DNA from: Tetramitus jugosus
Lineage: Eukaryota > Protista > Heterolobosea
Reading direction: 5' to 3'
Assembly: GCA_937625935.1 (NCBI GenBank)
Contig: OW569360.1
Coordinates: 310,001 to 374,000, forward strand
DNA: 64,000 nt
Shown here: piece after piece, positions 1 through 64,000 of the stretch
Layout: the number at the start of each line of letters is the position of its first letter
How positions within the stretch are numbered: the first letter of the stretch is position 1
The notes under the pieces: model-generated
Databases searched by the model: none
What the model was told of the DNA's origin: nothing
The model's input: the letters and a program-made list of their open reading frames with translations, nothing else
Translations under genes and position numbers: made by a program

Positions 1-350
1 ACATGTTGACATACAATGATGACTCACTCGAGAGCTACATGACCTATAATCTAGGACGGAAAATCAATGAGGCGACATCGCTTTACAAACCACCAGTACC
101 AGAATTTCAGCTCTTCCGAATTCAACTGAAATCGAATAGCACAGAGTTTGTGGCCGAAACAGCCAGTATTCTCATTCTGATCGAAGGATCGGTTTCAATT
201 GACATTGAGCTCAACCAGACTTCCTCTTCGCTGACCTTAATGCGAGGCGACATTTATCTGATTGAAGCCAATGCAAAATTGTCCATTTCTTCTGCCCAGC
301 ACGCTCACTTGTTCATTGCATCAAGCAATCCAAATTACGATCAAAACTAA
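1..350 (+). CDS. MPI: Mannose-6-phosphate isomerase, C-terminal part (truncated by window edge)
   Basis: MLTY...YKPPVPEF...SILILIEG cupin tail typical of type I PMI C-termini. Confidence 0.75.
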   Translation, partial: MLTYNDDSLESYMTYNLGRKINEATSLYKPPVPEFQLFRIQLKSNSTEFVAETASILILIEGSVSIDIELNQTSSSLTLMRGDIYLIEANAKLSISSAQHAHLFIASSNPNYDQN

Positions 351-378
351 AAAATTAAACAAATATTTGTGTTGTGTA

Positions 379-2619
379 TTACAGCATATGTGTGTGATAC
401 TCTCTTCTCACTGTTTCTCTGACTTGGTTTTCCAAGTGTTCGAGCTTAAATTGCTCAAACACTTTTCCTTGGTTCGCTGATGGTGGTTGTTGAACTTGAT
501 GATGATAGATTAGTTCGGTATCAAACATCTTCTTACTGTACAGGATATGGGAGGCACTCTTTAGGTAGAGCTTTGTGATTTGTGACATGGACTTATCGGT
601 TGATATTTTGTCACCTCCGAGTGACATCATCTCGTGAGCAGACGCACACCTGTGAATAAAGTTTTCGGAAGTATTATTCGTGGTTAGCATTTGGTCATTA
701 TTGTTAAACATGAGAACACTGGATCGATTCCCTTCACTCATGTTTCTTCTTATGTTTTGTTGAGATACTGCCTTTGGTCTCTTCACTCTCATCCTGTCAG
801 AGACAAGATAAGGTTGATTGTCAGACTCTGTCCTGTTAAATGCATCTGCTGTGGGACTCCCGATATTTTGGCTCTGACTAACAGTTGGCACTTTGAAAGA
901 TTTTGGAATTTGGAGTCTGTCCAATTGTTTGTCAATTCTGTGCAGGGTTTGGCAGCACTGAGACCGAATATGTTTTATCAATGTTTTCTGAATACTCATG
1001 AGCCTGTCAACATCTCGAATCTCAAACACTGACACAAGAGATATAGATCCACATTTGTATGTGAACAAACCTACTACTTGAGTTTTATCCTCAACATTAT
1101 TCTTCTTTCTAGAATCTCTAGATGTTTGTGCATCCTCTTCCTCATGTGGCATCTGACTTTGATAGTAGGAGACAGATGACTCTGATCGTAACTTATCACT
1201 GTTTTCTCTCAGAGTCTGAAGCAATTCACTATTAGGATAAATTCTCGTGATGTCGAGACGTTCATTCACATCATACATGGAGTGCTGATTAAATGCAGTC
1301 TTATCCTCATCAATATCGGCATCACTGCATTCAGAAACATCGTCTGTAATATCAGTTGTTTTTGCATCCAACTCATTGTTCACATATGCCCAATCTGATC
1401 TCTTATTTGGTTCCAGGTTGTTTGTGTTTGTGCCTTTCACTCCACTCCTCGAAATAAACTCATTGATACACATCAGTCTGAACAAGACAGCATCTTTCAC
1501 GAACATCTCTGGAAGATGATTACACAAAATATTGTCTTCATACAACACACATGAACCCAAATAGTGGACATCCTTCATTGAATCCTCTCTTGGCGTTGAG
1601 CTTTTCTCTCCTTCTACAAAAAAGTCCAACAAATCGTCCAATAAATGAACGGTAGACAAAAAGGCTGCATTGTTTCTCGGTGGCAATTCCAAATAACCTA
1701 ATGGATGAAACATATCCACTGGTGACTCATGAAATCGATCAAACAGAGCCGTTAATTCCAATCCATAATCCTTCATTCTCTCTTGATGCATCAACTCAGT
1801 TGAAACATCAGCCGGTGATGTTTTTTCTTCCTTTTGTTGTGTCTCATTTTCTTCATGATTCGATTTCTTGTCAAAGTTTTCAGTTGAGCTCAACAAGCTC
1901 TGTCTTCGCTCTTCCTTGCTCTTTGGATAGGGCAAACCATGAAACATACTCATATTGTTTACCATTCTCTCTGCAAAAGCAATGAGACTGGATTGAGGCA
2001 CAGAGATGGGTGCTCCCACAACCAACAAATTTCGATTATTGTTAAATTTGCTCACTGCCAACTGAGAATTCAAAAATTGAATCACACTCACAAATTCGTC
2101 TGCCGGTTCAAAAAAGCTCAAGAATGTCCAATATGCCTGAATCATACCCACAATAAACAATTGATCATTTGGGTGACAAGAACAGTTATGAGTGTAGAAA
2201 TATCGAGTTTTTTCACTCATTCTGTCATCATCCGTATCCAACTCATCATTGGACGAAAGTTCAAAAATGAAAAAACTGCGCTCCATGATGGCAATACGGT
2301 CCTGCTTTTGTTTCTCACTCTTCAGTTCGAAATCAGTGACTTCTTTTGATTGAAAGGGAATCATGTTCTGACCTAGAATGTTACCTGAGAGAAGTTTGTG
2401 ATGTTTTGTGCCTTTGCTCGTTTTTAGAGAGCGACATTGATCGGACATTTGATAAAAGTATTGACTGACGAGTTGTGAGTTGTGCATGTTGGATGAGAAG
2501 ATGGTCTCTTGTGGTGGTTGATTGTTGAATTGTTGGTGGTGAAGTGAGGAAGCATTGTTGGTGTTGCTGTTATAGCTACCAGACTCTTGTTGCTGTTGTT
2601 GCAATGACCGTCCAAGCAT
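379..2619 (-). CDS. Longin-domain protein, HPS4/CCZ1-like (BLOC-3/Mon1-Ccz1 GEF family)
   Basis: FFIFE..EKTRYFY..QLFIVGMIQAYWTFLSFF resembles longin 1; LGSCVLYEDNILCNHL resembles longin 2; likely ATG at 2619. Confidence 0.5.
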   Translation of the reverse strand: MLGRSLQQQQQESGSYNSNTNNASSLHHQQFNNQPPQETIFSSNMHNSQLVSQYFYQMSDQCRSLKTSKGTKHHKLLSGNILGQNMIPFQSKEVTDFELKSEKQKQDRIAIMERSFFIFELSSNDELDTDDDRMSEKTRYFYTHNCSCHPNDQLFIVGMIQAYWTFLSFFEPADEFVSVIQFLNSQLAVSKFNNNRNLLVVGAPISVPQSSLIAFAERMVNNMSMFHGLPYPKSKEERRQSLLSSTENFDKKSNHEENETQQKEEKTSPADVSTELMHQERMKDYGLELTALFDRFHESPVDMFHPLGYLELPPRNNAAFLSTVHLLDDLLDFFVEGEKSSTPREDSMKDVHYLGSCVLYEDNILCNHLPEMFVKDAVLFRLMCINEFISRSGVKGTNTNNLEPNKRSDWAYVNNELDAKTTDITDDVSECSDADIDEDKTAFNQHSMYDVNERLDITRIYPNSELLQTLRENSDKLRSESSVSYYQSQMPHEEEDAQTSRDSRKKNNVEDKTQVVGLFTYKCGSISLVSVFEIRDVDRLMSIQKTLIKHIRSQCCQTLHRIDKQLDRLQIPKSFKVPTVSQSQNIGSPTADAFNRTESDNQPYLVSDRMRVKRPKAVSQQNIRRNMSEGNRSSVLMFNNNDQMLTTNNTSENFIHRCASAHEMMSLGGDKISTDKSMSQITKLYLKSASHILYSKKMFDTELIYHHQVQQPPSANQGKVFEQFKLEHLENQVRETVRREYHTHML

Positions 2620-2750
2620 TGTTTGCTTTTTTGCTTGTTTTTGTTTTTGTTGTTGTTGGCGGGAAAAATGGTGATGTTCATTCAATACAATAAATATTTT
2701 TTTTTAGTCGGGGGAAAGGAAACGGCATGTTTGTGGTTCTGCATCTCGAT

Positions 2751-3629
2751 TCAGAGCTTGCTGTTCATTTTCATGGCAATGAACATTTTGATGGCTTCGA
2801 TGGAAGTATCAGATGCCCATCCTCTCTTCAAGTACTCTGTTTCTTTGAGGCACACCTTGTCCATATTCTCCAATCCTCCATACAATTGGTCCATAATGAG
2901 CATCTTGGCCGTCATGAGTGCATCCGAGTCATATCCAGACAAAGTTTTGATAATCTTTTGTGTTCTTGCTTTGAACTCTTGATCTGGGAACACATCATTC
3001 ACAAAAGAAATTTGCTTTGCTTCACTGGAGCTAAACTTTTTGCCCAACAGTAAAAATTCACTCGCCTTCTGTCTTCCGAGCAACCTAGGAAAAGTGAGGG
3101 AGCTCTGACCTTCAGGCGCTAATCCCAATGCCATAAATGGTGTATGGAAGGTCGCCTTATCGCTACAATAAACAAAATCAAACAAGGGCAAAATAGTGCA
3201 AGCAATTCCGACGCTCGGTCCATTCACCAACGCAACACAAATCTTTGTGCATCGATAAATACTTTGAACAAAATACTTGTAGAATTCTCCACTACCATGC
3301 ACCCACTTGTCCATGGAGACTTGATCCTTTGCATCTGCAAACTGTACCAACTGGGCCAACGGCCTCAGGTCGTTGCCAGAAGAGAAAAATTCTCCGGCTC
3401 CCGTCAAAGTCACCACACTGACGCGATTGTCGGTGCTCGCACTTCTAAACGCGTGGATCAATGTGAGATACATGGTTTGGGTAATGCAATTCTTATTCTT
3501 CTCATTGTTGAGTGTGATGTTCATTACACCGCCGCTCCTCTGAATTATCAAATTCGGATCTTGTGTCGGCAAATTGTCGAGACTGGGAACTTCAGTGAGG
3601 GAAGAGGCGTTGTGATTCGCAGTTGCCAT
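2751..3629 (-). CDS. ECI2: Enoyl-CoA delta-isomerase (crotonase family, ECI2-like)
   Basis: FFSSGNDL, VALVNGPSVGI, TFHTPFMALGLAPEGQSS motifs. Confidence 0.85.
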   Translation of the reverse strand: MATANHNASSLTEVPSLDNLPTQDPNLIIQRSGGVMNITLNNEKNKNCITQTMYLTLIHAFRSASTDNRVSVVTLTGAGEFFSSGNDLRPLAQLVQFADAKDQVSMDKWVHGSGEFYKYFVQSIYRCTKICVALVNGPSVGIACTILPLFDFVYCSDKATFHTPFMALGLAPEGQSSLTFPRLLGRQKASEFLLLGKKFSSSEAKQISFVNDVFPDQEFKARTQKIIKTLSGYDSDALMTAKMLIMDQLYGGLENMDKVCLKETEYLKRGWASDTSIEAIKMFIAMKMNSKL

Positions 3630-4146
3630 CGCTTTGTGATGTAGATCTTATACTTAATAGTAAGTGGGGTTGGTCTCTTGAGTTATGTTACCTCGTTTTC
3701 GTTTCTGTTTTTACTTGTTCGGGGTCTGGTTGTAGTAACTCGGAGTTTACGAGAGGATTGAGAACTAAAAAAAGATGCGGATTAAAAAGGTGGTGGGTGT
3801 CCCTTCCCTGACAGATGACACCAGTGATAATCCCGCCTGCGTGAACCAGCCCCACACCTTCACATTGACAGCTCTTCTTTGCACTCTCGGAACACTTCTC
3901 CATCATCTAGTCTTTTTGGAAGTGGGAAGTTGGCGCCTCAATAACGACACTCTTAAACCCCAATAAACAACAACAAAAAACGGAATCACGACAACACTTT
4001 AACACCCACCAACCACACCAACAACAATAACAAACTCAGCAATGAAGTTACTACAAAAAAGTGTTGTTGGAGGAGTCCATTCCCACAATTATTATTCTTA
4101 CAACAACAGCAATACCAATAGCAACAATAACAACAATTTTAAAAAC

Positions 4147-7100
4147 ATGAAACATTTTTTCATTGCACTCTTGTTCACATTCATGTTCCTCTGTGCCACT
4201 ACTACGATCTCTGTTGTCCAAGCAACACTGCCTAGAGATTGTAGACAAATTCTCAAAAAGAACATGAACAGTACTTCTGGTAGTCACACCATTTACCCTG
4301 ATGGAACCACACCAGTCACTGTACAGTGTGATATGACTCTGTTGGGTGGAGGTTGGACCTTGTTTGACTATAGTCCAAAGTCGTATGATGCTATTGGTGA
4401 CATGACATCTCCCTATCTCGCTACACTGGCCAACTCCAATGCCCATATTGGTGCCAATCAAATTTACTTTGGTGGAAATTTGACTGTGGACAGTACGTTG
4501 GAGAATGTCAATGGTAATGAAATGTTCTTCTTGGGACCTGATTCCCAATTTTGTTCCTATCAGAGATTCAAGACTTCTTCTGGAATCTATTTGGCACCCA
4601 ATACCGTGTCAATCTTCTCCTACGAGTTGGGTTGTCTGATGACTTTTGATGACATGGCAATTACTCCGTCAAATTACTTGGTCGGTTTCACAGATTACGA
4701 GTCTGCAGCTGAAACTGACTATCAGAACAACAAGTACGATTATTCATTCTCTGTTTACATGAGAGAAAATTTTGACTGTTTCGGTCTCAGTGAGTATGAC
4801 ACTGAATTTGTCTGTGGTGGTCACGGTACCTGCAATGGAACAGACTCCTGTGTCTGTGACGCAAACTACTTTGGTCCAGAGTGTGAGTTGACTACTTGCT
4901 TTGGTGTCCAGAGTGACTCACCTCTTGTGTGCTCGGGTAACAACGGTACATGTATCTCATTCAACACTTGTAACTGTACTACAGGATATGAAGGTGAACA
5001 GTGTTCACTACCTGTCTGCTTTGGTCTCCCAAGCAACGACAGTCAAGTTTGTAGTGGAAATGGTGTTTGTTCATCTCCTGATGTTTGTTCGTGCCATGCT
5101 GGATTCACTGGTGAAGATTGTTTTGACAAGGGTAACTGTACTGCAGGTTATGGAGACGTCAATTGTACCACTCCTATCTGTTATGGTGTTCTGGGTAGCG
5201 ATCTAGGTGTGTGCAGTGGAAATGGTGCTTGTATGGCTCCTAATGATTGTGATTGTGATATTGGTTATGCTGGATCCGATTGTTCTAAGGTGACATGCTT
5301 TGACATTCCAGCTGATGATCCTCGTGCTTGTAACGCCAACGGTACATGTACCAACGTGGATACTTGCACATGTAATGCTGGATATCTTGGAGCCGAGTGT
5401 ACTTATCCCACCTGTTACTCTGTTGATTCCAGAAACGTGTCTGCTTGCTACGGAAATGGTAAGTGTATTGCTCCGGATGTCTGTCAGTGCTATGAAGGTT
5501 ATACTGGTGATATGTGTACCATGCCATATTGCTTTGGAATCTTTTATACTGATCCAGCTGCTTGTAGTGGAAATGGATCCTGTGTCAACAAGGATACTTG
5601 TAACTGTAAGCCTGGTCACATTGGTGTCGACTGTTCCATCAAAACTTGTTTTAAGACTCAAGCAAATGACAGCTCTGTCTGCTCTGGCAACGGTGCTTGT
5701 GTAGATGTTGATCGGTGTGAGTGCGAACATGGATATTTTGGTTCAAATTGCTCAACTTATTCATGCTTTGGCTATGACTCATCCGATCCTAGAGCATGTA
5801 ATGGTAATGGTTTCTGCCAAAGTCCAGATGTCTGTAACTGTCTTGGCGACTATGCCGATGATAGATGTCTGCTCAAAATGTGTTATGGCATCCTGTCCAA
5901 TGAATCGTCGGTGTGTAGCGGTAATGGAGATTGTGTAGACCTCAATAAGTGTACATGTGACGCACACTATCTCGGAAGCCAATGTCAACACACCACATGT
6001 TATGGCACTCTGTCCAATGTGACTGCAAGTGTATGTTCTGGTCATGGTACTTGTTCCGCTTACAACAATTGTACATGTAACAGTGGATATACAAAGAACA
6101 ATTGCTCCGTTCCAATTTGTTACTCTGTCAGTGGAGATTCTGCATCTGTCTGTTCCGGACATGGTACCTGCTCTAAACCAGACACTTGTGTCTGTGCTCA
6201 AGGCTATGTTGGAGATCAATGTCAAACTGTCACTTGTTCCTCCCTTTCGGCAACTGATCCCAAGGTCTGTAACGGTAGAGGAGTTTGTGGTTCATACAAC
6301 AAGTGTACTTGTACCTCTGGGTTCTCTGGCAATAATTGTGAAACTGTGGATACTTGCTCTGGTGACTATACACTTGCTCTCTCCGGTTCTAGCGCTCAAA
6401 CAGTGTCTCTCTCCGATTCATCCTGTGAGACTGTTCTGGCTTCGATTCCAACTGTCCAACTAGCAACTCCTCAACATTCTGTTTTCAATGGAAATGCCCT
6501 CTATCTTTTCAAGTCCAACTCGATTCATGTTGTGCCATTCACTAGCACATCTACACTGTCTTCGACAGATTTGTCGATCTCTATAACTACAAGCACCATT
6601 GTGGGTGTTCAAGCAACAAAGTCTGCTCTCTATGCATTTGTTACATCTAATGGTGTACCAGCAATCATTAGAGTTGATCTGGCCACCAAGGAAACTCGAT
6701 CACTCTCCCTTACTGGCTTTACCATGTCCACCACATTCAACAACGCTCGATTTATGACTGTGAATAGTGACAGCTTATTCTGTATTGCACAGAATGCTGG
6801 AGGCCACGCAGTGTTGAAGGTTGATCTCTCACTCATCACATTCACCTCCATTTTCACATTCAGTACACTGGATGTTGAGTCCCTACTGATTGTCAACGGA
6901 TCACCTGCCCTCATCAAGCAATCCATCCTTTCTTCAATTGTGTCTGGCAATTTGCAACAAATTACCAATCTGGCCACCACTGGTTCTGCATTCTTGAGTG
7001 CTCCAATTACTTCCAAGACTGAAGCATCCAACAAGATCTACTTGATTAGAGATTTATACAAGCGCATCACAGTGTTGAACAGCGATGGATCCATCTCCTC

Positions 7101-8682
7101 TGAAAGAAAACTACCTGTTGATGACAGTACTAACTATCGTATCCTTGGTGGATGGACGCCTACCATCTCTGCTCTCTCTTCGTCCCTTGCAGTGACGACC
7201 ACTAGCTCTGTGATTGGTCTTACCGGAACTAATCTTCTCTTTGGAACAAGATCCGCCTTAACTGTACAGGCAAGACAGAACACAGCAATCACATTTAGCT
7301 TACCACTCAAATCTTGCGCTGGATTGAACGTTCAAGCAGATGCTTGTGTAGAGACCGGTGTCCAAAACTGGGGTAATGTCTTGATTTCAAACACTACTTT
7401 GTCTGTGGTTCCAGTATCTGGTTACAAACCTGTACAGATGTCTGACGATTTGACTGTTATGTTCTACAATGCTTTTGTGAGTGAAATCTCCTTAACAACT
7501 GCTCCACAAACTATTACCGGTAACGTGAATATCCGTGTTGTTTATATTCCACTCACAGCTGCTACATGTAAATACACACTTGGAAGTACCGGCTCTACAG
7601 AAACCGTTGGTACTGTCGTGTCACACACCCAAGTCAGTTGTCCGTTGCCTAAGCTTGACTCCTTTAGTGGAACATTGAGAGTGACCATTTCGGCCGGAGG
7701 ATTGTCATACCAATCTAATGCCTTCATCACCATCACTACTGCTACACAAGTTGTGAATGAATTTAGTTCACCTGAGGCTATCACCCTACTTCTGGAAGCT
7801 CCAGCATCAAGTGGAGGAACAACATCGGAATCTCGTCCAAGTGTTCTCGAAATTGTATACGTGGAGAAGTATGCCAACAGAACTATGTTGAAGTACGGAT
7901 CAACACTCGATACTACAAAGAAGGAGAGAACAACCATGAAGTTCAAGGACAAGTATCAACTGTACGGAAATACCATTTCATTTAATTTCTTGATTCCTTC
8001 GGCAAGTACTGTTGCAGCCAACTTGATTGAACAATTGCTGCGTGATGGAGACGATTATCTCATGGCTGCCATCATACAAGACGCTTCAGGTTCTAAGAGT
8101 GTTGCTGTAACTTATCAGTTCGGTGCCAACACCGAAACTGCCTCCTCCGCTTGCCCTATGGAAATTGGTACTCTTTATTCCTTGCAAACGAAGGCTGTTA
8201 CTCCAGACTCTTCTCAAGGCAAATGGATCTTCAAGACTCAATTGCTGCTTGATTCTACTGTTGTGTGCGAGGCTACCATTACTTCTCCAGTGAAATTGTC
8301 TATCCTCAATCCATACATTGCCAATAGCTATGATTTGTTGATGGGTCAAAGTGTAGGCTTTGGTGCATCAGCAAGAAAGGTGTCTGCATCTCAAGAGCTT
8401 GATATTTTCCTCAGCAGTGCTTCAACTGGTTGTGAACAAGTATCTTGCGATGTATCAACTATGCCAAAGCCTCCTGTCTCTCCAGCTTCAAAGGGTTGGA
8501 TTGCTGCTGCAGTAATTGTGCCACTTGTGGCTGTAGGCGTCCTGATCGCTCTTGCTGTACTCGCTGTTATTGTGTTTATTCTCATCAGAAGAAAGCAAAA
8601 CACGAAGGCTGTCTCGAAGATGGTCACTCAAAATATCCACACGTTCCGAACTGAAGATTTCGAAGAGATGAGAGAAATCTAA
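4147..8682 (+). CDS. Type I membrane protein: signal peptide, fibrinogen-like N-terminal motif, about 13 tandem EGF-like repeats, C-terminal TM
   Basis: MKHFFIALL signal; PRDC..IYPDG..VQCDMTLLGGGWTL; repeated CSGNGxC..DxCxC..GYxGxxC; TM WIAAAVIVPLV..ILIRRK. Confidence 0.85.
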   Translation: MKHFFIALLFTFMFLCATTTISVVQATLPRDCRQILKKNMNSTSGSHTIYPDGTTPVTVQCDMTLLGGGWTLFDYSPKSYDAIGDMTSPYLATLANSNAHIGANQIYFGGNLTVDSTLENVNGNEMFFLGPDSQFCSYQRFKTSSGIYLAPNTVSIFSYELGCLMTFDDMAITPSNYLVGFTDYESAAETDYQNNKYDYSFSVYMRENFDCFGLSEYDTEFVCGGHGTCNGTDSCVCDANYFGPECELTTCFGVQSDSPLVCSGNNGTCISFNTCNCTTGYEGEQCSLPVCFGLPSNDSQVCSGNGVCSSPDVCSCHAGFTGEDCFDKGNCTAGYGDVNCTTPICYGVLGSDLGVCSGNGACMAPNDCDCDIGYAGSDCSKVTCFDIPADDPRACNANGTCTNVDTCTCNAGYLGAECTYPTCYSVDSRNVSACYGNGKCIAPDVCQCYEGYTGDMCTMPYCFGIFYTDPAACSGNGSCVNKDTCNCKPGHIGVDCSIKTCFKTQANDSSVCSGNGACVDVDRCECEHGYFGSNCSTYSCFGYDSSDPRACNGNGFCQSPDVCNCLGDYADDRCLLKMCYGILSNESSVCSGNGDCVDLNKCTCDAHYLGSQCQHTTCYGTLSNVTASVCSGHGTCSAYNNCTCNSGYTKNNCSVPICYSVSGDSASVCSGHGTCSKPDTCVCAQGYVGDQCQTVTCSSLSATDPKVCNGRGVCGSYNKCTCTSGFSGNNCETVDTCSGDYTLALSGSSAQTVSLSDSSCETVLASIPTVQLATPQHSVFNGNALYLFKSNSIHVVPFTSTSTLSSTDLSISITTSTIVGVQATKSALYAFVTSNGVPAIIRVDLATKETRSLSLTGFTMSTTFNNARFMTVNSDSLFCIAQNAGGHAVLKVDLSLITFTSIFTFSTLDVESLLIVNGSPALIKQSILSSIVSGNLQQITNLATTGSAFLSAPITSKTEASNKIYLIRDLYKRITVLNSDGSISSERKLPVDDSTNYRILGGWTPTISALSSSLAVTTTSSVIGLTGTNLLFGTRSALTVQARQNTAITFSLPLKSCAGLNVQADACVETGVQNWGNVLISNTTLSVVPVSGYKPVQMSDDLTVMFYNAFVSEISLTTAPQTITGNVNIRVVYIPLTAATCKYTLGSTGSTETVGTVVSHTQVSCPLPKLDSFSGTLRVTISAGGLSYQSNAFITITTATQVVNEFSSPEAITLLLEAPASSGGTTSESRPSVLEIVYVEKYANRTMLKYGSTLDTTKKERTTMKFKDKYQLYGNTISFNFLIPSASTVAANLIEQLLRDGDDYLMAAIIQDASGSKSVAVTYQFGANTETASSACPMEIGTLYSLQTKAVTPDSSQGKWIFKTQLLLDSTVVCEATITSPVKLSILNPYIANSYDLLMGQSVGFGASARKVSASQELDIFLSSASTGCEQVSCDVSTMPKPPVSPASKGWIAAAVIVPLVAVGVLIALAVLAVIVFILIRRKQNTKAVSKMVTQNIHTFRTEDFEEMREI

Positions 8683-8743
8683 TCTAACTTACACCGATTA
8701 AAAATTAATTTAACCTTTACCTGATGGATTTAACTCAAAAGAT

Positions 8744-8840
8744 CTCCCATACCGGGACTCGAACCCGGGTCTTCCGGGGACTTTTGCATTTCAGCTTGGA
8801 AGTGAAAGCCGGATATCCTAACCAGCTAGACTATATGGGA
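8744..8840 (-). tRNA. tRNA-Glu(TTC) with 24-nt canonical intron (8779-8802)
   Basis: Minus strand TCCCATATAGTCTAGCTGGTTAGGATATCCGGCTTTCA-[intron]-CCCGGAAGACCCGGGTTCGAGTCCCGGTATGGGAG; stems pair; TTTT terminator at 8737-8740. Confidence 0.95.
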
Positions 8841-8847
8841 ATATATC

Positions 8848-8877
8848 TATTTCTCAGCCTTAAGAATTAGGTGCCCA
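8848..8877 (-). promoter_or_regulatory. Upstream motif TGGGCACC-N15-AGAAATA of tRNA-Glu
   Basis: Same two boxes with the same 15-nt spacer occur upstream of tRNA-Ala (44662-44691). Confidence 0.5.
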
Positions 8878-8895
8878 AAACGTTTTTTGAGGTGA

Positions 8896-10284
8896 CGCCG
8901 ATGAAAAAACGAACAAACACCCCTGTTGTTCGTGAGTATGAGAATCCACGCTATGCTGTGTGGACCACAGCACCAAGAGGAACTGCTCCAAGCAGCAAGG
9001 AGGTCATCATCACTGGAAAGTGCGATGACTCTCCAAAAGCTGCCTTGGCCAAGAAAATTGGCTTGGATTTTGGTGATTTGCTCACCAGGGTCCAAGTCAT
9101 CAAGAAGGGCCCCAAGAGGTTTGTTGCGTGGGTAACTGTTGTTGATGACAACATTTACCCATTTGTTGAATCCTTCAACCGCAACAAGAAGATGAGTGGC
9201 TGCAAGGCAGCACTCAAGCACAACGTTGATTGTGACAAGAAGGTCGTCCTCCACGGAGTCAAAGGTAAGACGGAGGACGACATCAAGGCCATGCTCGGCA
9301 CAACAAAGGTCAAGAATGTGCTCAAGAAGCACAACACTGCCTTTGTTGTGATGGAGTCTGAAACGTATGCCGAAGCTTTGCTTCGGAACGTTCAAGCCAT
9401 GCCAGTGGAGGTGGAAGCAAAGCGCTTCCTTCCACGCCCACGTGACCCTGTCAAGGCTGTCAGCAAGAGGCTGACTAAGATGTATCAAGAACTCCTGGCT
9501 GTGGTGGACGACCTGCGCCACCAAGTCAGTGTGTTAAAAGAAATGGCTTCCGACAACCGGATTCCCCTCGAGTCCCCGTCTCCAAGGACGCCGGACCGAA
9601 TCTCCGAATTCGAACCTTCGACTCCGTCTACGACCGATGACTGGGAGTCGATCATGCCGGAGTCCCGCCCCGTTACTCCAACTACGGTCACCCAAGAGCC
9701 AACCAACAACACCATTGATGAGGATGCTCGTAACAGAGCAATCCTCGAGCTAGTATTGAACACCTCCGAGGTGTTCACGAAAGCCAAGAAGGAGATTGCT
9801 GCCCGAGCAATCATGGTGGACCGTGCAAGAAGCACAACCACACAAGAGGATCCAGTTGAGTTGGACCTCTGTAACCCCGACTGCGAGTTACAGAGTCCCC
9901 AACTCAACGAGAACAAGAAACGATCAGCACGTGTCACCGTTGGTGACACTACTGCTAACAAGATCCCGGCCAGGTTGGCCAGTATCAAGTCAGGTGCTCT
10001 CCGTAGGTCCTACCAACTGGCTAGGACTACGGAGCCATCTGATCTCACCAGTGGTGCTCCAGTCGGTAGTGGAGGCCCTCGCAACGAATCCCTGAAGAAG
10101 GGATCAAAACAACATTCCAAGAAGAGAATGAATCCTGTTGCGTAGGCCTGCCACTCCACTGGGCAAGCACCACACCATGTTAGACAATTGAGAGCAGGCA
10201 AGCCTGCTCTCAAACAAAAGAAAAATAAAAGTTCCGCAACGTGGTGCTCACGCACCATTTGTTGTATTAAAAAAAAAAAAAAAA
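8896..10284 (+). mobile_element. Poly(A)-tailed retro-insertion, head-to-head 55 bp upstream of tRNA-Glu; non-autonomous, ORF1-only
   Basis: Direct repeat AAAACGTTTTTTGAGGTGA at 8877-8895 and 10281-10299; A16 at 10269-10284; single ORF; visibly more GC-rich than flanks; 3' hairpins. Confidence 0.88.
8901..10145 (+). CDS. ORF1-like nucleic-acid-binding protein (RRM-like domains + coiled coil + basic disordered tail), 414 aa
   Basis: ATG 5 nt inside the element; KKVVLHGV..EDDIKAML..NTAFVVMESETYAEALL is RNP2/RNP1-like; heptads LTKMYQELLAVVDDLRHQVSVL; no RT or endonuclease motifs. Confidence 0.7.
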   Translation: MKKRTNTPVVREYENPRYAVWTTAPRGTAPSSKEVIITGKCDDSPKAALAKKIGLDFGDLLTRVQVIKKGPKRFVAWVTVVDDNIYPFVESFNRNKKMSGCKAALKHNVDCDKKVVLHGVKGKTEDDIKAMLGTTKVKNVLKKHNTAFVVMESETYAEALLRNVQAMPVEVEAKRFLPRPRDPVKAVSKRLTKMYQELLAVVDDLRHQVSVLKEMASDNRIPLESPSPRTPDRISEFEPSTPSTTDDWESIMPESRPVTPTTVTQEPTNNTIDEDARNRAILELVLNTSEVFTKAKKEIAARAIMVDRARSTTTQEDPVELDLCNPDCELQSPQLNENKKRSARVTVGDTTANKIPARLASIKSGALRRSYQLARTTEPSDLTSGAPVGSGGPRNESLKKGSKQHSKKRMNPVA

Positions 10285-10855
10285 CGTTTTTTGAGGTGAA
10301 GACAATAAGGGATCATATTAATGGATGAGCTCAGTAACGACCCAAATGAAATCCGTCAAACTGGTTCCAATACCAAGTTCAATGGGGGTTGCACAACTCA
10401 CAGTGTGTGGACCTAAGGTTTGATAACCAACAGTGGTGCAACGGCAGGCGTACAACTAACGAGCAAAGGAAGACTGGGAAACAATGTTAGGTATGTTAGG
10501 TGTGGAAACGCAAGCTGCGAAACAAGTTGCCAAAGGTCTAAAAAAAATGGAATCAAAAGGATATCACCAAGAAGAAAGCGAAACAGTTCATGGACTAAGA
10601 GGAGATAACGAACAATGCAACAGCATAAACGAAACAGCTACATCATGTAGAGAGAATCAACAACGAATAAACAGCGCAACCATTGGTTGAGGAGGGCCAG
10701 TGGATTTCAGACTGCAAGTATCCATACCACTTGGACGACTCACCCATTGCCATTTCTTGCGTCTTCATCAGACAGGTATCGTTGCATAGCTTCATTCATC
10801 TCGGCAAAAGAAATTTCGCAATCGGGGGAATGTCCTGATCAAAAACAGAAAGCAA

Positions 10856-11520
10856 ATGTCAGTCACGCTCCACACCAGCTGTGGTGACCTCAAAATTGAA
10901 TTGTTTTGTGATAAATGTCCAAAAGCAACAGAGGTATCTAATGAGCATTTCACAAACGTTTTTGATCTTACTTTGAAAAGAAGCTAAAGCCAATTCTCAG
11001 AATTTTTTAGCCTCGTGTGCCTCAGGGTACTATGACGGAACGATCTTTCACCGAAACTCGCCTGGTTTCCTCGTCCAGGGTGGAGATCCAACTGGCACAG
11101 GCAAAGGAGGACAGAGTATCTGGGGCAGATCATTTGAGGACGAATTTAGCGACGATCTGTTGCATGACAAGAGAGGAATCGTTGCCATGGCCAACAGGGG
11201 AGCAAACACCAATAACTCACAGTTCTACAGTTAGTAGTTGTTTGATTAGTTTTTTTTTAAATATTCACAGTTGTCTTGCTTTTTCTTATTATTCCATTGA
11301 ATTGAATTTGATCTGACATTCAAGTACAATAACAGTTACCTATGCACCTCAAGCTCACTTGAACAATGTCTCGACTGTTTTTGGACATGTAATCTCTGGC
11401 ATGGACACATTGAACAAGATGGAGAAGGTACCAACAAAGGGAAAGAGAGAAAAGCCAACAGAGGATATCACCATTCACAAGGTCACTATTCACGCAAACC
11501 CAATTGCTCCTCTCATCTAA
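10856..11520 (+). CDS. PPIL3: Cyclophilin PPIL3-like; exons 10856-10933, 11001-11229, 11336-11520 (missed by ORF track)
   Basis: Spliced translation [82 protein letters not shown]; GT-AG introns keep frame. Confidence 0.93.
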
Positions 11521-12016
11521 TTCAGTCTCTCTCGCTCTCTCAAGGACCTCCCAAGAGCCAAATGAACGCGACACATGTTCTGATCGAACGCTATCAGTCA
11601 GGGATGACCTTGCCTAAAAATAAGCAAAGCTTCTCTCGGAGGCAACAGAGCGTGTCATCCATCTGTGAAAAAAAAAAGCTTTGCCCAACAAAAAAACATC
11701 AAACAACAACAAACCATTCAAACAACAAGCACACCTTTTTTGAGTCCCACAACACCACCTGCACACTCACCACACCTAAAGCTAACACACACCGTGTGTA
11801 ACAACACCGACACCTCCTCCCACTACTACCAACGAAAAAAATTCATTTTTTTGCAGCTCTACGACAACAAAAAAAGCTTTTTTCATCCGTCCAAAATTTC
11901 TCCTACCTACTCTGCTACCCAAACCCAAAATCGAACGACTCTCCTCTATATACACACATTTTTGCACGCACTCTTCCAACACCTCCTCCTGTTCATTGTA
12001 TTTGTAAATACTCACG

Positions 12017-13990
12017 ATGAACCACAATCCAATTCAGTGGCAACAACAACAACAACAACATCATGGTGGACTTGACTCACCTGTTGGTGTGTGGTTCACT
12101 AGTACCCACAGCCCTTCTTCTCCACAACATCAACAACAGCATCAACAACAACAACAGATGAGAATCAATGAACCAATGAGTTGGGATGAATTGACTCATA
12201 ATAATAATAACAATAGTAATAATAATAGTAATAATAGTCCAAATCGATTCAATAGTCGACCATTGCAACATGGTCACTCTCTCTCCTTCTCCTCTGTATC
12301 ATCATCCTTGTCATTTGACAGTGAATTTCAATTCTTGTCAACATTGACATCAACAACATCAACTACCACTCCATTTCGTTCATTGACCAGTCAACAACAA
12401 CAACAACAGATGGTTGATTTTGAAGAAGAGGATTGTTTCAATCAAATGATTGATATGGATCATCATTTCCCACATCATCATCATCATCATCACAATAGTA
12501 ATAAGAATAATAATAGAAGTGAGATGATGATGATGATGAATGATAGTAGTGGTGTTGATATTGACAATGATGATTATGAAGTGTTGAGATCAGTGAATGA
12601 ATTGTTGCGTGGAGAAGAAGGAGAAGCAGGAAGTACAAATGATGATAATGATGAAACTCAACATCACTATGGTTTCAACCACACACGTGCCTCTCCTCAC
12701 TCACACGCATCACTCCTCTCATTTCCACATCAACAACAACATCATCATCAACAACAGCAACAGCAATCCTTTTCGTTCCATTCATCACCTTCTTCTCCAT
12801 CACCTTCTTCCTCTTCACCCTCTCCTTCGCCGTCATTGTTTGGCCCAAGTGCACAATATCATCATCATCAACAACAACACCCTTCCAAACCTCCACAACA
12901 ACAACATCACAGCAGTCGAAAGACTGTACCCTGTAAATTTTATCAACATGGAATGTGTAGATCGGGGGACAATTGTAGATTTTTTCATGAAACACCCATG
13001 TTGGATTCTTCACTCTATGAACATCATAACAATAACAGTGGTTTTCATGTATCATCTTCACCGATTGCAGTGAACAATCGATCATCAATTCGAACCTCAT
13101 CTTCTTCGTTGTCATCCTCTGTTGGGTCAAACAGTAGCATGGGAAGTGTTCACAATTATTTGAGCTCATCCAACAGTGCCACTGGCCATCATCATCATCA
13201 CCATCATAATGGCCATAACAGCCATAATAACAAGTATTGCAAGTTTTATGAACAAGGCTCTTGTCAAAGAGGTCAAGCATGTCCATTTATTCATGATCCA
13301 TCAAGAGTTGTGTCGTTGAATAGCAACCACAACCACAACCACAATAACACTAGCTATGGTGGTGGTGGAAATGGTATCAGTTATCATGGTGGTGAGACTG
13401 GTAATAACAATAATAGTAGTGGTGGCATTGGTTTCATTCATAATCGATCCATGTCATCATCATCATCTTCCATATCTCCCTCCTCTCATTTCACACCCTT
13501 TCACACGAACAACAATAACACTGGAAATTATTTCCAAATGGATCACTCAATGTACTATAGCCCACAGGCACACAGCTCCATGTTGACCATGGCTGGATTT
13601 GATTCCCCTAGTACCTCCCCTACCAACTCTTCGAATGTCGCCTCAGCAACCACTGCCACTGAACATTTGGACAATCAAAGTGTTGATGACGAAGAGATCA
13701 AGGATCAGAAGTCATCAGACGATGAATCAAAAGTCTGTCCATTTTACTTGAAAGGTGAGTGTCGATATGGAGAAAGATGTCGAAATTTGCATATTCGATT
13801 GTCTACAAACAAGAAAAAGTTTGATTTGAATGCATTGGAGAGAATGAGCAGAATTCCATGCAAGTATCATAGACAGGGTGTTTGTCCCTTTGGCAGCATG
13901 TGCTACTTCAATCACGCAATTGTGGATGAAGAAGAGGAACGGGAACGATTAAGTCGCTCTGCAAATCGTGGCGCTGAAGTAACCTTTTAG
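12017..13990 (+). CDS. CCCH zinc-finger RNA-binding protein with Q/N/H/S low-complexity tracts
   Basis: Four C-x7-C-x5-C-x3-H fingers (e.g. CKFYQHGMCRSGDNCRFFH). Confidence 0.88.
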   Translation: MNHNPIQWQQQQQQHHGGLDSPVGVWFTSTHSPSSPQHQQQHQQQQQMRINEPMSWDELTHNNNNNSNNNSNNSPNRFNSRPLQHGHSLSFSSVSSSLSFDSEFQFLSTLTSTTSTTTPFRSLTSQQQQQQMVDFEEEDCFNQMIDMDHHFPHHHHHHHNSNKNNNRSEMMMMMNDSSGVDIDNDDYEVLRSVNELLRGEEGEAGSTNDDNDETQHHYGFNHTRASPHSHASLLSFPHQQQHHHQQQQQQSFSFHSSPSSPSPSSSSPSPSPSLFGPSAQYHHHQQQHPSKPPQQQHHSSRKTVPCKFYQHGMCRSGDNCRFFHETPMLDSSLYEHHNNNSGFHVSSSPIAVNNRSSIRTSSSSLSSSVGSNSSMGSVHNYLSSSNSATGHHHHHHHNGHNSHNNKYCKFYEQGSCQRGQACPFIHDPSRVVSLNSNHNHNHNNTSYGGGGNGISYHGGETGNNNNSSGGIGFIHNRSMSSSSSSISPSSHFTPFHTNNNNTGNYFQMDHSMYYSPQAHSSMLTMAGFDSPSTSPTNSSNVASATTATEHLDNQSVDDEEIKDQKSSDDESKVCPFYLKGECRYGERCRNLHIRLSTNKKKFDLNALERMSRIPCKYHRQGVCPFGSMCYFNHAIVDEEEERERLSRSANRGAEVTF

Positions 13991-14150
13991 GATACATCAT
14001 GGCAAATATGTGTTTCCTCAAGTTATCGTTTGAGGACCAAATGTACATACAGAAATACTGCATCAGCAATAAATAATTTAATTTTGAATATCTATTGACA
14101 TCTGTCAACTGTGCACACCACAAACGCAAGCTCTTAAGACGAAGGAAGAA

Positions 14151-14534
14151 ATGAATGTCAATAGCATGCAATCAAGGGAAACGTCGTCGTGTCGAACTCC
14201 CCTTCGAATTACTCGACAATACCATTATTCCTCGAGCGATGTCTCCAAGCAATCAGAACAGTCCAAGACCAAGTTGACCGAGCTTGAGCACTCGTGTGAA
14301 CAAGCTCCCAATGTTGTTATGGACAATTCTCCAAGCAGAACAATCATTCATTATACAAGCAATCCGAACATAAGCTCAAAATCCTCACCTCGGAGGGATC
14401 TATCAAGCGGTGCCGCTGTAGGCTCACCACAAAGAAACTTGGTTCACTCAACTCCTGTTCTGATACCTAAGCCTAGATTAACATTCAATCGAAATATGGC
14501 TCAGTCCGAAGAATCAGTGCCAAAGAGTACTTGA
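14151..14534 (+). CDS. Hypothetical S/P-rich protein
   Basis: 127-aa ORF filling an intergenic gap; no recognisable motif. Confidence 0.35.
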   Translation: MNVNSMQSRETSSCRTPLRITRQYHYSSSDVSKQSEQSKTKLTELEHSCEQAPNVVMDNSPSRTIIHYTSNPNISSKSSPRRDLSSGAAVGSPQRNLVHSTPVLIPKPRLTFNRNMAQSEESVPKST

Positions 14535-14558
14535 TCCCAATAAAGGACTTGGTGAAAT

Positions 14559-16073
14559 TTAAGATTTTCGCAAGAGTTCCTCCCTCTCTTCCGAGTTGTG
14601 AATTGTGGAGCAATACTTGTTGATTCCAATGGCAAAAGTACAAACAACAACCATCAGAAAGGCAACTGCACACACAATTCCTGATATAATCAGCTTTTCT
14701 TTCAAAGAGAGATATCTGGCTATGCACCACGTAGCTTTTCTTTGGGCAATCAGACGTATTGTATCTTCTCTGTCATATTCGTTCTCGATACCCATATGCA
14801 CCCATCGATTATAGGCATTGTCTAGTCCATTCTTTGGGACACCGATTCCGTCCAGTCTCGATACATTGAACTGAAAGCCTTCGGAGGAAAAAGTTGAGAT
14901 CCAATGTTGCAAACTCGTCTGATCTGTCACTAAAGGAACAACATCCTTAACGACTCCAGTATTAATTGAGTTATTCAACATACCACTTCCAGATTGAAAG
15001 AACAGGGTAGGTTTGCCCAGCATGAGTGCAATAATATTGGCATTGGAATCTTGTGAGACCACAAAAAGAGAAACAAGAGATGCTCTAATGGCAGACAGAG
15101 AGACACCTGGGATCGGGTTTGCTGGTAGTACATGTACTTGATTGGATAGTTTCAACCTCCGGACCAACTTTTCCTCGAGTCTAGATAAGTACATTTCAGG
15201 TGACGATGCAATAATTACATCATACCTCTCCAACAACTTCAATTCAATGCCATACTTCAAAAATTGCTCCAATGAATCCAAATAACCATCACCAGACGTA
15301 CCAACAAAGGCGATCAAGTCCTTTGAATACAACTTTACATCAATCTCTCTTTCAATCTCTCTCAGAATTTGTCCATTAGTCTCATTCGATCGCTCCATCA
15401 TCCAAGTACTCACAAACGCATCACCAACTGTATGAACCTTGTCCCTCATATCACCTCCCATGACTTCAAACGCCTCCGTCATACTCTCCGATTCAGTCCA
15501 CACCTCTGTCCACACTGACGAATTATGAAACAAGTCCGAAGCAGTACTATTCCACTTCCATATCATATCTGTGAAATAGGCCACACTCACAATGGATGCA
15601 TCACTCGAAACAAACGATTCCACAATCTGACTCTGCACTCTCGTGCTCGTTCCACTAATGATGGCTCTCGGGCTCACACAACTCATCAACTTTTTCAGTT
15701 CACTCTGACTCAACTCACTCCACACTTGATCTTTTTTCCAGCCTTGCACACAAATGTCAAAACTCAAGCTCACACACAGCTCAGCATACTCTGCTGACTC
15801 GTATAGCATATCCTCTGCCGTGTCACCAATCAACAACAATGTGACAGAGTGAGGCGTATCAGACAAGATACGATCAATTATGGGTGTCATGCTGTTCACT
15901 TCACTGCTCGAATGAATGAGAAACAGGAGATCGGTTGTAATGGGAGGAACACGGGAGCGATGGGGCAGTTGATCAATGCTCGTCGTGACGCAGGAGATGA
16001 ACCACAAGAGTGACAGTATCAACAACAACAACAGCAATAATGGTGAATGATGCTTGGATCTCTTGGTCGTCAT
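14559..16073 (-). CDS. Secretory-pathway protein with signal/anchor and C-terminal TM; possibly a GT-B-like fold
   Basis: Poly-Leu N-terminal hydrophobic segment; C-terminal TM; VVSQDSNANIIALMLGKPT resembles a GT-B C-terminal motif (weak). Confidence 0.6.
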   Translation of the reverse strand: MTTKRSKHHSPLLLLLLLILSLLWFISCVTTSIDQLPHRSRVPPITTDLLFLIHSSSEVNSMTPIIDRILSDTPHSVTLLLIGDTAEDMLYESAEYAELCVSLSFDICVQGWKKDQVWSELSQSELKKLMSCVSPRAIISGTSTRVQSQIVESFVSSDASIVSVAYFTDMIWKWNSTASDLFHNSSVWTEVWTESESMTEAFEVMGGDMRDKVHTVGDAFVSTWMMERSNETNGQILREIEREIDVKLYSKDLIAFVGTSGDGYLDSLEQFLKYGIELKLLERYDVIIASSPEMYLSRLEEKLVRRLKLSNQVHVLPANPIPGVSLSAIRASLVSLFVVSQDSNANIIALMLGKPTLFFQSGSGMLNNSINTGVVKDVVPLVTDQTSLQHWISTFSSEGFQFNVSRLDGIGVPKNGLDNAYNRWVHMGIENEYDREDTIRLIAQRKATWCIARYLSLKEKLIISGIVCAVAFLMVVVCTFAIGINKYCSTIHNSEEREELLRKS

Positions 16074-16365
16074 TTTGGTATCATTCAATGCGTTGGTTGT
16101 TTTTTTCGTCTTGGAAAGAAGAATTCCTCTTCGAATTGGGCATTTCAGAGAGAAGATTACGTGAGCACTCATTTTCCCTGTCCACATCAATCGACACGAC
16201 GGTCGTTGATGCAGAAAAGCAGAGATCGTGAAGTGTGATGAGTTCAAGCTTGGGAACATTGTACAATGTCATCATTATGCAAAGAGGATCTCAACTGTCC
16301 TTTGCGATTACAAAATATTTGATGGAAAATGACCGTGTTGCGAATAATTATGGTATACAATGACT

Positions 16366-18126
16366 TTACACACTGATTTCGGTGAGGATTTTGACGATCT
16401 GATCAAACGAAGGTCGTTCATCAGGTATTCGTGACCAACACTGATTAATGAGGCCTAGGATCAGTTGAGGTGCATTCTCGGGTAGATCTGGACGGTGGTT
16501 GTGTTCTGTGACAGCTTGGCAAATCTTGGCAGAGATTGTTTCTCTCCATGGTTTCTTTCCAGAGTATAACTCAGCCAACAGTACACCATATGCATACACG
16601 TCAACCTTCTTGCTCTGTGGTAAGTTCGCGAATTCTTCTGGTGATTTGTATTGCGGCAAGCCGACACACCCGATTCCTTTCCTAGATACTATTTCTCCAT
16701 CTTGCAGATAGTAGCAATGATTCAATTCTATACCAATCTTCGCAGTAAAATTGTCCAGTAAGAATACTAAGTGAGGTTTCAGATTTCTATGAATGATATT
16801 CTTCGAGTGCAGATAGGCAAGTCCTTGAGCAACAGACCTGGCAATGCTCAGTAGGAAATTAGGATCAGACAACCGGCTTCGTGTTTCTAAGGTGTCTCTA
16901 GTTGGTTTCTTATGCAATAAATCATGCAGATTTCCTCTAGAAAATGGCTCCAGTGCTATTTTGAAATAGTGCTTCTCCCGAATTAAGTAATATCCTACGT
17001 ATTGAAGAATGTTGGCATGTGCTAGCTGACACAATACATTTGTCTCATGTATCAAATCTGGAATCTCCGATCCATCAACCTTGTACAACAATGTTCGGAG
17101 GGCGATTGGTCTGTTGTTGTATATCGCTGATTTAACTACACCAGTATCAGATTTAATTAATATCCTGCCTTCTTGAATCGATGTTTCATGATCACTAATA
17201 AGACGAGCAGTTTCATGTGAGCACTCTCTCTCAAATCGTTCGATGACTCGTTTCACTTCCACAGCGCACCTCTCTTCAATAATCTTCCGCTCAATCTGAA
17301 TGACCAACTCCTTCACTCTATCAATCAAATTCCTGAGGAAACCAAACTCACTGGAGACGACCATCGTTTTCATTAACTGACTACAAGTCTCTCTCGCATC
17401 ATTCATTCTTCTCTGACAATCCGTGTGCTTCACAAGGACTGTCGGACACACACTAGGAAAATTCTCATCAATGACAAACTCAAACACATAGCTCGTACAA
17501 TCGTCCACCATGGCACGAGGCGACCGATTTTGACTAGATTGCATTGAGCTATTGCGTTGATCCTCCGTCACGGGCATAAACGAAGCATCCAAGCTTCGAT
17601 TGACATCACAATCTACCAGCAAGCCACCACCAATGTAAGAATGGGCACCCAACGGAGACAACGAATTCTGCACCAACACAATATTTTCTTCTCCAGCATG
17701 TTGCTGCAACGATTTCTTCGATAACGTCTCACATCGAACAAGCAGCTCAAAGTGCAACATGTTGTCCACATTGGGAAACTGCAAAGAGTATAAAAATTGG
17801 AGTACCCGATCTTCGATCAAACGCCTCAGTATCACAGCAGTTTCCTCCTTGTTGTTTTTTTGTTCATGCGAAAAGAATTTTTCATATTCAATGAGACGGT
17901 TGTCCATTGGACAGGCACTCACCTCATCTTGCACTCGCTGTTGGATCTGATCCAGCGAGAAATAAATAGAAGAGGATGACGAGATGGGTGCATCCACGAT
18001 TTGATGCATCGTAGATGACGGACCTGTCGAAGTACTTTTGGCGCCATCTGCAATACTCGGAGAATTAGGATTGGCGGGAGTGGATTTTTTTTCCAGTTTC
18101 TTTTGTTGAGCCAATCGTTTCAGCAT
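16366..18126 (-). CDS. TKL-type kinase-fold protein, probable pseudokinase, with RWD-like N-terminal region
   Basis: HANILQYVG, IIHRNLKP, YKSPEE, DVYAYG, CW..P.ERPSF; lacks catalytic Asp and DFG. Confidence 0.8.
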   Translation of the reverse strand: MLKRLAQQKKLEKKSTPANPNSPSIADGAKSTSTGPSSTMHQIVDAPISSSSSIYFSLDQIQQRVQDEVSACPMDNRLIEYEKFFSHEQKNNKEETAVILRRLIEDRVLQFLYSLQFPNVDNMLHFELLVRCETLSKKSLQQHAGEENIVLVQNSLSPLGAHSYIGGGLLVDCDVNRSLDASFMPVTEDQRNSSMQSSQNRSPRAMVDDCTSYVFEFVIDENFPSVCPTVLVKHTDCQRRMNDARETCSQLMKTMVVSSEFGFLRNLIDRVKELVIQIERKIIEERCAVEVKRVIERFERECSHETARLISDHETSIQEGRILIKSDTGVVKSAIYNNRPIALRTLLYKVDGSEIPDLIHETNVLCQLAHANILQYVGYYLIREKHYFKIALEPFSRGNLHDLLHKKPTRDTLETRSRLSDPNFLLSIARSVAQGLAYLHSKNIIHRNLKPHLVFLLDNFTAKIGIELNHCYYLQDGEIVSRKGIGCVGLPQYKSPEEFANLPQSKKVDVYAYGVLLAELYSGKKPWRETISAKICQAVTEHNHRPDLPENAPQLILGLINQCWSRIPDERPSFDQIVKILTEISV

Positions 18127-18312
18127 CGTGTTTGTCAAACAGATGATATTTTGTTGTTGTTTATTTTGTTTGTTGTGTGTTTTGTGTGGCCTGTGGAACA
18201 AAGCACATTTCCAATGTGTTCCTCAAATTGGAACTTGAAGCGAAATGCACCTTCGACTAACGGACAAATAAAAAGAAGAATACCGAAAAAAAGAGCGCGA
18301 ACAGTGTGAAAA

Positions 18313-21300
18313 ATGGTAGTGTTGAGAGGAAAGAGAGCGAGAAGCTATGTGGAGGATTCAGGCTCTGACACGAACCAGAGTGACGATGACGGTGATGCAT
18401 ATGTGTGCAACCAAAATTTGTCATCGGACGATGATGAAGATGAATTGACACATGATCGAGATGAAGCAGAAGTCCTTCCATTGCCAACGGATGATGAAGA
18501 AAGTTTGAAACCAAAGAGAAAGATCAAAAGAACAAGTACGGCAACTGAGAAAAAGGCACCTCTGCCTAAAAGCACAAAAGCCAAGGCAACTGCAACACGC
18601 GCTACCAGGACTAGCAGTCAAGTTTCAAAGGGTCCAGCAAAGATGAAGCAGCAAACATTGCTATCGATTGTCAAAAGACAGAAAACGAGTGATGTAACCA
18701 AGGAGGAACCAATGTCTGATGGCGAAGAAGTGAAAACGAAGAGTCGGGCGAGTACGAGCTCTGCTCCTCCTGAGCCTAAGAAGCTAAAGCAAGAGGAGAG
18801 CAAATCAAGTTCAGATTATTCATCAAATACCAAGTATGCGTGGCTGTATAACACGTGTGATGCATACGGAGTTCCTCACTCTGATCCGAATTCTGATCCA
18901 ACGACAGTCACTGTGCCCGCTAGTGCCTATCGGAATATGAAGGATTTTGAGAAACAGTATTGGGATATTAAGAAGAAATATTTTGATGTCGTTCTATTGA
19001 CAAAGAGTGGAACGTTTTATGAAATGTATCAAACAGATGCGCTCATAGGAGGAGAGGTTCTGGATTTTGTCGTAAAGGAGTTTGCCGGGATGCTGCGAGC
19101 TGGATTTTATGAAACAGCGTTTCTAGAAAAGGCAGCAGTATTGCTTCAACATGGGTACAAGGTTGGTCGAGTTGAACAGACCGAAAAACGAAAATCTGGT
19201 AGTGGTGCTGGATTAGTGAATCGCGAATTGGTACAGATTCTTACAGACGCAACATTGATGGATGATGAGATGATTGGAGGATACAGTAGTAAGATATTGT
19301 TGGCAATCAAGGAAGATGAAACAAAAGAGTTCGTAGGTGTCGCGTTTAGTGATGCAAGTACTGCTACTGTTTATGTGAGCTATATTCGCTTAGAAGAGTT
19401 AGAAGCCCTCCTCTATCAAGTCGCCCCTATATCTGTACTGTGTGAGCATCAAGGTGTCTCCAAGGAGCTTGTCAAATTAATGAATCAAAAAACAAACAAG
19501 AAACTAATTTATCGAAGGAGTCACAGTAGCTTTAGTGTGGATGAAACAAGAGAGAGAATCGAGCAAGTATTCTCAGATTCTGTACCCGAATCGCTGACAT
19601 CTTACACGTCAAATGATACTACAATGGGTGCTCTCGGTGTTTTGCTGGGCTATTTGAAGTATCTATTAGTTGATGAAACAATCCTATCCTCGAAGAACAT
19701 TATCCCATTTGAGAATACGACATTGCTAACAAGAGCGAAAAGAATGGTAATTGATGGACAGAGTCTTAATAATTTAGAAGTGCTAAGAAACGTACATAAC
19801 AATCAACGAGGAACCTTAGTAGAGTTTATGAACCGAGCTGTAACATCACAAGGAAAACGTTTGTTTGAAAGGTGGTTATGTTCTCCGTTGGTTCAAATTC
19901 CAGATATCGAGAACAGATTAGCGTGCATCGAGGACTTGCATCACTCTTCGGAAGTTGATGCTATTCGATCACTGCTTTCTAGAGTACCTGACCTCGAACG
20001 AATGTTATCTAAAATTCATTATGAAGCAACAGTTAAAAAGGATGCAATTATGTACGATCCCAAGATTGAGCAGAGAAAAGTACAGTTGCTTTTGAGAACA
20101 ATGAGCGGTTTTAAGAAACTAGAGAGTGTCTCTGATAAGCTCGATGAGATATCAGAGCAGTTTCAATCATCAAAAATGAAACAACTAGTTCAGGACTTGG
20201 TAGAGGCGTGCCAACTCATAGGTTCGTTTGAAAAGGCATTTGATCATGAAAAAGCAGTATCAGAAGGTAAAATATATCCCAATAGAGGTGCGAATGCAGA
20301 GTACGATGTCATATCAGACAAAATTAGCGGTATCATTGAGACATTCACCAATGAGTTAGAAGAATTGAAGTCGAAATGCAAAGCAGCCAAGCACGTTGAC
20401 AGTCGGAAAGATATTTATTTGATCGAAGTGCCAAAGAATACCAAGGTGCCTAAAGATTTTCAACTGGTGAGTGAAACCAAACAAGTGTCTCGCTATTACT
20501 CACCACTGATCAAAAGCAAGCTAAAGGATCTAAAAGAACTACTCACAGAAAGGACAGAAAAGCTAGAAGTGCAAACCAAGTTGATGTTACAGAAATTTGA
20601 TTCATATCATCAAGTCTGGAGAAAAGCTGTTGACATTGGCGCAGAAATTGATTGCTTAATTAGTCTCTGTTCTATATCCTTTACGTCTCACCTGTCAATG
20701 ACACGTCCAACATTTGTGTCTGATTCTAAGCACCCTGTGTTCGATCTCAAGCAAATGACTCACCCATGTATTCGCTCTGATCAACCTGTTCCCAATGATA
20801 CGATCCTCGGAGGTCCAAACAATTCCTCTACAATCATAGTGACTGGAGGCAATATGGCGGGCAAAAGCTCATTGTTGAGGCAGAATTGCGTGGCGATTAT
20901 CATGGCTCAGATGGGATGCTACGTCCCAGCTCAGCGCTTCACACTCACACCAGTTGACAGAATATTCACTCGTATTGGAGCCAATGACAAAATTATGGCT
21001 GGAGAGTCGACTTTCATGGTAGAAATGAATGAGACTGCCAATATTCTGCGCAATGCCACAGACAAGAGTTTTGTTATTTTAGATGAAATGGGTCGTGGTA
21101 CTTGCACATTTGATGGAATTTCCATCGCTTTCAGTGTGATTAAGTATCTGGCCGAGAAGGTTCGATGTCGAATGCTATTTAGCACTCACTATTCAGATTT
21201 AGCTGAAGAACTGAAGAATCATCCTCTAATAGATGCCTACCAAATGTCTTTCGTTGAAGTTTCAGATGCTAGAGACGGGCAACGAATCATTTTCACATAT

Positions 21301-21603
21301 CAGTTTGTACCAGGTGTTTGTTCGAAGAGCTATGGTATGAACGTTGGTAGGGCTGCTGGTATTCATCCACACATCATCCAGAGAGCAGAGTATTGGGCTG
21401 ACCAATACCAGAAACAACTAATGGCATTTCAAGAGAGCAAGCACACGAAGAATCCATCTCTCTCTACTCCTCAAACAGCACTGTTTGCTGAATTGTTCAA
21501 TCTGATCACGACTAAGACAGACTCAACTGATCGTTCCCAAATCAGAAACCTTCAAGCATCTATCCTCAACTATTACTGTTCCTCCTTTTCTAACTCGCAA
21601 TAA
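18313..21603 (+). CDS. MSH6: DNA mismatch repair protein MSH6
   Basis: FEKQYWDIK..KSGTFYEMY mismatch-binding motif; TGGNMAGKSS Walker A; DRIFTRIGA, ESTFMVE, ILDEMGRGT, FSTHY. Confidence 0.95.
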   Translation: MVVLRGKRARSYVEDSGSDTNQSDDDGDAYVCNQNLSSDDDEDELTHDRDEAEVLPLPTDDEESLKPKRKIKRTSTATEKKAPLPKSTKAKATATRATRTSSQVSKGPAKMKQQTLLSIVKRQKTSDVTKEEPMSDGEEVKTKSRASTSSAPPEPKKLKQEESKSSSDYSSNTKYAWLYNTCDAYGVPHSDPNSDPTTVTVPASAYRNMKDFEKQYWDIKKKYFDVVLLTKSGTFYEMYQTDALIGGEVLDFVVKEFAGMLRAGFYETAFLEKAAVLLQHGYKVGRVEQTEKRKSGSGAGLVNRELVQILTDATLMDDEMIGGYSSKILLAIKEDETKEFVGVAFSDASTATVYVSYIRLEELEALLYQVAPISVLCEHQGVSKELVKLMNQKTNKKLIYRRSHSSFSVDETRERIEQVFSDSVPESLTSYTSNDTTMGALGVLLGYLKYLLVDETILSSKNIIPFENTTLLTRAKRMVIDGQSLNNLEVLRNVHNNQRGTLVEFMNRAVTSQGKRLFERWLCSPLVQIPDIENRLACIEDLHHSSEVDAIRSLLSRVPDLERMLSKIHYEATVKKDAIMYDPKIEQRKVQLLLRTMSGFKKLESVSDKLDEISEQFQSSKMKQLVQDLVEACQLIGSFEKAFDHEKAVSEGKIYPNRGANAEYDVISDKISGIIETFTNELEELKSKCKAAKHVDSRKDIYLIEVPKNTKVPKDFQLVSETKQVSRYYSPLIKSKLKDLKELLTERTEKLEVQTKLMLQKFDSYHQVWRKAVDIGAEIDCLISLCSISFTSHLSMTRPTFVSDSKHPVFDLKQMTHPCIRSDQPVPNDTILGGPNNSSTIIVTGGNMAGKSSLLRQNCVAIIMAQMGCYVPAQRFTLTPVDRIFTRIGANDKIMAGESTFMVEMNETANILRNATDKSFVILDEMGRGTCTFDGISIAFSVIKYLAEKVRCRMLFSTHYSDLAEELKNHPLIDAYQMSFVEVSDARDGQRIIFTYQFVPGVCSKSYGMNVGRAAGIHPHIIQRAEYWADQYQKQLMAFQESKHTKNPSLSTPQTALFAELFNLITTKTDSTDRSQIRNLQASILNYYCSSFSNSQ

Positions 21604-21696
21604 ATTATTTATATGACTAAAACGCGGATAACAAACTAAATAATCATGCTTGTGATATAAGACCTAATCCCAGGAAGAACATTTTTAAGGTGTATA

Positions 21697-22674
21697 TTAC
21701 CGATGTTTGAAATTAATCGTCCTGGACTCGGAGCAATCAGATATCATGTCTCGCGGATTCAACTTCCAATGGTCTTCGATCAGTTTCAAATTAGATCGAG
21801 CAACTTCAAGATATTCGCTATAGCATGAAAGGCCATCTGGATAGGATTGTATGAGCTCTATTGCCCTTAACAAATCCCGGTGAGTGCTTGCAGTACTAAT
21901 CGGAAAGAGTATGGCAGTTTCTATCAACAGAACCGGTGTCCATAAGGAATCTCCCTTCAACAATGCCTTTTGGTAAATGCCTTTGGTAAGTATTCTTTGT
22001 GCATAGTACATTTCTATAACCTTGGCAAGAGCAATTAACTCTGGAGCTGAGAAATCTTCTGAATAAATTGACACCAAAGAAAGGAGTTTCTCACAATCTA
22101 TTTGCCTTCTAGGTGTGAAGACGAACCTGATTATTCCATGTACTCCGAGAAGAAACACAGCCAAATAGGTCCCAAGAATCTCACAACTGGAAATAAATGG
22201 AGTCTTCCACGTTATAGCCATTCGCTCTGGAAGCAACAAACTTATCAGAGCAAGAGAAGACGTAAAAGGCAAGAGCGTTAAAGTACCAGCGCTATGGATC
22301 ATCGCCACACATAGTGCAACAGCGCCAAAGCGAACGGATTTTCCACTATCGGACTCAACCTTAATTAATTTGTCAAGTGCGGTGGGTAGGATTGTTGAAC
22401 GTAACTCAGATTCCAACAAGTTCACTTTCGGATAGATCAACGAGTCACTCCAGGAAATATCTTGTTTCTTCTTTCTCAATTGTCGAATACTCATATTCTT
22501 ATCGAACCTTGACTCTAGCCATTTCTCAAACCCAGACACCTTGAAAGAGGTGTTCTCAGTCAGAGTGAACGATTGAAGCCTTTTGGCGCGAATTTGAGAA
22601 GCAAAAAATCTCTGATTTACGAGTGCAACTTTTGGGATCAAAGGATATCGTTTGACAATAATGGCAGCTCGCAT
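21697..22674 (-). CDS. Hypothetical membrane protein, possible mitochondrial presequence
   Basis: 325-aa ORF; Arg/Lys-rich N-terminus; two hydrophobic segments. Confidence 0.55.
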   Translation of the reverse strand: MRAAIIVKRYPLIPKVALVNQRFFASQIRAKRLQSFTLTENTSFKVSGFEKWLESRFDKNMSIRQLRKKKQDISWSDSLIYPKVNLLESELRSTILPTALDKLIKVESDSGKSVRFGAVALCVAMIHSAGTLTLLPFTSSLALISLLLPERMAITWKTPFISSCEILGTYLAVFLLGVHGIIRFVFTPRRQIDCEKLLSLVSIYSEDFSAPELIALAKVIEMYYAQRILTKGIYQKALLKGDSLWTPVLLIETAILFPISTASTHRDLLRAIELIQSYPDGLSCYSEYLEVARSNLKLIEDHWKLNPRDMISDCSESRTINFKHR

Positions 22675-22797
22675 GTTATTGACTCGATGTTGTTATCTTT
22701 CTTGTGGAAATGTTAGTATCGCCAGTATGTTTTTCCGTAACACTCCTCCTTGGTCAGCGGAAATAATTGTTCGGCCAAAATATGGCAGTTGAAGGAC

Positions 22798-23472
22798 ATG
22801 AATACCCCGCGACTGCAAGAGAAGAAGTCCTGTGTGCAAATGAATCAACAACCACCCGTGTTCGTTATGAACCGCGTTAGTGTTCAACAATTCGAAGAAG
22901 AAGCAAGAACGTTCACTCTTGAGCAACTTGAACGTGCTGGTCTATTGGAAGCTCATCTAGCGGCACTCTCTCCACCTCCACCGCCTCTACCGAGGTGGCA
23001 TTGGTGGTTCAACATTGCTGTTCAGGGTTTCAACCACTTTATCACTCTATTGGTCCTGCCAGTGAGGTTGATATGGGCATTGTTCTTGGTTGTCGGGCAA
23101 GTTGTGTCACATATCATCGCAATAGTAGCTTATTGTGTGTCGGCTCTGATTAACCTTGTTGTGCGAGTACTGACTCACCCAGTTGTGATCTTTTTGCTGG
23201 TGTACACCTTCGTACTTTACCAAAATGATGGACCAGACTCCCCAACCACCAATATTGCGAGACATGTTGATCCGGTAGTGCCATATCAAATACCACATTT
23301 TGAGATCAAACATTACCATTACTTTGAAGAACCAGAGAGTTATGACGATGATTATTATGAAGAACCGTCATTGTATGTACAACCAACCCAGCAGAATTAT
23401 CATGTTGGTCCGAGAGGAGGTGTCTACTATTATAACAAAAATGGGAACAAACAATATGTCAAGAGGAGGTGA
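22798..23472 (+). CDS. Membrane protein with C-terminal GPRGG-YY motif (PBCV basic-adaptor-like)
   Basis: Long hydrophobic core; C-terminus HVGPRGGVYYYNKNGNKQYVKRR. Confidence 0.6.
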   Translation: MNTPRLQEKKSCVQMNQQPPVFVMNRVSVQQFEEEARTFTLEQLERAGLLEAHLAALSPPPPPLPRWHWWFNIAVQGFNHFITLLVLPVRLIWALFLVVGQVVSHIIAIVAYCVSALINLVVRVLTHPVVIFLLVYTFVLYQNDGPDSPTTNIARHVDPVVPYQIPHFEIKHYHYFEEPESYDDDYYEEPSLYVQPTQQNYHVGPRGGVYYYNKNGNKQYVKRR

Positions 23473-23935
23473 GAAACCATTTATTGTACGACAAAGAGTA
23501 AACAGAAACTCTCTTGTCTTAACACTGAGGTATTGTTATCTACTGTTCATCAAACTCCTTCAAATTCATTTCTTCTAGCGAAGCTTTTACCTTAATACGA
23601 GCCAAAAGATGATTCAGTTGATCCTCTCCAGAAAGTCTGAAGCTGTCTGCTCTATTCTGCAGTAAAATCATGCTCATATCTCCAATCTTCTTCATCTGTG
23701 TCTTTGTTTTTCTTCTTCGTTAAATCTGTTGGTCATAAGGAACACCATAAGTTTTGAGCCAATTTTGTTTCTTTTTGCTTTCTCTTCTGGTGCTAACTCT
23801 ACCCTAAACTCCATCGTTCTTATTGGAGCAAGAGAAATTAAGTTATGGGTTTTTCTCATTGTGGGTACGCGCAAACTTTGACAATAGAAATCCACTTTAG
23901 TTTCTGGCGAACTTGTGCTATTGGCGTGAAATTAA

Positions 23936-25211
23936 TCACACCAGATCACGTTGTTTTCTCATCCCTTTCAGAGATATTGAGTGGTGTTCACAATACTCAA
24001 GTACCTTGACTACGAAAGTATGGTCTCGTCCGTTGTTGTACCAACTGAGTCCGCGAGTGCCCTTCAAAGAAACTAATGCTCTCTCTGAGATCGATTCTTG
24101 ACTGCAGCCATTCATATAGAGTGTATGAACACCAGACAAATGAGGAAACGCATTGTCGGTGATTTGAAGGCAATAACTCATATCAAGTGTGTGAATGCCA
24201 GTCAAATATGAAAATGCATCATCCGTGACATTCTTACAACCAATCATAATGAGAGTGTGAATTCCCTTCAAATAAGAAAATGAGTTATCAGTGATTTGAT
24301 TGCAACCACTCATATTGAGAGTGTGAATGCCAGTCAAGTAAGAAAATCCCTCCTCCGTGATATTCTTGCAACCACTAATACGGAGCGTGTGAATGCCAAT
24401 CAAATGAGGAAACGCACGATCTGTGATTTGATGACAATCAGTCATATCAAGTACTTGAATGCCTGTTAAATGAACGAATGCTCGATCGGTAATTTGATTA
24501 CAATACCTCATACTAAGGGTGTGAATTCCAGTCAAATACCCAAAAGCCTGATCTGTGATCCGTTTGCACGATGTAATATCAAGCGTATGAATGCCAGTCA
24601 AATGACGAAATGCATTGTCTGAAATTTGATTACAATAACTCATTCCGAGTGTGTGAATACCAGTCAAATGTGAAAAGGCCTGATCTGTGATTCGAATACA
24701 AGATCTCATCTCGAGTGTGAATACCAATCAACTGCGAAAAGGCTTCATCCCTTATATGGTCACAAGATATCATTTCAAGCGTGTGAATGCCAGTCAAGTA
24801 AGAAAATCCCTCCTCCGTGATATTCCTGCAACCACTAATACGGAGCGTGTGAATGCCAACCAAATGAGGAAATGCACGATCTGTGATTTGATAGCAGTAA
24901 CTCATATCAAGTGTGTGAATACTACCTTTGAAAAACTGGAAATGCTCATCCGTCACATAAGGACTTCTGTACAAGTTAACATTGAACAGTGTGCCCTTCG
25001 CCAGCTTAAACAACTGCTCAATCTCTACAGGCTCCATATCGTGTTTGAGTGTCATGCTCTTGTTGGACATGAGAAGTCGATTGAATTTAAATTGATTGAG
25101 CCCTTTGCAAGTGTAACTCAATCGCATCCATTCTCGAGTGTCACAAAACTCGATCACTTTTGACCATGCATCCTTGCAAAGTTCAGAACAAATTTCAATG
25201 CTCACTTCCAT
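23936..25211 (-). pseudogene. F-box-like + 22-aa LRR (IHTLxMSxCxxITDxAFxxLxG) gene with a 2-bp frameshift near 24716
   Basis: Two consecutive ORFs in different frames; ATTCACACTC where sister repeats have ATTCACACAC; internal duplicate offset 460 = 7x66 - 2. Confidence 0.8.
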
Positions 25212-25573
25212 TGTTTCTCTTTCACACTTGATTGCATGCTATTGGATTTGTTTCGCGATTTTTCGTTCCACAGAATTGTGATCAGTTCTGAATCCCTCGT
25301 TCAAGAACATTACAAAACCAGTTGGGGCGAACTACAACTAAGTTTCTCCACAGAATACAACAATCATCCTGTTGAAACCTCCGATCATGCGTCGGTTTTA
25401 GGAACATTTCACACCTCAGGAAAAATGAGAAAGCGGACAAGCTTTTGTGCGCAAATATCCTTGATCTGACGGATAGAGAGATATAAATTGAAATTTGCTT
25501 GGGATCAATCCTAGTCCTCACACAAAATTCAAAAACAACACACCACATAAAGAACACCCATACTCTGTAAACC

Positions 25574-26626
25574 ATGTCTGAAGTATCCAATAAAGCTGTC
25601 ATTCTCGTCAGTAGACCAAAAGGACCCATCTCTGAAGACAACTTCAAGATTGACAATCTCCCTTACCCAAAAATCTCCAATCCATCCAAGGAACTCATTG
25701 TCAAATTGCTCCAATGCTCTGTCGATCCATACATGAGAGGACGTATGAAGGAAGGCAAGAGCTACGTGCCTCCATTCGAGCTGAACAAGCCAATTGATGG
25801 TTACGCCATTCTTCAAGTGATCGAAGCCAGTGAGCAAGGAAATGAAACTGGTTTTAAGAAGGGAGATCTAGTGACTGGTGTTGTGCCATTCCAAGAGTAC
25901 GGTTTGATCAATGTCGATCAAACTCAAGTGTTTCCTTTGCATGAGACATTGACCACTGGAAAATTGCCACTTTCCTATGGATTGAGTGCATTAGGCATGC
26001 CTGGAATGACTGCTTGGGTCGGTTTCAATCATCTTGCTGAACCAAAGGCTGGTGAGACTGTTCTCGTGTCCGCTGCTGCTGGTGCTGTTGGTTCCATGGT
26101 TGGTCAACTCGCAAAGATTAAAAAGTGTCATGTGGTTGGTGTCGCTGGATCCGATGACAAGGTGAAATACATTTGTGAAAAGCTTGGATTCGATCACGGT
26201 TTCAACTACAAGACAACGAGCTACGAAAAGGGAATTGAAAAGTTCTGTCCAAATGGTATCGACATTTACTTTGATAATGTTGGAGGAGATGCTCTGGATC
26301 AAGCTATCATTCATTTGAACAAGTTTGGAAGAATCACTCTCTGCGGTGCAATCTCTGAATATAATCGTGAGACTCCTTCTCAGGGACCAAGACTGTCATT
26401 CTTGCTTGTCGGAAAAGGTGCTAAAATGCAAGGATTCATTGTATCATACTATCAACACCTGTACCCACAAGCTGCAGATGAGATGGCCAAGTGGTTGCTA
26501 TCTGGAGAACTCAAGATTGACGAGACTGAACATCATGGAATTGATAGTGTCCCACGAGCATTTATTGGACTCATGGAGGGTGAGAACATCGGTAAAATGA
26601 TCGTGAAAATTGCCCCCAAACAGTAA
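25574..26626 (+). CDS. PTGR: NADP-dependent alkenal/prostaglandin reductase (MDR family)
   Basis: SVDPYMRGRM, LGMPGMTAW, VSAAAGAVGS, YFDNVGG, CGAISEYN, GENIGKMIV. Confidence 0.93.
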   Translation: MSEVSNKAVILVSRPKGPISEDNFKIDNLPYPKISNPSKELIVKLLQCSVDPYMRGRMKEGKSYVPPFELNKPIDGYAILQVIEASEQGNETGFKKGDLVTGVVPFQEYGLINVDQTQVFPLHETLTTGKLPLSYGLSALGMPGMTAWVGFNHLAEPKAGETVLVSAAAGAVGSMVGQLAKIKKCHVVGVAGSDDKVKYICEKLGFDHGFNYKTTSYEKGIEKFCPNGIDIYFDNVGGDALDQAIIHLNKFGRITLCGAISEYNRETPSQGPRLSFLLVGKGAKMQGFIVSYYQHLYPQAADEMAKWLLSGELKIDETEHHGIDSVPRAFIGLMEGENIGKMIVKIAPKQ

Positions 26627-26740
26627 ACGTTTTACGATTCGGAGGTACCGGTTGGGCGCTTGAAGAAATGAGGAAATCTCCTCGTGAATAAAGAAACAAG
26701 CTAAAATCAATTATCAGCGAGCGAATCCTAGTAACAAAAG

Positions 26741-27105
26741 ATGGTTAATACTTGGAGTGATGGTCTGTGTTCTTGTGCTTCCCCTGAAGCTTGCATCAAA
26801 TCCTTCATCTGTGCTCCCATTTTCCTGAGCATTGAAAAGGGAGGGTGGGATGGAACAAACTGTTTGATGAACTGCTTAACGTTCAATCCAATTCAATTGA
26901 GACATCAAGTCCGTACTATCCATGGAATTGAAGGGTCTTGCATTGGTGATTGTTTGATCGCTTACTTTTGGTATGTAACTTCTCAATTGCTCCCGTTGTC
27001 GTTCTGGTTTACTCACACTGCCTTGTGAATAAAAGTGCACCATGTTCTATGGCTCAAGTAATGCGTACTATGCAGGCTCACGGTCCTGTGTCGAAGCACA
27101 TGTAA
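26741..27105 (+). CDS. PLAC8/cornifelin family Cys-rich protein; exons 26741-26970, 27036-27105
   Basis: WSDGLCSC..RHQVRTIHGIEGSCIGDC..FCAPCSMAQ after splicing a GTATGT..AG intron. Confidence 0.85.
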
Positions 27106-27149
27106 CAAGAGTTTACAATAAATATTGGCACAATTTATCTGACAGATAC

Positions 27150-28751
27150 TCACAACTTGACATAAATCTTCTTACGGTGCAAGTATGCAGCCAATGGCAG
27201 CCAAATAGCCTCAAACAAAACTGCAAATATCAAAGATGCAAAACGGCTATCCTTAATCCAAGAGTGCAAACAAGCACTGTAAAACCACGAATACAATGAA
27301 ATTCTTCTGTGATGCCAATAGGCTGGAATCTTCAACATGATGGAAACTGCGAGATTTGGGAGAACGTACATGAGTAATGGATTACTGCCTACCCATAGGA
27401 AGGGCTGAATCCAATACTTGTCATACTTTTTCACATCGACCACAAATGTGATGACACTGAGCATTGCACCAGCAATAGCAGGTGTCAAAATGGCAAAACT
27501 AGTGGACCATATGTGCTTATTGAAAGGGAAGTATGGCTCAATAGCAAACGCAATTGCAAAGAAGACTGAACTTGCCAACAACCAATGAGTCATTTGTCTG
27601 TAGAGCTTGCCTTGGAATGATTCGCCCTTGGAAGCACCCATTTGTGACACCTTGAAATAGAGAACTCCCATGTAGGTGGTCATAATGGCAGGTAGAGTGC
27701 TCAAGAAACCCTCTGGATCATAGATACCCTTTCTGTAAATGTTGTTTCGATGAAGTATCCTCTGATCGAAAAAGGCCTGTGCCGTACAAGCTTCATCATA
27801 GATATCTCCTCTAGTGGAACAGCCTGCGACCTTGACACCAAACGTAGCACCCAAATAAATGGCTTGAAGTGCCAAAATCATCACGATCTGCACGCTAGTC
27901 CACTTGACAAGACAAACAAGACAGCAAACCATAAAGTAACAAATACCGATTCTCTGCATCACACCCATGACTCTAATATTCCATGGATCAGTAATATGAG
28001 CCAACAGAGAAAACAACAGACCAATCGCAAACAACATGCAAGATCTTCGCAAAATCTTCAACCACAACCAAACTTCATCATACACGTGCTTCTTCATCGG
28101 AAGAATCCAACAAAACTTGATTCTTCGTGTATCATTCTCCTCTCTACTCTTCTTCACTTGTTTCTCTCTGTCCACATGCACGTTTCGAAACGTAATACCA
28201 ATTGCATAACCCGATATAAACAAAAAGAAGGGAAACACACAGTCAGTCGGAGTAAATCCATTCCAATCCGCATGTTCAAATGGCCACCATGTAGCAGCAG
28301 GTTGATTGTTCACAACAATCATGAGCATCACTGTCATTCCTCTCAAGATATCCAATGACAGCATTCTCTGAGCAGTCGTAGGAGCAGCCATCGGAGTTAT
28401 TTTGGATTGGGCGGGCAAAAGAGACAATTTCTCATTGTCATCCTCATTGGTGGTAGTTGCCTCTTGATAAAGATTGATCACATTACTGTTGCTCTCCACA
28501 ACAACATCAACCGCAAAATCTTGGTGCTGTTGTTGTTGACTTTCAGTGCCATTATCTCCATTCGAGAGGGGTGAAGTGGTGGATGTGTTGGTGCCAATGT
28601 ATTGCTGTTGAGATAACATTGTCGTAGTGTTGGTTAAGCTGGGTTTGGCGTGTGACCTCTCTTCTTGTTGGATGATTTGCTTACAAATTCGCTCGTGTGA
28701 ATGTCGTGTCGTCATCCCTGTTGAGTGTTTTCGACTGGATAACTCCGTCAT
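27150..28751 (-). CDS. HGSNAT: Heparan-alpha-glucosaminide N-acetyltransferase-like membrane protein (start 28751 or 28619)
   Basis: RMLSLDILRGMTVMLMIVVN, HADWNGFTPTDCVFPFFLF, GVMQRI, DPEGFLSTL, NKHIWSTSF. Confidence 0.9.
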   Translation of the reverse strand: MTELSSRKHSTGMTTRHSHERICKQIIQQEERSHAKPSLTNTTTMLSQQQYIGTNTSTTSPLSNGDNGTESQQQQHQDFAVDVVVESNSNVINLYQEATTTNEDDNEKLSLLPAQSKITPMAAPTTAQRMLSLDILRGMTVMLMIVVNNQPAATWWPFEHADWNGFTPTDCVFPFFLFISGYAIGITFRNVHVDREKQVKKSREENDTRRIKFCWILPMKKHVYDEVWLWLKILRRSCMLFAIGLLFSLLAHITDPWNIRVMGVMQRIGICYFMVCCLVCLVKWTSVQIVMILALQAIYLGATFGVKVAGCSTRGDIYDEACTAQAFFDQRILHRNNIYRKGIYDPEGFLSTLPAIMTTYMGVLYFKVSQMGASKGESFQGKLYRQMTHWLLASSVFFAIAFAIEPYFPFNKHIWSTSFAILTPAIAGAMLSVITFVVDVKKYDKYWIQPFLWVGSNPLLMYVLPNLAVSIMLKIPAYWHHRRISLYSWFYSACLHSWIKDSRFASLIFAVLFEAIWLPLAAYLHRKKIYVKL

Positions 28752-28909
28752 TGAGAGAAACTCCTTCAACAACTTCCACTGATTTCATGAACCTGTCGTC
28801 AACAAGAAACAAAACTCCGTTTTGAAATGCGCAATTCGAAAAACACAAAAAATCGAACAAAACAAAAAAATCAAAGCGAACAAGAAAAAAAAACCAGATT
28901 ATAAAAAAA

Positions 28910-30270
28910 ATGGCACAACAGCAAGATGAATCAACACCATCAACAACAAATGACAACGCCAACAACCAACAACAACAACAAGATATAAATCAAGTAGAAT
29001 TGGTCACTTACATGTGCGGTGGTAATTTATTCGAAGTACCAAAGAGGTATCAAGTCAAAGGAGTGTTGGGACAAGGAGCGTATGGTGTTGTTGTCAGTGC
29101 AAGAGACACTGATACGGACACTGATGTGGCCATCAAGAAAATTTTTAATATTTTTGAGCATGACAAGGAATATCAAAAGAGAATTTTGAGAGAAGGTAAG
29201 ATTATCTTTATCATCTTTTGTGACTGTGTGTGTTTGCTATCATCCATCACTCAGTGGATGTGACATTCATATTTCTCTTTTTTGTCGGAGAAGGAGAAAA
29301 AGGAATCGGAGAAACTAACACCCATCATCTTGCATTCACAGTGAAAATTATGAGACATTTTAGAGATCATGAGAATATTGTAAACTTGGTGGACTTGATA
29401 CCACCAAAGAGCTTTGATGAATTCAGAGACGTGTACATTGTAATGGAACTCATGGACAGTAATCTCCGACAGATGATTCGAAGCCCGCAACAATTGTCCG
29501 ACCAGAACGTGCAATACTTTTTGTATCAGATGCTACGAGGGTTAAAGTACGTTCATTCTGCTGGTGTCTTGCACAGAGACATCAAACCGAGCAACATTTT
29601 GTTGAATGCTGACATGGATGTCAAATTGTGTGACTTTGGATTGAGCAGAGGAGTGGATTTTGAGACGGATCCGACCATGTCTACTACATATGTTGCGACT
29701 CGATGGTACAGAGCACCAGAATTGTTGTTAATGTGGGATCAGGCATCAAAGGCGTTGGACGTGTGGTCCATTGGGTGCATTTTGGCAGAGTTGTTGGAAC
29801 CGTTGCCTCGAAAAAAGGTCTTGTTCCCCGGTAAGCACTACTTGAATCAGTTGGAGCTCATATTGAACGTTTGTGGAACACCGCCAGAGGATGAAATCAA
29901 GGGATGCGTCAAGGCCAAGAAATACATGAAATCTCTACCAAAGAAACCAAAGCAGCACTTTAAGGACATGTACCCTCATGCAAATCCGTTGGCTGTTGAT
30001 CTATTGGAGAAAATGTTGTCGTTTGATCCAACGAAACGTATTACCGTGGAGGAATGTTTGGAGCATGCCTATCTAGAGACGATGCACGATCCAGAAGATG
30101 AACCCACATGTCCAACCTTTGATTTCAAGTTCAACAATGATATTGAAATCTCGGAGATTAAGCAAATGATGTACGATGAAATAATGGATTTTCAACTCAA
30201 GGAACATGGTACATATAGCCAAGGCGTTTTGAACACGAACGAAGTGGTGCACCTCGATGACAATCATTAA
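28910..30270 (+). CDS. MAP kinase; exons 28910-29195, 29342-30270
   Basis: GQGAYGVV, VAIKK, RILREVK after splicing, HRDIKPSN, DFG, TTYVATRWYRAPE. Confidence 0.93.
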
Positions 30271-30320
30271 TCATTAAATTGATATATTTTTTGTACAAGA
30301 TTTCCGAATTGTTGTGTTTG

Positions 30321-31706
30321 TTATATTGGTATTCCGAGTGTTCTCATGACCATTGGTCCAGTGAAAACTGCAGCAAATCCAATGTGTGCATATGTCATAA
30401 ACACACAAGGAACTTCAACAATGTATCGGTGACAGTTCTGCACACCGTCTACGTGAGCCTTACCGAGTCGCAAGGTCTCAATTATGCGAGGCACAACCAA
30501 ATAGGTCAACTTTTTCGTTATGCTCTTTGAAATAAACATGGTGCTGTATCCGACAAGACACCGCAGCAGCATCATCTTGATCCAGGCAAGAGCTCCAGAT
30601 GATATCACATCGTGTTGACCAAATGGACTCAAGTCACCAGCAATCAGTCCACTGTGCAACCAATCTGCCAAGAAGCAACCACAAGAGACACCCAACACGC
30701 GCGCCGTATCACCAAACGACGAACTCCAAATCTGTCGATTGCGTGGATAAACAGCCAACATGAAAACAAAGCAACAAACAATCACAATCGGCACATGAAA
30801 ATTTCCATGTTGCATAACATAGAAATCCACAATCGGGTACAATTGCATCTCTGCCATTACACAAACATATCCCAACAACAGTCCCACATAAATGTCAATC
30901 AACGAATGCACACCGAGATACAATCGAGACAAGCACGTCAAAAAGCACCACAGCACAACCAATACATAACCCAATAGTAACCACATGACACTCTGCGCTC
31001 TTGTCATTATCGCTTGTTCACCATCAACAATACCACCACCACTACTACTACTAATCTCACTATTCGTCATCATCAAACTCTCAATCAATCGATATCGCTG
31101 CATCATGTAATAAAACAAATAATTGGACATGGAGACTGCTGCCATTGCATGCGTACTCGGCAGACCATACTCTGTCTCATAATGACTCTCCAATCGAATG
31201 ACTGGTGGAGATTTTGGTCTCGGGAGGCACATGAGATCCTTGACAACTTGACCAACGTACTCTGAGAAGAACCACACGACAATGACATGTCTACCGAGTG
31301 ACCAAGACACATTCCAATAGAGAAAAGGCAAAAATGAGGCAAACATGGACTCGTTTCCGAGTGCAGCACCCAGTAACATGACCCAATGAATGAATCGATT
31401 TCCAATCGTATAATTTTTCAGTTTCTTCTTCTCCTCTTCATGATCATCATTATTGTTAGTAGTACTACTATTGCTTATTATTGTCATCTTATTATTGGTC
31501 CTATTGTTATTGTTGTCATTCATTCCACTGCCATCATGATTGCTATTGTTATTATTGTTGTTATTGTTATTGTTGTTGATAGAATAATGATAATAATGAT
31601 GATGATGTTGGAGACCAAATGTTTTTTGAAAAGCGGAGACAATGTGCACGTCGCCGTCGACTCGTGACTGGAAATAGGTCCGTGTGCTTGTGTACACTGT
31701 GTTCAT
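30321..31706 (-). CDS. SGPP: Sphingosine-1-phosphate phosphatase (PAP2 family)
   Basis: KDLMCLPRP, EYGLPSTH, SRLYLGVHS phosphatase motifs; multiple TMs. Confidence 0.88.
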   Translation of the reverse strand: MNTVYTSTRTYFQSRVDGDVHIVSAFQKTFGLQHHHHYYHYSINNNNNNNNNNNSNHDGSGMNDNNNNRTNNKMTIISNSSTTNNNDDHEEEKKKLKNYTIGNRFIHWVMLLGAALGNESMFASFLPFLYWNVSWSLGRHVIVVWFFSEYVGQVVKDLMCLPRPKSPPVIRLESHYETEYGLPSTHAMAAVSMSNYLFYYMMQRYRLIESLMMTNSEISSSSGGGIVDGEQAIMTRAQSVMWLLLGYVLVVLWCFLTCLSRLYLGVHSLIDIYVGLLLGYVCVMAEMQLYPIVDFYVMQHGNFHVPIVIVCCFVFMLAVYPRNRQIWSSSFGDTARVLGVSCGCFLADWLHSGLIAGDLSPFGQHDVISSGALAWIKMMLLRCLVGYSTMFISKSITKKLTYLVVPRIIETLRLGKAHVDGVQNCHRYIVEVPCVFMTYAHIGFAAVFTGPMVMRTLGIPI

Positions 31707-32002
31707 TGTTTCTTGTTTGTTTGTTTGTGTTGTTTGTTTAAAAATTCGCGTAATGTTTTGTTGTTGTCTAAATTCTACTTGGGGGGAAAAGGTGTTTGAT
31801 TTTGTTCGTTGCCACACAATGCGGAATTTTTCATAACAACGGTCAGATTATTAAGGCCAGTTAGTTAGTTAACGTCAGGAGGTGCAAAGAACGGGAGGTA
31901 AAGCTCTCAGGTTTTGGTCTCACTTGTGTTTCGTTGTTTTTGTAGCTTTCGGCTTTTGGAACACTAACAGTTCTGTTATGTTTCAATGTATTTTGGTATT
32001 TT

Positions 32003-32845
32003 TTAATTACGCTGACTATTTGTGGTTGCGGTGGCTCCTTTACGTGCTGTTCCAATGTGAGCTGCTGTTGCTCCGCTTCTCTTGGAGAGTTTCTTTTTTT
32101 GTAATTCTTCAGCTCTGCCTCCTCTGATAATGACCAGTAGAGCATCCACAAAGAGACCGAGCACAGCACCAATGAGGCCTCCAATGAGACGATCCGTATG
32201 GTCATGGAATCCGAACACCGTCGAAGTAATGAAATAGAAGATTACAAAAAAGGTGAATACCGTTACAATCAGATCAAGTCCAACGCCCAATTGACCCTTG
32301 TACGTGCTAAATGGATCTCTTTCCTGTTCTCTTCTCTGTCTAAAGTTTACATTGGCAACCATTTGTGCATACAATGTATCATCATACGCTTTTTGTAACT
32401 GAGCCAATCTTCTGAGAAACTTTGGATCCTTGGGAGGTGGTGGAGGTGGCTCTGGAAAGCTTGCTCTCGATTTCTTGATCAACTTGTGCAAATAAAGCTT
32501 TTCTTTGTTGTTCTTGTTGAAGCTATTCACAACTTGAATGGCTTGCTTTAGGATTGAATAGGGAACAAAGGATCTGTTTGGTGTCGTCTCTGTTGTTGCC
32601 AACGCTTCTTCAGAAGAAGCTTCCGTGCTCTTCTTTTCATTAGCAGGATCCGTATTGTCCTTGGTTGTCATTGAACACTCAAACTGGTGTAGCTCTGCAT
32701 ACTTCTTTTGGCTTGATTCTTCGACCAACAATTTTTGTGCTTGTTGGATCACTTGAATGATCTCATCGCTCAAATCAAAGAGAAGACCAGTCAACACGTG
32801 TGGTTCAACATTGTTTGATGACGAGGCCAGAGCGGTGTGCTTCAT
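32003..32845 (-). CDS. TMEM199: V-ATPase assembly factor TMEM199/Vma12-like (start uncertain, possibly 32986)
   Basis: LHKLIKKSRASFPEPPPPPPKDPKFLRRLAQL..YAQMVANV followed by two TMs. Confidence 0.75.
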   Translation of the reverse strand: MKHTALASSSNNVEPHVLTGLLFDLSDEIIQVIQQAQKLLVEESSQKKYAELHQFECSMTTKDNTDPANEKKSTEASSEEALATTETTPNRSFVPYSILKQAIQVVNSFNKNNKEKLYLHKLIKKSRASFPEPPPPPPKDPKFLRRLAQLQKAYDDTLYAQMVANVNFRQRREQERDPFSTYKGQLGVGLDLIVTVFTFFVIFYFITSTVFGFHDHTDRLIGGLIGAVLGLFVDALLVIIRGGRAEELQKKKLSKRSGATAAHIGTARKGATATTNSQRN

Positions 32846-33091
32846 TGTTTGATGATCACGTCGTGTTTTGATTTTTTCACTTTCCAGTTGCGAAAGGAAT
32901 CCTGTGTTGATGTGTGGGAAGGTCGAGCATGCATGCACACGGATGTTATCCTTTTCCAAAGTCTTGCCATTAGATTTCTGACTCATGATCTTCACCTTGA
33001 AGAAAATAAGTAACAGGCAGTTTATGTTACAAGGAACATTCAACATTGAGGTTTTATTGAACGACAAACGGATTGAGTTCAGAAAAGAAAA

Positions 33092-34051
33092 ATGAAGCGA
33101 GAAAAGACAGAGGACTCAGACGATGATACCAATGAAACAATCAAGCGAAAGAGAGCCAATGAAAGTTGTGATGAATGTGTTGTCACAACAGACATGAGTG
33201 AATTTTTTGAAATTTGTTCCGTACTCTGCAAGGATGCATGGTCAAAAGTGATCGAGTTTTGTGACACTCGAGAATGGATGCGATTGAGTTACACTTGCAA
33301 AGGGCTCAATCAATTTAAATTCAATCCATTGCTCCTGTTCAACAAGAGGATGACACTAAAGTGCGACATGGAATCTAAAGAGATTGAACACTGGTGGAGA
33401 TTAAGAAGCAACACACTGTTCAATGTTGACCTGAATGGAAATCCTTATGTGAATGATGAGCATTTCCAGTTTTTCACAGCTCGTCTTCACACACTCTGTA
33501 TGAATTTTTGTCAGCAAGTGACAAACAAGGCATTTTCTTATTTGACTGGCATTCACACGCTCGAGATGGTATATTGTCATCAAATTACGGATCAAGCCTT
33601 TTCACATTTGGGTGGTATTCACACACTCGATATGAGCTATTGCAGTCGAATTACAGACAATTCATTTCGTTATTTGACTGCCATTCATACACTTATTATT
33701 GCTAATTGCAAACAGATCACAGATAATGCCTTTGTGCATTTGACTGGAATTCACACGCTTGATGTGAGTGGTTGCGACTCCATCACAGACAATGCGTTTT
33801 CTTATTTGACAGGGGTTCACACACTTGATATTCGATCTTGCCTTCAGATCACAGACAATGCATTTCCTCATTTCGTTGGCATTCACGCACTTGACATGAG
33901 TGGATGCTATCAAGAATCGATCACCGAGAAGGCATTAGTTTTTTTGAAGGACATTCGTAGGCTGTGTTGGTGTAACAGACGAAACCATAATCTCACGTAC
34001 AAGGTGCGCAGACATTGTAAACGGCACTCGATAACTCTGAAACTGAACTAG
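33092..34051 (+). CDS. F-box-like + 22-aa IHTL-type LRR protein (intact paralogue of 23936-25211)
   Basis: LCKDAWSKVIEFC..RLSYTCK F-box-like motif; about 7 IHTL repeats. Confidence 0.85.
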   Translation: MKREKTEDSDDDTNETIKRKRANESCDECVVTTDMSEFFEICSVLCKDAWSKVIEFCDTREWMRLSYTCKGLNQFKFNPLLLFNKRMTLKCDMESKEIEHWWRLRSNTLFNVDLNGNPYVNDEHFQFFTARLHTLCMNFCQQVTNKAFSYLTGIHTLEMVYCHQITDQAFSHLGGIHTLDMSYCSRITDNSFRYLTAIHTLIIANCKQITDNAFVHLTGIHTLDVSGCDSITDNAFSYLTGVHTLDIRSCLQITDNAFPHFVGIHALDMSGCYQESITEKALVFLKDIRRLCWCNRRNHNLTYKVRRHCKRHSITLKLN

Positions 34052-34164
34052 CAATAAAAACATATAAGCAATAGAAATTAGATAGTAAGGAATGGTAGTG
34101 GAACACTTGGAACACAGAACAGCTTCGGGATGTGTAACAAAAAGTGGATGTTTCATTTGAATTG

Positions 34165-37100
34165 TTACATTTGAGACGCCTGAAGTTTTTGGTCCAAGTA
34201 CTTGGCTTTCAGATACAGACGATATTCAGCACATGTCTCAAATCGAATCCATGTGTCAGAAACATTGTTCATGACACTGTTAAGAAGGGCAGTCACGCAC
34301 TCTTCGACCTCAGATGCCAAAGAGTGATTGGAGTTACACAATGACATGAACCGCTTCCTGACTTCATTCGGAATGTTGACTTCGAGGGGGGAATATGGTA
34401 CGAGATATCTCTCCTTGATTGACACCAATTCAATGGATCTCTGAGCAGGCTGTAAACCTATCAGTGTGGGCTTTAGAGTGTCTAACTCCTTCCACAAGAG
34501 TAAGTTCTCTAGACTGAACTCCCGTAGACAATAATCGTGAATAATTGGGTATGTTTTTTCATCCCTAATAAACTTGCGAATCATCTCAGCAATATCACCA
34601 TCCTCACCCTTAATCTTCTTTGTTTGGAAAGAAGATCGAATAAAATTAATAAGGGAACAACATCCCACAAAAACACCGAATACTAGTATTCTCATAAACA
34701 AGTATAGTACATCGAATATAAACTGAGCAATAGTAATACCATCGTCAAACTTTTGTCGCACTTGCATATTGATACCGATAATATAGGAAACAACAGCCAA
34801 GACGATCGTAGCAAGCATCAAAATGCTTTCAACCCTAAATCTGAGCGGGTCATTGTGCCAAAAATATTGAGCAAAGTAATGTTTGACGTTGGCGGCTTGT
34901 TCACTTCGAGAGATTGCCTCTTGTTGATCGGCAACCTTCTTCCATTTGTTTTTGGCCTTTCGAACTATTTGTTCGAAGATCATATCCCACAAAAATACTA
35001 CCACGACACCGACCATGATCACCATGGCCATCATAAAATATGAAACTGATTGAATGGTTATTGATTGGGCATATGTCAAAACATTAGTCACCCGTAACAT
35101 CATGAATATCAGGAAATAAATGAATGTTGATGCACAAACGAGGAGACAACCAACGAGGTATGCAGCAGAAGACGAGAGAGCTCTGGCCATCAGAATAGTT
35201 GGTCGTTGCTTTCTGGCCATTGCTTCATAAATATGCTTCAATAAATAATATCGAATGTGTTGCCAAAAGAAGATGAACCAGGCAGTAATCGACAGAGGAT
35301 TCACGATTATCATTACGATATGATGGATAATGTTTGCTCGGTCTCTGTTGGAGTTATAGTCCGATATCAACAGGGAATTACGAATGATGCCTTGGAGGAT
35401 ACATTCTGCCAAAACAGCCAGCAATCCGACAAATGGCCCCAAGTATCTTGATCTGGCTGGTTGAGCACCTCTAATGAAAAACAGCACCACGATCAAGGGT
35501 AGTGCAATTGCAGTCAAAACAAGGTTCACTGCAACTGATGCAATAAATATGCGCCTGTTGATCGTTGGCAACTGACCATCGACAAGCGGATATTCAATAA
35601 ATGCAGCAAAACTTGTTGTATGGTTGCATCTACAAATGATTTGATTATCTTCAGTTAATCCACCAAAATAGCATCCATCAGATCTCCAAGTACTTTGTGT
35701 TGCATCAAATTCTTCATAATATTTGCATATATATGTTATGTTCCTCTTTTCAGCAGAACTGTTGGTAACCAGAGGAGACAACAAGAACGTAATAGGTTCA
35801 GTCAAATTCCTAGCTTCTATGACTGATTCATTTTGATCCAAAATTTTAAAGACCAGCACTGGAGTATTAGGAGATGTCGAGTTCATCCATGAGTAAAGAT
35901 TGACTCGTAGGGATAAATACACTAATCCAGCTTCATTATCAATGTCTGCAAATGTAGGCAATGGAGCTAGTTGCGAAGGCAATATGACTACATCACTCTG
36001 ATTTACATGAATCGTACTGTTTGATATATCAGTCACATAGTTGTATGAAGCAAACATATCCAAGTTCTTTGCGTTCACGAGTGAATCTTGTTCTCCTGGC
36101 ACTTTAGAAGCAATTGCTCTCTTAGCGATATTGACAATCAGCTCCAGATAGTCGCTGCTTAGTGATTTGTCGGAGCCATAAAATAATTGAGCAATGCTGG
36201 ATGCTATCGTAATCGCCTTTTCAATCATATCTGGCGTGTTAAGCACACATACCACCCCATCTTCAATTACCCAAGTGACTTCAACATTATCAGCAAATAT
36301 TCTCGAAAGCATCTCAAGTACAACTTGAGCGCTGTAAATATCGAGCTGTTCAGAAACAATATTGTGAAGAACTTGCAATTCCTGCATTCGATATTCATAT
36401 GGTAGCGGATCACTTGAGTTGAACTTGTTATCTTGTGCTAGCTTCAACACATAAATGAGCTCTCTTGTTAAGTCGTCCAATGCTGTTTGGTTATTCAAAA
36501 AGGAACTCCCTGAAACTAAAATTTCATTCAAGACTATAATAGTAGATTCAAGTTCACCGTCGAATAATAATCCGTCAAGCATATCGTTCTTGATTTTGTC
36601 AATACTGTTTTGGATCCAATCAACCAATTGTGAAGGATTAGTAAAGTTGGCAGGTTGGATCGTAACATCGATCGCAGCTATGGATTCTTCCTCGAAACGA
36701 TTGCGAGCCAAAACACGCAGTGATACAGATATCTCGGCTTGAGTAGAGAATGGTAGCGTCACGATTGTTGATTCAATCGGAAGGAATGGCGTAAGTTTCT
36801 GCCAATCACCACTATAACTCAGATATTCGAAGGAGTATCTTAATGGTTCAAATCTCTCATCTGATTCCCAACCAGATGTGGATATATTGAATTGAGTAGT
36901 TGACCCAGGCACAGGATTAACCTCTATCTGTCCTCCATAAGGACCTGGACTGGTTGAGATCATCAACTCAGAGTAAGTGAAATCTGAAGCATCTTGCTTG
37001 TTTAACACTGAGAAACGAACCAAATATGTACTCGCTCGTTGTAAAACATTTGGCAAGATGACAAGCTCTTTTCTATTCAACGCTGGTACACCAAGCTGGC

Positions 37101-39576
37101 TTTGATCTAATACCAGATCGACAATACCCAACGTTGAGTCGTTGCGAAAGAGAGTCCAGGAGAGCTCAAATCCATCTCTTGCATTGCGATCTAGAACGGC
37201 TTTGAATTGTACTCTCCAACTTGTTGCAATGTATGGATAATAATCTGTAACGATAATTGGTACAGGTAAGCCCGAGTTGGCAATTGATTCAATGATGACC
37301 GAGTACCTAGAAGATCGCCCACCAACAATGTATGTCACTTCAAAAGAATATCTTCCAGCAGTGTGAAATACAAATGATATATCACTGCCTGTCGGCAGTG
37401 GTTCATATGGACATGCTCCTGTAGGGGAAATAGCAGAACAACTCCAAAGGTACTGAGCAGGCAAATCACTAGCACCTGGATAATAAGATTCAGCGGCACT
37501 TAGATACACAGTTGTATTCACTGCGACCCGTCTATTACCATATCTTATTCTTGCGACGGGATCATCGTCTAGTACCTGAATCGTAACAGAGTCTGAAATG
37601 GTGACATTGGTGATATCTGCTGGCATCTTCACAGAGAATTTAAATGTATAGGTGCCTGAACCAAGGGGGAATTGGTAGGAGTCGAAATTTAAACGAGAGG
37701 ATGACATCGTGGTATTGAAAAATTCTGGGTTAATATCGAATGTTGTCCTCTCCCAAATGTACTCAACATTAGGAACACTTGGAGAGCAAGAGGTCACCAC
37801 TGCAATCAGCGAGAGAGCATCGCGTCTCCTAATTTGCTGATTTCCTCCCCTAATGCGGACTGATAGTTTGGAGCAATCAAATGAACAATCACTACCAAGA
37901 TAGTTCTTAGCACAACTACAAACATTACTTTCTATACAGGTTCCAAATCCAGAACATGCATTAAGAGCAGAACAATTCGCGTATGTTTCCATTTCCATCA
38001 TAAATTGACAGCCAGGTGTGACCATGTCAAACGTGTTGTCGAATGACGGGTTGACTGATAGTTGACCACCAATAAATAATCGATCATTACTTACAATAGC
38101 TAAGGACGTAACGATATCATCACCAGTTCCACCTATTCTTCGGGCCCAAACGGGTGTTCCATCTGGTGCAAATTTGGCCACGAACCCATCTGTGTCCTCG
38201 GCATATAATTCGCTGTTACCAACAGTCATATTTTGTGCAAATAATCCAGCAATATATACCTCCAATCTCGAATTAACACCGATAGAGAATGGTTGACTCG
38301 TGTCTGTTGAAGTAATGCCTGACAACCACACAATATTACCAGTGCCAGCTAAGAGCTTCAACACAAAAGTATTGACAGTAGTCGACGTTAAAGTATGACC
38401 ACCAAAGTCAATATCACCTGAAAAGGCACCGGAAACATATAAATTATTCACTTCGTCTCTATCCAAGGATACTGATGCAATAGTGGTGTTGAACGTTCCA
38501 TAGAACTGCGCATATTGTAACGCACCACTCGTATCAAGCTTGGCAATAAACACATACACTGTATCGCTAAGCAAAGTGTAATTGGTTGATTGACATTGGA
38601 ACCAAGGACCTTGAACAATACCCAACACAAAAATATTATCGTTTGCATCAATTTGTACAGAAGAACCGAGATCTTGACCCGGTCCACCACATGCAATTGC
38701 CCATTGAACCGTTCCACTAGAGCTAATCTTTGTCACAAAGATGTCATCAGTACCGTAAAATGGTGTTGATAAGGCTCCAAAGGTACCCACATTACCCACA
38801 TTACCAACAAGGACCACATCACCCTGAGAATTGACCTTGATATCGCTGAGAGATTCATCATTACATCACAACACAACAATAAAGAACAATAGACCAAGTC
38901 AGTCACCTCCAACATCAAAAAAAAAACAGTTGGGAATAAAAAAAATATATCAATCGAGCACTACATACACTGCAGAATCGACACCGTCTGCACTGCCAAT
39001 CGCCTTCATCCACTGGAGAGTTCCATCTACATTATACTTTGCCACAATGCCATCAACTGAGCCCGTTCCTGGTATCAAACTCAAAGATCTTTGAAGTGCT
39101 ACTGCTTTGAATGGTTCTTCGTCAAACAGGGTAGGATTGGACAGAGAGTGACCCACAACGTACAAATCTCCAGTCTTCTCATTCACACTTCCAGTTGATA
39201 ACACCTCAGCAGCCAATCCCGTGACAGAGGAAGCCCACTGCACAAACGATTGTGTCTCACCCTTCTTAAAAAAGAGAGCATCAGCTGGAATGCCAGCTGT
39301 AAATGTAAAGTTTTTGGCGGGATCAGTCCCCGATGTCGGAAAAATGATGGAAGAACCTAAAATTTGAGAAAAACCAATGAGTGATCCCTGTTGGTCAGAG
39401 ATGAAACTATTGAGAGTATCAGTTGATTTTCCATATGTAAAAACTGTGTTTGTTAAAAATTTTCCCCGATAGGTATCAGGAGGCAGAGTGAGGAGGGAGG
39501 TGGTGAAGGGTATCTGCTGCAGAAGCAGTAGAATAGAAAATAGGAGTGTCACCAACGGTGGAAGAAGCAGTGACAT
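34165..39576 (-). CDS. Adhesion-type receptor: signal peptide, beta-propeller repeats, EGF, REJ/PKD-like region, GPS, 7TM-like region, C-terminal RGS; exons 39576-38969 and 38845-34165
   Basis: DGFVAKFAPDG..WARRIGGTG repeats; CKYY..WRSDGC..ICRCNHTTSFA GPS; TM helices; YCLREFSLENLLLW..SPLEVNIP..DTWIRF RGS; intron 38846-38968 joins the two ORFs in frame. Confidence 0.88.
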
Positions 39577-39752
39577 TTGCTGCTGCTTTTTGTGTGGGAG
39601 GTGCTTGTTGGCGGTTAGAGATGATGGTGTTGCGTGAGACACTCTGTTTTTTTTGGACGGATGTCTTTTGGCGCTCAAGTGTCACTCAAGGAGGGAGTTT
39701 CTTTTTCTCCGTTTATATGTCGCAGATTCGGCGGCGGTTTCCACACAGGTTC

Positions 39753-40364
39753 TTAGTTGTCAAAGAAGAATACGAGGCGTACATCCTCACCCTCTCCGTC
39801 CTCTGATAACTCCTCGAGAGTAGGAATATCATTCTCGCAAAAACCATCTGCGGCACTTCGATATGTAGCACCCCAATGGACGGTTGTGTAGCAATTGCTT
39901 TGGATCGAACCTGTGGCGATCATATTTTCCATTTCTTCTTCACTCAGATGCACAATGTTGGGGCCGCTAATAAAAGTGCAATAGCTCGTTGGAGCACCCT
40001 CCTTCTTGTACACCAGGAATTCTTGAGCATTGATCGTTCCTTGTTTTTGTGTTTCTTGGTCCCAGTCGTATTCTTTCAATTCCTTTAATGACAAATAGGA
40101 GTGAGAATGACCGTCATAGCCCCATTGGTCAGACTCCTTCTGAACTGCGTCAGAAACATCGTATGGAAGACCCTTGGGCTCCGAGATTGGATTGAATCCC
40201 GCACCGGTGGAAGCGCCAGCAAAACCAAAGCCATTTCTCACATCAGCCAAGATCGCAAATAGGTCATAGTTTCTTCCCATTTGGCAATCCACATCATCCT
40301 TCAACTCCCATATCTCTGATTCCTTGTTGTACTTTTCGATGAAGACGTGGATATCGCAACCCAT
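39753..40364 (-). CDS. Intronless MGCDIH-type hypothetical protein of phage/bacterial appearance
   Basis: MGCDIHVFIE..RNYDLFAILADVRN..PKGLPYDVS..GHSHSYLSLKEL..VRLVFFFDN; ATG at 40364. Confidence 0.75.
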   Translation of the reverse strand: MGCDIHVFIEKYNKESEIWELKDDVDCQMGRNYDLFAILADVRNGFGFAGASTGAGFNPISEPKGLPYDVSDAVQKESDQWGYDGHSHSYLSLKELKEYDWDQETQKQGTINAQEFLVYKKEGAPTSYCTFISGPNIVHLSEEEMENMIATGSIQSNCYTTVHWGATYRSAADGFCENDIPTLEELSEDGEGEDVRLVFFFDN

Positions 40365-40512
40365 GATTGTTAATCTTTGACTTCGTTTGTTGTGGACAGA
40401 ATTTAGTCGAAAAATACAACTTCTGAAGCGGGCGAACTGAGTGAATCCGAAATCTCCAACTACGGTGTTTTTGGTGGGGCAGGCTGAGTTGTGAGATGTC
40501 ATACCTCTCCAT

Positions 40513-40588
40513 TCTGACAACTACTCGAGAGTAGGAATATCATGGTCGCAAAAGCCGCGTGCTGCACTTCGATATGTCACTCCCAATG
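40513..40588 (-). pseudogene. Diverged, frameshifted fragment duplicated from the 3' part of the MGCDIH gene (39802-39878)
   Basis: Shared CTCGAGAGTAGGAATATCAT..TCGCAAAA..GCACTTCGATATGT..CCCAATG; 1 nt shorter. Confidence 0.7.
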
Positions 40589-40755
40589 TATGTGGTAAAC
40601 AAAACAATGAAACAATGATGTACTTCATTCGGAGTATGATTCAAGTTGAGGCTTCGTGTGAAACAACAAGATCGCATCACAATGACTGTACTTTTATTAT
40701 TTACAGATCGTAGACCTTTGGGCAACGAACATTAATCAGAGTGGTATCAGTACAC

Positions 40756-40935
40756 CTACTTCTTCTTCTCCTCCTCGTCCTTCTCAATGAATTCGTCCCA
40801 GTTAGAATGGAGCTGTTCCTGTTCATAACCGTGCATATCTCCCTTCACATCATTCTTTTCGACAATCTTTGAAGGAAGGTGTTCTAGACCAACGTCCTTC
40901 TTCTCTGTCTCTAGTAGTTGCTTGTCTCTATCCAT
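40756..40935 (-). CDS. Small 59-aa charged protein (below the ORF-track cutoff)
   Basis: MDRDKQLLETEKKDVGLEHLPSKIVEKNDVKGDMHGYEQEQLHSNWDEFIEKDEEEKKK*. Confidence 0.45.
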   Translation of the reverse strand: MDRDKQLLETEKKDVGLEHLPSKIVEKNDVKGDMHGYEQEQLHSNWDEFIEKDEEEKKK

Positions 40936-41144
40936 TCTGATCTTATGGTATGCTATGAAGAATTGCTAGGTTCTTGTTCTCTCGATGAATACTTGGGTTT
41001 CTTGTTTCTGAAAGGTTGGTCAACCAAAAATTTCGGTTTTATGCTAAACCCATCTAGGAAAATCGTGTTGTATTTTGGTCACTCAGGAGTAAAATTTCCT
41101 AGGAAAGTTGTCGGATCAGAGATCAATCAGCTGACAGTTCTTTA

Positions 41145-44100
41145 TTACATGAGCCATCCCTTGCATTTTGATGTTCCACAGTGGCACCTGAGTCTCTGCT
41201 TTATGATATAATTATAGTTATAAGTTAATTCTTCACCACATCTGATATTACGGTTCGCAAAAAAGGCAATTCTGGACAAGTGAGGATTGCGTGTGTCAAC
41301 AGACACTTCTCTGGAGATCATATTGGGTGAACAGGAGTGGTTGAGCCATCGAGCAACATTTCCATACCGATTCGAGTCGATACTGTACTTGTTATCTTCA
41401 GATCTGACGTCAAACAAGTAACTGCATTCGTACTTTGTATCGTAGGCTAGGCCTCTCTCCTCTGCGATGGCTTCTGTGATCAACTCACCTACATATTCAG
41501 CCACAAATTGACCTCTCTTGATATCCTCCAATGCTCTGACACCCCAACCCTTCAACTCTGTTTTAAAAAGTTCCATTTTGACCGAGAGACCTCGCTGAAC
41601 AACTCGGTTGGAACAAGTTTTTGGATCACACTTACAGTTGTCATTACATTCAAATATGTGGAATATCGAATTGAATCCTCTTTTTGTCAACAATCCTTCT
41701 TCATTGTAGGCAGCGCCTCCCATGCGGGACACACATTCACAGCTCAACCCACATGTGACAGGGTTTTGTTCCTCAGACTCCTTCTCTTCTTTCTTCTTTG
41801 TTGATTGTGTTCGAATCTTGCTCCTCGACTTGGAAGTATGCTTTGATTTATGACCACATTTGCACCCTCGAACATCATCATTTTCTAATTCCTTCTCAAT
41901 TATGTGTGCAATGGAGGGCTCTGGACGAGTCTCGAGTAAATAATGGAAGGAATCAAATAATTTTAAGTCAACTTCGTTGATAGAACTGACAGGATATCGG
42001 GACAATCCGCGTGATATGTCATCGAACTTGTAATAAAACCTCAGATCATCGTCAAAATCGATAGCACACATTGATTTAGGAAGTTTGTTGCCATTTCCAT
42101 CATCTCTATCTCCGCTTTCGCTCTCTTCATTGATGATTCGAGAAACTGCAACTGTTGCATGTTGTTTGTATGTATCCATGAGATTTTCCCAACCTCTTCT
42201 GCATTTGAGGAGTCGATCCTTTAGTTTTTCAAGGGTTAATGTGTTCATATTCACATTTTTGCCATCCTTCTTCATCCAAATATTCTGGAGTTTCTCCAGT
42301 GTTTCTTGTTTGACTCTTCGAAGTTTTTGCTCTGTTTCTTCTAATCGTCCAATACCTGGATCACATGTTTCATACACAACACTCGAAAAGGTTTCAAATG
42401 CACCCAGATGTGTCAAGTGCAACTTGATTGCGTCTGGATATCGACCACACAACAAAGATAAACCATATATAATGTAGTGCAGAGAAATTTCTTGCCCATA
42501 ATTATCTAAATAATCCTTAATAAGTTCAATCTCACGTTCAAATAGTAGATTAATCTTTGGTAATTTGCAAAATATACGCCAATATGGCTTCTGCATATCA
42601 GAATATATGTTTGTAAACAGAGTGCTAGCGTTAGTCTGCTTGCCACCAAATTTAGGCAGGAAAGAGAAGCATAGTTTTTCATTTGGATGCTTCTCCTCTT
42701 CGATCATTCTATCCTGCTTCTCAACATCTTCCCGCGTCTGCAACTTGTGATCTTGCTGCAACTCAGGCTCAAATGTAATCTCGTGATTCTCCCAATGGAA
42801 GCAATAATGCTCAATACCAATCTTTTCAACCAACTTAACCTGAAATTCTATTCGATCATAAAGCACCATAACTGGTTCGCAACAAAAATATGCTGTCACT
42901 ACAGCATACTTTCTTATGGTGCCGTCATCTGCGGTCTCCCAATCTTCTCCGTTTGGTGCGTCCCTATAACACCAACCCAAATAAATAACAGAATGAGTAT
43001 TATCAATTACAGCTTCAATAATGGAGGTCGAAGCATGGAAATGCTTAAATCCGTTTAGCTCAACATCCTCCTTGCACTGATCCAGTGTTTTTTGATACAT
43101 TTGATTCAATATTGAATCCTTCATTGAGGAACTTAATAGGGCAAACTCCTTCTTTTGAAGATGCTTAAATTTTTGATACAAATCCTCTCTGCTCTCAATG
43201 AAAAACTTGTGTAATACCAAGTGTATTGTGTCACATATCATCTTATTAAACTGTCTAATCTTTCTTTGGTTTTTGATGTCATAGAAGAAGGAAGGACACT
43301 TAATCTTTGTTCTTCTTTCATTGTACTGGAACCCTAATCGCTTATACCATTTAAAAACATCATTATTCGACATTAGAATTTCATTCGACGCCGTATACGG
43401 AGTCACAATTGAATACAAATTAGACAACGTCTCTACTCCATCCACATTCTCATCAATCATTGTTAAATCATCAAAACAATTTGTCATTCTGTGAATCAAT
43501 AGAAAACCTTGCATGAAATCAATGGGACTGTGCTGCAAAAACTCATATGCCAACCGTTCTGTGGCCACCTGTGAAAACACTCTTTTGGAACTCGAGAACC
43601 AACCACATACTTGATTCTTCATCTTTGCATCACTCTTCTCACTCTCTTCATCCTTCTTTTCGATCGTATCATGATTCATCGCATCTGTATCATGATCGAC
43701 CGAAAAAACTTGATAAGACGAAGAAGGAGGAGCAGTCGTTGTCGTCGCTGGTAAAAATTCAATCTTGGCCAGAGTGAAACGACTGGACGATCGCCGTTGT
43801 CGTTTTTTCAATGGACTTGGACTCACGATCAAACATGGCTCTTCATTCGTGACTTCCTCCACCTTTTTCTTTTCATGATCATGATGACCACTGCCGGTAC
43901 TTTGCTCATTCTCATTTTCATTATTCTTACTGTTATTGTTATTATTTCTTGTGTTGTGATAGTGATGATTGATCGGCAGAGAAGAATAACAAGCAGAGCT
44001 ATTGTCACCTGCATCTACATGAGAATGTTCTTCCTTGTTATTGACAACAGGTGACTGTTGTTGAGAGTGGTTGTTGTTATTATGCTGTTGTTGTTGCTGT

Positions 44101-44414
44101 TCTTGTTCTTCATCTTGTTGTTGTTGCTTGATCATCCATAGTCGACGTTTGGATCGGCGCGGTGGTGAAGTCGAAGTAGATGGTGATGACTTTGCATATT
44201 TAATGACAGGTTTTCTGGGAGTGGGCATTGGAAATGGGAGTGCATAAGTTGTGGATGATTTTCTTTGGCTTCCAACAAAGTTCTCATTTTTCACGAGAAG
44301 TTTCTCCGTGCATTTCGCGCCAAAACGCTTTTTGCTAATACAAAAAATGGAGTTTTTATTTCTTTGTTGGACTGTTGGGCTTGCAGTACTTGTCTCCACG
44401 ACTTGGCTCGGCAT
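41145..44414 (-). CDS. SUV39/G9a-like histone lysine methyltransferase (pre-SET, SET, post-SET)
   Basis: IFECNDNCKC..CSNRVVQRG, KGWGVRA, EYVGE, RWLNHSCSPN, GEELTYNY, CHCGTSKCKG. Confidence 0.9.
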   Translation of the reverse strand: MPSQVVETSTASPTVQQRNKNSIFCISKKRFGAKCTEKLLVKNENFVGSQRKSSTTYALPFPMPTPRKPVIKYAKSSPSTSTSPPRRSKRRLWMIKQQQQDEEQEQQQQQHNNNNHSQQQSPVVNNKEEHSHVDAGDNSSACYSSLPINHHYHNTRNNNNNSKNNENENEQSTGSGHHDHEKKKVEEVTNEEPCLIVSPSPLKKRQRRSSSRFTLAKIEFLPATTTTAPPSSSYQVFSVDHDTDAMNHDTIEKKDEESEKSDAKMKNQVCGWFSSSKRVFSQVATERLAYEFLQHSPIDFMQGFLLIHRMTNCFDDLTMIDENVDGVETLSNLYSIVTPYTASNEILMSNNDVFKWYKRLGFQYNERRTKIKCPSFFYDIKNQRKIRQFNKMICDTIHLVLHKFFIESREDLYQKFKHLQKKEFALLSSSMKDSILNQMYQKTLDQCKEDVELNGFKHFHASTSIIEAVIDNTHSVIYLGWCYRDAPNGEDWETADDGTIRKYAVVTAYFCCEPVMVLYDRIEFQVKLVEKIGIEHYCFHWENHEITFEPELQQDHKLQTREDVEKQDRMIEEEKHPNEKLCFSFLPKFGGKQTNASTLFTNIYSDMQKPYWRIFCKLPKINLLFEREIELIKDYLDNYGQEISLHYIIYGLSLLCGRYPDAIKLHLTHLGAFETFSSVVYETCDPGIGRLEETEQKLRRVKQETLEKLQNIWMKKDGKNVNMNTLTLEKLKDRLLKCRRGWENLMDTYKQHATVAVSRIINEESESGDRDDGNGNKLPKSMCAIDFDDDLRFYYKFDDISRGLSRYPVSSINEVDLKLFDSFHYLLETRPEPSIAHIIEKELENDDVRGCKCGHKSKHTSKSRSKIRTQSTKKKEEKESEEQNPVTCGLSCECVSRMGGAAYNEEGLLTKRGFNSIFHIFECNDNCKCDPKTCSNRVVQRGLSVKMELFKTELKGWGVRALEDIKRGQFVAEYVGELITEAIAEERGLAYDTKYECSYLFDVRSEDNKYSIDSNRYGNVARWLNHSCSPNMISREVSVDTRNPHLSRIAFFANRNIRCGEELTYNYNYIIKQRLRCHCGTSKCKGWLM

Positions 44415-44543
44415 TGTGTTTGTCGTTTCTGTTAGTTGTGGTGGATACCTGACTGTGAGTTTAGAAGGCACATGCCTGTAGTTCGCCTGCACACTTCCTT
44501 TCGCGGACGATAGAATGACAGTGCCATCAGACCTCTGGGCACC

Positions 44544-44655
44544 TTTTTTTTTGATACAACGCGCAGTTGCTCACTTTATTGTTTATCATTCTTTCCATTA
44601 GTTTCACTTATACTCATTGTGCCGCTCGCAGAGCGTTACTTCAGTTTGTAGTCCC
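44544..44655 (-). mobile_element. 112-bp poly(A)-tailed retro-insertion, head-to-head 44 bp upstream of tRNA-Ala
   Basis: Exact 14-bp direct repeat GACCTCTGGGCACC at 44530-44543 and 44656-44669; T9 at 44544-44552; minus-strand 3' end AATAAAGTGAGCAACTGCGCGTTGTATC-A9 resembles that of 8896-10284. Confidence 0.85.
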
Positions 44656-44661
44656 GACCTC

Positions 44662-44691
44662 TGGGCACCCAATACTCTATTTTTAGAAATA
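44662..44691 (+). promoter_or_regulatory. Upstream motif TGGGCACC-N15-AGAAATA of tRNA-Ala
   Basis: Same boxes and spacing as upstream of tRNA-Glu. Confidence 0.5.
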
Positions 44692-44699
44692 CAGAAAGA

Positions 44700-46089
44700 G
44701 GGGTCATGGCTCAGTTGGTACCCGAATGAAAAATCACATGAGGCAACCAGCACCTGACTTTCGTTGCCCCAGATCCTGACTCGGATCAAGTCCGGTGCTG
44801 ACTAACTCAGAGTCAGCACTGGAGTCAGGTACAAACCAACCATCTGCAGTGGTCCAAGTCGCCATTCATTATCAGGTGCCGACTTGCTCAAGTCAGGTAT
44901 TGTGTCCTGTGCAAACTCATGACCCAAGTCAACATCAGGCTAACAAGGAGAAACAGGGCGAGTGAGGGGCCAAAAAAATTCTTGTAATCTTATGAGAGAA
45001 TGAAGAAAAACTTTTATTGAATATTTTTCGTGAATCAAAATCAACCCTTCTGGACAGATTCCAAAGAAAACTCTCATCACTCGGTAAGTGGGCAATCACT
45101 GATCTTTGTACTTTATCTCCGCACGTCTGATCAAGGAGACTCCTCGTGAGAATTGGTTGATCATTATTTCTCCGACAATTTTGAGCAAGGCGTGAGTAGG
45201 AAAGAAGTTGTAAGTTATAAATACAAACAAATTGCGAAGTTCGACATACCATGTACAGTTTTCTTTGTTATTCGACAACTTCTCTCCACTGTGAAAAAGG
45301 AGGGTAAGTGACATCAACAATTTACAATAAAGAAAATTGATACTGACCTAATACAATGCTCATTTTTGTTTTGGCACCTTTCAATATCCTTTCCTCAACT
45401 TTCAGAGCAGGCATTGCTTCATCATTCTCCAGCAAGCAAGTCACTCATATCTGATTGAAGTGAAAATTCAAAAAATCACAAGTGATCGAAACATAAATAA
45501 AAAGAACAAACTTACTAGTATTCAGTCTCAACTCTTTCTTGATCTGTTTGTTCAACACCTGTTCCTTGTGTCAGTACTTGCTCAGTAGATGGAGCTGCAG
45601 GAGTAACAATCTGCTTCTTGTCAGATGTTTCTTGAGTCGTTGTGGTCACACGTCTTGAGATTCAATAAGGGAGTTTGTATCCCAACTTAAAAATTTTTGT
45701 TCTTGGAAGCAGTTGCGTTTGGGTTAGTTGTGTTCGGTTTGTTGGAAACAAACCGACTTCGACAAATTCAAGTGGTTGGTTGTGATTAGCAGTTGAGAGA
45801 GAGATCGGGCTAAAATATCGACTCAGTTGACTTGCTGTTTTTTCACTTAACTCATGGTTCAGTGGTGTACTTCTTGTGAGTCAGTACCTGAGTTGTATTC
45901 CAACTTTCTTGATGGAGTTGACACTGGAGTCGGCAGCAGCTTTTGTCGAGTCAATTCCCGACTTTTTTGTCGAATTAGGCAGCTCCTGACTCATGACCTG
46001 ATCTCGCATAGTCAGGTTCCCACGTTTTATTCGGGTAGAGCGCGTGCTTTGCATGCATGAGGTCCAGGGTTCGATTCCCTGTGGCTCCA
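44700..46089 (+). tRNA. tRNA-Ala(TGC) interrupted in the D-loop: 5' piece 44700-44720, 3' piece 46036-46089
   Basis: GGGGTCATGGCTCAGTTGG(TA) + GAGCGCGTGCTTTGCATGCATGAGGTCCAGGGTTCGATTCCCTGTGGCTCCA reconstitute a full cloverleaf with G3:U70; TTTT follows. Confidence 0.9.
44721..46035. mobile_element. 1315-bp non-autonomous DNA transposon-like element inserted in tRNA-Ala
   Basis: Ends CCCGAATGAAA.. / ..TTTTATTCGGG are inverted repeats (1 mismatch in 11); TA duplicated at 44719-44720 and 46036-46037; CCTGACT/AGTCAGG subterminal repeats at both ends; no transposase ORF. Confidence 0.82.
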
Positions 46090-46130
46090 GTTTTGCATTC
46101 TTCTTGGACGAATTCTGGGGCAATCAAAAG

Positions 46131-46829
46131 ATGATACAGCGCAACAAACTTTCTTTCCTCTGTGTGCGTGGCTTCAGTACCGTTTCTTTCTCCTGTGCTC
46201 GTTCCTCTCAATTCGTCAAGTGGCCTGAGCAAATCACTGCGTCAAATCCTCTGGGACGAGAGAAGCGCTTGCAGCAGTACAAGCTCATAACTCAAGATCA
46301 ATTCTCAAAGTGTGCAGGAGGTGATCGCAGTAAGCTGTACCGATCTACAGAACAAGAACTAAAACAAAGAAATGCACTGAATTTGAGAGATGCCTTGGAA
46401 TATATATGCGTTTACATGACGTACAAGAACAGTCAGACAATGAAGGCTGAGGAATCCATGAGTGAAACTATTGATCGAATCAAGAACATGAAATACTTTG
46501 TTTCCTATGTTCAGCAGCTCTGGCAAGAAGTATTGTTAGCAAAGAAGGTGTCCAACAGTGAACAACAAATCTCTGAAGCTCCAAAGAGTCTCGAACAAGT
46601 ACTGGACAGTATTTTCTATCGTGTGTTTTCTGATGAGAGTGATGTACCAATGAAGCACTCACAAACAACTGACATGGTACTGTTGCACAAGATGGATTGG
46701 CCTGATATGTACGATATGGCAACCCTTATCGCTCTCTGCAAGTACAGCTATGTTCCATTTTGTTTTGCAACGACAGACCAACAGTTACCTTACCAGACGT
46801 ATGACACACTGGATCTGTCCCTTGTCTAA
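46131..46829 (+). CDS. Hypothetical protein, possible mitochondrial presequence
   Basis: ATG 46131 just after the tRNA terminator; MIQRNKLSFLCVRGFSTVSFSCARSS. Confidence 0.6.
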   Translation: MIQRNKLSFLCVRGFSTVSFSCARSSQFVKWPEQITASNPLGREKRLQQYKLITQDQFSKCAGGDRSKLYRSTEQELKQRNALNLRDALEYICVYMTYKNSQTMKAEESMSETIDRIKNMKYFVSYVQQLWQEVLLAKKVSNSEQQISEAPKSLEQVLDSIFYRVFSDESDVPMKHSQTTDMVLLHKMDWPDMYDMATLIALCKYSYVPFCFATTDQQLPYQTYDTLDLSLV

Positions 46830-47032
46830 TGAACCATATCGCACATCCTCACCTATACTAAGATCGCAACAGTATAAAAATGCGATGTAATCTTTTTTGT
46901 TCCCGGGGAACACTCAACCGAATTCCTTTTTTGATCCCTCCGTCGAACCTAAAACTATCAACATCATTCTTCATGATCATTAATCTCTTCTGAAACCCTT
47001 CAAGAACTGACTACTATTCATTGCAACAAGAT

Positions 47033-48634
47033 ATGCTGCTAAAACAACTGCGAGACCCTGTGAAGCTTGTGCACACAATCATTCGAATCGCGATTCTTCT
47101 CTCCACTCTGCTGACAGAATTCCTCTGCTTGAGACTCGGTATCAGGAGACCCAAAAGAACTGAAGCTCTTCAAAATAATTTTGCACCAGTGTTCGATGAA
47201 CTTGATAATCGAGAGCACGTGGTTTACGGCTGTTCTCGACCACTCTCCCCTGATTTTCCTCCTGGAATTTTTGTCAGGAATGGACCCAATCCTCAATACA
47301 CTCCCACAAGAGGTAATTACCATTGGTTTGATGGAGATGGTCACTTGCACTCCATTCTCATCGAAGAAGATAGAAAGGTTCGCTACAAGAATTGTTTTGT
47401 GAGAACTGAGAAATATCTGATGGAGAAGCAGCATCAGCAACCCATTCTCTATGGTATAGCTCACAAAGGAAACCCGTTCATTTACTTGGATTATCTTTTC
47501 CAAAAAGTGTTTTGTGGTTTGAAATCGATCCCGAACCACAACGCCGCAAACACCTCAATTGAGTATCATAACGGGAAGTGCCTCGCTTTGTTCGAAGCAG
47601 GTAAACCTCATGAGATTGAACTACCTTCGTTGGAAACAAAGGGTATTTATGATTTCAATGGTCAACTGAAGCACCATATGACTGCTCATCCAAAGCTTGA
47701 TCCAGTGACAGGAGATTTAATCTTCTTCGCCTACAATGTGAAACCCTCCCTGATTCATTATTCCATCGCGAATAAGAAAGGAGAGATAGTTCATGATGTT
47801 AACTTCACTGAAGCACCCTTCTCTACCATGATGCATGATTTCGCGTGCACTGAAAAGTATACTTTGATTAATTATTTTCCTTTTAAATTGAATCCCCAGT
47901 TAATATTGGAGGGGAGAGTACCTTTTGAGATGGATGATAAGGATGTGACGAAAATTGCTGTCATTCCTCGTTACTATCAACCAGACAAGGACGAAATCAA
48001 GTGGTTCACAGCCAAAAAAGGCTACTCGTTCCACACAGTGAATGCTTATGATGATGGCGATTGGATTGTTATGAGATGTTGTTTCTCTGATGATATGACT
48101 CTCGAATTGTTTGAACAAGACCTTACAAAACCAAAGTTCAACCCGCGTTTGTATGAATGGAGGTTGAACACGAAAACAGGAGAAGTGAAGGAACAATCTT
48201 TGCTGTTTAGAAATGAAGCTCATACGGAAGAAGATCCAATGGAGCTTTTCTGTGATTTTCCTGTTATTAATGACGATTATGAGTGCCGAAAGAATCGATA
48301 TAGCTGGGTTGCTTTGACTCAACCCGATAGTGTATTGATGGGTCGACTGTGTAAGGTTGACTTTGAGAAAATGACTTATAGAACATACTCTTTTGATCCC
48401 AGTCATATGTCTGGTGAATGGTCCTTGGTGAAAAAGTTGAATGCCAAGAACGAAGACGATGTTTATGCTATGTCATTTGTTTACAATGAGAAAGCCAAGA
48501 CAAGTTCATTCCAAGTGATTGATGGCAAAACTCTCGAGAAGGATACACTCTCGGTGTTCCCTCTGCCCAGAAGAGTACCGCATGGTTTCCATGGAAAATT
48601 TATCACTAAATCAGAGTACACTGCTCAAACCTAG
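47033..48634 (+). CDS. Carotenoid cleavage oxygenase (RPE65/CCD family)
   Basis: FVRNGPNP, HWFDGDG, four Fe-binding His (TAHPK, MMHDF, SFHTVN, HGFHG). Confidence 0.93.
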   Translation: MLLKQLRDPVKLVHTIIRIAILLSTLLTEFLCLRLGIRRPKRTEALQNNFAPVFDELDNREHVVYGCSRPLSPDFPPGIFVRNGPNPQYTPTRGNYHWFDGDGHLHSILIEEDRKVRYKNCFVRTEKYLMEKQHQQPILYGIAHKGNPFIYLDYLFQKVFCGLKSIPNHNAANTSIEYHNGKCLALFEAGKPHEIELPSLETKGIYDFNGQLKHHMTAHPKLDPVTGDLIFFAYNVKPSLIHYSIANKKGEIVHDVNFTEAPFSTMMHDFACTEKYTLINYFPFKLNPQLILEGRVPFEMDDKDVTKIAVIPRYYQPDKDEIKWFTAKKGYSFHTVNAYDDGDWIVMRCCFSDDMTLELFEQDLTKPKFNPRLYEWRLNTKTGEVKEQSLLFRNEAHTEEDPMELFCDFPVINDDYECRKNRYSWVALTQPDSVLMGRLCKVDFEKMTYRTYSFDPSHMSGEWSLVKKLNAKNEDDVYAMSFVYNEKAKTSSFQVIDGKTLEKDTLSVFPLPRRVPHGFHGKFITKSEYTAQT

Positions 48635-48691
48635 ATAGTTTGATCATAAATAATTGTAATATACATGTTTCAAAGTTGTACTATTCATAAG

Positions 48692-50514
48692 CTATGAATT
48701 GTAGAAGCGATAGCCCCATTTGTCCCACATATCACACTTGTCCCTTCGGTAGCCAACTTGCAATGAAACCTTTGGTGTCTCTAGCTTCATGTAGTTCAAA
48801 TTTTGTGGCGTAAACTGCTCCCATTGGACAGGAGGAGAGTTTGGTCCCTTGTTTGGTGATCCAGAGTAAGCAAAGTTGGTCCAATAATCGATCATAGTAT
48901 CTGACAATCTTCCTTCATCTGCAGTTGGAGAATATTTGCTAAAGGTGTGGAAAGTGAATGGCATATCTGCACCATGACATGTATGATTGACACAAAATGG
49001 ATACTTTGGTCCCCAACCATCGAATGATAAAGCATGATCGAACACATAAAGATACATGTTGGCATTGACGCTTCTTGTCTGATTATAAGCAGCTGCTAAA
49101 GCATATCGAGTAGGTGCAGTAAAAATGTAATCCGTTCCCAGCACGGAAAGATCCTCTCTCTTGTCCGAATGGAGAGCAGGATAGGCCTTCTGTACTGTCC
49201 AATAGTGCTTAAAGAATAAAGCAGCTATAGCAGCTTCATACTCTACATAGTTCATTGGAGTACTCATTGCCAAGTAGATAAACATGCGAGCCTCTTCAGA
49301 GCATGATCCAAACATTAAATCTGTCTTGAAGAATTGGCCTGTCAAAAAAGATTCAATCAATTGTGTCTTCAGCTCAATACCATCAATGACTGGAGTATAG
49401 GGCATGAAGAGAGTAAATGGATGACGGATATTGAGGTGAGAAGTGGCGGCATCCTGATACACAACAATATCTTGCCACTTCAATGACATGTAGCACTGAT
49501 CAGATGGATCATTTTGACAACCAGCTTCCTTTGCAAAATATCCGCTAAACTTATCAGCAACATCGGGAGTCAAGAATGGAATGGAAAGAGGGTTGCTCTG
49601 GATGATAACCTTGTGAAATAGTCCTTTGCTCAACGGGGACATTAAATGAGTCTAGAAGTAAAAATACATGGAAGGTCGTGGGTAATTAATCGGCAACAGA
49701 AATTTGCCAGTTAGTTCAAATTGTGATTATTGAAATTTGACTGTGGTGACCTAAATCTGACTGGAGCTCCACGATATCATGTCCCACCCAACAACAAAAA
49801 ACACAGGAGTGTAGTAATACATACATTGACACTGGCAGCTCCAGCAGACTCACCAAACAGAGTTACACGATTTGCATCACCTCCAAATTGACCAATATTC
49901 TTTTGCACCCATTGAAGTGCCATTCTCTGATCTTGAATTCCCAAATTACCCTTAATGCCTCTCTTCTTATCAACCATGAAGCCCAACAATCCCAATCGAT
50001 AATTTATCGTCACGAGAATGACTTTTCCCCGATTTACAAAATATCCTCCTTCATAGAGATCACAATTCGCCGTACCCATATCAAAATGACCACCAGGAAT
50101 AAAGATCATGACAGGCAAATTGGTAGAATTTGCAGTGGAGGAAGAAATGGGTCTATACACATTCAATGAAAGACAATCTTCACTTGTCTCTGTTGCACAG
50201 AGACCTGCAGGCAGAGAACAAAGTTGAGGACATTGTGGACCAAACTGAGAAGCATCCAAGTCTTGTGTCCATGAACTTGGCTCAACAGGTGACCTCCATC
50301 GATAGTTTCCAGTTGGGGCAGCAGCAAATGGAATATTCTTCCAATATTGATAACCAACATTGGTGTCAGTGGCACCGAGCACTGGTCCGTTGCTTGTTTC
50401 TACTCTGATGCGTTGGGCTTTGATTTCAGTCGAAAAGCAAACGAAAAGAAGAAGGCAGACAACGGACAGCAAACAAGAAAGTTGCCGCACAAATGTAAAT
50501 TTGACCTTTTGCAT
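48692..50514 (-). CDS. Secreted type-B carboxylesterase; exons 50514-49825 and 49651-48692
   Basis: SEDCLSLNVY, INYRLG, GESAG nucleophile, CHGADM catalytic His; intron 49652-49824 joins the ORFs in frame. Confidence 0.92.
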
Positions 50515-50834
50515 GAAGAAGAATAGATGAGATGTTGTTTGTTGTGAGCTCAATCAAAATTGTGTGTTTCCTGTGCGTGTTCTGAATGTCAACAACAGCT
50601 GTGCGATCGAAAGAAGGGATGGATGACAATGTCTCGGGATAATATCATCATCGGAAAAATGAAGTATGTAGAAGAGTCGACTTGAGAAGCATCAACTCCG
50701 CAACTCCGTAAAACACCGACTAATTTCACACGCAATCGGATGTCGTGTTTGAAACTTGTCGATCTTATTTGACCGTTTCCATCGTGTTGCATTCTTCACA
50801 ACACGCACAAAAAAAAACAGAAACAATACCAACC

Positions 50835-51567
50835 ATGAAGTTCATTCTATTGATCGCTGTCGCTCTTATCGCCTTTGCTTTGGCACACAACGTCCAAGCT
50901 GACTCCACCCTTCCAAACTACCCACCTGCAAGTCAATTGCAAGCTAACGTCACCTTCCAACCAGGTCTCTATGAGAATGACAAGCAAAAGTTCACTGGTG
51001 TCTTCCACTTTAACTCTGACAGCAAAAAGTACTCCTTGTTGGCTCATGATGCCATCAGAACTACTGAAATCTCCATCTTCCTTGTAAGTGTTTCTCCGTG
51101 TTTTTTGGCGCGCAAAAGCTTTTTACAAATGATTGTTCCGATTCGCTAATCATCTCTCTTTGTTTTGTGAATGATTGTCTACATAGGAGGACTCTCACAC
51201 CCAATACGTCATGTCCGAATTCGGTGAGTTTGGCTTCGATTGCATCAAGTACACCAATGACGGTTTGACTGGCTTTGCTGGTGCTTTCATCCCTCCATTT
51301 GGCTTTGACATGAGCTCTGCTACCTACAGTGGTGTTGCTGCCTGTGCTGCTGGAAACTGCGATGCTTTCGAAATTAAGTCTGCCTCTGGTGTTAGTGCTA
51401 CCTTGCTCTTTGAAGAAGGTACCTCTGCTGACAGAAAGTTGGTTGGTGTTGAGACTGTTGACGCTCAACACAACAAGAGATCTGCTCAATTCTCCAACTG
51501 GCAAGTTACCACTCAAGATGACAGCTACTTCAAGCTCCCAACCAAGGCTAAGTGTCATGCTCCATAA
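50835..51567 (+). CDS. Secreted protein, ependymin-related/LolA-like; exons 50835-51083, 51187-51567
   Basis: Signal peptide MKFILLIAVAL; in-frame GTAAGT..AG intron; C-terminal FSNW..DDSYFKLP..C pattern. Confidence 0.6.
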
Positions 51568-51937
51568 ATTTGATCATATCGAATAAACTATGATCTATCT
51601 TTTTTTTTAGCAAACAAGAAGGTTGTTTTAAAAGAGTTTTGTAATGAAGAGAGCAAAAGACCACATTGTATTTCGAAAAACGATGTGTAATAAGAAAGAA
51701 TAATAAGTAAAACAACAACCTTAAGGTTTGGCATGCAAAATCTATTGCCAAAGTTTCATTTTGTAATTTACCATCCATGAATGTTTTGTACAGGGCAAGT
51801 TTACTAGGAAATTCTTGAATTGTGTGCACCTTTTTGCAATTCAACAATCTCACACATCGACAAACTCTTTGGTCACAAAATATGCACATGCAAAAAAACC
51901 CCTATTCTCACGTAATAATTTCATAATTCGCATTTCT

Positions 51938-52333
51938 TTAATTTTGTTGTTCTCTTTGTTCTCTTGCTCGCTTTCTTCGCAAAAACTCATCATCGGCCCA
52001 AGTATCAACAGAGTAATCCGGCTTAAAAGTCAAACATAACAAGAGTGCAAGCAAAGAACCACCAAACAGCAAATAATGTCCAAATTCCCATCCTTCATTT
52101 TGGTAGGATTGTCCCTTTGGTATATTGAACAATCTTCCTTCATCGTCAGTGTAGTGTTCGTGGTGATGGGTGTCGTGGTCGTGATGATGATCATCGAGGT
52201 GAGCTGGTGCTGCACCACCGTTCTTCACTGGTGTAGTGTGGAATTTTTGTTGTTGAACGGATAGGAAGAGTCTTTGTTGATGTTGTCTCTTGGTTACTGC
52301 TGAAACCAATAATCTTCTTGCTGCGCTGTTCAT
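51938..52333 (-). CDS. NDUFB11: Complex I subunit NDUFB11/ESSS
   Basis: Mitochondrial presequence; EGWE, single TM, FKPDYSVDTWADDEFLRR. Confidence 0.8.
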   Translation of the reverse strand: MNSAARRLLVSAVTKRQHQQRLFLSVQQQKFHTTPVKNGGAAPAHLDDHHHDHDTHHHEHYTDDEGRLFNIPKGQSYQNEGWEFGHYLLFGGSLLALLLCLTFKPDYSVDTWADDEFLRRKRAREQREQQN

Positions 52334-52598
52334 TGCTGGAAAAAAAGATGTTTTTGTTGTTGCTTTGCGTGGTTTTTTTTCTCATCGGAAAAAACATTCA
52401 TTGTAATCAATTTCACCAGCTCCGACAAATGACGCAGAAACTGGACAGTCCGACAAAAAGCTTCGAGATCAAGAAGGCAACAACTGATTGCAATATTTCA
52501 ACTTGTGTCAAAAATTTTATCAAAGCTTTGTTGTTGCATTTGATTGTGAAGATACGACCAATCATCGTTTGCACAATTGAAAAAAAAGCTGTTGTACT

Positions 52599-54848
52599 AT
52601 GAAACCGCAAACTGCTGCTTTTTATCCATCGACCAACAAGAACAATACCAACAATAGTAGTATGAAGTCAGTGAGCAGTGGCATGAGTGCCTCTTCGAGT
52701 CCATTCATACCCAGTCAATCATCGTCGTTTGGCTCTCCATCGACATCATCATTGTTCATTCCATCGTCTCCCTCATCTTCTTCTGCGTCGATGGCTACTC
52801 ACCATCATTATCACTCTCAACAGGTATGACGATTATACGACGACTAGAATTTTTTTAAAAGTCATTAACTTTTTTTGTGTTGTCACAATTAACTTGTTGT
52901 TGGTTATTTGTTGTGATCCAATCAACAATAGAATATTGCTTCACCAGTCAAGTCCACTCCATTCTATCCACAATCTCAACAAGCATCTTCTTCTTCATCT
53001 TCTACAATCGGTCATCATCACCATCATAGTCATCATAGTCATCATCAGTCGCAGCAGCAATCAAAATCACCACAACCATCATTCATTCCATTTTATCCAT
53101 CTGTCAGCACTACTGATTCATCTACTGCCTATGGAAGTCCCAGTCGATCATCTACACTGCAACAACAGACGAGGCACAATCAACATCATCAACACTACCA
53201 TCAACTACAACAGCAGCAGTCACAGCAACCACAACCACAACAACAACTATATTCAACGAAGAACATGACGTCCTCTGCTCCCTTTAGACCATCGTTGGAC
53301 TCGACTCAAAAAGTGCAAAAGTTGAACATGTCGAGTGGAAGTGGTCAAGGTGCCTATTCACGTCTTGCTACTTCATTCTCGCCAATTGCTTCCTCTTCGC
53401 CAATGCCCTCCTCTCCGTATGCTTCTGTGGATCATCAGCATCATCATCATGCAACAACCACTGTTGCACCACCATATGCTTCTTCGAGTACTCCCTATCG
53501 ATCTGTTGCCTCCTTTTCAATGAATGAAGGATTGAGACAAATGCTAGTGAATCGAACAATGCTTGCACACCGATTAATGACACCTTCAGAGTTGAGTGAA
53601 ACACAGGTTCCAACCAATGTACAGCACTTTCATTCATTGTACCCATTGGATGCATCTGTCAACATTCAAAACAGCGACAACCAATCGAAAATTTGTAATT
53701 TTATGACAGAGGTGTACAAAGCAGTGAATTCAATGAATGGATCTCCGTGTGTGCTGAGGCGAATAAAGGCAATATCATCCAATTCGAAGACAAGCCTTCC
53801 GTCATGGGAATTTGCAAATCGATACGTGGACATTTGGAAGCAGTTGAAACATCCGAATATTGTTGGTCTGCAGTCCCTATTCAGTACGAGTGAGTTTGGA
53901 GCATCTGCTTCCTCGCCAGAATGGGTGTTTGTGTATGATTATTTTGTGGGAAGTGAAAGTTTGGAGGCACATTATTCTGTGAACGCGATTCGTGCACCTC
54001 CAGAGCCGATCATGTGGAGTTACATTTGTCAAATTGTGTCTGCGCTAAAAGTGATACATGCATCTAGTCTAGCGTACAGAGCACTGCATTCATCAAAGGT
54101 GTTATTGCTGTCCAGTAACAGGCGCATTAAGTTGAACTGTGTTGGACTATTGGATGTATTATGTCCAGTTCGCGAGAGAGATGCACCAGAAGATCAACCG
54201 CTCGACGAAGAACAAGTCGATAACATTTATTATGATCAGTTGGCAGAACTTCAGGATCAAGACATTATGGATCTTGGATATCTATTATTGAACTTGGCGA
54301 GCAAGAGCAATGATGCCAAGTTACATGTTGACAAGCGACTATCCGAAATTGAGAATGTGTATTCTGAGGAGTTTGTAGACCTCGTGAAGTATTTGGTATC
54401 GGAGGGTGAGGAGTTGAAATCCATTGATGATATCATAAACATGATAGGTTCGCACTATCATGACGAAACAGTCTACTTGTATGAACAAAATGATTACCTG
54501 GAGGACGAGCTGGTCAAGGAACTCGATAATGGAAGACTGTTACGACTTCTGGTGAAACTAAACTTTGCAATTCAGTACGCAGAGGAACAACAAAAGTATA
54601 CGAACTCGGATTCTGGTGATCTACATGTACTTTTACTTTTTAGTGACTATTTATTCAAGCAGGTCAATTCAGATGGTTCACCTGTGATAGACTATGGTCA
54701 CATTACGGAAACGCTTAACAAACTAGATGCTGGTACGAGCGAAAAGCTTCTTTTAATGAGTAAGGATGAGCAATCTCTCATTGTAGCTAGTTTCAAGGAG
54801 CTCAAGAGGAGCGTCAACCAAATATTTAAGTTCTTCTTTGAGCTATGA
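52599..54848 (+). CDS. PAN3: PAN3 deadenylase subunit (pseudokinase + C-terminal knob); exons 52599-52823, 52932-54848
   Basis: FHSLYPLD, WKQLKHPNIVGL, FVYDY, KELDNGRLLRLLVKLNF, LNKLDAG..LMSKDEQ; PAM2-like SxxPFxPS repeats at the N-terminus. Confidence 0.9.
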
Positions 54849-55252
54849 TATTTGATGAAAGGAAAGAAATATTTATTCACTATATAAATACATATTATTG
54901 TAGATACAGTGCATGATTGTTTGTTTGGGATTCGACATTTCCAAAGACAGACTAGAGTGGTCTGTTGCCAAAGTAGTTCCCGTTGCCCTCGATCTGATGT
55001 TCCGTAGAACCGGGATAATCGGTTCCAGTTGGGTATCTACGACGACTTCGAGACCAACAACTTTCCACACCGGTGAAGGGTCCTATTTTTGTTGGACTCT
55101 GGAATGGCCTTTTAAAACTTCTGAATACTACTCTCACTTCTTTCCCTATTTATTTATAATTGTGGCTCCTCCAAGGCTCCATACTTGAGACTGAACAGAA
55201 ACTTGAATCAAGAGATTTAATACTGCGAATAGAAGAAGACAAAAGTAGTGAT

Positions 55253-58195
55253 ATGAAGAATCCTCATAATCAAATATTCCCTATATCGAGCTCGTTAGAT
55301 ACGAGCTACACTTCACGGAGAAGAACGTCCTCTTCTGTGAGCTCCAAAAGTTCAAGAAAACCTAGTGAATCATTTTCCGCGTATGATAACATTGGTCACT
55401 CCAAGTCTGGATACTTTGCCGAGCAATTGAAGCTTGGAACGAGTAGGTTATCATTCAGGAGACGCGATTCTCAAAGGTCGAATGGTTCAACCTCTTCTCG
55501 ATGTTGGTTCTGCTGTTTTACTTCGCATGTGGAGGATGATGAAGTACCCGTGTTCTCCAAACCTCATCTCAGAACTTCATCCGATGAGTTATATCCTGTG
55601 TCTGAAGATGAATCGACCCTAGTTCCGGTCATTGAACGAATAGTGAGCAGACGAAACTCCATGTCATACCCACCAATGAACGAAGTGTATGTCGAGAATA
55701 CATCCACTACTCAACAACCTCCACTTTCAGCTCCCACTCTCAACAGTAATTCATACTCGAATCTATCTAGTTACACTTCTAAGAATACCAAGGAACGATT
55801 CATGATGGTTGATGATGAACCTCGTTATCCATCTCTCGAAACTTCCAAAGAAGATTACATCCCCGAGAAGCCACACGATGTCTCAGCAGCAGCAACACAT
55901 GACAAGAATGGGCCGACAACCTTCCTACCAACATGCTCAACAACTCTTACAACAGTCAACGTCAGTCACACCCATTTTTTATGCAACTGCTTTTTTTCCC
56001 CGAATCCTCTCCGTTCCCTCATGCTGAACCAGCAACCAGCAGCAGTCGAGCTCCACCAACATCAGAACGCCCCAAACGACCACCACCCTCACCATCACCA
56101 GACAAAAACACGAAGAAGTAGAGGAATTTTTAGCCACAAAAACAGCAAAAAGAAAATGGGTGTGGTTCAGTCAGTTCACGATAACGCATCCGATCGTTCA
56201 CCCATCACTCCACGCAGTAGCGATGACAATCATCACAACAATAATAATGGTAGCAATGGTAGTAATAGTAGTAATAGTAGTAGTCATGTGACAAACAACA
56301 ACAAGCGAAGAACAACAGTGATTGGTCAAGTTTCTAATGTTCATTCTGAAGGAAACGGTTCCATGAGCAGTACATCAACTGCACAACAACAACAAGTGTT
56401 GAGTAGTAATAGTGGTGCTAGTAGTAGTAGCAGTAGTAGTAATAGCAGTAGTAATAGCAGTAGTAATAGTAGTGTTGTAGACAATGATGCTGCTTCAATT
56501 GAAAAAACACGACAACAACAACAACAACAACAATTATTGTTGCAACAGTCGGAACAACATACAAGAACGAGATCATCTACATTGCCATCTATATCCAGTT
56601 GGTTCCGAAAGCGAAAAAATAACAATAACAAGAAGAATAAGAACCATGCAAGTGGTGGTAGTAGTAGTGGTAGTGGTTCATCAGTAGTCCATAATAATAA
56701 TACGAACAGTAGTAATGACGAGTCGGACAAGCAAGTGGAAAGAAGTAGTTTGGACCTGGGTCATCATCAGAACATTTCATCCGATAAGAATGGTGCGGTG
56801 AACAAGTCGTTTTTTCGGGAGACAAAATTGGTTCGAATGGGAACGGACGAAGAGGGAAATAAGACGGTGAACGAGTATAGTATTATTCGGACGTTGGGCA
56901 GTGGAAGTTATGGAAAAGTCAAGTTGGCAATGGACAGTAAGAATAAGGCATTTGTATGTGTGAGCTTATGTGTGTGTGTTGGTGTGCGATGGATGTGCGA
57001 GGATGACGGAGACGATGATGATCCGAATCATTTTTGTTATTGTTATTTGTGTGTGACACATTTTTTTAACATGTGCTCGTTTTTTTGTTTGTTTCGTGTC
57101 ACATTGAATGTCTGTGCATGACAATGTGTAATGATGTGACGTGAAAATTTATAGGCCATTAAAATTATGAACAAATCCATGCTGAAGCGTGTTCAAAAGA
57201 GTGATGATGTGAGAAAGGAGGTGGCCATCCTAAAAAAGATGAAACATCCAAATGTTGTTCGATTGTATGAGGTGATTGATGATCCGGAGAATGAAAAGTT
57301 GTTCCTGGTGATGGAGTATGTACAGAACGGGCCAGTGTTAAAATTGGAGAACAATCGGGCAAAGTGCACCTTTAGTGAACAAAAGAGCAGAAAATATATT
57401 AATGATATTCTGAGTGGATTGGAATATTTGCACAGTATGCGAGTTTGTCACAGAGATATCAAACCGGAAAACTTGTTGCTCGATGGATCCGATAATGTGA
57501 AATTATCCGATTTTGGAGTGAGCACAATGTATGAAGGTGAGGATGATACCGTAAAAGTGACTGCTGGTACACCTGCTTTCTTGGCACCTGAGGCATGCAC
57601 CGGAGAGAAGTATTCGGGAAGAATGGCCGATATATGGGCTGTAGGTGTCACATTATTCATTTTTACCTTTGGTTATCTTCCATTCAATGGCGATTCCTAT
57701 ATGGAAATGTATAAGAGCATTCAGAACGATCCATTGTTGTTCCCTGATGGAGATGAGTCAATTGAAGTGAGCGCAGAGTTAAAGAACCTCATTAAGAGAA
57801 TGTTAGAGAAGGATGCGAAGAATAGAATCCGGTTACCAGATATCAAGAATCATCCATGGATAACACAGACAGGAACAATTGAAGAAGCAGAGAAAATGGA
57901 GTCAGTGTACGACATGGATTTGGATGACGAAAGCGAGACGATACCAATTACCGATACTGAAGTCAAGAATGCTATTGTCGAAGGTTCAAGTAAGGTGGTC
58001 GATCAATTTTTTATGCTAGTCAAAATGAAGTCAAAACTGAAGAAGATGGCAGATGATGCTAGGACCAAAGTGCCTGACCCAGACCTTGGCTCCGAAGTCG
58101 AAGCCATTACGGACGACTCGTCAGAAAAGCAAGAAAATCAGACAAACGATCTCTCGACGGACATGGATGCCAAAGGAGTGACCACACCCGAATAA
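55253..58195 (+). CDS. CaMKK/SAK1-like Ser/Thr kinase with long low-complexity N-terminus; intron 56954-57154; start uncertain (55253 or 56156)
   Basis: KTVNEY..LGSGSYGKVKLA..AIK, EVAILKKMKHPNVVRLYEVIDDP, HRDIKPEN, DFG, AGTPAFLAPE. Confidence 0.85.
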
Positions 58196-58242
58196 CAAGT
58201 TAATTATTTATAATGTTGGTACTATTATGATCGTGTATTGTT

Positions 58243-59552
58243 CTAGTTTCTGGTATCGAATTCAAAGTCGGGCAGTGGAATCCATTCACCAGCTCTCATT
58301 CTACCAGGCACTTTAGCTTCTAGGTTCTTCTGCAGATAATCAGTAAACCACATTTCGCCGGTTCCCTCGGGTTGGTTATCTTCGAAGTGGCCGTAGTAAA
58401 AGTTTCCATCGCACATTTTCCAGAATCCAAGTCCCAGCTGTCCCTTTTCCCATGTTCCTTCAAAAATACAGCTCTTATTAACAAAGTGATAGACACCTTC
58501 TCCGTGCTTTAATCCTTCGGCCCATTGGCCGACGTATCGATCACCGTTAGGATAGTACATTTCACCTTGTCCATGCCGTTTGTTGTTCATCCAATTGCCA
58601 ACATAGATGGAACCATCCTTGTTTTTCATAACTCCTCTACCATGCTTCATGTTCTCCTTGTATTGCCCAGCATAGAAAGGATAAGGTCCATATTGTAATA
58701 CATAGTACACATTCAGTAGTTTTAATGAAGGATCGTTGGCACAGAGATGCTTTGCAGCTTCCATGAACTTCTCCTCCTTCACCAATGGTGACACAATCTC
58801 ATCTTCTTTCGCCAACTTATCAACTAGAACATCTTGAGGAATTAATCCCTTCTCTCTCTTCTTTTTCATTGTATGTTTGAATAGATAGATCCCTCTACCA
58901 TGTTTCATCTCACTTTCAAACTCTCCGATGTAGCTATCTTCGTTTGAGTAGTAGGCAAGACCCTTTCCATGCCTATGATTGAATTCATTTCTTCCACCAC
59001 CATAAATCTGAAAAAATCAAATGATATGTAAATTCTAAGAAGAAACAGAATGAGAACTTATAGCTTGTGAAGTACTTACACCCAGAGTCACGACATATTT
59101 CACTCTATTCTCGTCAATGCCAGGATGCTCTTCCAAATATTGACTAATGAAACCTTCCTTATCAAATCCATCGTCAAATTCAATCTTCTTTCCATCTTCG
59201 TCGAACTCTTCCTCTTCTTCAATTTCTTCCTCCTCTGCTTCTTCTTCTCCTTCCTCTTCAGCAAAGAATTGCTTCTTTGCAGTCATGTAGTCATCCCAAA
59301 TTTTCTTGTCCCACTTTTTGAACAAGTCAATTTCATCCATTTCCTCATAATCAAAGTCTAATTCAATATTTATTTATGTAAGAACCATGTCTACACACAA
59401 CTAGAAGCACAACAGTTCAAGTATTTACCTTCTTCTGGTTGTTCTTCCTCACCTTCTTGTTCGTCTTCTTGTTCTCCTTCCTCCTCTTCTTCCTCAGGCT
59501 CAGATTGAGACATTACTTCTTCTTCATCATGATCTTCTTCATCGTCATACAT
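58243..59552 (-). CDS. MORN-repeat protein with acidic N-terminus; exons 59552-59429, 59357-59080, 59007-58243
   Basis: YxGxWxxxKRHGxG repeats; GT-AG introns keep frame. Confidence 0.82.
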
Positions 59553-59685
59553 GGTTCCTGAATTCAAGCAATTTCCTTAGCCGTTTCTTGAATTTTCGTA
59601 ATTTGCTTCTGGCGCCAAAAATCTCAGTTTCTATTTATTCCAGAAATAAAACGAAATTCACACAAACAAAAATTGTTCTTCAAAA

Positions 59686-62121
59686 ATGCAATCGATTGAC
59701 GTGGAAGCGGATGATGACTTGGTCATCATTGAGCACTATGTCCACGTGTATGAACTTGTTCTATGGTCACCAAAATCTTCCAAAAACAACAATGCCAATT
59801 CATCTCTGCGAAACAAGGTCTACGATTGCACATCAGAGCTCACACTCAATCGCATGTTGGTTTTAACAAGAGAAAAGTTGATTGAAAATTTTCCGTTTCG
59901 ATTAGTAGGCGATGGTACATCTCCTCTCTTTCTTCCACTTCATTTGTATAAAGTAGAGGCAACGGATGATCAGTTGAGAGAGTTGTTGGTGTTGATGAGA
60001 CGCATATTGATGTATAATTGTGGTCAGGAAACGTACCGTGTTCCCAATCATTTTGTTGACATGTTGTTTGTGGAGTCGGGAAATAATGGTAAAAAGCCAC
60101 TGGGTGAGAATGGAATAGTGTTGATTCCAGTGAGAGAGCTAGCGAGGTGGAAGCAAGTCATGGATAGGAAGAATGGTAAATCATCTGCAATTTCGTTTGA
60201 ATTTTTTCAGCGTTCGCTACAAACAGAGATGCTCTTTGGAACATCTTTGCCGACACATGGCAATGAAAAGAACAGTGACGATGATGATGCTATTGCGTTT
60301 TATCCTGTGTCTATCCTATCGATCGAAAATTGGATTCGATCTCTGGAAAATGATCAACAGTACAAGCTGAGTAAAACATTTTCAAAGGTCCACTCACTTA
60401 AATCGAAGTATGCTGAAGAGTTCAAGTATGAGGACGTGTCCAATACTCAAGATGAAGCATTGAGAGTGTATATTGGTCGGTATGAACAGTTAATGGCAAA
60501 TGTCGCAGGATCGATCGCGGTGCATAAGAACACTGGTGAGATGTTTCGAGTTGAATACCTGTTAATGGAACACGATCTAACCGTCGTGTGTCAACCGGTT
60601 CAATCACTTTGTGATATGCAATCGACATCGTCATGGACTCAATATTTGGAATTGTATTTCAATGGTGAAAGGTCCGATGATTGGTGTGGTTTGAGCAGTC
60701 ATGTTTGTGTTTCGTGTAGCGACTTGTTCATGCTTCCGTTCACGAGACAAGTGATCGATATATTAGCAAACACCAACATGGTTATTGGAATATTGAGTAG
60801 TATGTCAATTCAATCTCGGATGATTCACTCGTTAGAGTACGATATGGCGTTGTCATTTGATATGAACATTGCGATCAACAGTCTTGTTACAGAAGACTTT
60901 TGTATTAAGGTTGGTAATGGATTGGAATTGAGCTCAAAACTACTTATTGTTGGCAAGTATGCCATGGACTTAGTTCTGTCGAAAATTACTTTCGAAAAGT
61001 ATCTAGAGACGAAGGATCGGAGTATACTAACAAAGAAAGATGATATCGACTCTAAATTGATACAAATAGCGAAAAAGCTACAATTAGGATCCTACGTTTT
61101 ATCGATGCCTGATGCGGTGATAACTGAAGAGCAACTATTGAAAATAATGTATTCTCTGATTGGATCAGTTTTCATCGTGGAGGATGGCTTGAAGCAGGTG
61201 ACTCGATTTTGCGCAAAGTTCCTTTTCGAAGGAGAACCGTTAACATATCGGAAGGCAACCAAACCCAAGCATGAGTTCGTTTTACGGGTTGAGAGTCTCC
61301 TGGATGGATACCAATTTTCTCATAACTGTATGTGTCTTAACTTTTCACAGCGAGACAATGCTGAGATTATAAATCAAATAGTTGAGCTTGGAAATTGTAT
61401 GATACGACTGGCAGTGCTTGTCAATATTGCCAAGAACAATTCAGATGTATCGTTCAATGATATTCATGAGAAGATTCATGAGTTTGTGACACCTGATTCA
61501 TTATTGAGGGCATCAATTCCTTTCAACAAGCTCCAAAGCTCAGTCACTAAACGTAATCTACTCTCCGTAATTGTTGGATTATTATTCATTGACGATGGTC
61601 TCTCATTCAATCCGATCGATAGTGAGGATCAAATACCAGAGTGTGATGTCAGTACCGGATTTATTGGCAAGTACTTCCTAAGGATTATTGACATGACACC
61701 AAGGCTCAATAAGCTTCGAAAAGTAACGAATCAACCTGCACTTAGTACTACACGAATGGTTCGTGTGTCAGATGCCAGATCCTTCATAAAACAACAACAC
61801 GAAGCCCTCAAAAAAGTTCGCGAAGATGAGAAGACACTGCTAAAGGAACTTCAGGATGACTTGAGAACACTCAAAGAGGAAGCGACTGAAACAAAGAATA
61901 CTCTTCAAGAGATATCAACAATTGAAGTCAAACTCCTCTCATCGAACGCACAGTCAGTTCCTGCCTCTCTGTTGAATGCCAACCTCGATTCCATTCTTGA
62001 ATACGTAACATCTCTGAACAAAGAGATAGAAGTTGAAGAACCTCCACTCAACAAGAAATCTTCAAAAAGGACACGAAGAAGAAAGTGTTTCAAGAAGAAG
62101 AAGCGCAAAAAACAGAACTGA
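59686..62121 (+). CDS. Hypothetical protein with two degenerate RNase III-like segments, coiled coil and basic tail
   Basis: 811-aa ORF; LLIVGKYAMDLVLS..IAKKLQLGSYV..MYSLIGSVFI and VESLLDGYQF..VELGNCMIRL..VIVGLLFID. Confidence 0.6.
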   Translation: MQSIDVEADDDLVIIEHYVHVYELVLWSPKSSKNNNANSSLRNKVYDCTSELTLNRMLVLTREKLIENFPFRLVGDGTSPLFLPLHLYKVEATDDQLRELLVLMRRILMYNCGQETYRVPNHFVDMLFVESGNNGKKPLGENGIVLIPVRELARWKQVMDRKNGKSSAISFEFFQRSLQTEMLFGTSLPTHGNEKNSDDDDAIAFYPVSILSIENWIRSLENDQQYKLSKTFSKVHSLKSKYAEEFKYEDVSNTQDEALRVYIGRYEQLMANVAGSIAVHKNTGEMFRVEYLLMEHDLTVVCQPVQSLCDMQSTSSWTQYLELYFNGERSDDWCGLSSHVCVSCSDLFMLPFTRQVIDILANTNMVIGILSSMSIQSRMIHSLEYDMALSFDMNIAINSLVTEDFCIKVGNGLELSSKLLIVGKYAMDLVLSKITFEKYLETKDRSILTKKDDIDSKLIQIAKKLQLGSYVLSMPDAVITEEQLLKIMYSLIGSVFIVEDGLKQVTRFCAKFLFEGEPLTYRKATKPKHEFVLRVESLLDGYQFSHNCMCLNFSQRDNAEIINQIVELGNCMIRLAVLVNIAKNNSDVSFNDIHEKIHEFVTPDSLLRASIPFNKLQSSVTKRNLLSVIVGLLFIDDGLSFNPIDSEDQIPECDVSTGFIGKYFLRIIDMTPRLNKLRKVTNQPALSTTRMVRVSDARSFIKQQHEALKKVREDEKTLLKELQDDLRTLKEEATETKNTLQEISTIEVKLLSSNAQSVPASLLNANLDSILEYVTSLNKEIEVEEPPLNKKSSKRTRRRKCFKKKKRKKQN

Positions 62122-62279
62122 TACTCCGCTGTAAATCCTGACAGCTCTGTCATCACCAAACGGTTCAAAGGAACTTATTCACCGCTTTCATCATTGATGC
62201 GACAATGAAAGGAACAACAACCAAACGGTTCAACCAAAACAACACCCCACACAAACAACAAACAACACAACACAAAAAA

Positions 62280-62585
62280 ATGGTATCCGTCAATAGTGTC
62301 ACAAGCAACAAATTCTTTTTGCCAATCGCCGCTGCCGCCGCCACAGCTGTACTACTCGGAATTTCTATCCGCATTTGGAGCAAGTGGTCATCCGTAGCAG
62401 AGCAAGACAAGAAAAATGATGACTCTTCGGATGATGATGAAGACGGTGGAGAACTCTTGACTTTTGAAGAATTTATTCTGGCTGAGAATGAAAAAACTGA
62501 TTCTACAGAGTTGAGCTTCAAGGAATTTATGCAAAAGGAAAAAAAGAGGGAATCTTTGGCGCGAAGATCTCAACGAGTCGATTAA
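62280..62585 (+). CDS. Small single-pass membrane protein
   Basis: N-terminal TM, acidic C-terminal half. Confidence 0.5.
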   Translation: MVSVNSVTSNKFFLPIAAAAATAVLLGISIRIWSKWSSVAEQDKKNDDSSDDDEDGGELLTFEEFILAENEKTDSTELSFKEFMQKEKKRESLARRSQRVD

Positions 62586-62923
62586 CTGTTGATCCTCTCT
62601 GGATTGACCTCAGTCTTGTTGTTGAAGCTGAGAATAACAACTTGTTTGTCCAATTGAGTGTTGACAGACTACGTTGTGTGTAGACCACACTGGTAGATGA
62701 AAGTCGTGTGTGAATTCACATCATTCGTCACTTGTCTTGTGCGTCATCATGCAGAAGGTACCTTCCACAAAAAGAACAAAACTTTCCACGGGTACCCTCA
62801 CACAAAATACATAAAAACAAAAAAGCTTACAAAACTCCTTTGTATTGATTGCACACCACACACACGTGACACCAGAGCAAAAGAAAAATAGGATCATACA
62901 TTTCAGTTTATTTTATTGTGATT

Positions 62924-63625
62924 TTAGAGTCCAAGGATTTGCTTCTTCTTTTGAGCAAATTCCTCCTCTGACAAAATTCCCTTATCGCGCAACTCTGCCA
63001 ACTTGATCAAATCATCCAAATTTCCACTACCAGAAGAAGCTGCTGGCTTTGCTGGTGCAACGACTACAGTTGGTGTAGTCTTTGGTGGTGTAAACACAAC
63101 TGGCTTGCTCACAACAGGTGCTGTTGTTTGTGGTTGTTCTGATGGTGATGATGATGCACTTTGATTTGCAACCATCTTTGAACGATTGACCAAACTCGTG
63201 AACGCATTCATTCGTTGAACATTGGCATGAACATGATTGTCCTGTACGGTAGTCACTTCAATATCAATTGGTTTCTTAGGTGCGTTACTTGCATTTTTTC
63301 CACTGTTTGCTACTGTTACACTCTGATTCATGTGTTGTGCTGCTTTGGCTTGTTGATTGAAACCGGTGATTTGATCGGCCATGAGCACAATTTCACTAAT
63401 GAATGAAAATTTAATGTCACTGTAACCATTCTTGTCAATGTTAATCTTTTCATTGACACCGTCATCGTTCCAGTACACATTGCTCATGCACCACTCGTTG
63501 CACAAGTCTTTTAATGGAATTTTTCCGTCTTTTGTTTTTACAATTTTTCGTTTGAGTTCTTGTGTCTTGTTGAACTTGTTGACTAGAATGACTGGAATGC
63601 CCTCTGGATTATCAATATCTTCCAT
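62924..63625 (-). CDS. SHOCT-domain protein
   Basis: C-terminal LIKLAELRDKGILSEEEFAQKKKQIL. Confidence 0.8.
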   Translation of the reverse strand: MEDIDNPEGIPVILVNKFNKTQELKRKIVKTKDGKIPLKDLCNEWCMSNVYWNDDGVNEKINIDKNGYSDIKFSFISEIVLMADQITGFNQQAKAAQHMNQSVTVANSGKNASNAPKKPIDIEVTTVQDNHVHANVQRMNAFTSLVNRSKMVANQSASSSPSEQPQTTAPVVSKPVVFTPPKTTPTVVVAPAKPAASSGSGNLDDLIKLAELRDKGILSEEEFAQKKKQILGL

Positions 63626-63826
63626 TGTTGTTACTGTTGTTATTGTGTGGTGTTTTTTGATTTTGTGCTCGCTGTAATTTTTACTTGTTCTATTTGACAA
63701 GTGATTCGAGAACAGTTCGAGCTCGGTGACATGTGACAACAGTTGAACTTTCAATCATTCAATTGAACTCTCCTCCAATCGGACCAACAACAAATGCAAA
63801 TTCCAAAAGAAAACAACAAAAACAAC

Positions 63827-64000
63827 ATGTCAACGACACCATCGGAACCACAACAAGAGCAACAAATTATCCAGACAGAGATCACTCAAGATCCACTCCA
63901 CTTTGAACAAGAATTCGTCACAAACGTCTACAATCACATTGCTCCTCACTTTTCATCCACAAGGTACAAAGCATGGCCCTACGTGGAGCAATTTTTGTTG
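63827..64000 (+). CDS. TRM9: tRNA methyltransferase TRM9/ALKBH8-like, N-terminus (truncated by window edge)
   Basis: EQEFVTNVYNHIAPHFSSTRYKAWPYVEQFL. Confidence 0.85.
   Translation, partial: MSTTPSEPQQEQQIIQTEITQDPLHFEQEFVTNVYNHIAPHFSSTRYKAWPYVEQFLL

What the first reader, a model, noticed from the sequence alone, without database searches (positions are those of the whole stretch)
44700..46089. tRNA-Ala(TGC) gene split in the D-loop by a 1.3-kb TIR element
Seen: removing 44721-46035 and one TA restores a complete tRNA-Ala (acceptor GGGGTCA/TGGCTCC with G3:U70; D stem GCTC/GAGC; intact anticodon and T arms). The insert has CCCGAAT-R-AAA inverted ends. Standard tRNA scans would miss this gene or call a fragment. 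Known: DNA transposons that target tRNA bodies are rare (Dada, which lacks TIRs); a TA TSD fits Tc1/mariner, while CCC ends with short TIRs, subterminal repeats and a 2-bp TSD fit some EnSpm/CMC elements. Inference: this may be a tRNA-D-loop (GGTA)-targeting DNA transposon. One site cannot show specificity.
Basis: partly seen in the sequence, partly recalled or inferred. Interest (0 to 1): 0.85.

Follow-up and report, generated by a model that had tools for sequence, protein, structure and literature searches.

The report
CACTA-type transposon targeting tRNA D-loops
A small cut-and-paste transposon of the EnSpm/CACTA group sits inside the D-loop of a different multicopy tRNA gene in all four of its copies in this protist genome, a habit I found described only for the unrelated Dada transposons.

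Summary
Observation confirmed. Removing 44721-46035 and one TA restores a tRNA-Ala(TGC) that matches 14 intact paralogues across the junction. The insert is a non-autonomous element with four genomic copies (93-99% identical). All four interrupt the D-loop of a different tRNA gene (Ala, Met, Gly, Tyr), in both orientations, each with its own 2-bp duplication (TA, TG, AG, AG). So it is not TA-specific and not Tc1/mariner. Its ends match EnSpm/CACTA elements of this genome (CCCG ends, 2-bp duplications, DDE transposase). A transposase-coding relative in another assembly also abuts a tRNA-like 5' half; only that one junction is on the contig. A fifth, one-sided D-loop junction (tRNA-Asp) comes from the sister lineage, whose three full copies are not in tRNAs. 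Targeting is well supported; the mechanism is inferred (tethering to the Pol III gene complex, about 55%). No autonomous partner with matching ends is in the assembly. The scan reported this family before, from the Gly and Tyr copies (s1-541442, s1-553299). New here: the Asp junction, and a second, unrelated element with a 4-bp duplication that splits two tRNA-Asp genes.

The parts
44700..44720 (+). tRNA-Ala(TGC) 5' half (acceptor 5' strand, D stem, D-loop up to the duplicated TA at 44719-44720)
44721..46035 (-). Non-autonomous EnSpm/CACTA-type element, 1315 bp; strand assigned from the transposase-coding relative L047, whose 5' end matches the window-right end
44721..44731 (+). Terminal inverted repeat, window-left (11 bp, one mismatch to the other end)
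44754..44896 (.). Subterminal cluster of AGTCRG motifs in both orientations (7 copies)
45250..45293 (-). 44-nt stretch 89% identical to a host gene at C39:271722 (PB1-UBA-like by my reading of the sequence); possible captured fragment
45289..45347 (-). 59-nt GT..AG intron-like segment conserved in all four copies; skipped in contigs of run X3, which looks like RNA
45753..46015 (.). Subterminal cluster of AGTCRG motifs (6 copies)
46025..46035 (-). Terminal inverted repeat, window-right; the first 21 nt are 20/21 identical to the end of the transposase-coding relative L047
46036..46037 (+). Second copy of the 2-bp target-site duplication (TA)
46038..46089 (+). tRNA-Ala(TGC) 3' part (anticodon arm, T arm with B box, acceptor 3' strand)
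44530..44669 (-). Context, not part of the element: short polyA-tailed retroelement piece (44544-44655) with a 14-bp duplication (44530-44543 / 44656-44669), head-to-head, 31-44 bp upstream of the same tRNA gene

Best explanation
The insert is a non-autonomous EnSpm/CACTA (CMC clade) cut-and-paste element, moved in trans by a DDE transposase that binds its short terminal repeats and subterminal motifs and leaves a 2-bp duplication. SHOWN: four copies, each in the D-loop (3' part of the A box) of a different multicopy tRNA gene, both orientations, variable 2-bp duplication. SHOWN: the same ends on transposase-coding elements. INFERRED (about 90%): the pattern comes from targeting at insertion, not from survival alone. 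INFERRED (about 55%): the transpososome is placed by a protein contact with the complex bound on tRNA genes (TFIIIC or Pol III), through the transposase or the second ORF, and cuts about 30 bp upstream of the B box with a few bases of slack. Each insertion kills one of 9-15 near-identical gene copies, so the cost is small in a gene-dense genome.
For: 4/4 copies in D-loops of Ala, Met, Gly and Tyr genes. No other copy of either end at up to 3 mismatches, apart from one 3-mismatch hit with a broken terminus. The Gly and Tyr copies are 99.3% identical but sit in different genes and opposite orientations, so they are recent independent jumps. Chance for three further hits in any tRNA body is at most 1.5e-6, assuming 600 genes and only 15% of the genome tolerating insertions. 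Fifth junction at tRNA-Asp, C35. L047 from another assembly: same end directly after an A-box-type half, background rate 4e-4; its 20 nt equal the start of a real tRNA-Asp. Cut sites lie 16-20 nt from the 5' end and 29-35 nt from G53 with no shared sequence, which fits a tether better than base reading. The same genes attract upstream retroelements.
Against: Only four two-sided sites. No autonomous element with this family's ends in the assembly. The three full sister elements with intact-looking ORFs are not inside tRNAs, so if their transposase moves this family the specificity is hard to explain. L047 and C35 junctions are one-sided. No direct evidence for any protein contact. No read-level bridge of the Ala junction was listed.
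Confidence: 0.58

Rival explanations
1. Targeting is real, but the transposase or ORF2 protein reads tRNA-gene DNA directly (A box and/or B box), as proposed for Dada, and cuts at a loosely fixed distance.
For: All sites lie inside the target and within 6 nt of each other; four of five are 29-31 nt from G53. Dada is thought to work by sequence recognition, and some Dada families hit several isotypes (PMC3706591, PMC8869645).
Against: No consensus at the cut when sites are aligned on the duplication; both orientations are used; the Met site is 35 nt from G53. A 2-bp stagger is usually linked to short recognised sequences (argument in PMC3706591).
Confidence: 0.25
2. No dedicated targeting: tRNA genes are open, nucleosome-free and dispensable, so untargeted elements land and survive there in a compact genome.
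For: An unrelated family (CTG ends, 4-bp duplication) also splits two tRNA-Asp genes. Two sister elements sit in LINE sequence. The genome is gene-dense.
Against: It predicts scatter over flanks, LINE stacks and the whole tRNA body, not 4/4 within a 6-nt window. Sister elements do survive elsewhere. Chance estimate.
Confidence: 0.12
3. Assembly artefact, or one old insertion copied along with its flanks.
For: No listed contig bridges the Ala junction.
Against: Four different tRNA flanks, each with its own correct 2-bp duplication. Run X2 shows the Met junction, and depth over the element is about 2-5 times the flanks.
Confidence: 0.02

Closest known systems
EnSpm/CACTA transposons (CMC/CMCT clade)
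   Same: Short terminal inverted repeats starting with C, subterminal repeats, 2-bp duplication; relatives encode a DDE transposase with C(2)C and H(3)H motifs and a RAG1/Transib-like fold, plus a second ORF; captured host-gene pieces (PMC12730594, PMC6004678).
   Different: Ends are CCCG rather than the usual CA..TG. I found no report of tRNA-gene targeting in this group (open-access library only, Repbase not searchable).
Dada DNA transposons (PMC3706591, PMC8869645)
   Same: DNA transposons inserted inside multicopy tRNA genes, some in the A box; low cost because targets are redundant; some families use several isotypes.
   Different: Dada has 6-7-bp duplications, no terminal inverted repeats, a transposase allied to hAT/P/MuDR/Kolobok, and a fixed site (nt 8-13 or the anticodon arm). 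Here: 2-bp duplications, terminal repeats, CMC transposase in relatives, sites at nt 17-22 with slack, both orientations.
TRE5/TRE3 and Ty3/Ty1 retroelements
   Same: Position set relative to Pol III genes regardless of isotype, through protein contacts (TRE5-A in PMC3706591; Ty1/Ty3 from my own knowledge).
   Different: They are retroelements and land beside the gene, sparing it; this element lands inside and destroys the copy.
Tc1/mariner and ESTA (TA-specific)
   Same: 2-bp duplication; TA at this one site.
   Different: Other sites have TG, AG, AG; sister elements have CA, CA, AC.

Membership tests
EnSpm/CACTA (CMC) | Target-site duplication of 2-3 bp, not sequence-specific | tested here: met
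   TA, TG, AG, AG, checked against intact paralogues; sister elements CA, CA, AC
EnSpm/CACTA (CMC) | Short terminal inverted repeats plus subterminal repeats | tested here: met
   11-bp repeat; 13 motifs in the ends, 0 in the middle
EnSpm/CACTA (CMC) | Termini 5'-CA..TG-3' ('in most cases', PMC12730594) | tested here: not met
   Termini are CCCG..CGGG, but the transposase-coding relatives carry the same CCCG ends, and the feature is not universal
EnSpm/CACTA (CMC) | DDE transposase with C(2)C and H(3-4)H motifs, encoded by the element or its partner | tested here: inconclusive
   The window element encodes none. Met in the relative P0003, which shares a 20/21-nt end: D234, D321, E585, C340/C343, H561/H565; Pfam Transposase_21, DUF1258 and DUF4218 hits below curated cut-offs; 37 of 41 relatives hit Transposase_21; model matches RAG1 at E 1.8e-10. 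The link is through shared ends only.
Dada | Insertion inside small-RNA genes | tested here: met
Dada | 6-7-bp target-site duplication | tested here: not met
   2 bp at all four sites
Dada | No terminal inverted repeats | tested here: not met
   11-bp terminal repeats present
Dada | Dada-type transposase | tested here: not met
   Proteins linked to these ends are EnSpm/CMC-like by motifs, Pfam and fold; no direct comparison with a Dada protein was run
Tc1/mariner | Obligate TA duplication | tested here: not met
   3 of 4 sites are not TA

The most novel reading that the evidence does not exclude
A lineage of EnSpm/CACTA transposons, present in at least two protist species, has evolved a tether to the Pol III gene complex that places insertions inside the D-loop of any tRNA gene. 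It would be a second, independent origin of tRNA-body targeting among eukaryotic DNA transposons and the first by tethering; the CTG-ended family that splits tRNA-Asp may be a third origin in the same genome.
Probability: 0.45. Interest if true: 0.85.

Novelty: new variant of a known kind. Interest (0 to 1): 0.72.

Why it matters
Strict target choice among eukaryotic DNA transposons was described for Dada only in the papers I could read. A CACTA-type element with a 2-bp stagger that homes to tRNA D-loops of many isotypes would show that targeting evolved again in another superfamily, probably by another route. The genome offers a built-in comparison: a strictly targeted family, a sister lineage that mostly is not, and a second unrelated tRNA-splitting element. 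That makes the source of specificity testable by swapping ends, transposase and ORF2. It is also a lead for a safe-harbour integration tool, and a warning that tRNA scans miss such genes.

Tried and rejected
TA-specific or GGTA-specific insertion: rejected. Autonomous copy with the same ends in this genome: none; no genomic transposase locus stands out as closer to P0003 than the sister family, and the long matches are 44-55% identical. More split genes with CCCG ends: none beyond C35 in B-box-anchored and A-box-anchored scans; one search was too loose and only partly listed. Excision footprints in GCTC/GAGC-type D-loops: none above control. Ends or junctions in metagenome and viral collections: no hits or chance hits only. 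Other transposase relatives (L048-L050, L120, L122, L123): contigs too short or no tRNA; L120 has a CCCGAATAAAA end at a non-tRNA site. A transposase remnant inside the element: one weak 60-nt match that did not hold across copies. A conserved coding frame inside the element: exon-like parts read separately show stops and frameshifts that differ among copies. ORF2 function: no Pfam hit; Atlas leads under 0.9 (BEN-domain clusters), not usable. The first clean control (4/4 versus 0/8, p=0.002) was weakened when C35 was found; 4/4 versus 1/9 gives about 0.007 by hand calculation. One search asked for too many letters; smaller requests to the same tool worked. The host lineage was not tested by me.

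Full report
1. Observation. The window holds a tRNA-Ala(TGC) gene cut after the D-loop bases GGTA by a 1315-bp insert at 44721-46035, with TA on both sides. ARAGORN misses it in place and calls a normal 73-nt tRNA once the insert and one TA are removed. Fourteen intact genes elsewhere carry the reconstructed junction exactly, which fixes the boundaries and the 2-bp duplication. The ends are 11-bp inverted repeats. The motif AGTCRG occurs 13 times in the outer 300 bp of the two ends and never in the middle.

2. The family. The genome (26.35 Mb, 56 contigs) holds three more full copies. Each interrupts the D-loop of a different tRNA gene: Met(CAT) with duplication TG, Gly(TCC) with AG and Tyr(GTA) with AG. 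Ala and Gly copies lie in one orientation relative to the tRNA, Met and Tyr in the other. Intact paralogues number 14, 8, 9 and 12. Copies are 93-95% identical, except Gly and Tyr at 99.3%; that pair implies a recent jump between different genes. Searches for either end with up to three mismatches found no further intact end, so the count is 4 of 4. With 600 tRNA genes and only 15% of the genome tolerating insertions, three further hits anywhere in tRNA bodies have a probability of about 1.5e-6 (the gene number is assumed, not counted). Cut sites lie 16-20 nt from the tRNA 5' end and 29-35 nt from G53 and share no sequence.

3. Superfamily. The first 11-12 nt of the ends are shared with larger elements at C21, C29 and C45, about 98% identical to each other. 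These have ends CCCGAGTAAAAA and CCCGAATAAAAA, 2-bp duplications (AC, CA, CA), a transposase with weak Transposase_21 and DUF4218 hits, and a second ORF. None of the three is inside a tRNA; two sit in LINE sequence, one of them 1.9 kb upstream of a tRNA-Leu gene. A homology search not conditioned on flanks returned P0003, 49% identical, on contig JBBCKJ010002926.1 of assembly GCA_037189345.1. On that contig an end 20/21 identical to our element's window-right end directly follows a 22-nt tRNA-like 5' half. A random position ends in such an A-box pattern at a rate of 4e-4, and the first 20 nt equal the start of a tRNA-Asp in a bacterial genome, so the register is right although the isotype is unknown. 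Downstream lie an ORF2 homologue and the transposase. No opposite end occurs in the remaining 7.8 kb, so this junction is one-sided and the link from end to transposase is likely, not proven. P0003 has the D, D, E residues and the C(2)C and H(3)H motifs that define the CMC clade (PMC12730594), and its model matches RAG1 and Transib. In a tree it falls in a 100/100 clade with the sister family but on a separate branch.

4. A fifth junction. At C35:453595 a perfect 19-nt tRNA-Asp 5' half is followed by CCCGAATAAAG and then by deleted pieces of ORF2, the best piece 90-92% identical to the sister family. The other end and the 3' half are absent, and telomeric repeats follow within 3.5 kb. So the sister lineage can also hit the D-loop (1 of 4 sites). 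This weakens it as a clean negative control and suggests a bias shared across the clade, strict in our family.

5. Public reads. Run X2 shows the Met junction, an uninterrupted Ala gene, and depth of 48-130 over the element against 22-26 on single-copy flanks. Groundwater run X5 has the flanks and almost none of the element body. No listed record bridges the Ala junction itself. Run X3, whose type is not recorded but which looks like RNA, has high depth over 44974-45777 and skips 45289-45347, a 59-nt GT..AG segment on the minus strand conserved in all four copies. The variants seen point to the other copies. Read separately, the exon-like parts keep no common long frame, and 44 nt match a host gene. 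I read this as a transcribed, non-coding chimera of captured pieces.

6. Mechanism. Shown: structure, superfamily hallmarks and site pattern. Inferred, about 90%: targeting acts at insertion. Inferred, about 55%: a protein tether to the complex on tRNA genes sets the position, because isotype, orientation and local sequence vary while the distance to the promoter boxes stays within a few bases. Direct reading of A or B box DNA, as proposed for Dada, is the main rival (25%). Open chromatin plus survival is possible (12%) but does not explain the 6-nt window. The mobilising transposase is not identified in this assembly.

7. Comparison. It works like Dada in outcome but fails three Dada features: duplication length, terminal repeats and transposase type (PMC3706591, PMC8869645). 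It fits EnSpm/CACTA on duplication and end structure, departs from the usual CA..TG termini, and is tied to a CMC transposase only through shared ends. Searches of the open-access library found no tRNA-targeted EnSpm/CACTA element; Repbase could not be searched.

8. Earlier scan notes. s1-541442 and s1-553299 describe the Gly and Tyr copies of this family. I had reached the 4/4 result before reading them. The claim of a transposase-coding relative in another species was a lead that I tested and found true for one junction only. Notes on LINEs upstream of tRNA genes agree with the short retroelement piece 31-44 bp upstream of this gene. Those notes call the host a probable heterolobosean; I did not test that.

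9. Verdict. Real feature, new variant of a known kind, interest 0.72.

Noticed in passing
L017:955-2040 (C6:165298-166380) and L127 (C42:364291-365375): A second, unrelated element (999 and 998 bp, 94.6% identical, ends starting CTGTT, 4-bp duplication ATAG at tRNA nt 12-15) splits two different tRNA-Asp(GTC) gene variants; removal restores both genes. Only these two copies were found, and no earlier scan note matched my words. Superfamily unknown.
   Followed up: partly
L128 (C48:241708): tRNA-Asp whose nucleotides 8-11 are replaced so that it reads CAG then ATAG; it looks like a deletion remnant of the CTG-ended element (inference).
   Followed up: partly
L129 (C8:231910): tRNA-Asp 5' part stops after nucleotide 15, the same point as the CTG-family site; no 3' part within 2.6 kb.
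   Followed up: partly
L133 (C35:453595-457453): One-sided D-loop junction of a sister-lineage CCCG element in tRNA-Asp, about 3.3 kb from TTTGGG telomeric repeats.
   Followed up: yes
window 44530-44669: PolyA-tailed retroelement piece with a 14-bp duplication, head-to-head just upstream of the tRNA-Ala gene; at least 18 other copies of its tail in the genome.
   Followed up: partly
L042:4415-4990 (C45): The C45 sister element carries about 575 bp of an RCC1/EGF-like host gene (my reading of the translation) just inside its 3' end, absent from the C21 and C29 copies: a Pack-CACTA-like capture.
   Followed up: no
L018, L043, L044 (C7, C48, C49) and L016, L046 (C6, C50): Further element ends starting CCCGAATAAAAA at non-tRNA sites; duplications not checked.
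   Followed up: partly
window about 8900-10250: LINE-like pieces 94-97% identical to those flanking the C45 element, next to an odd 99-nt tRNA-like call at 8743-8841.
   Followed up: no
window 24112-24920 and 33486-33900: 66-bp-period tandem arrays, probably leucine-rich-repeat coding sequence.
   Followed up: no
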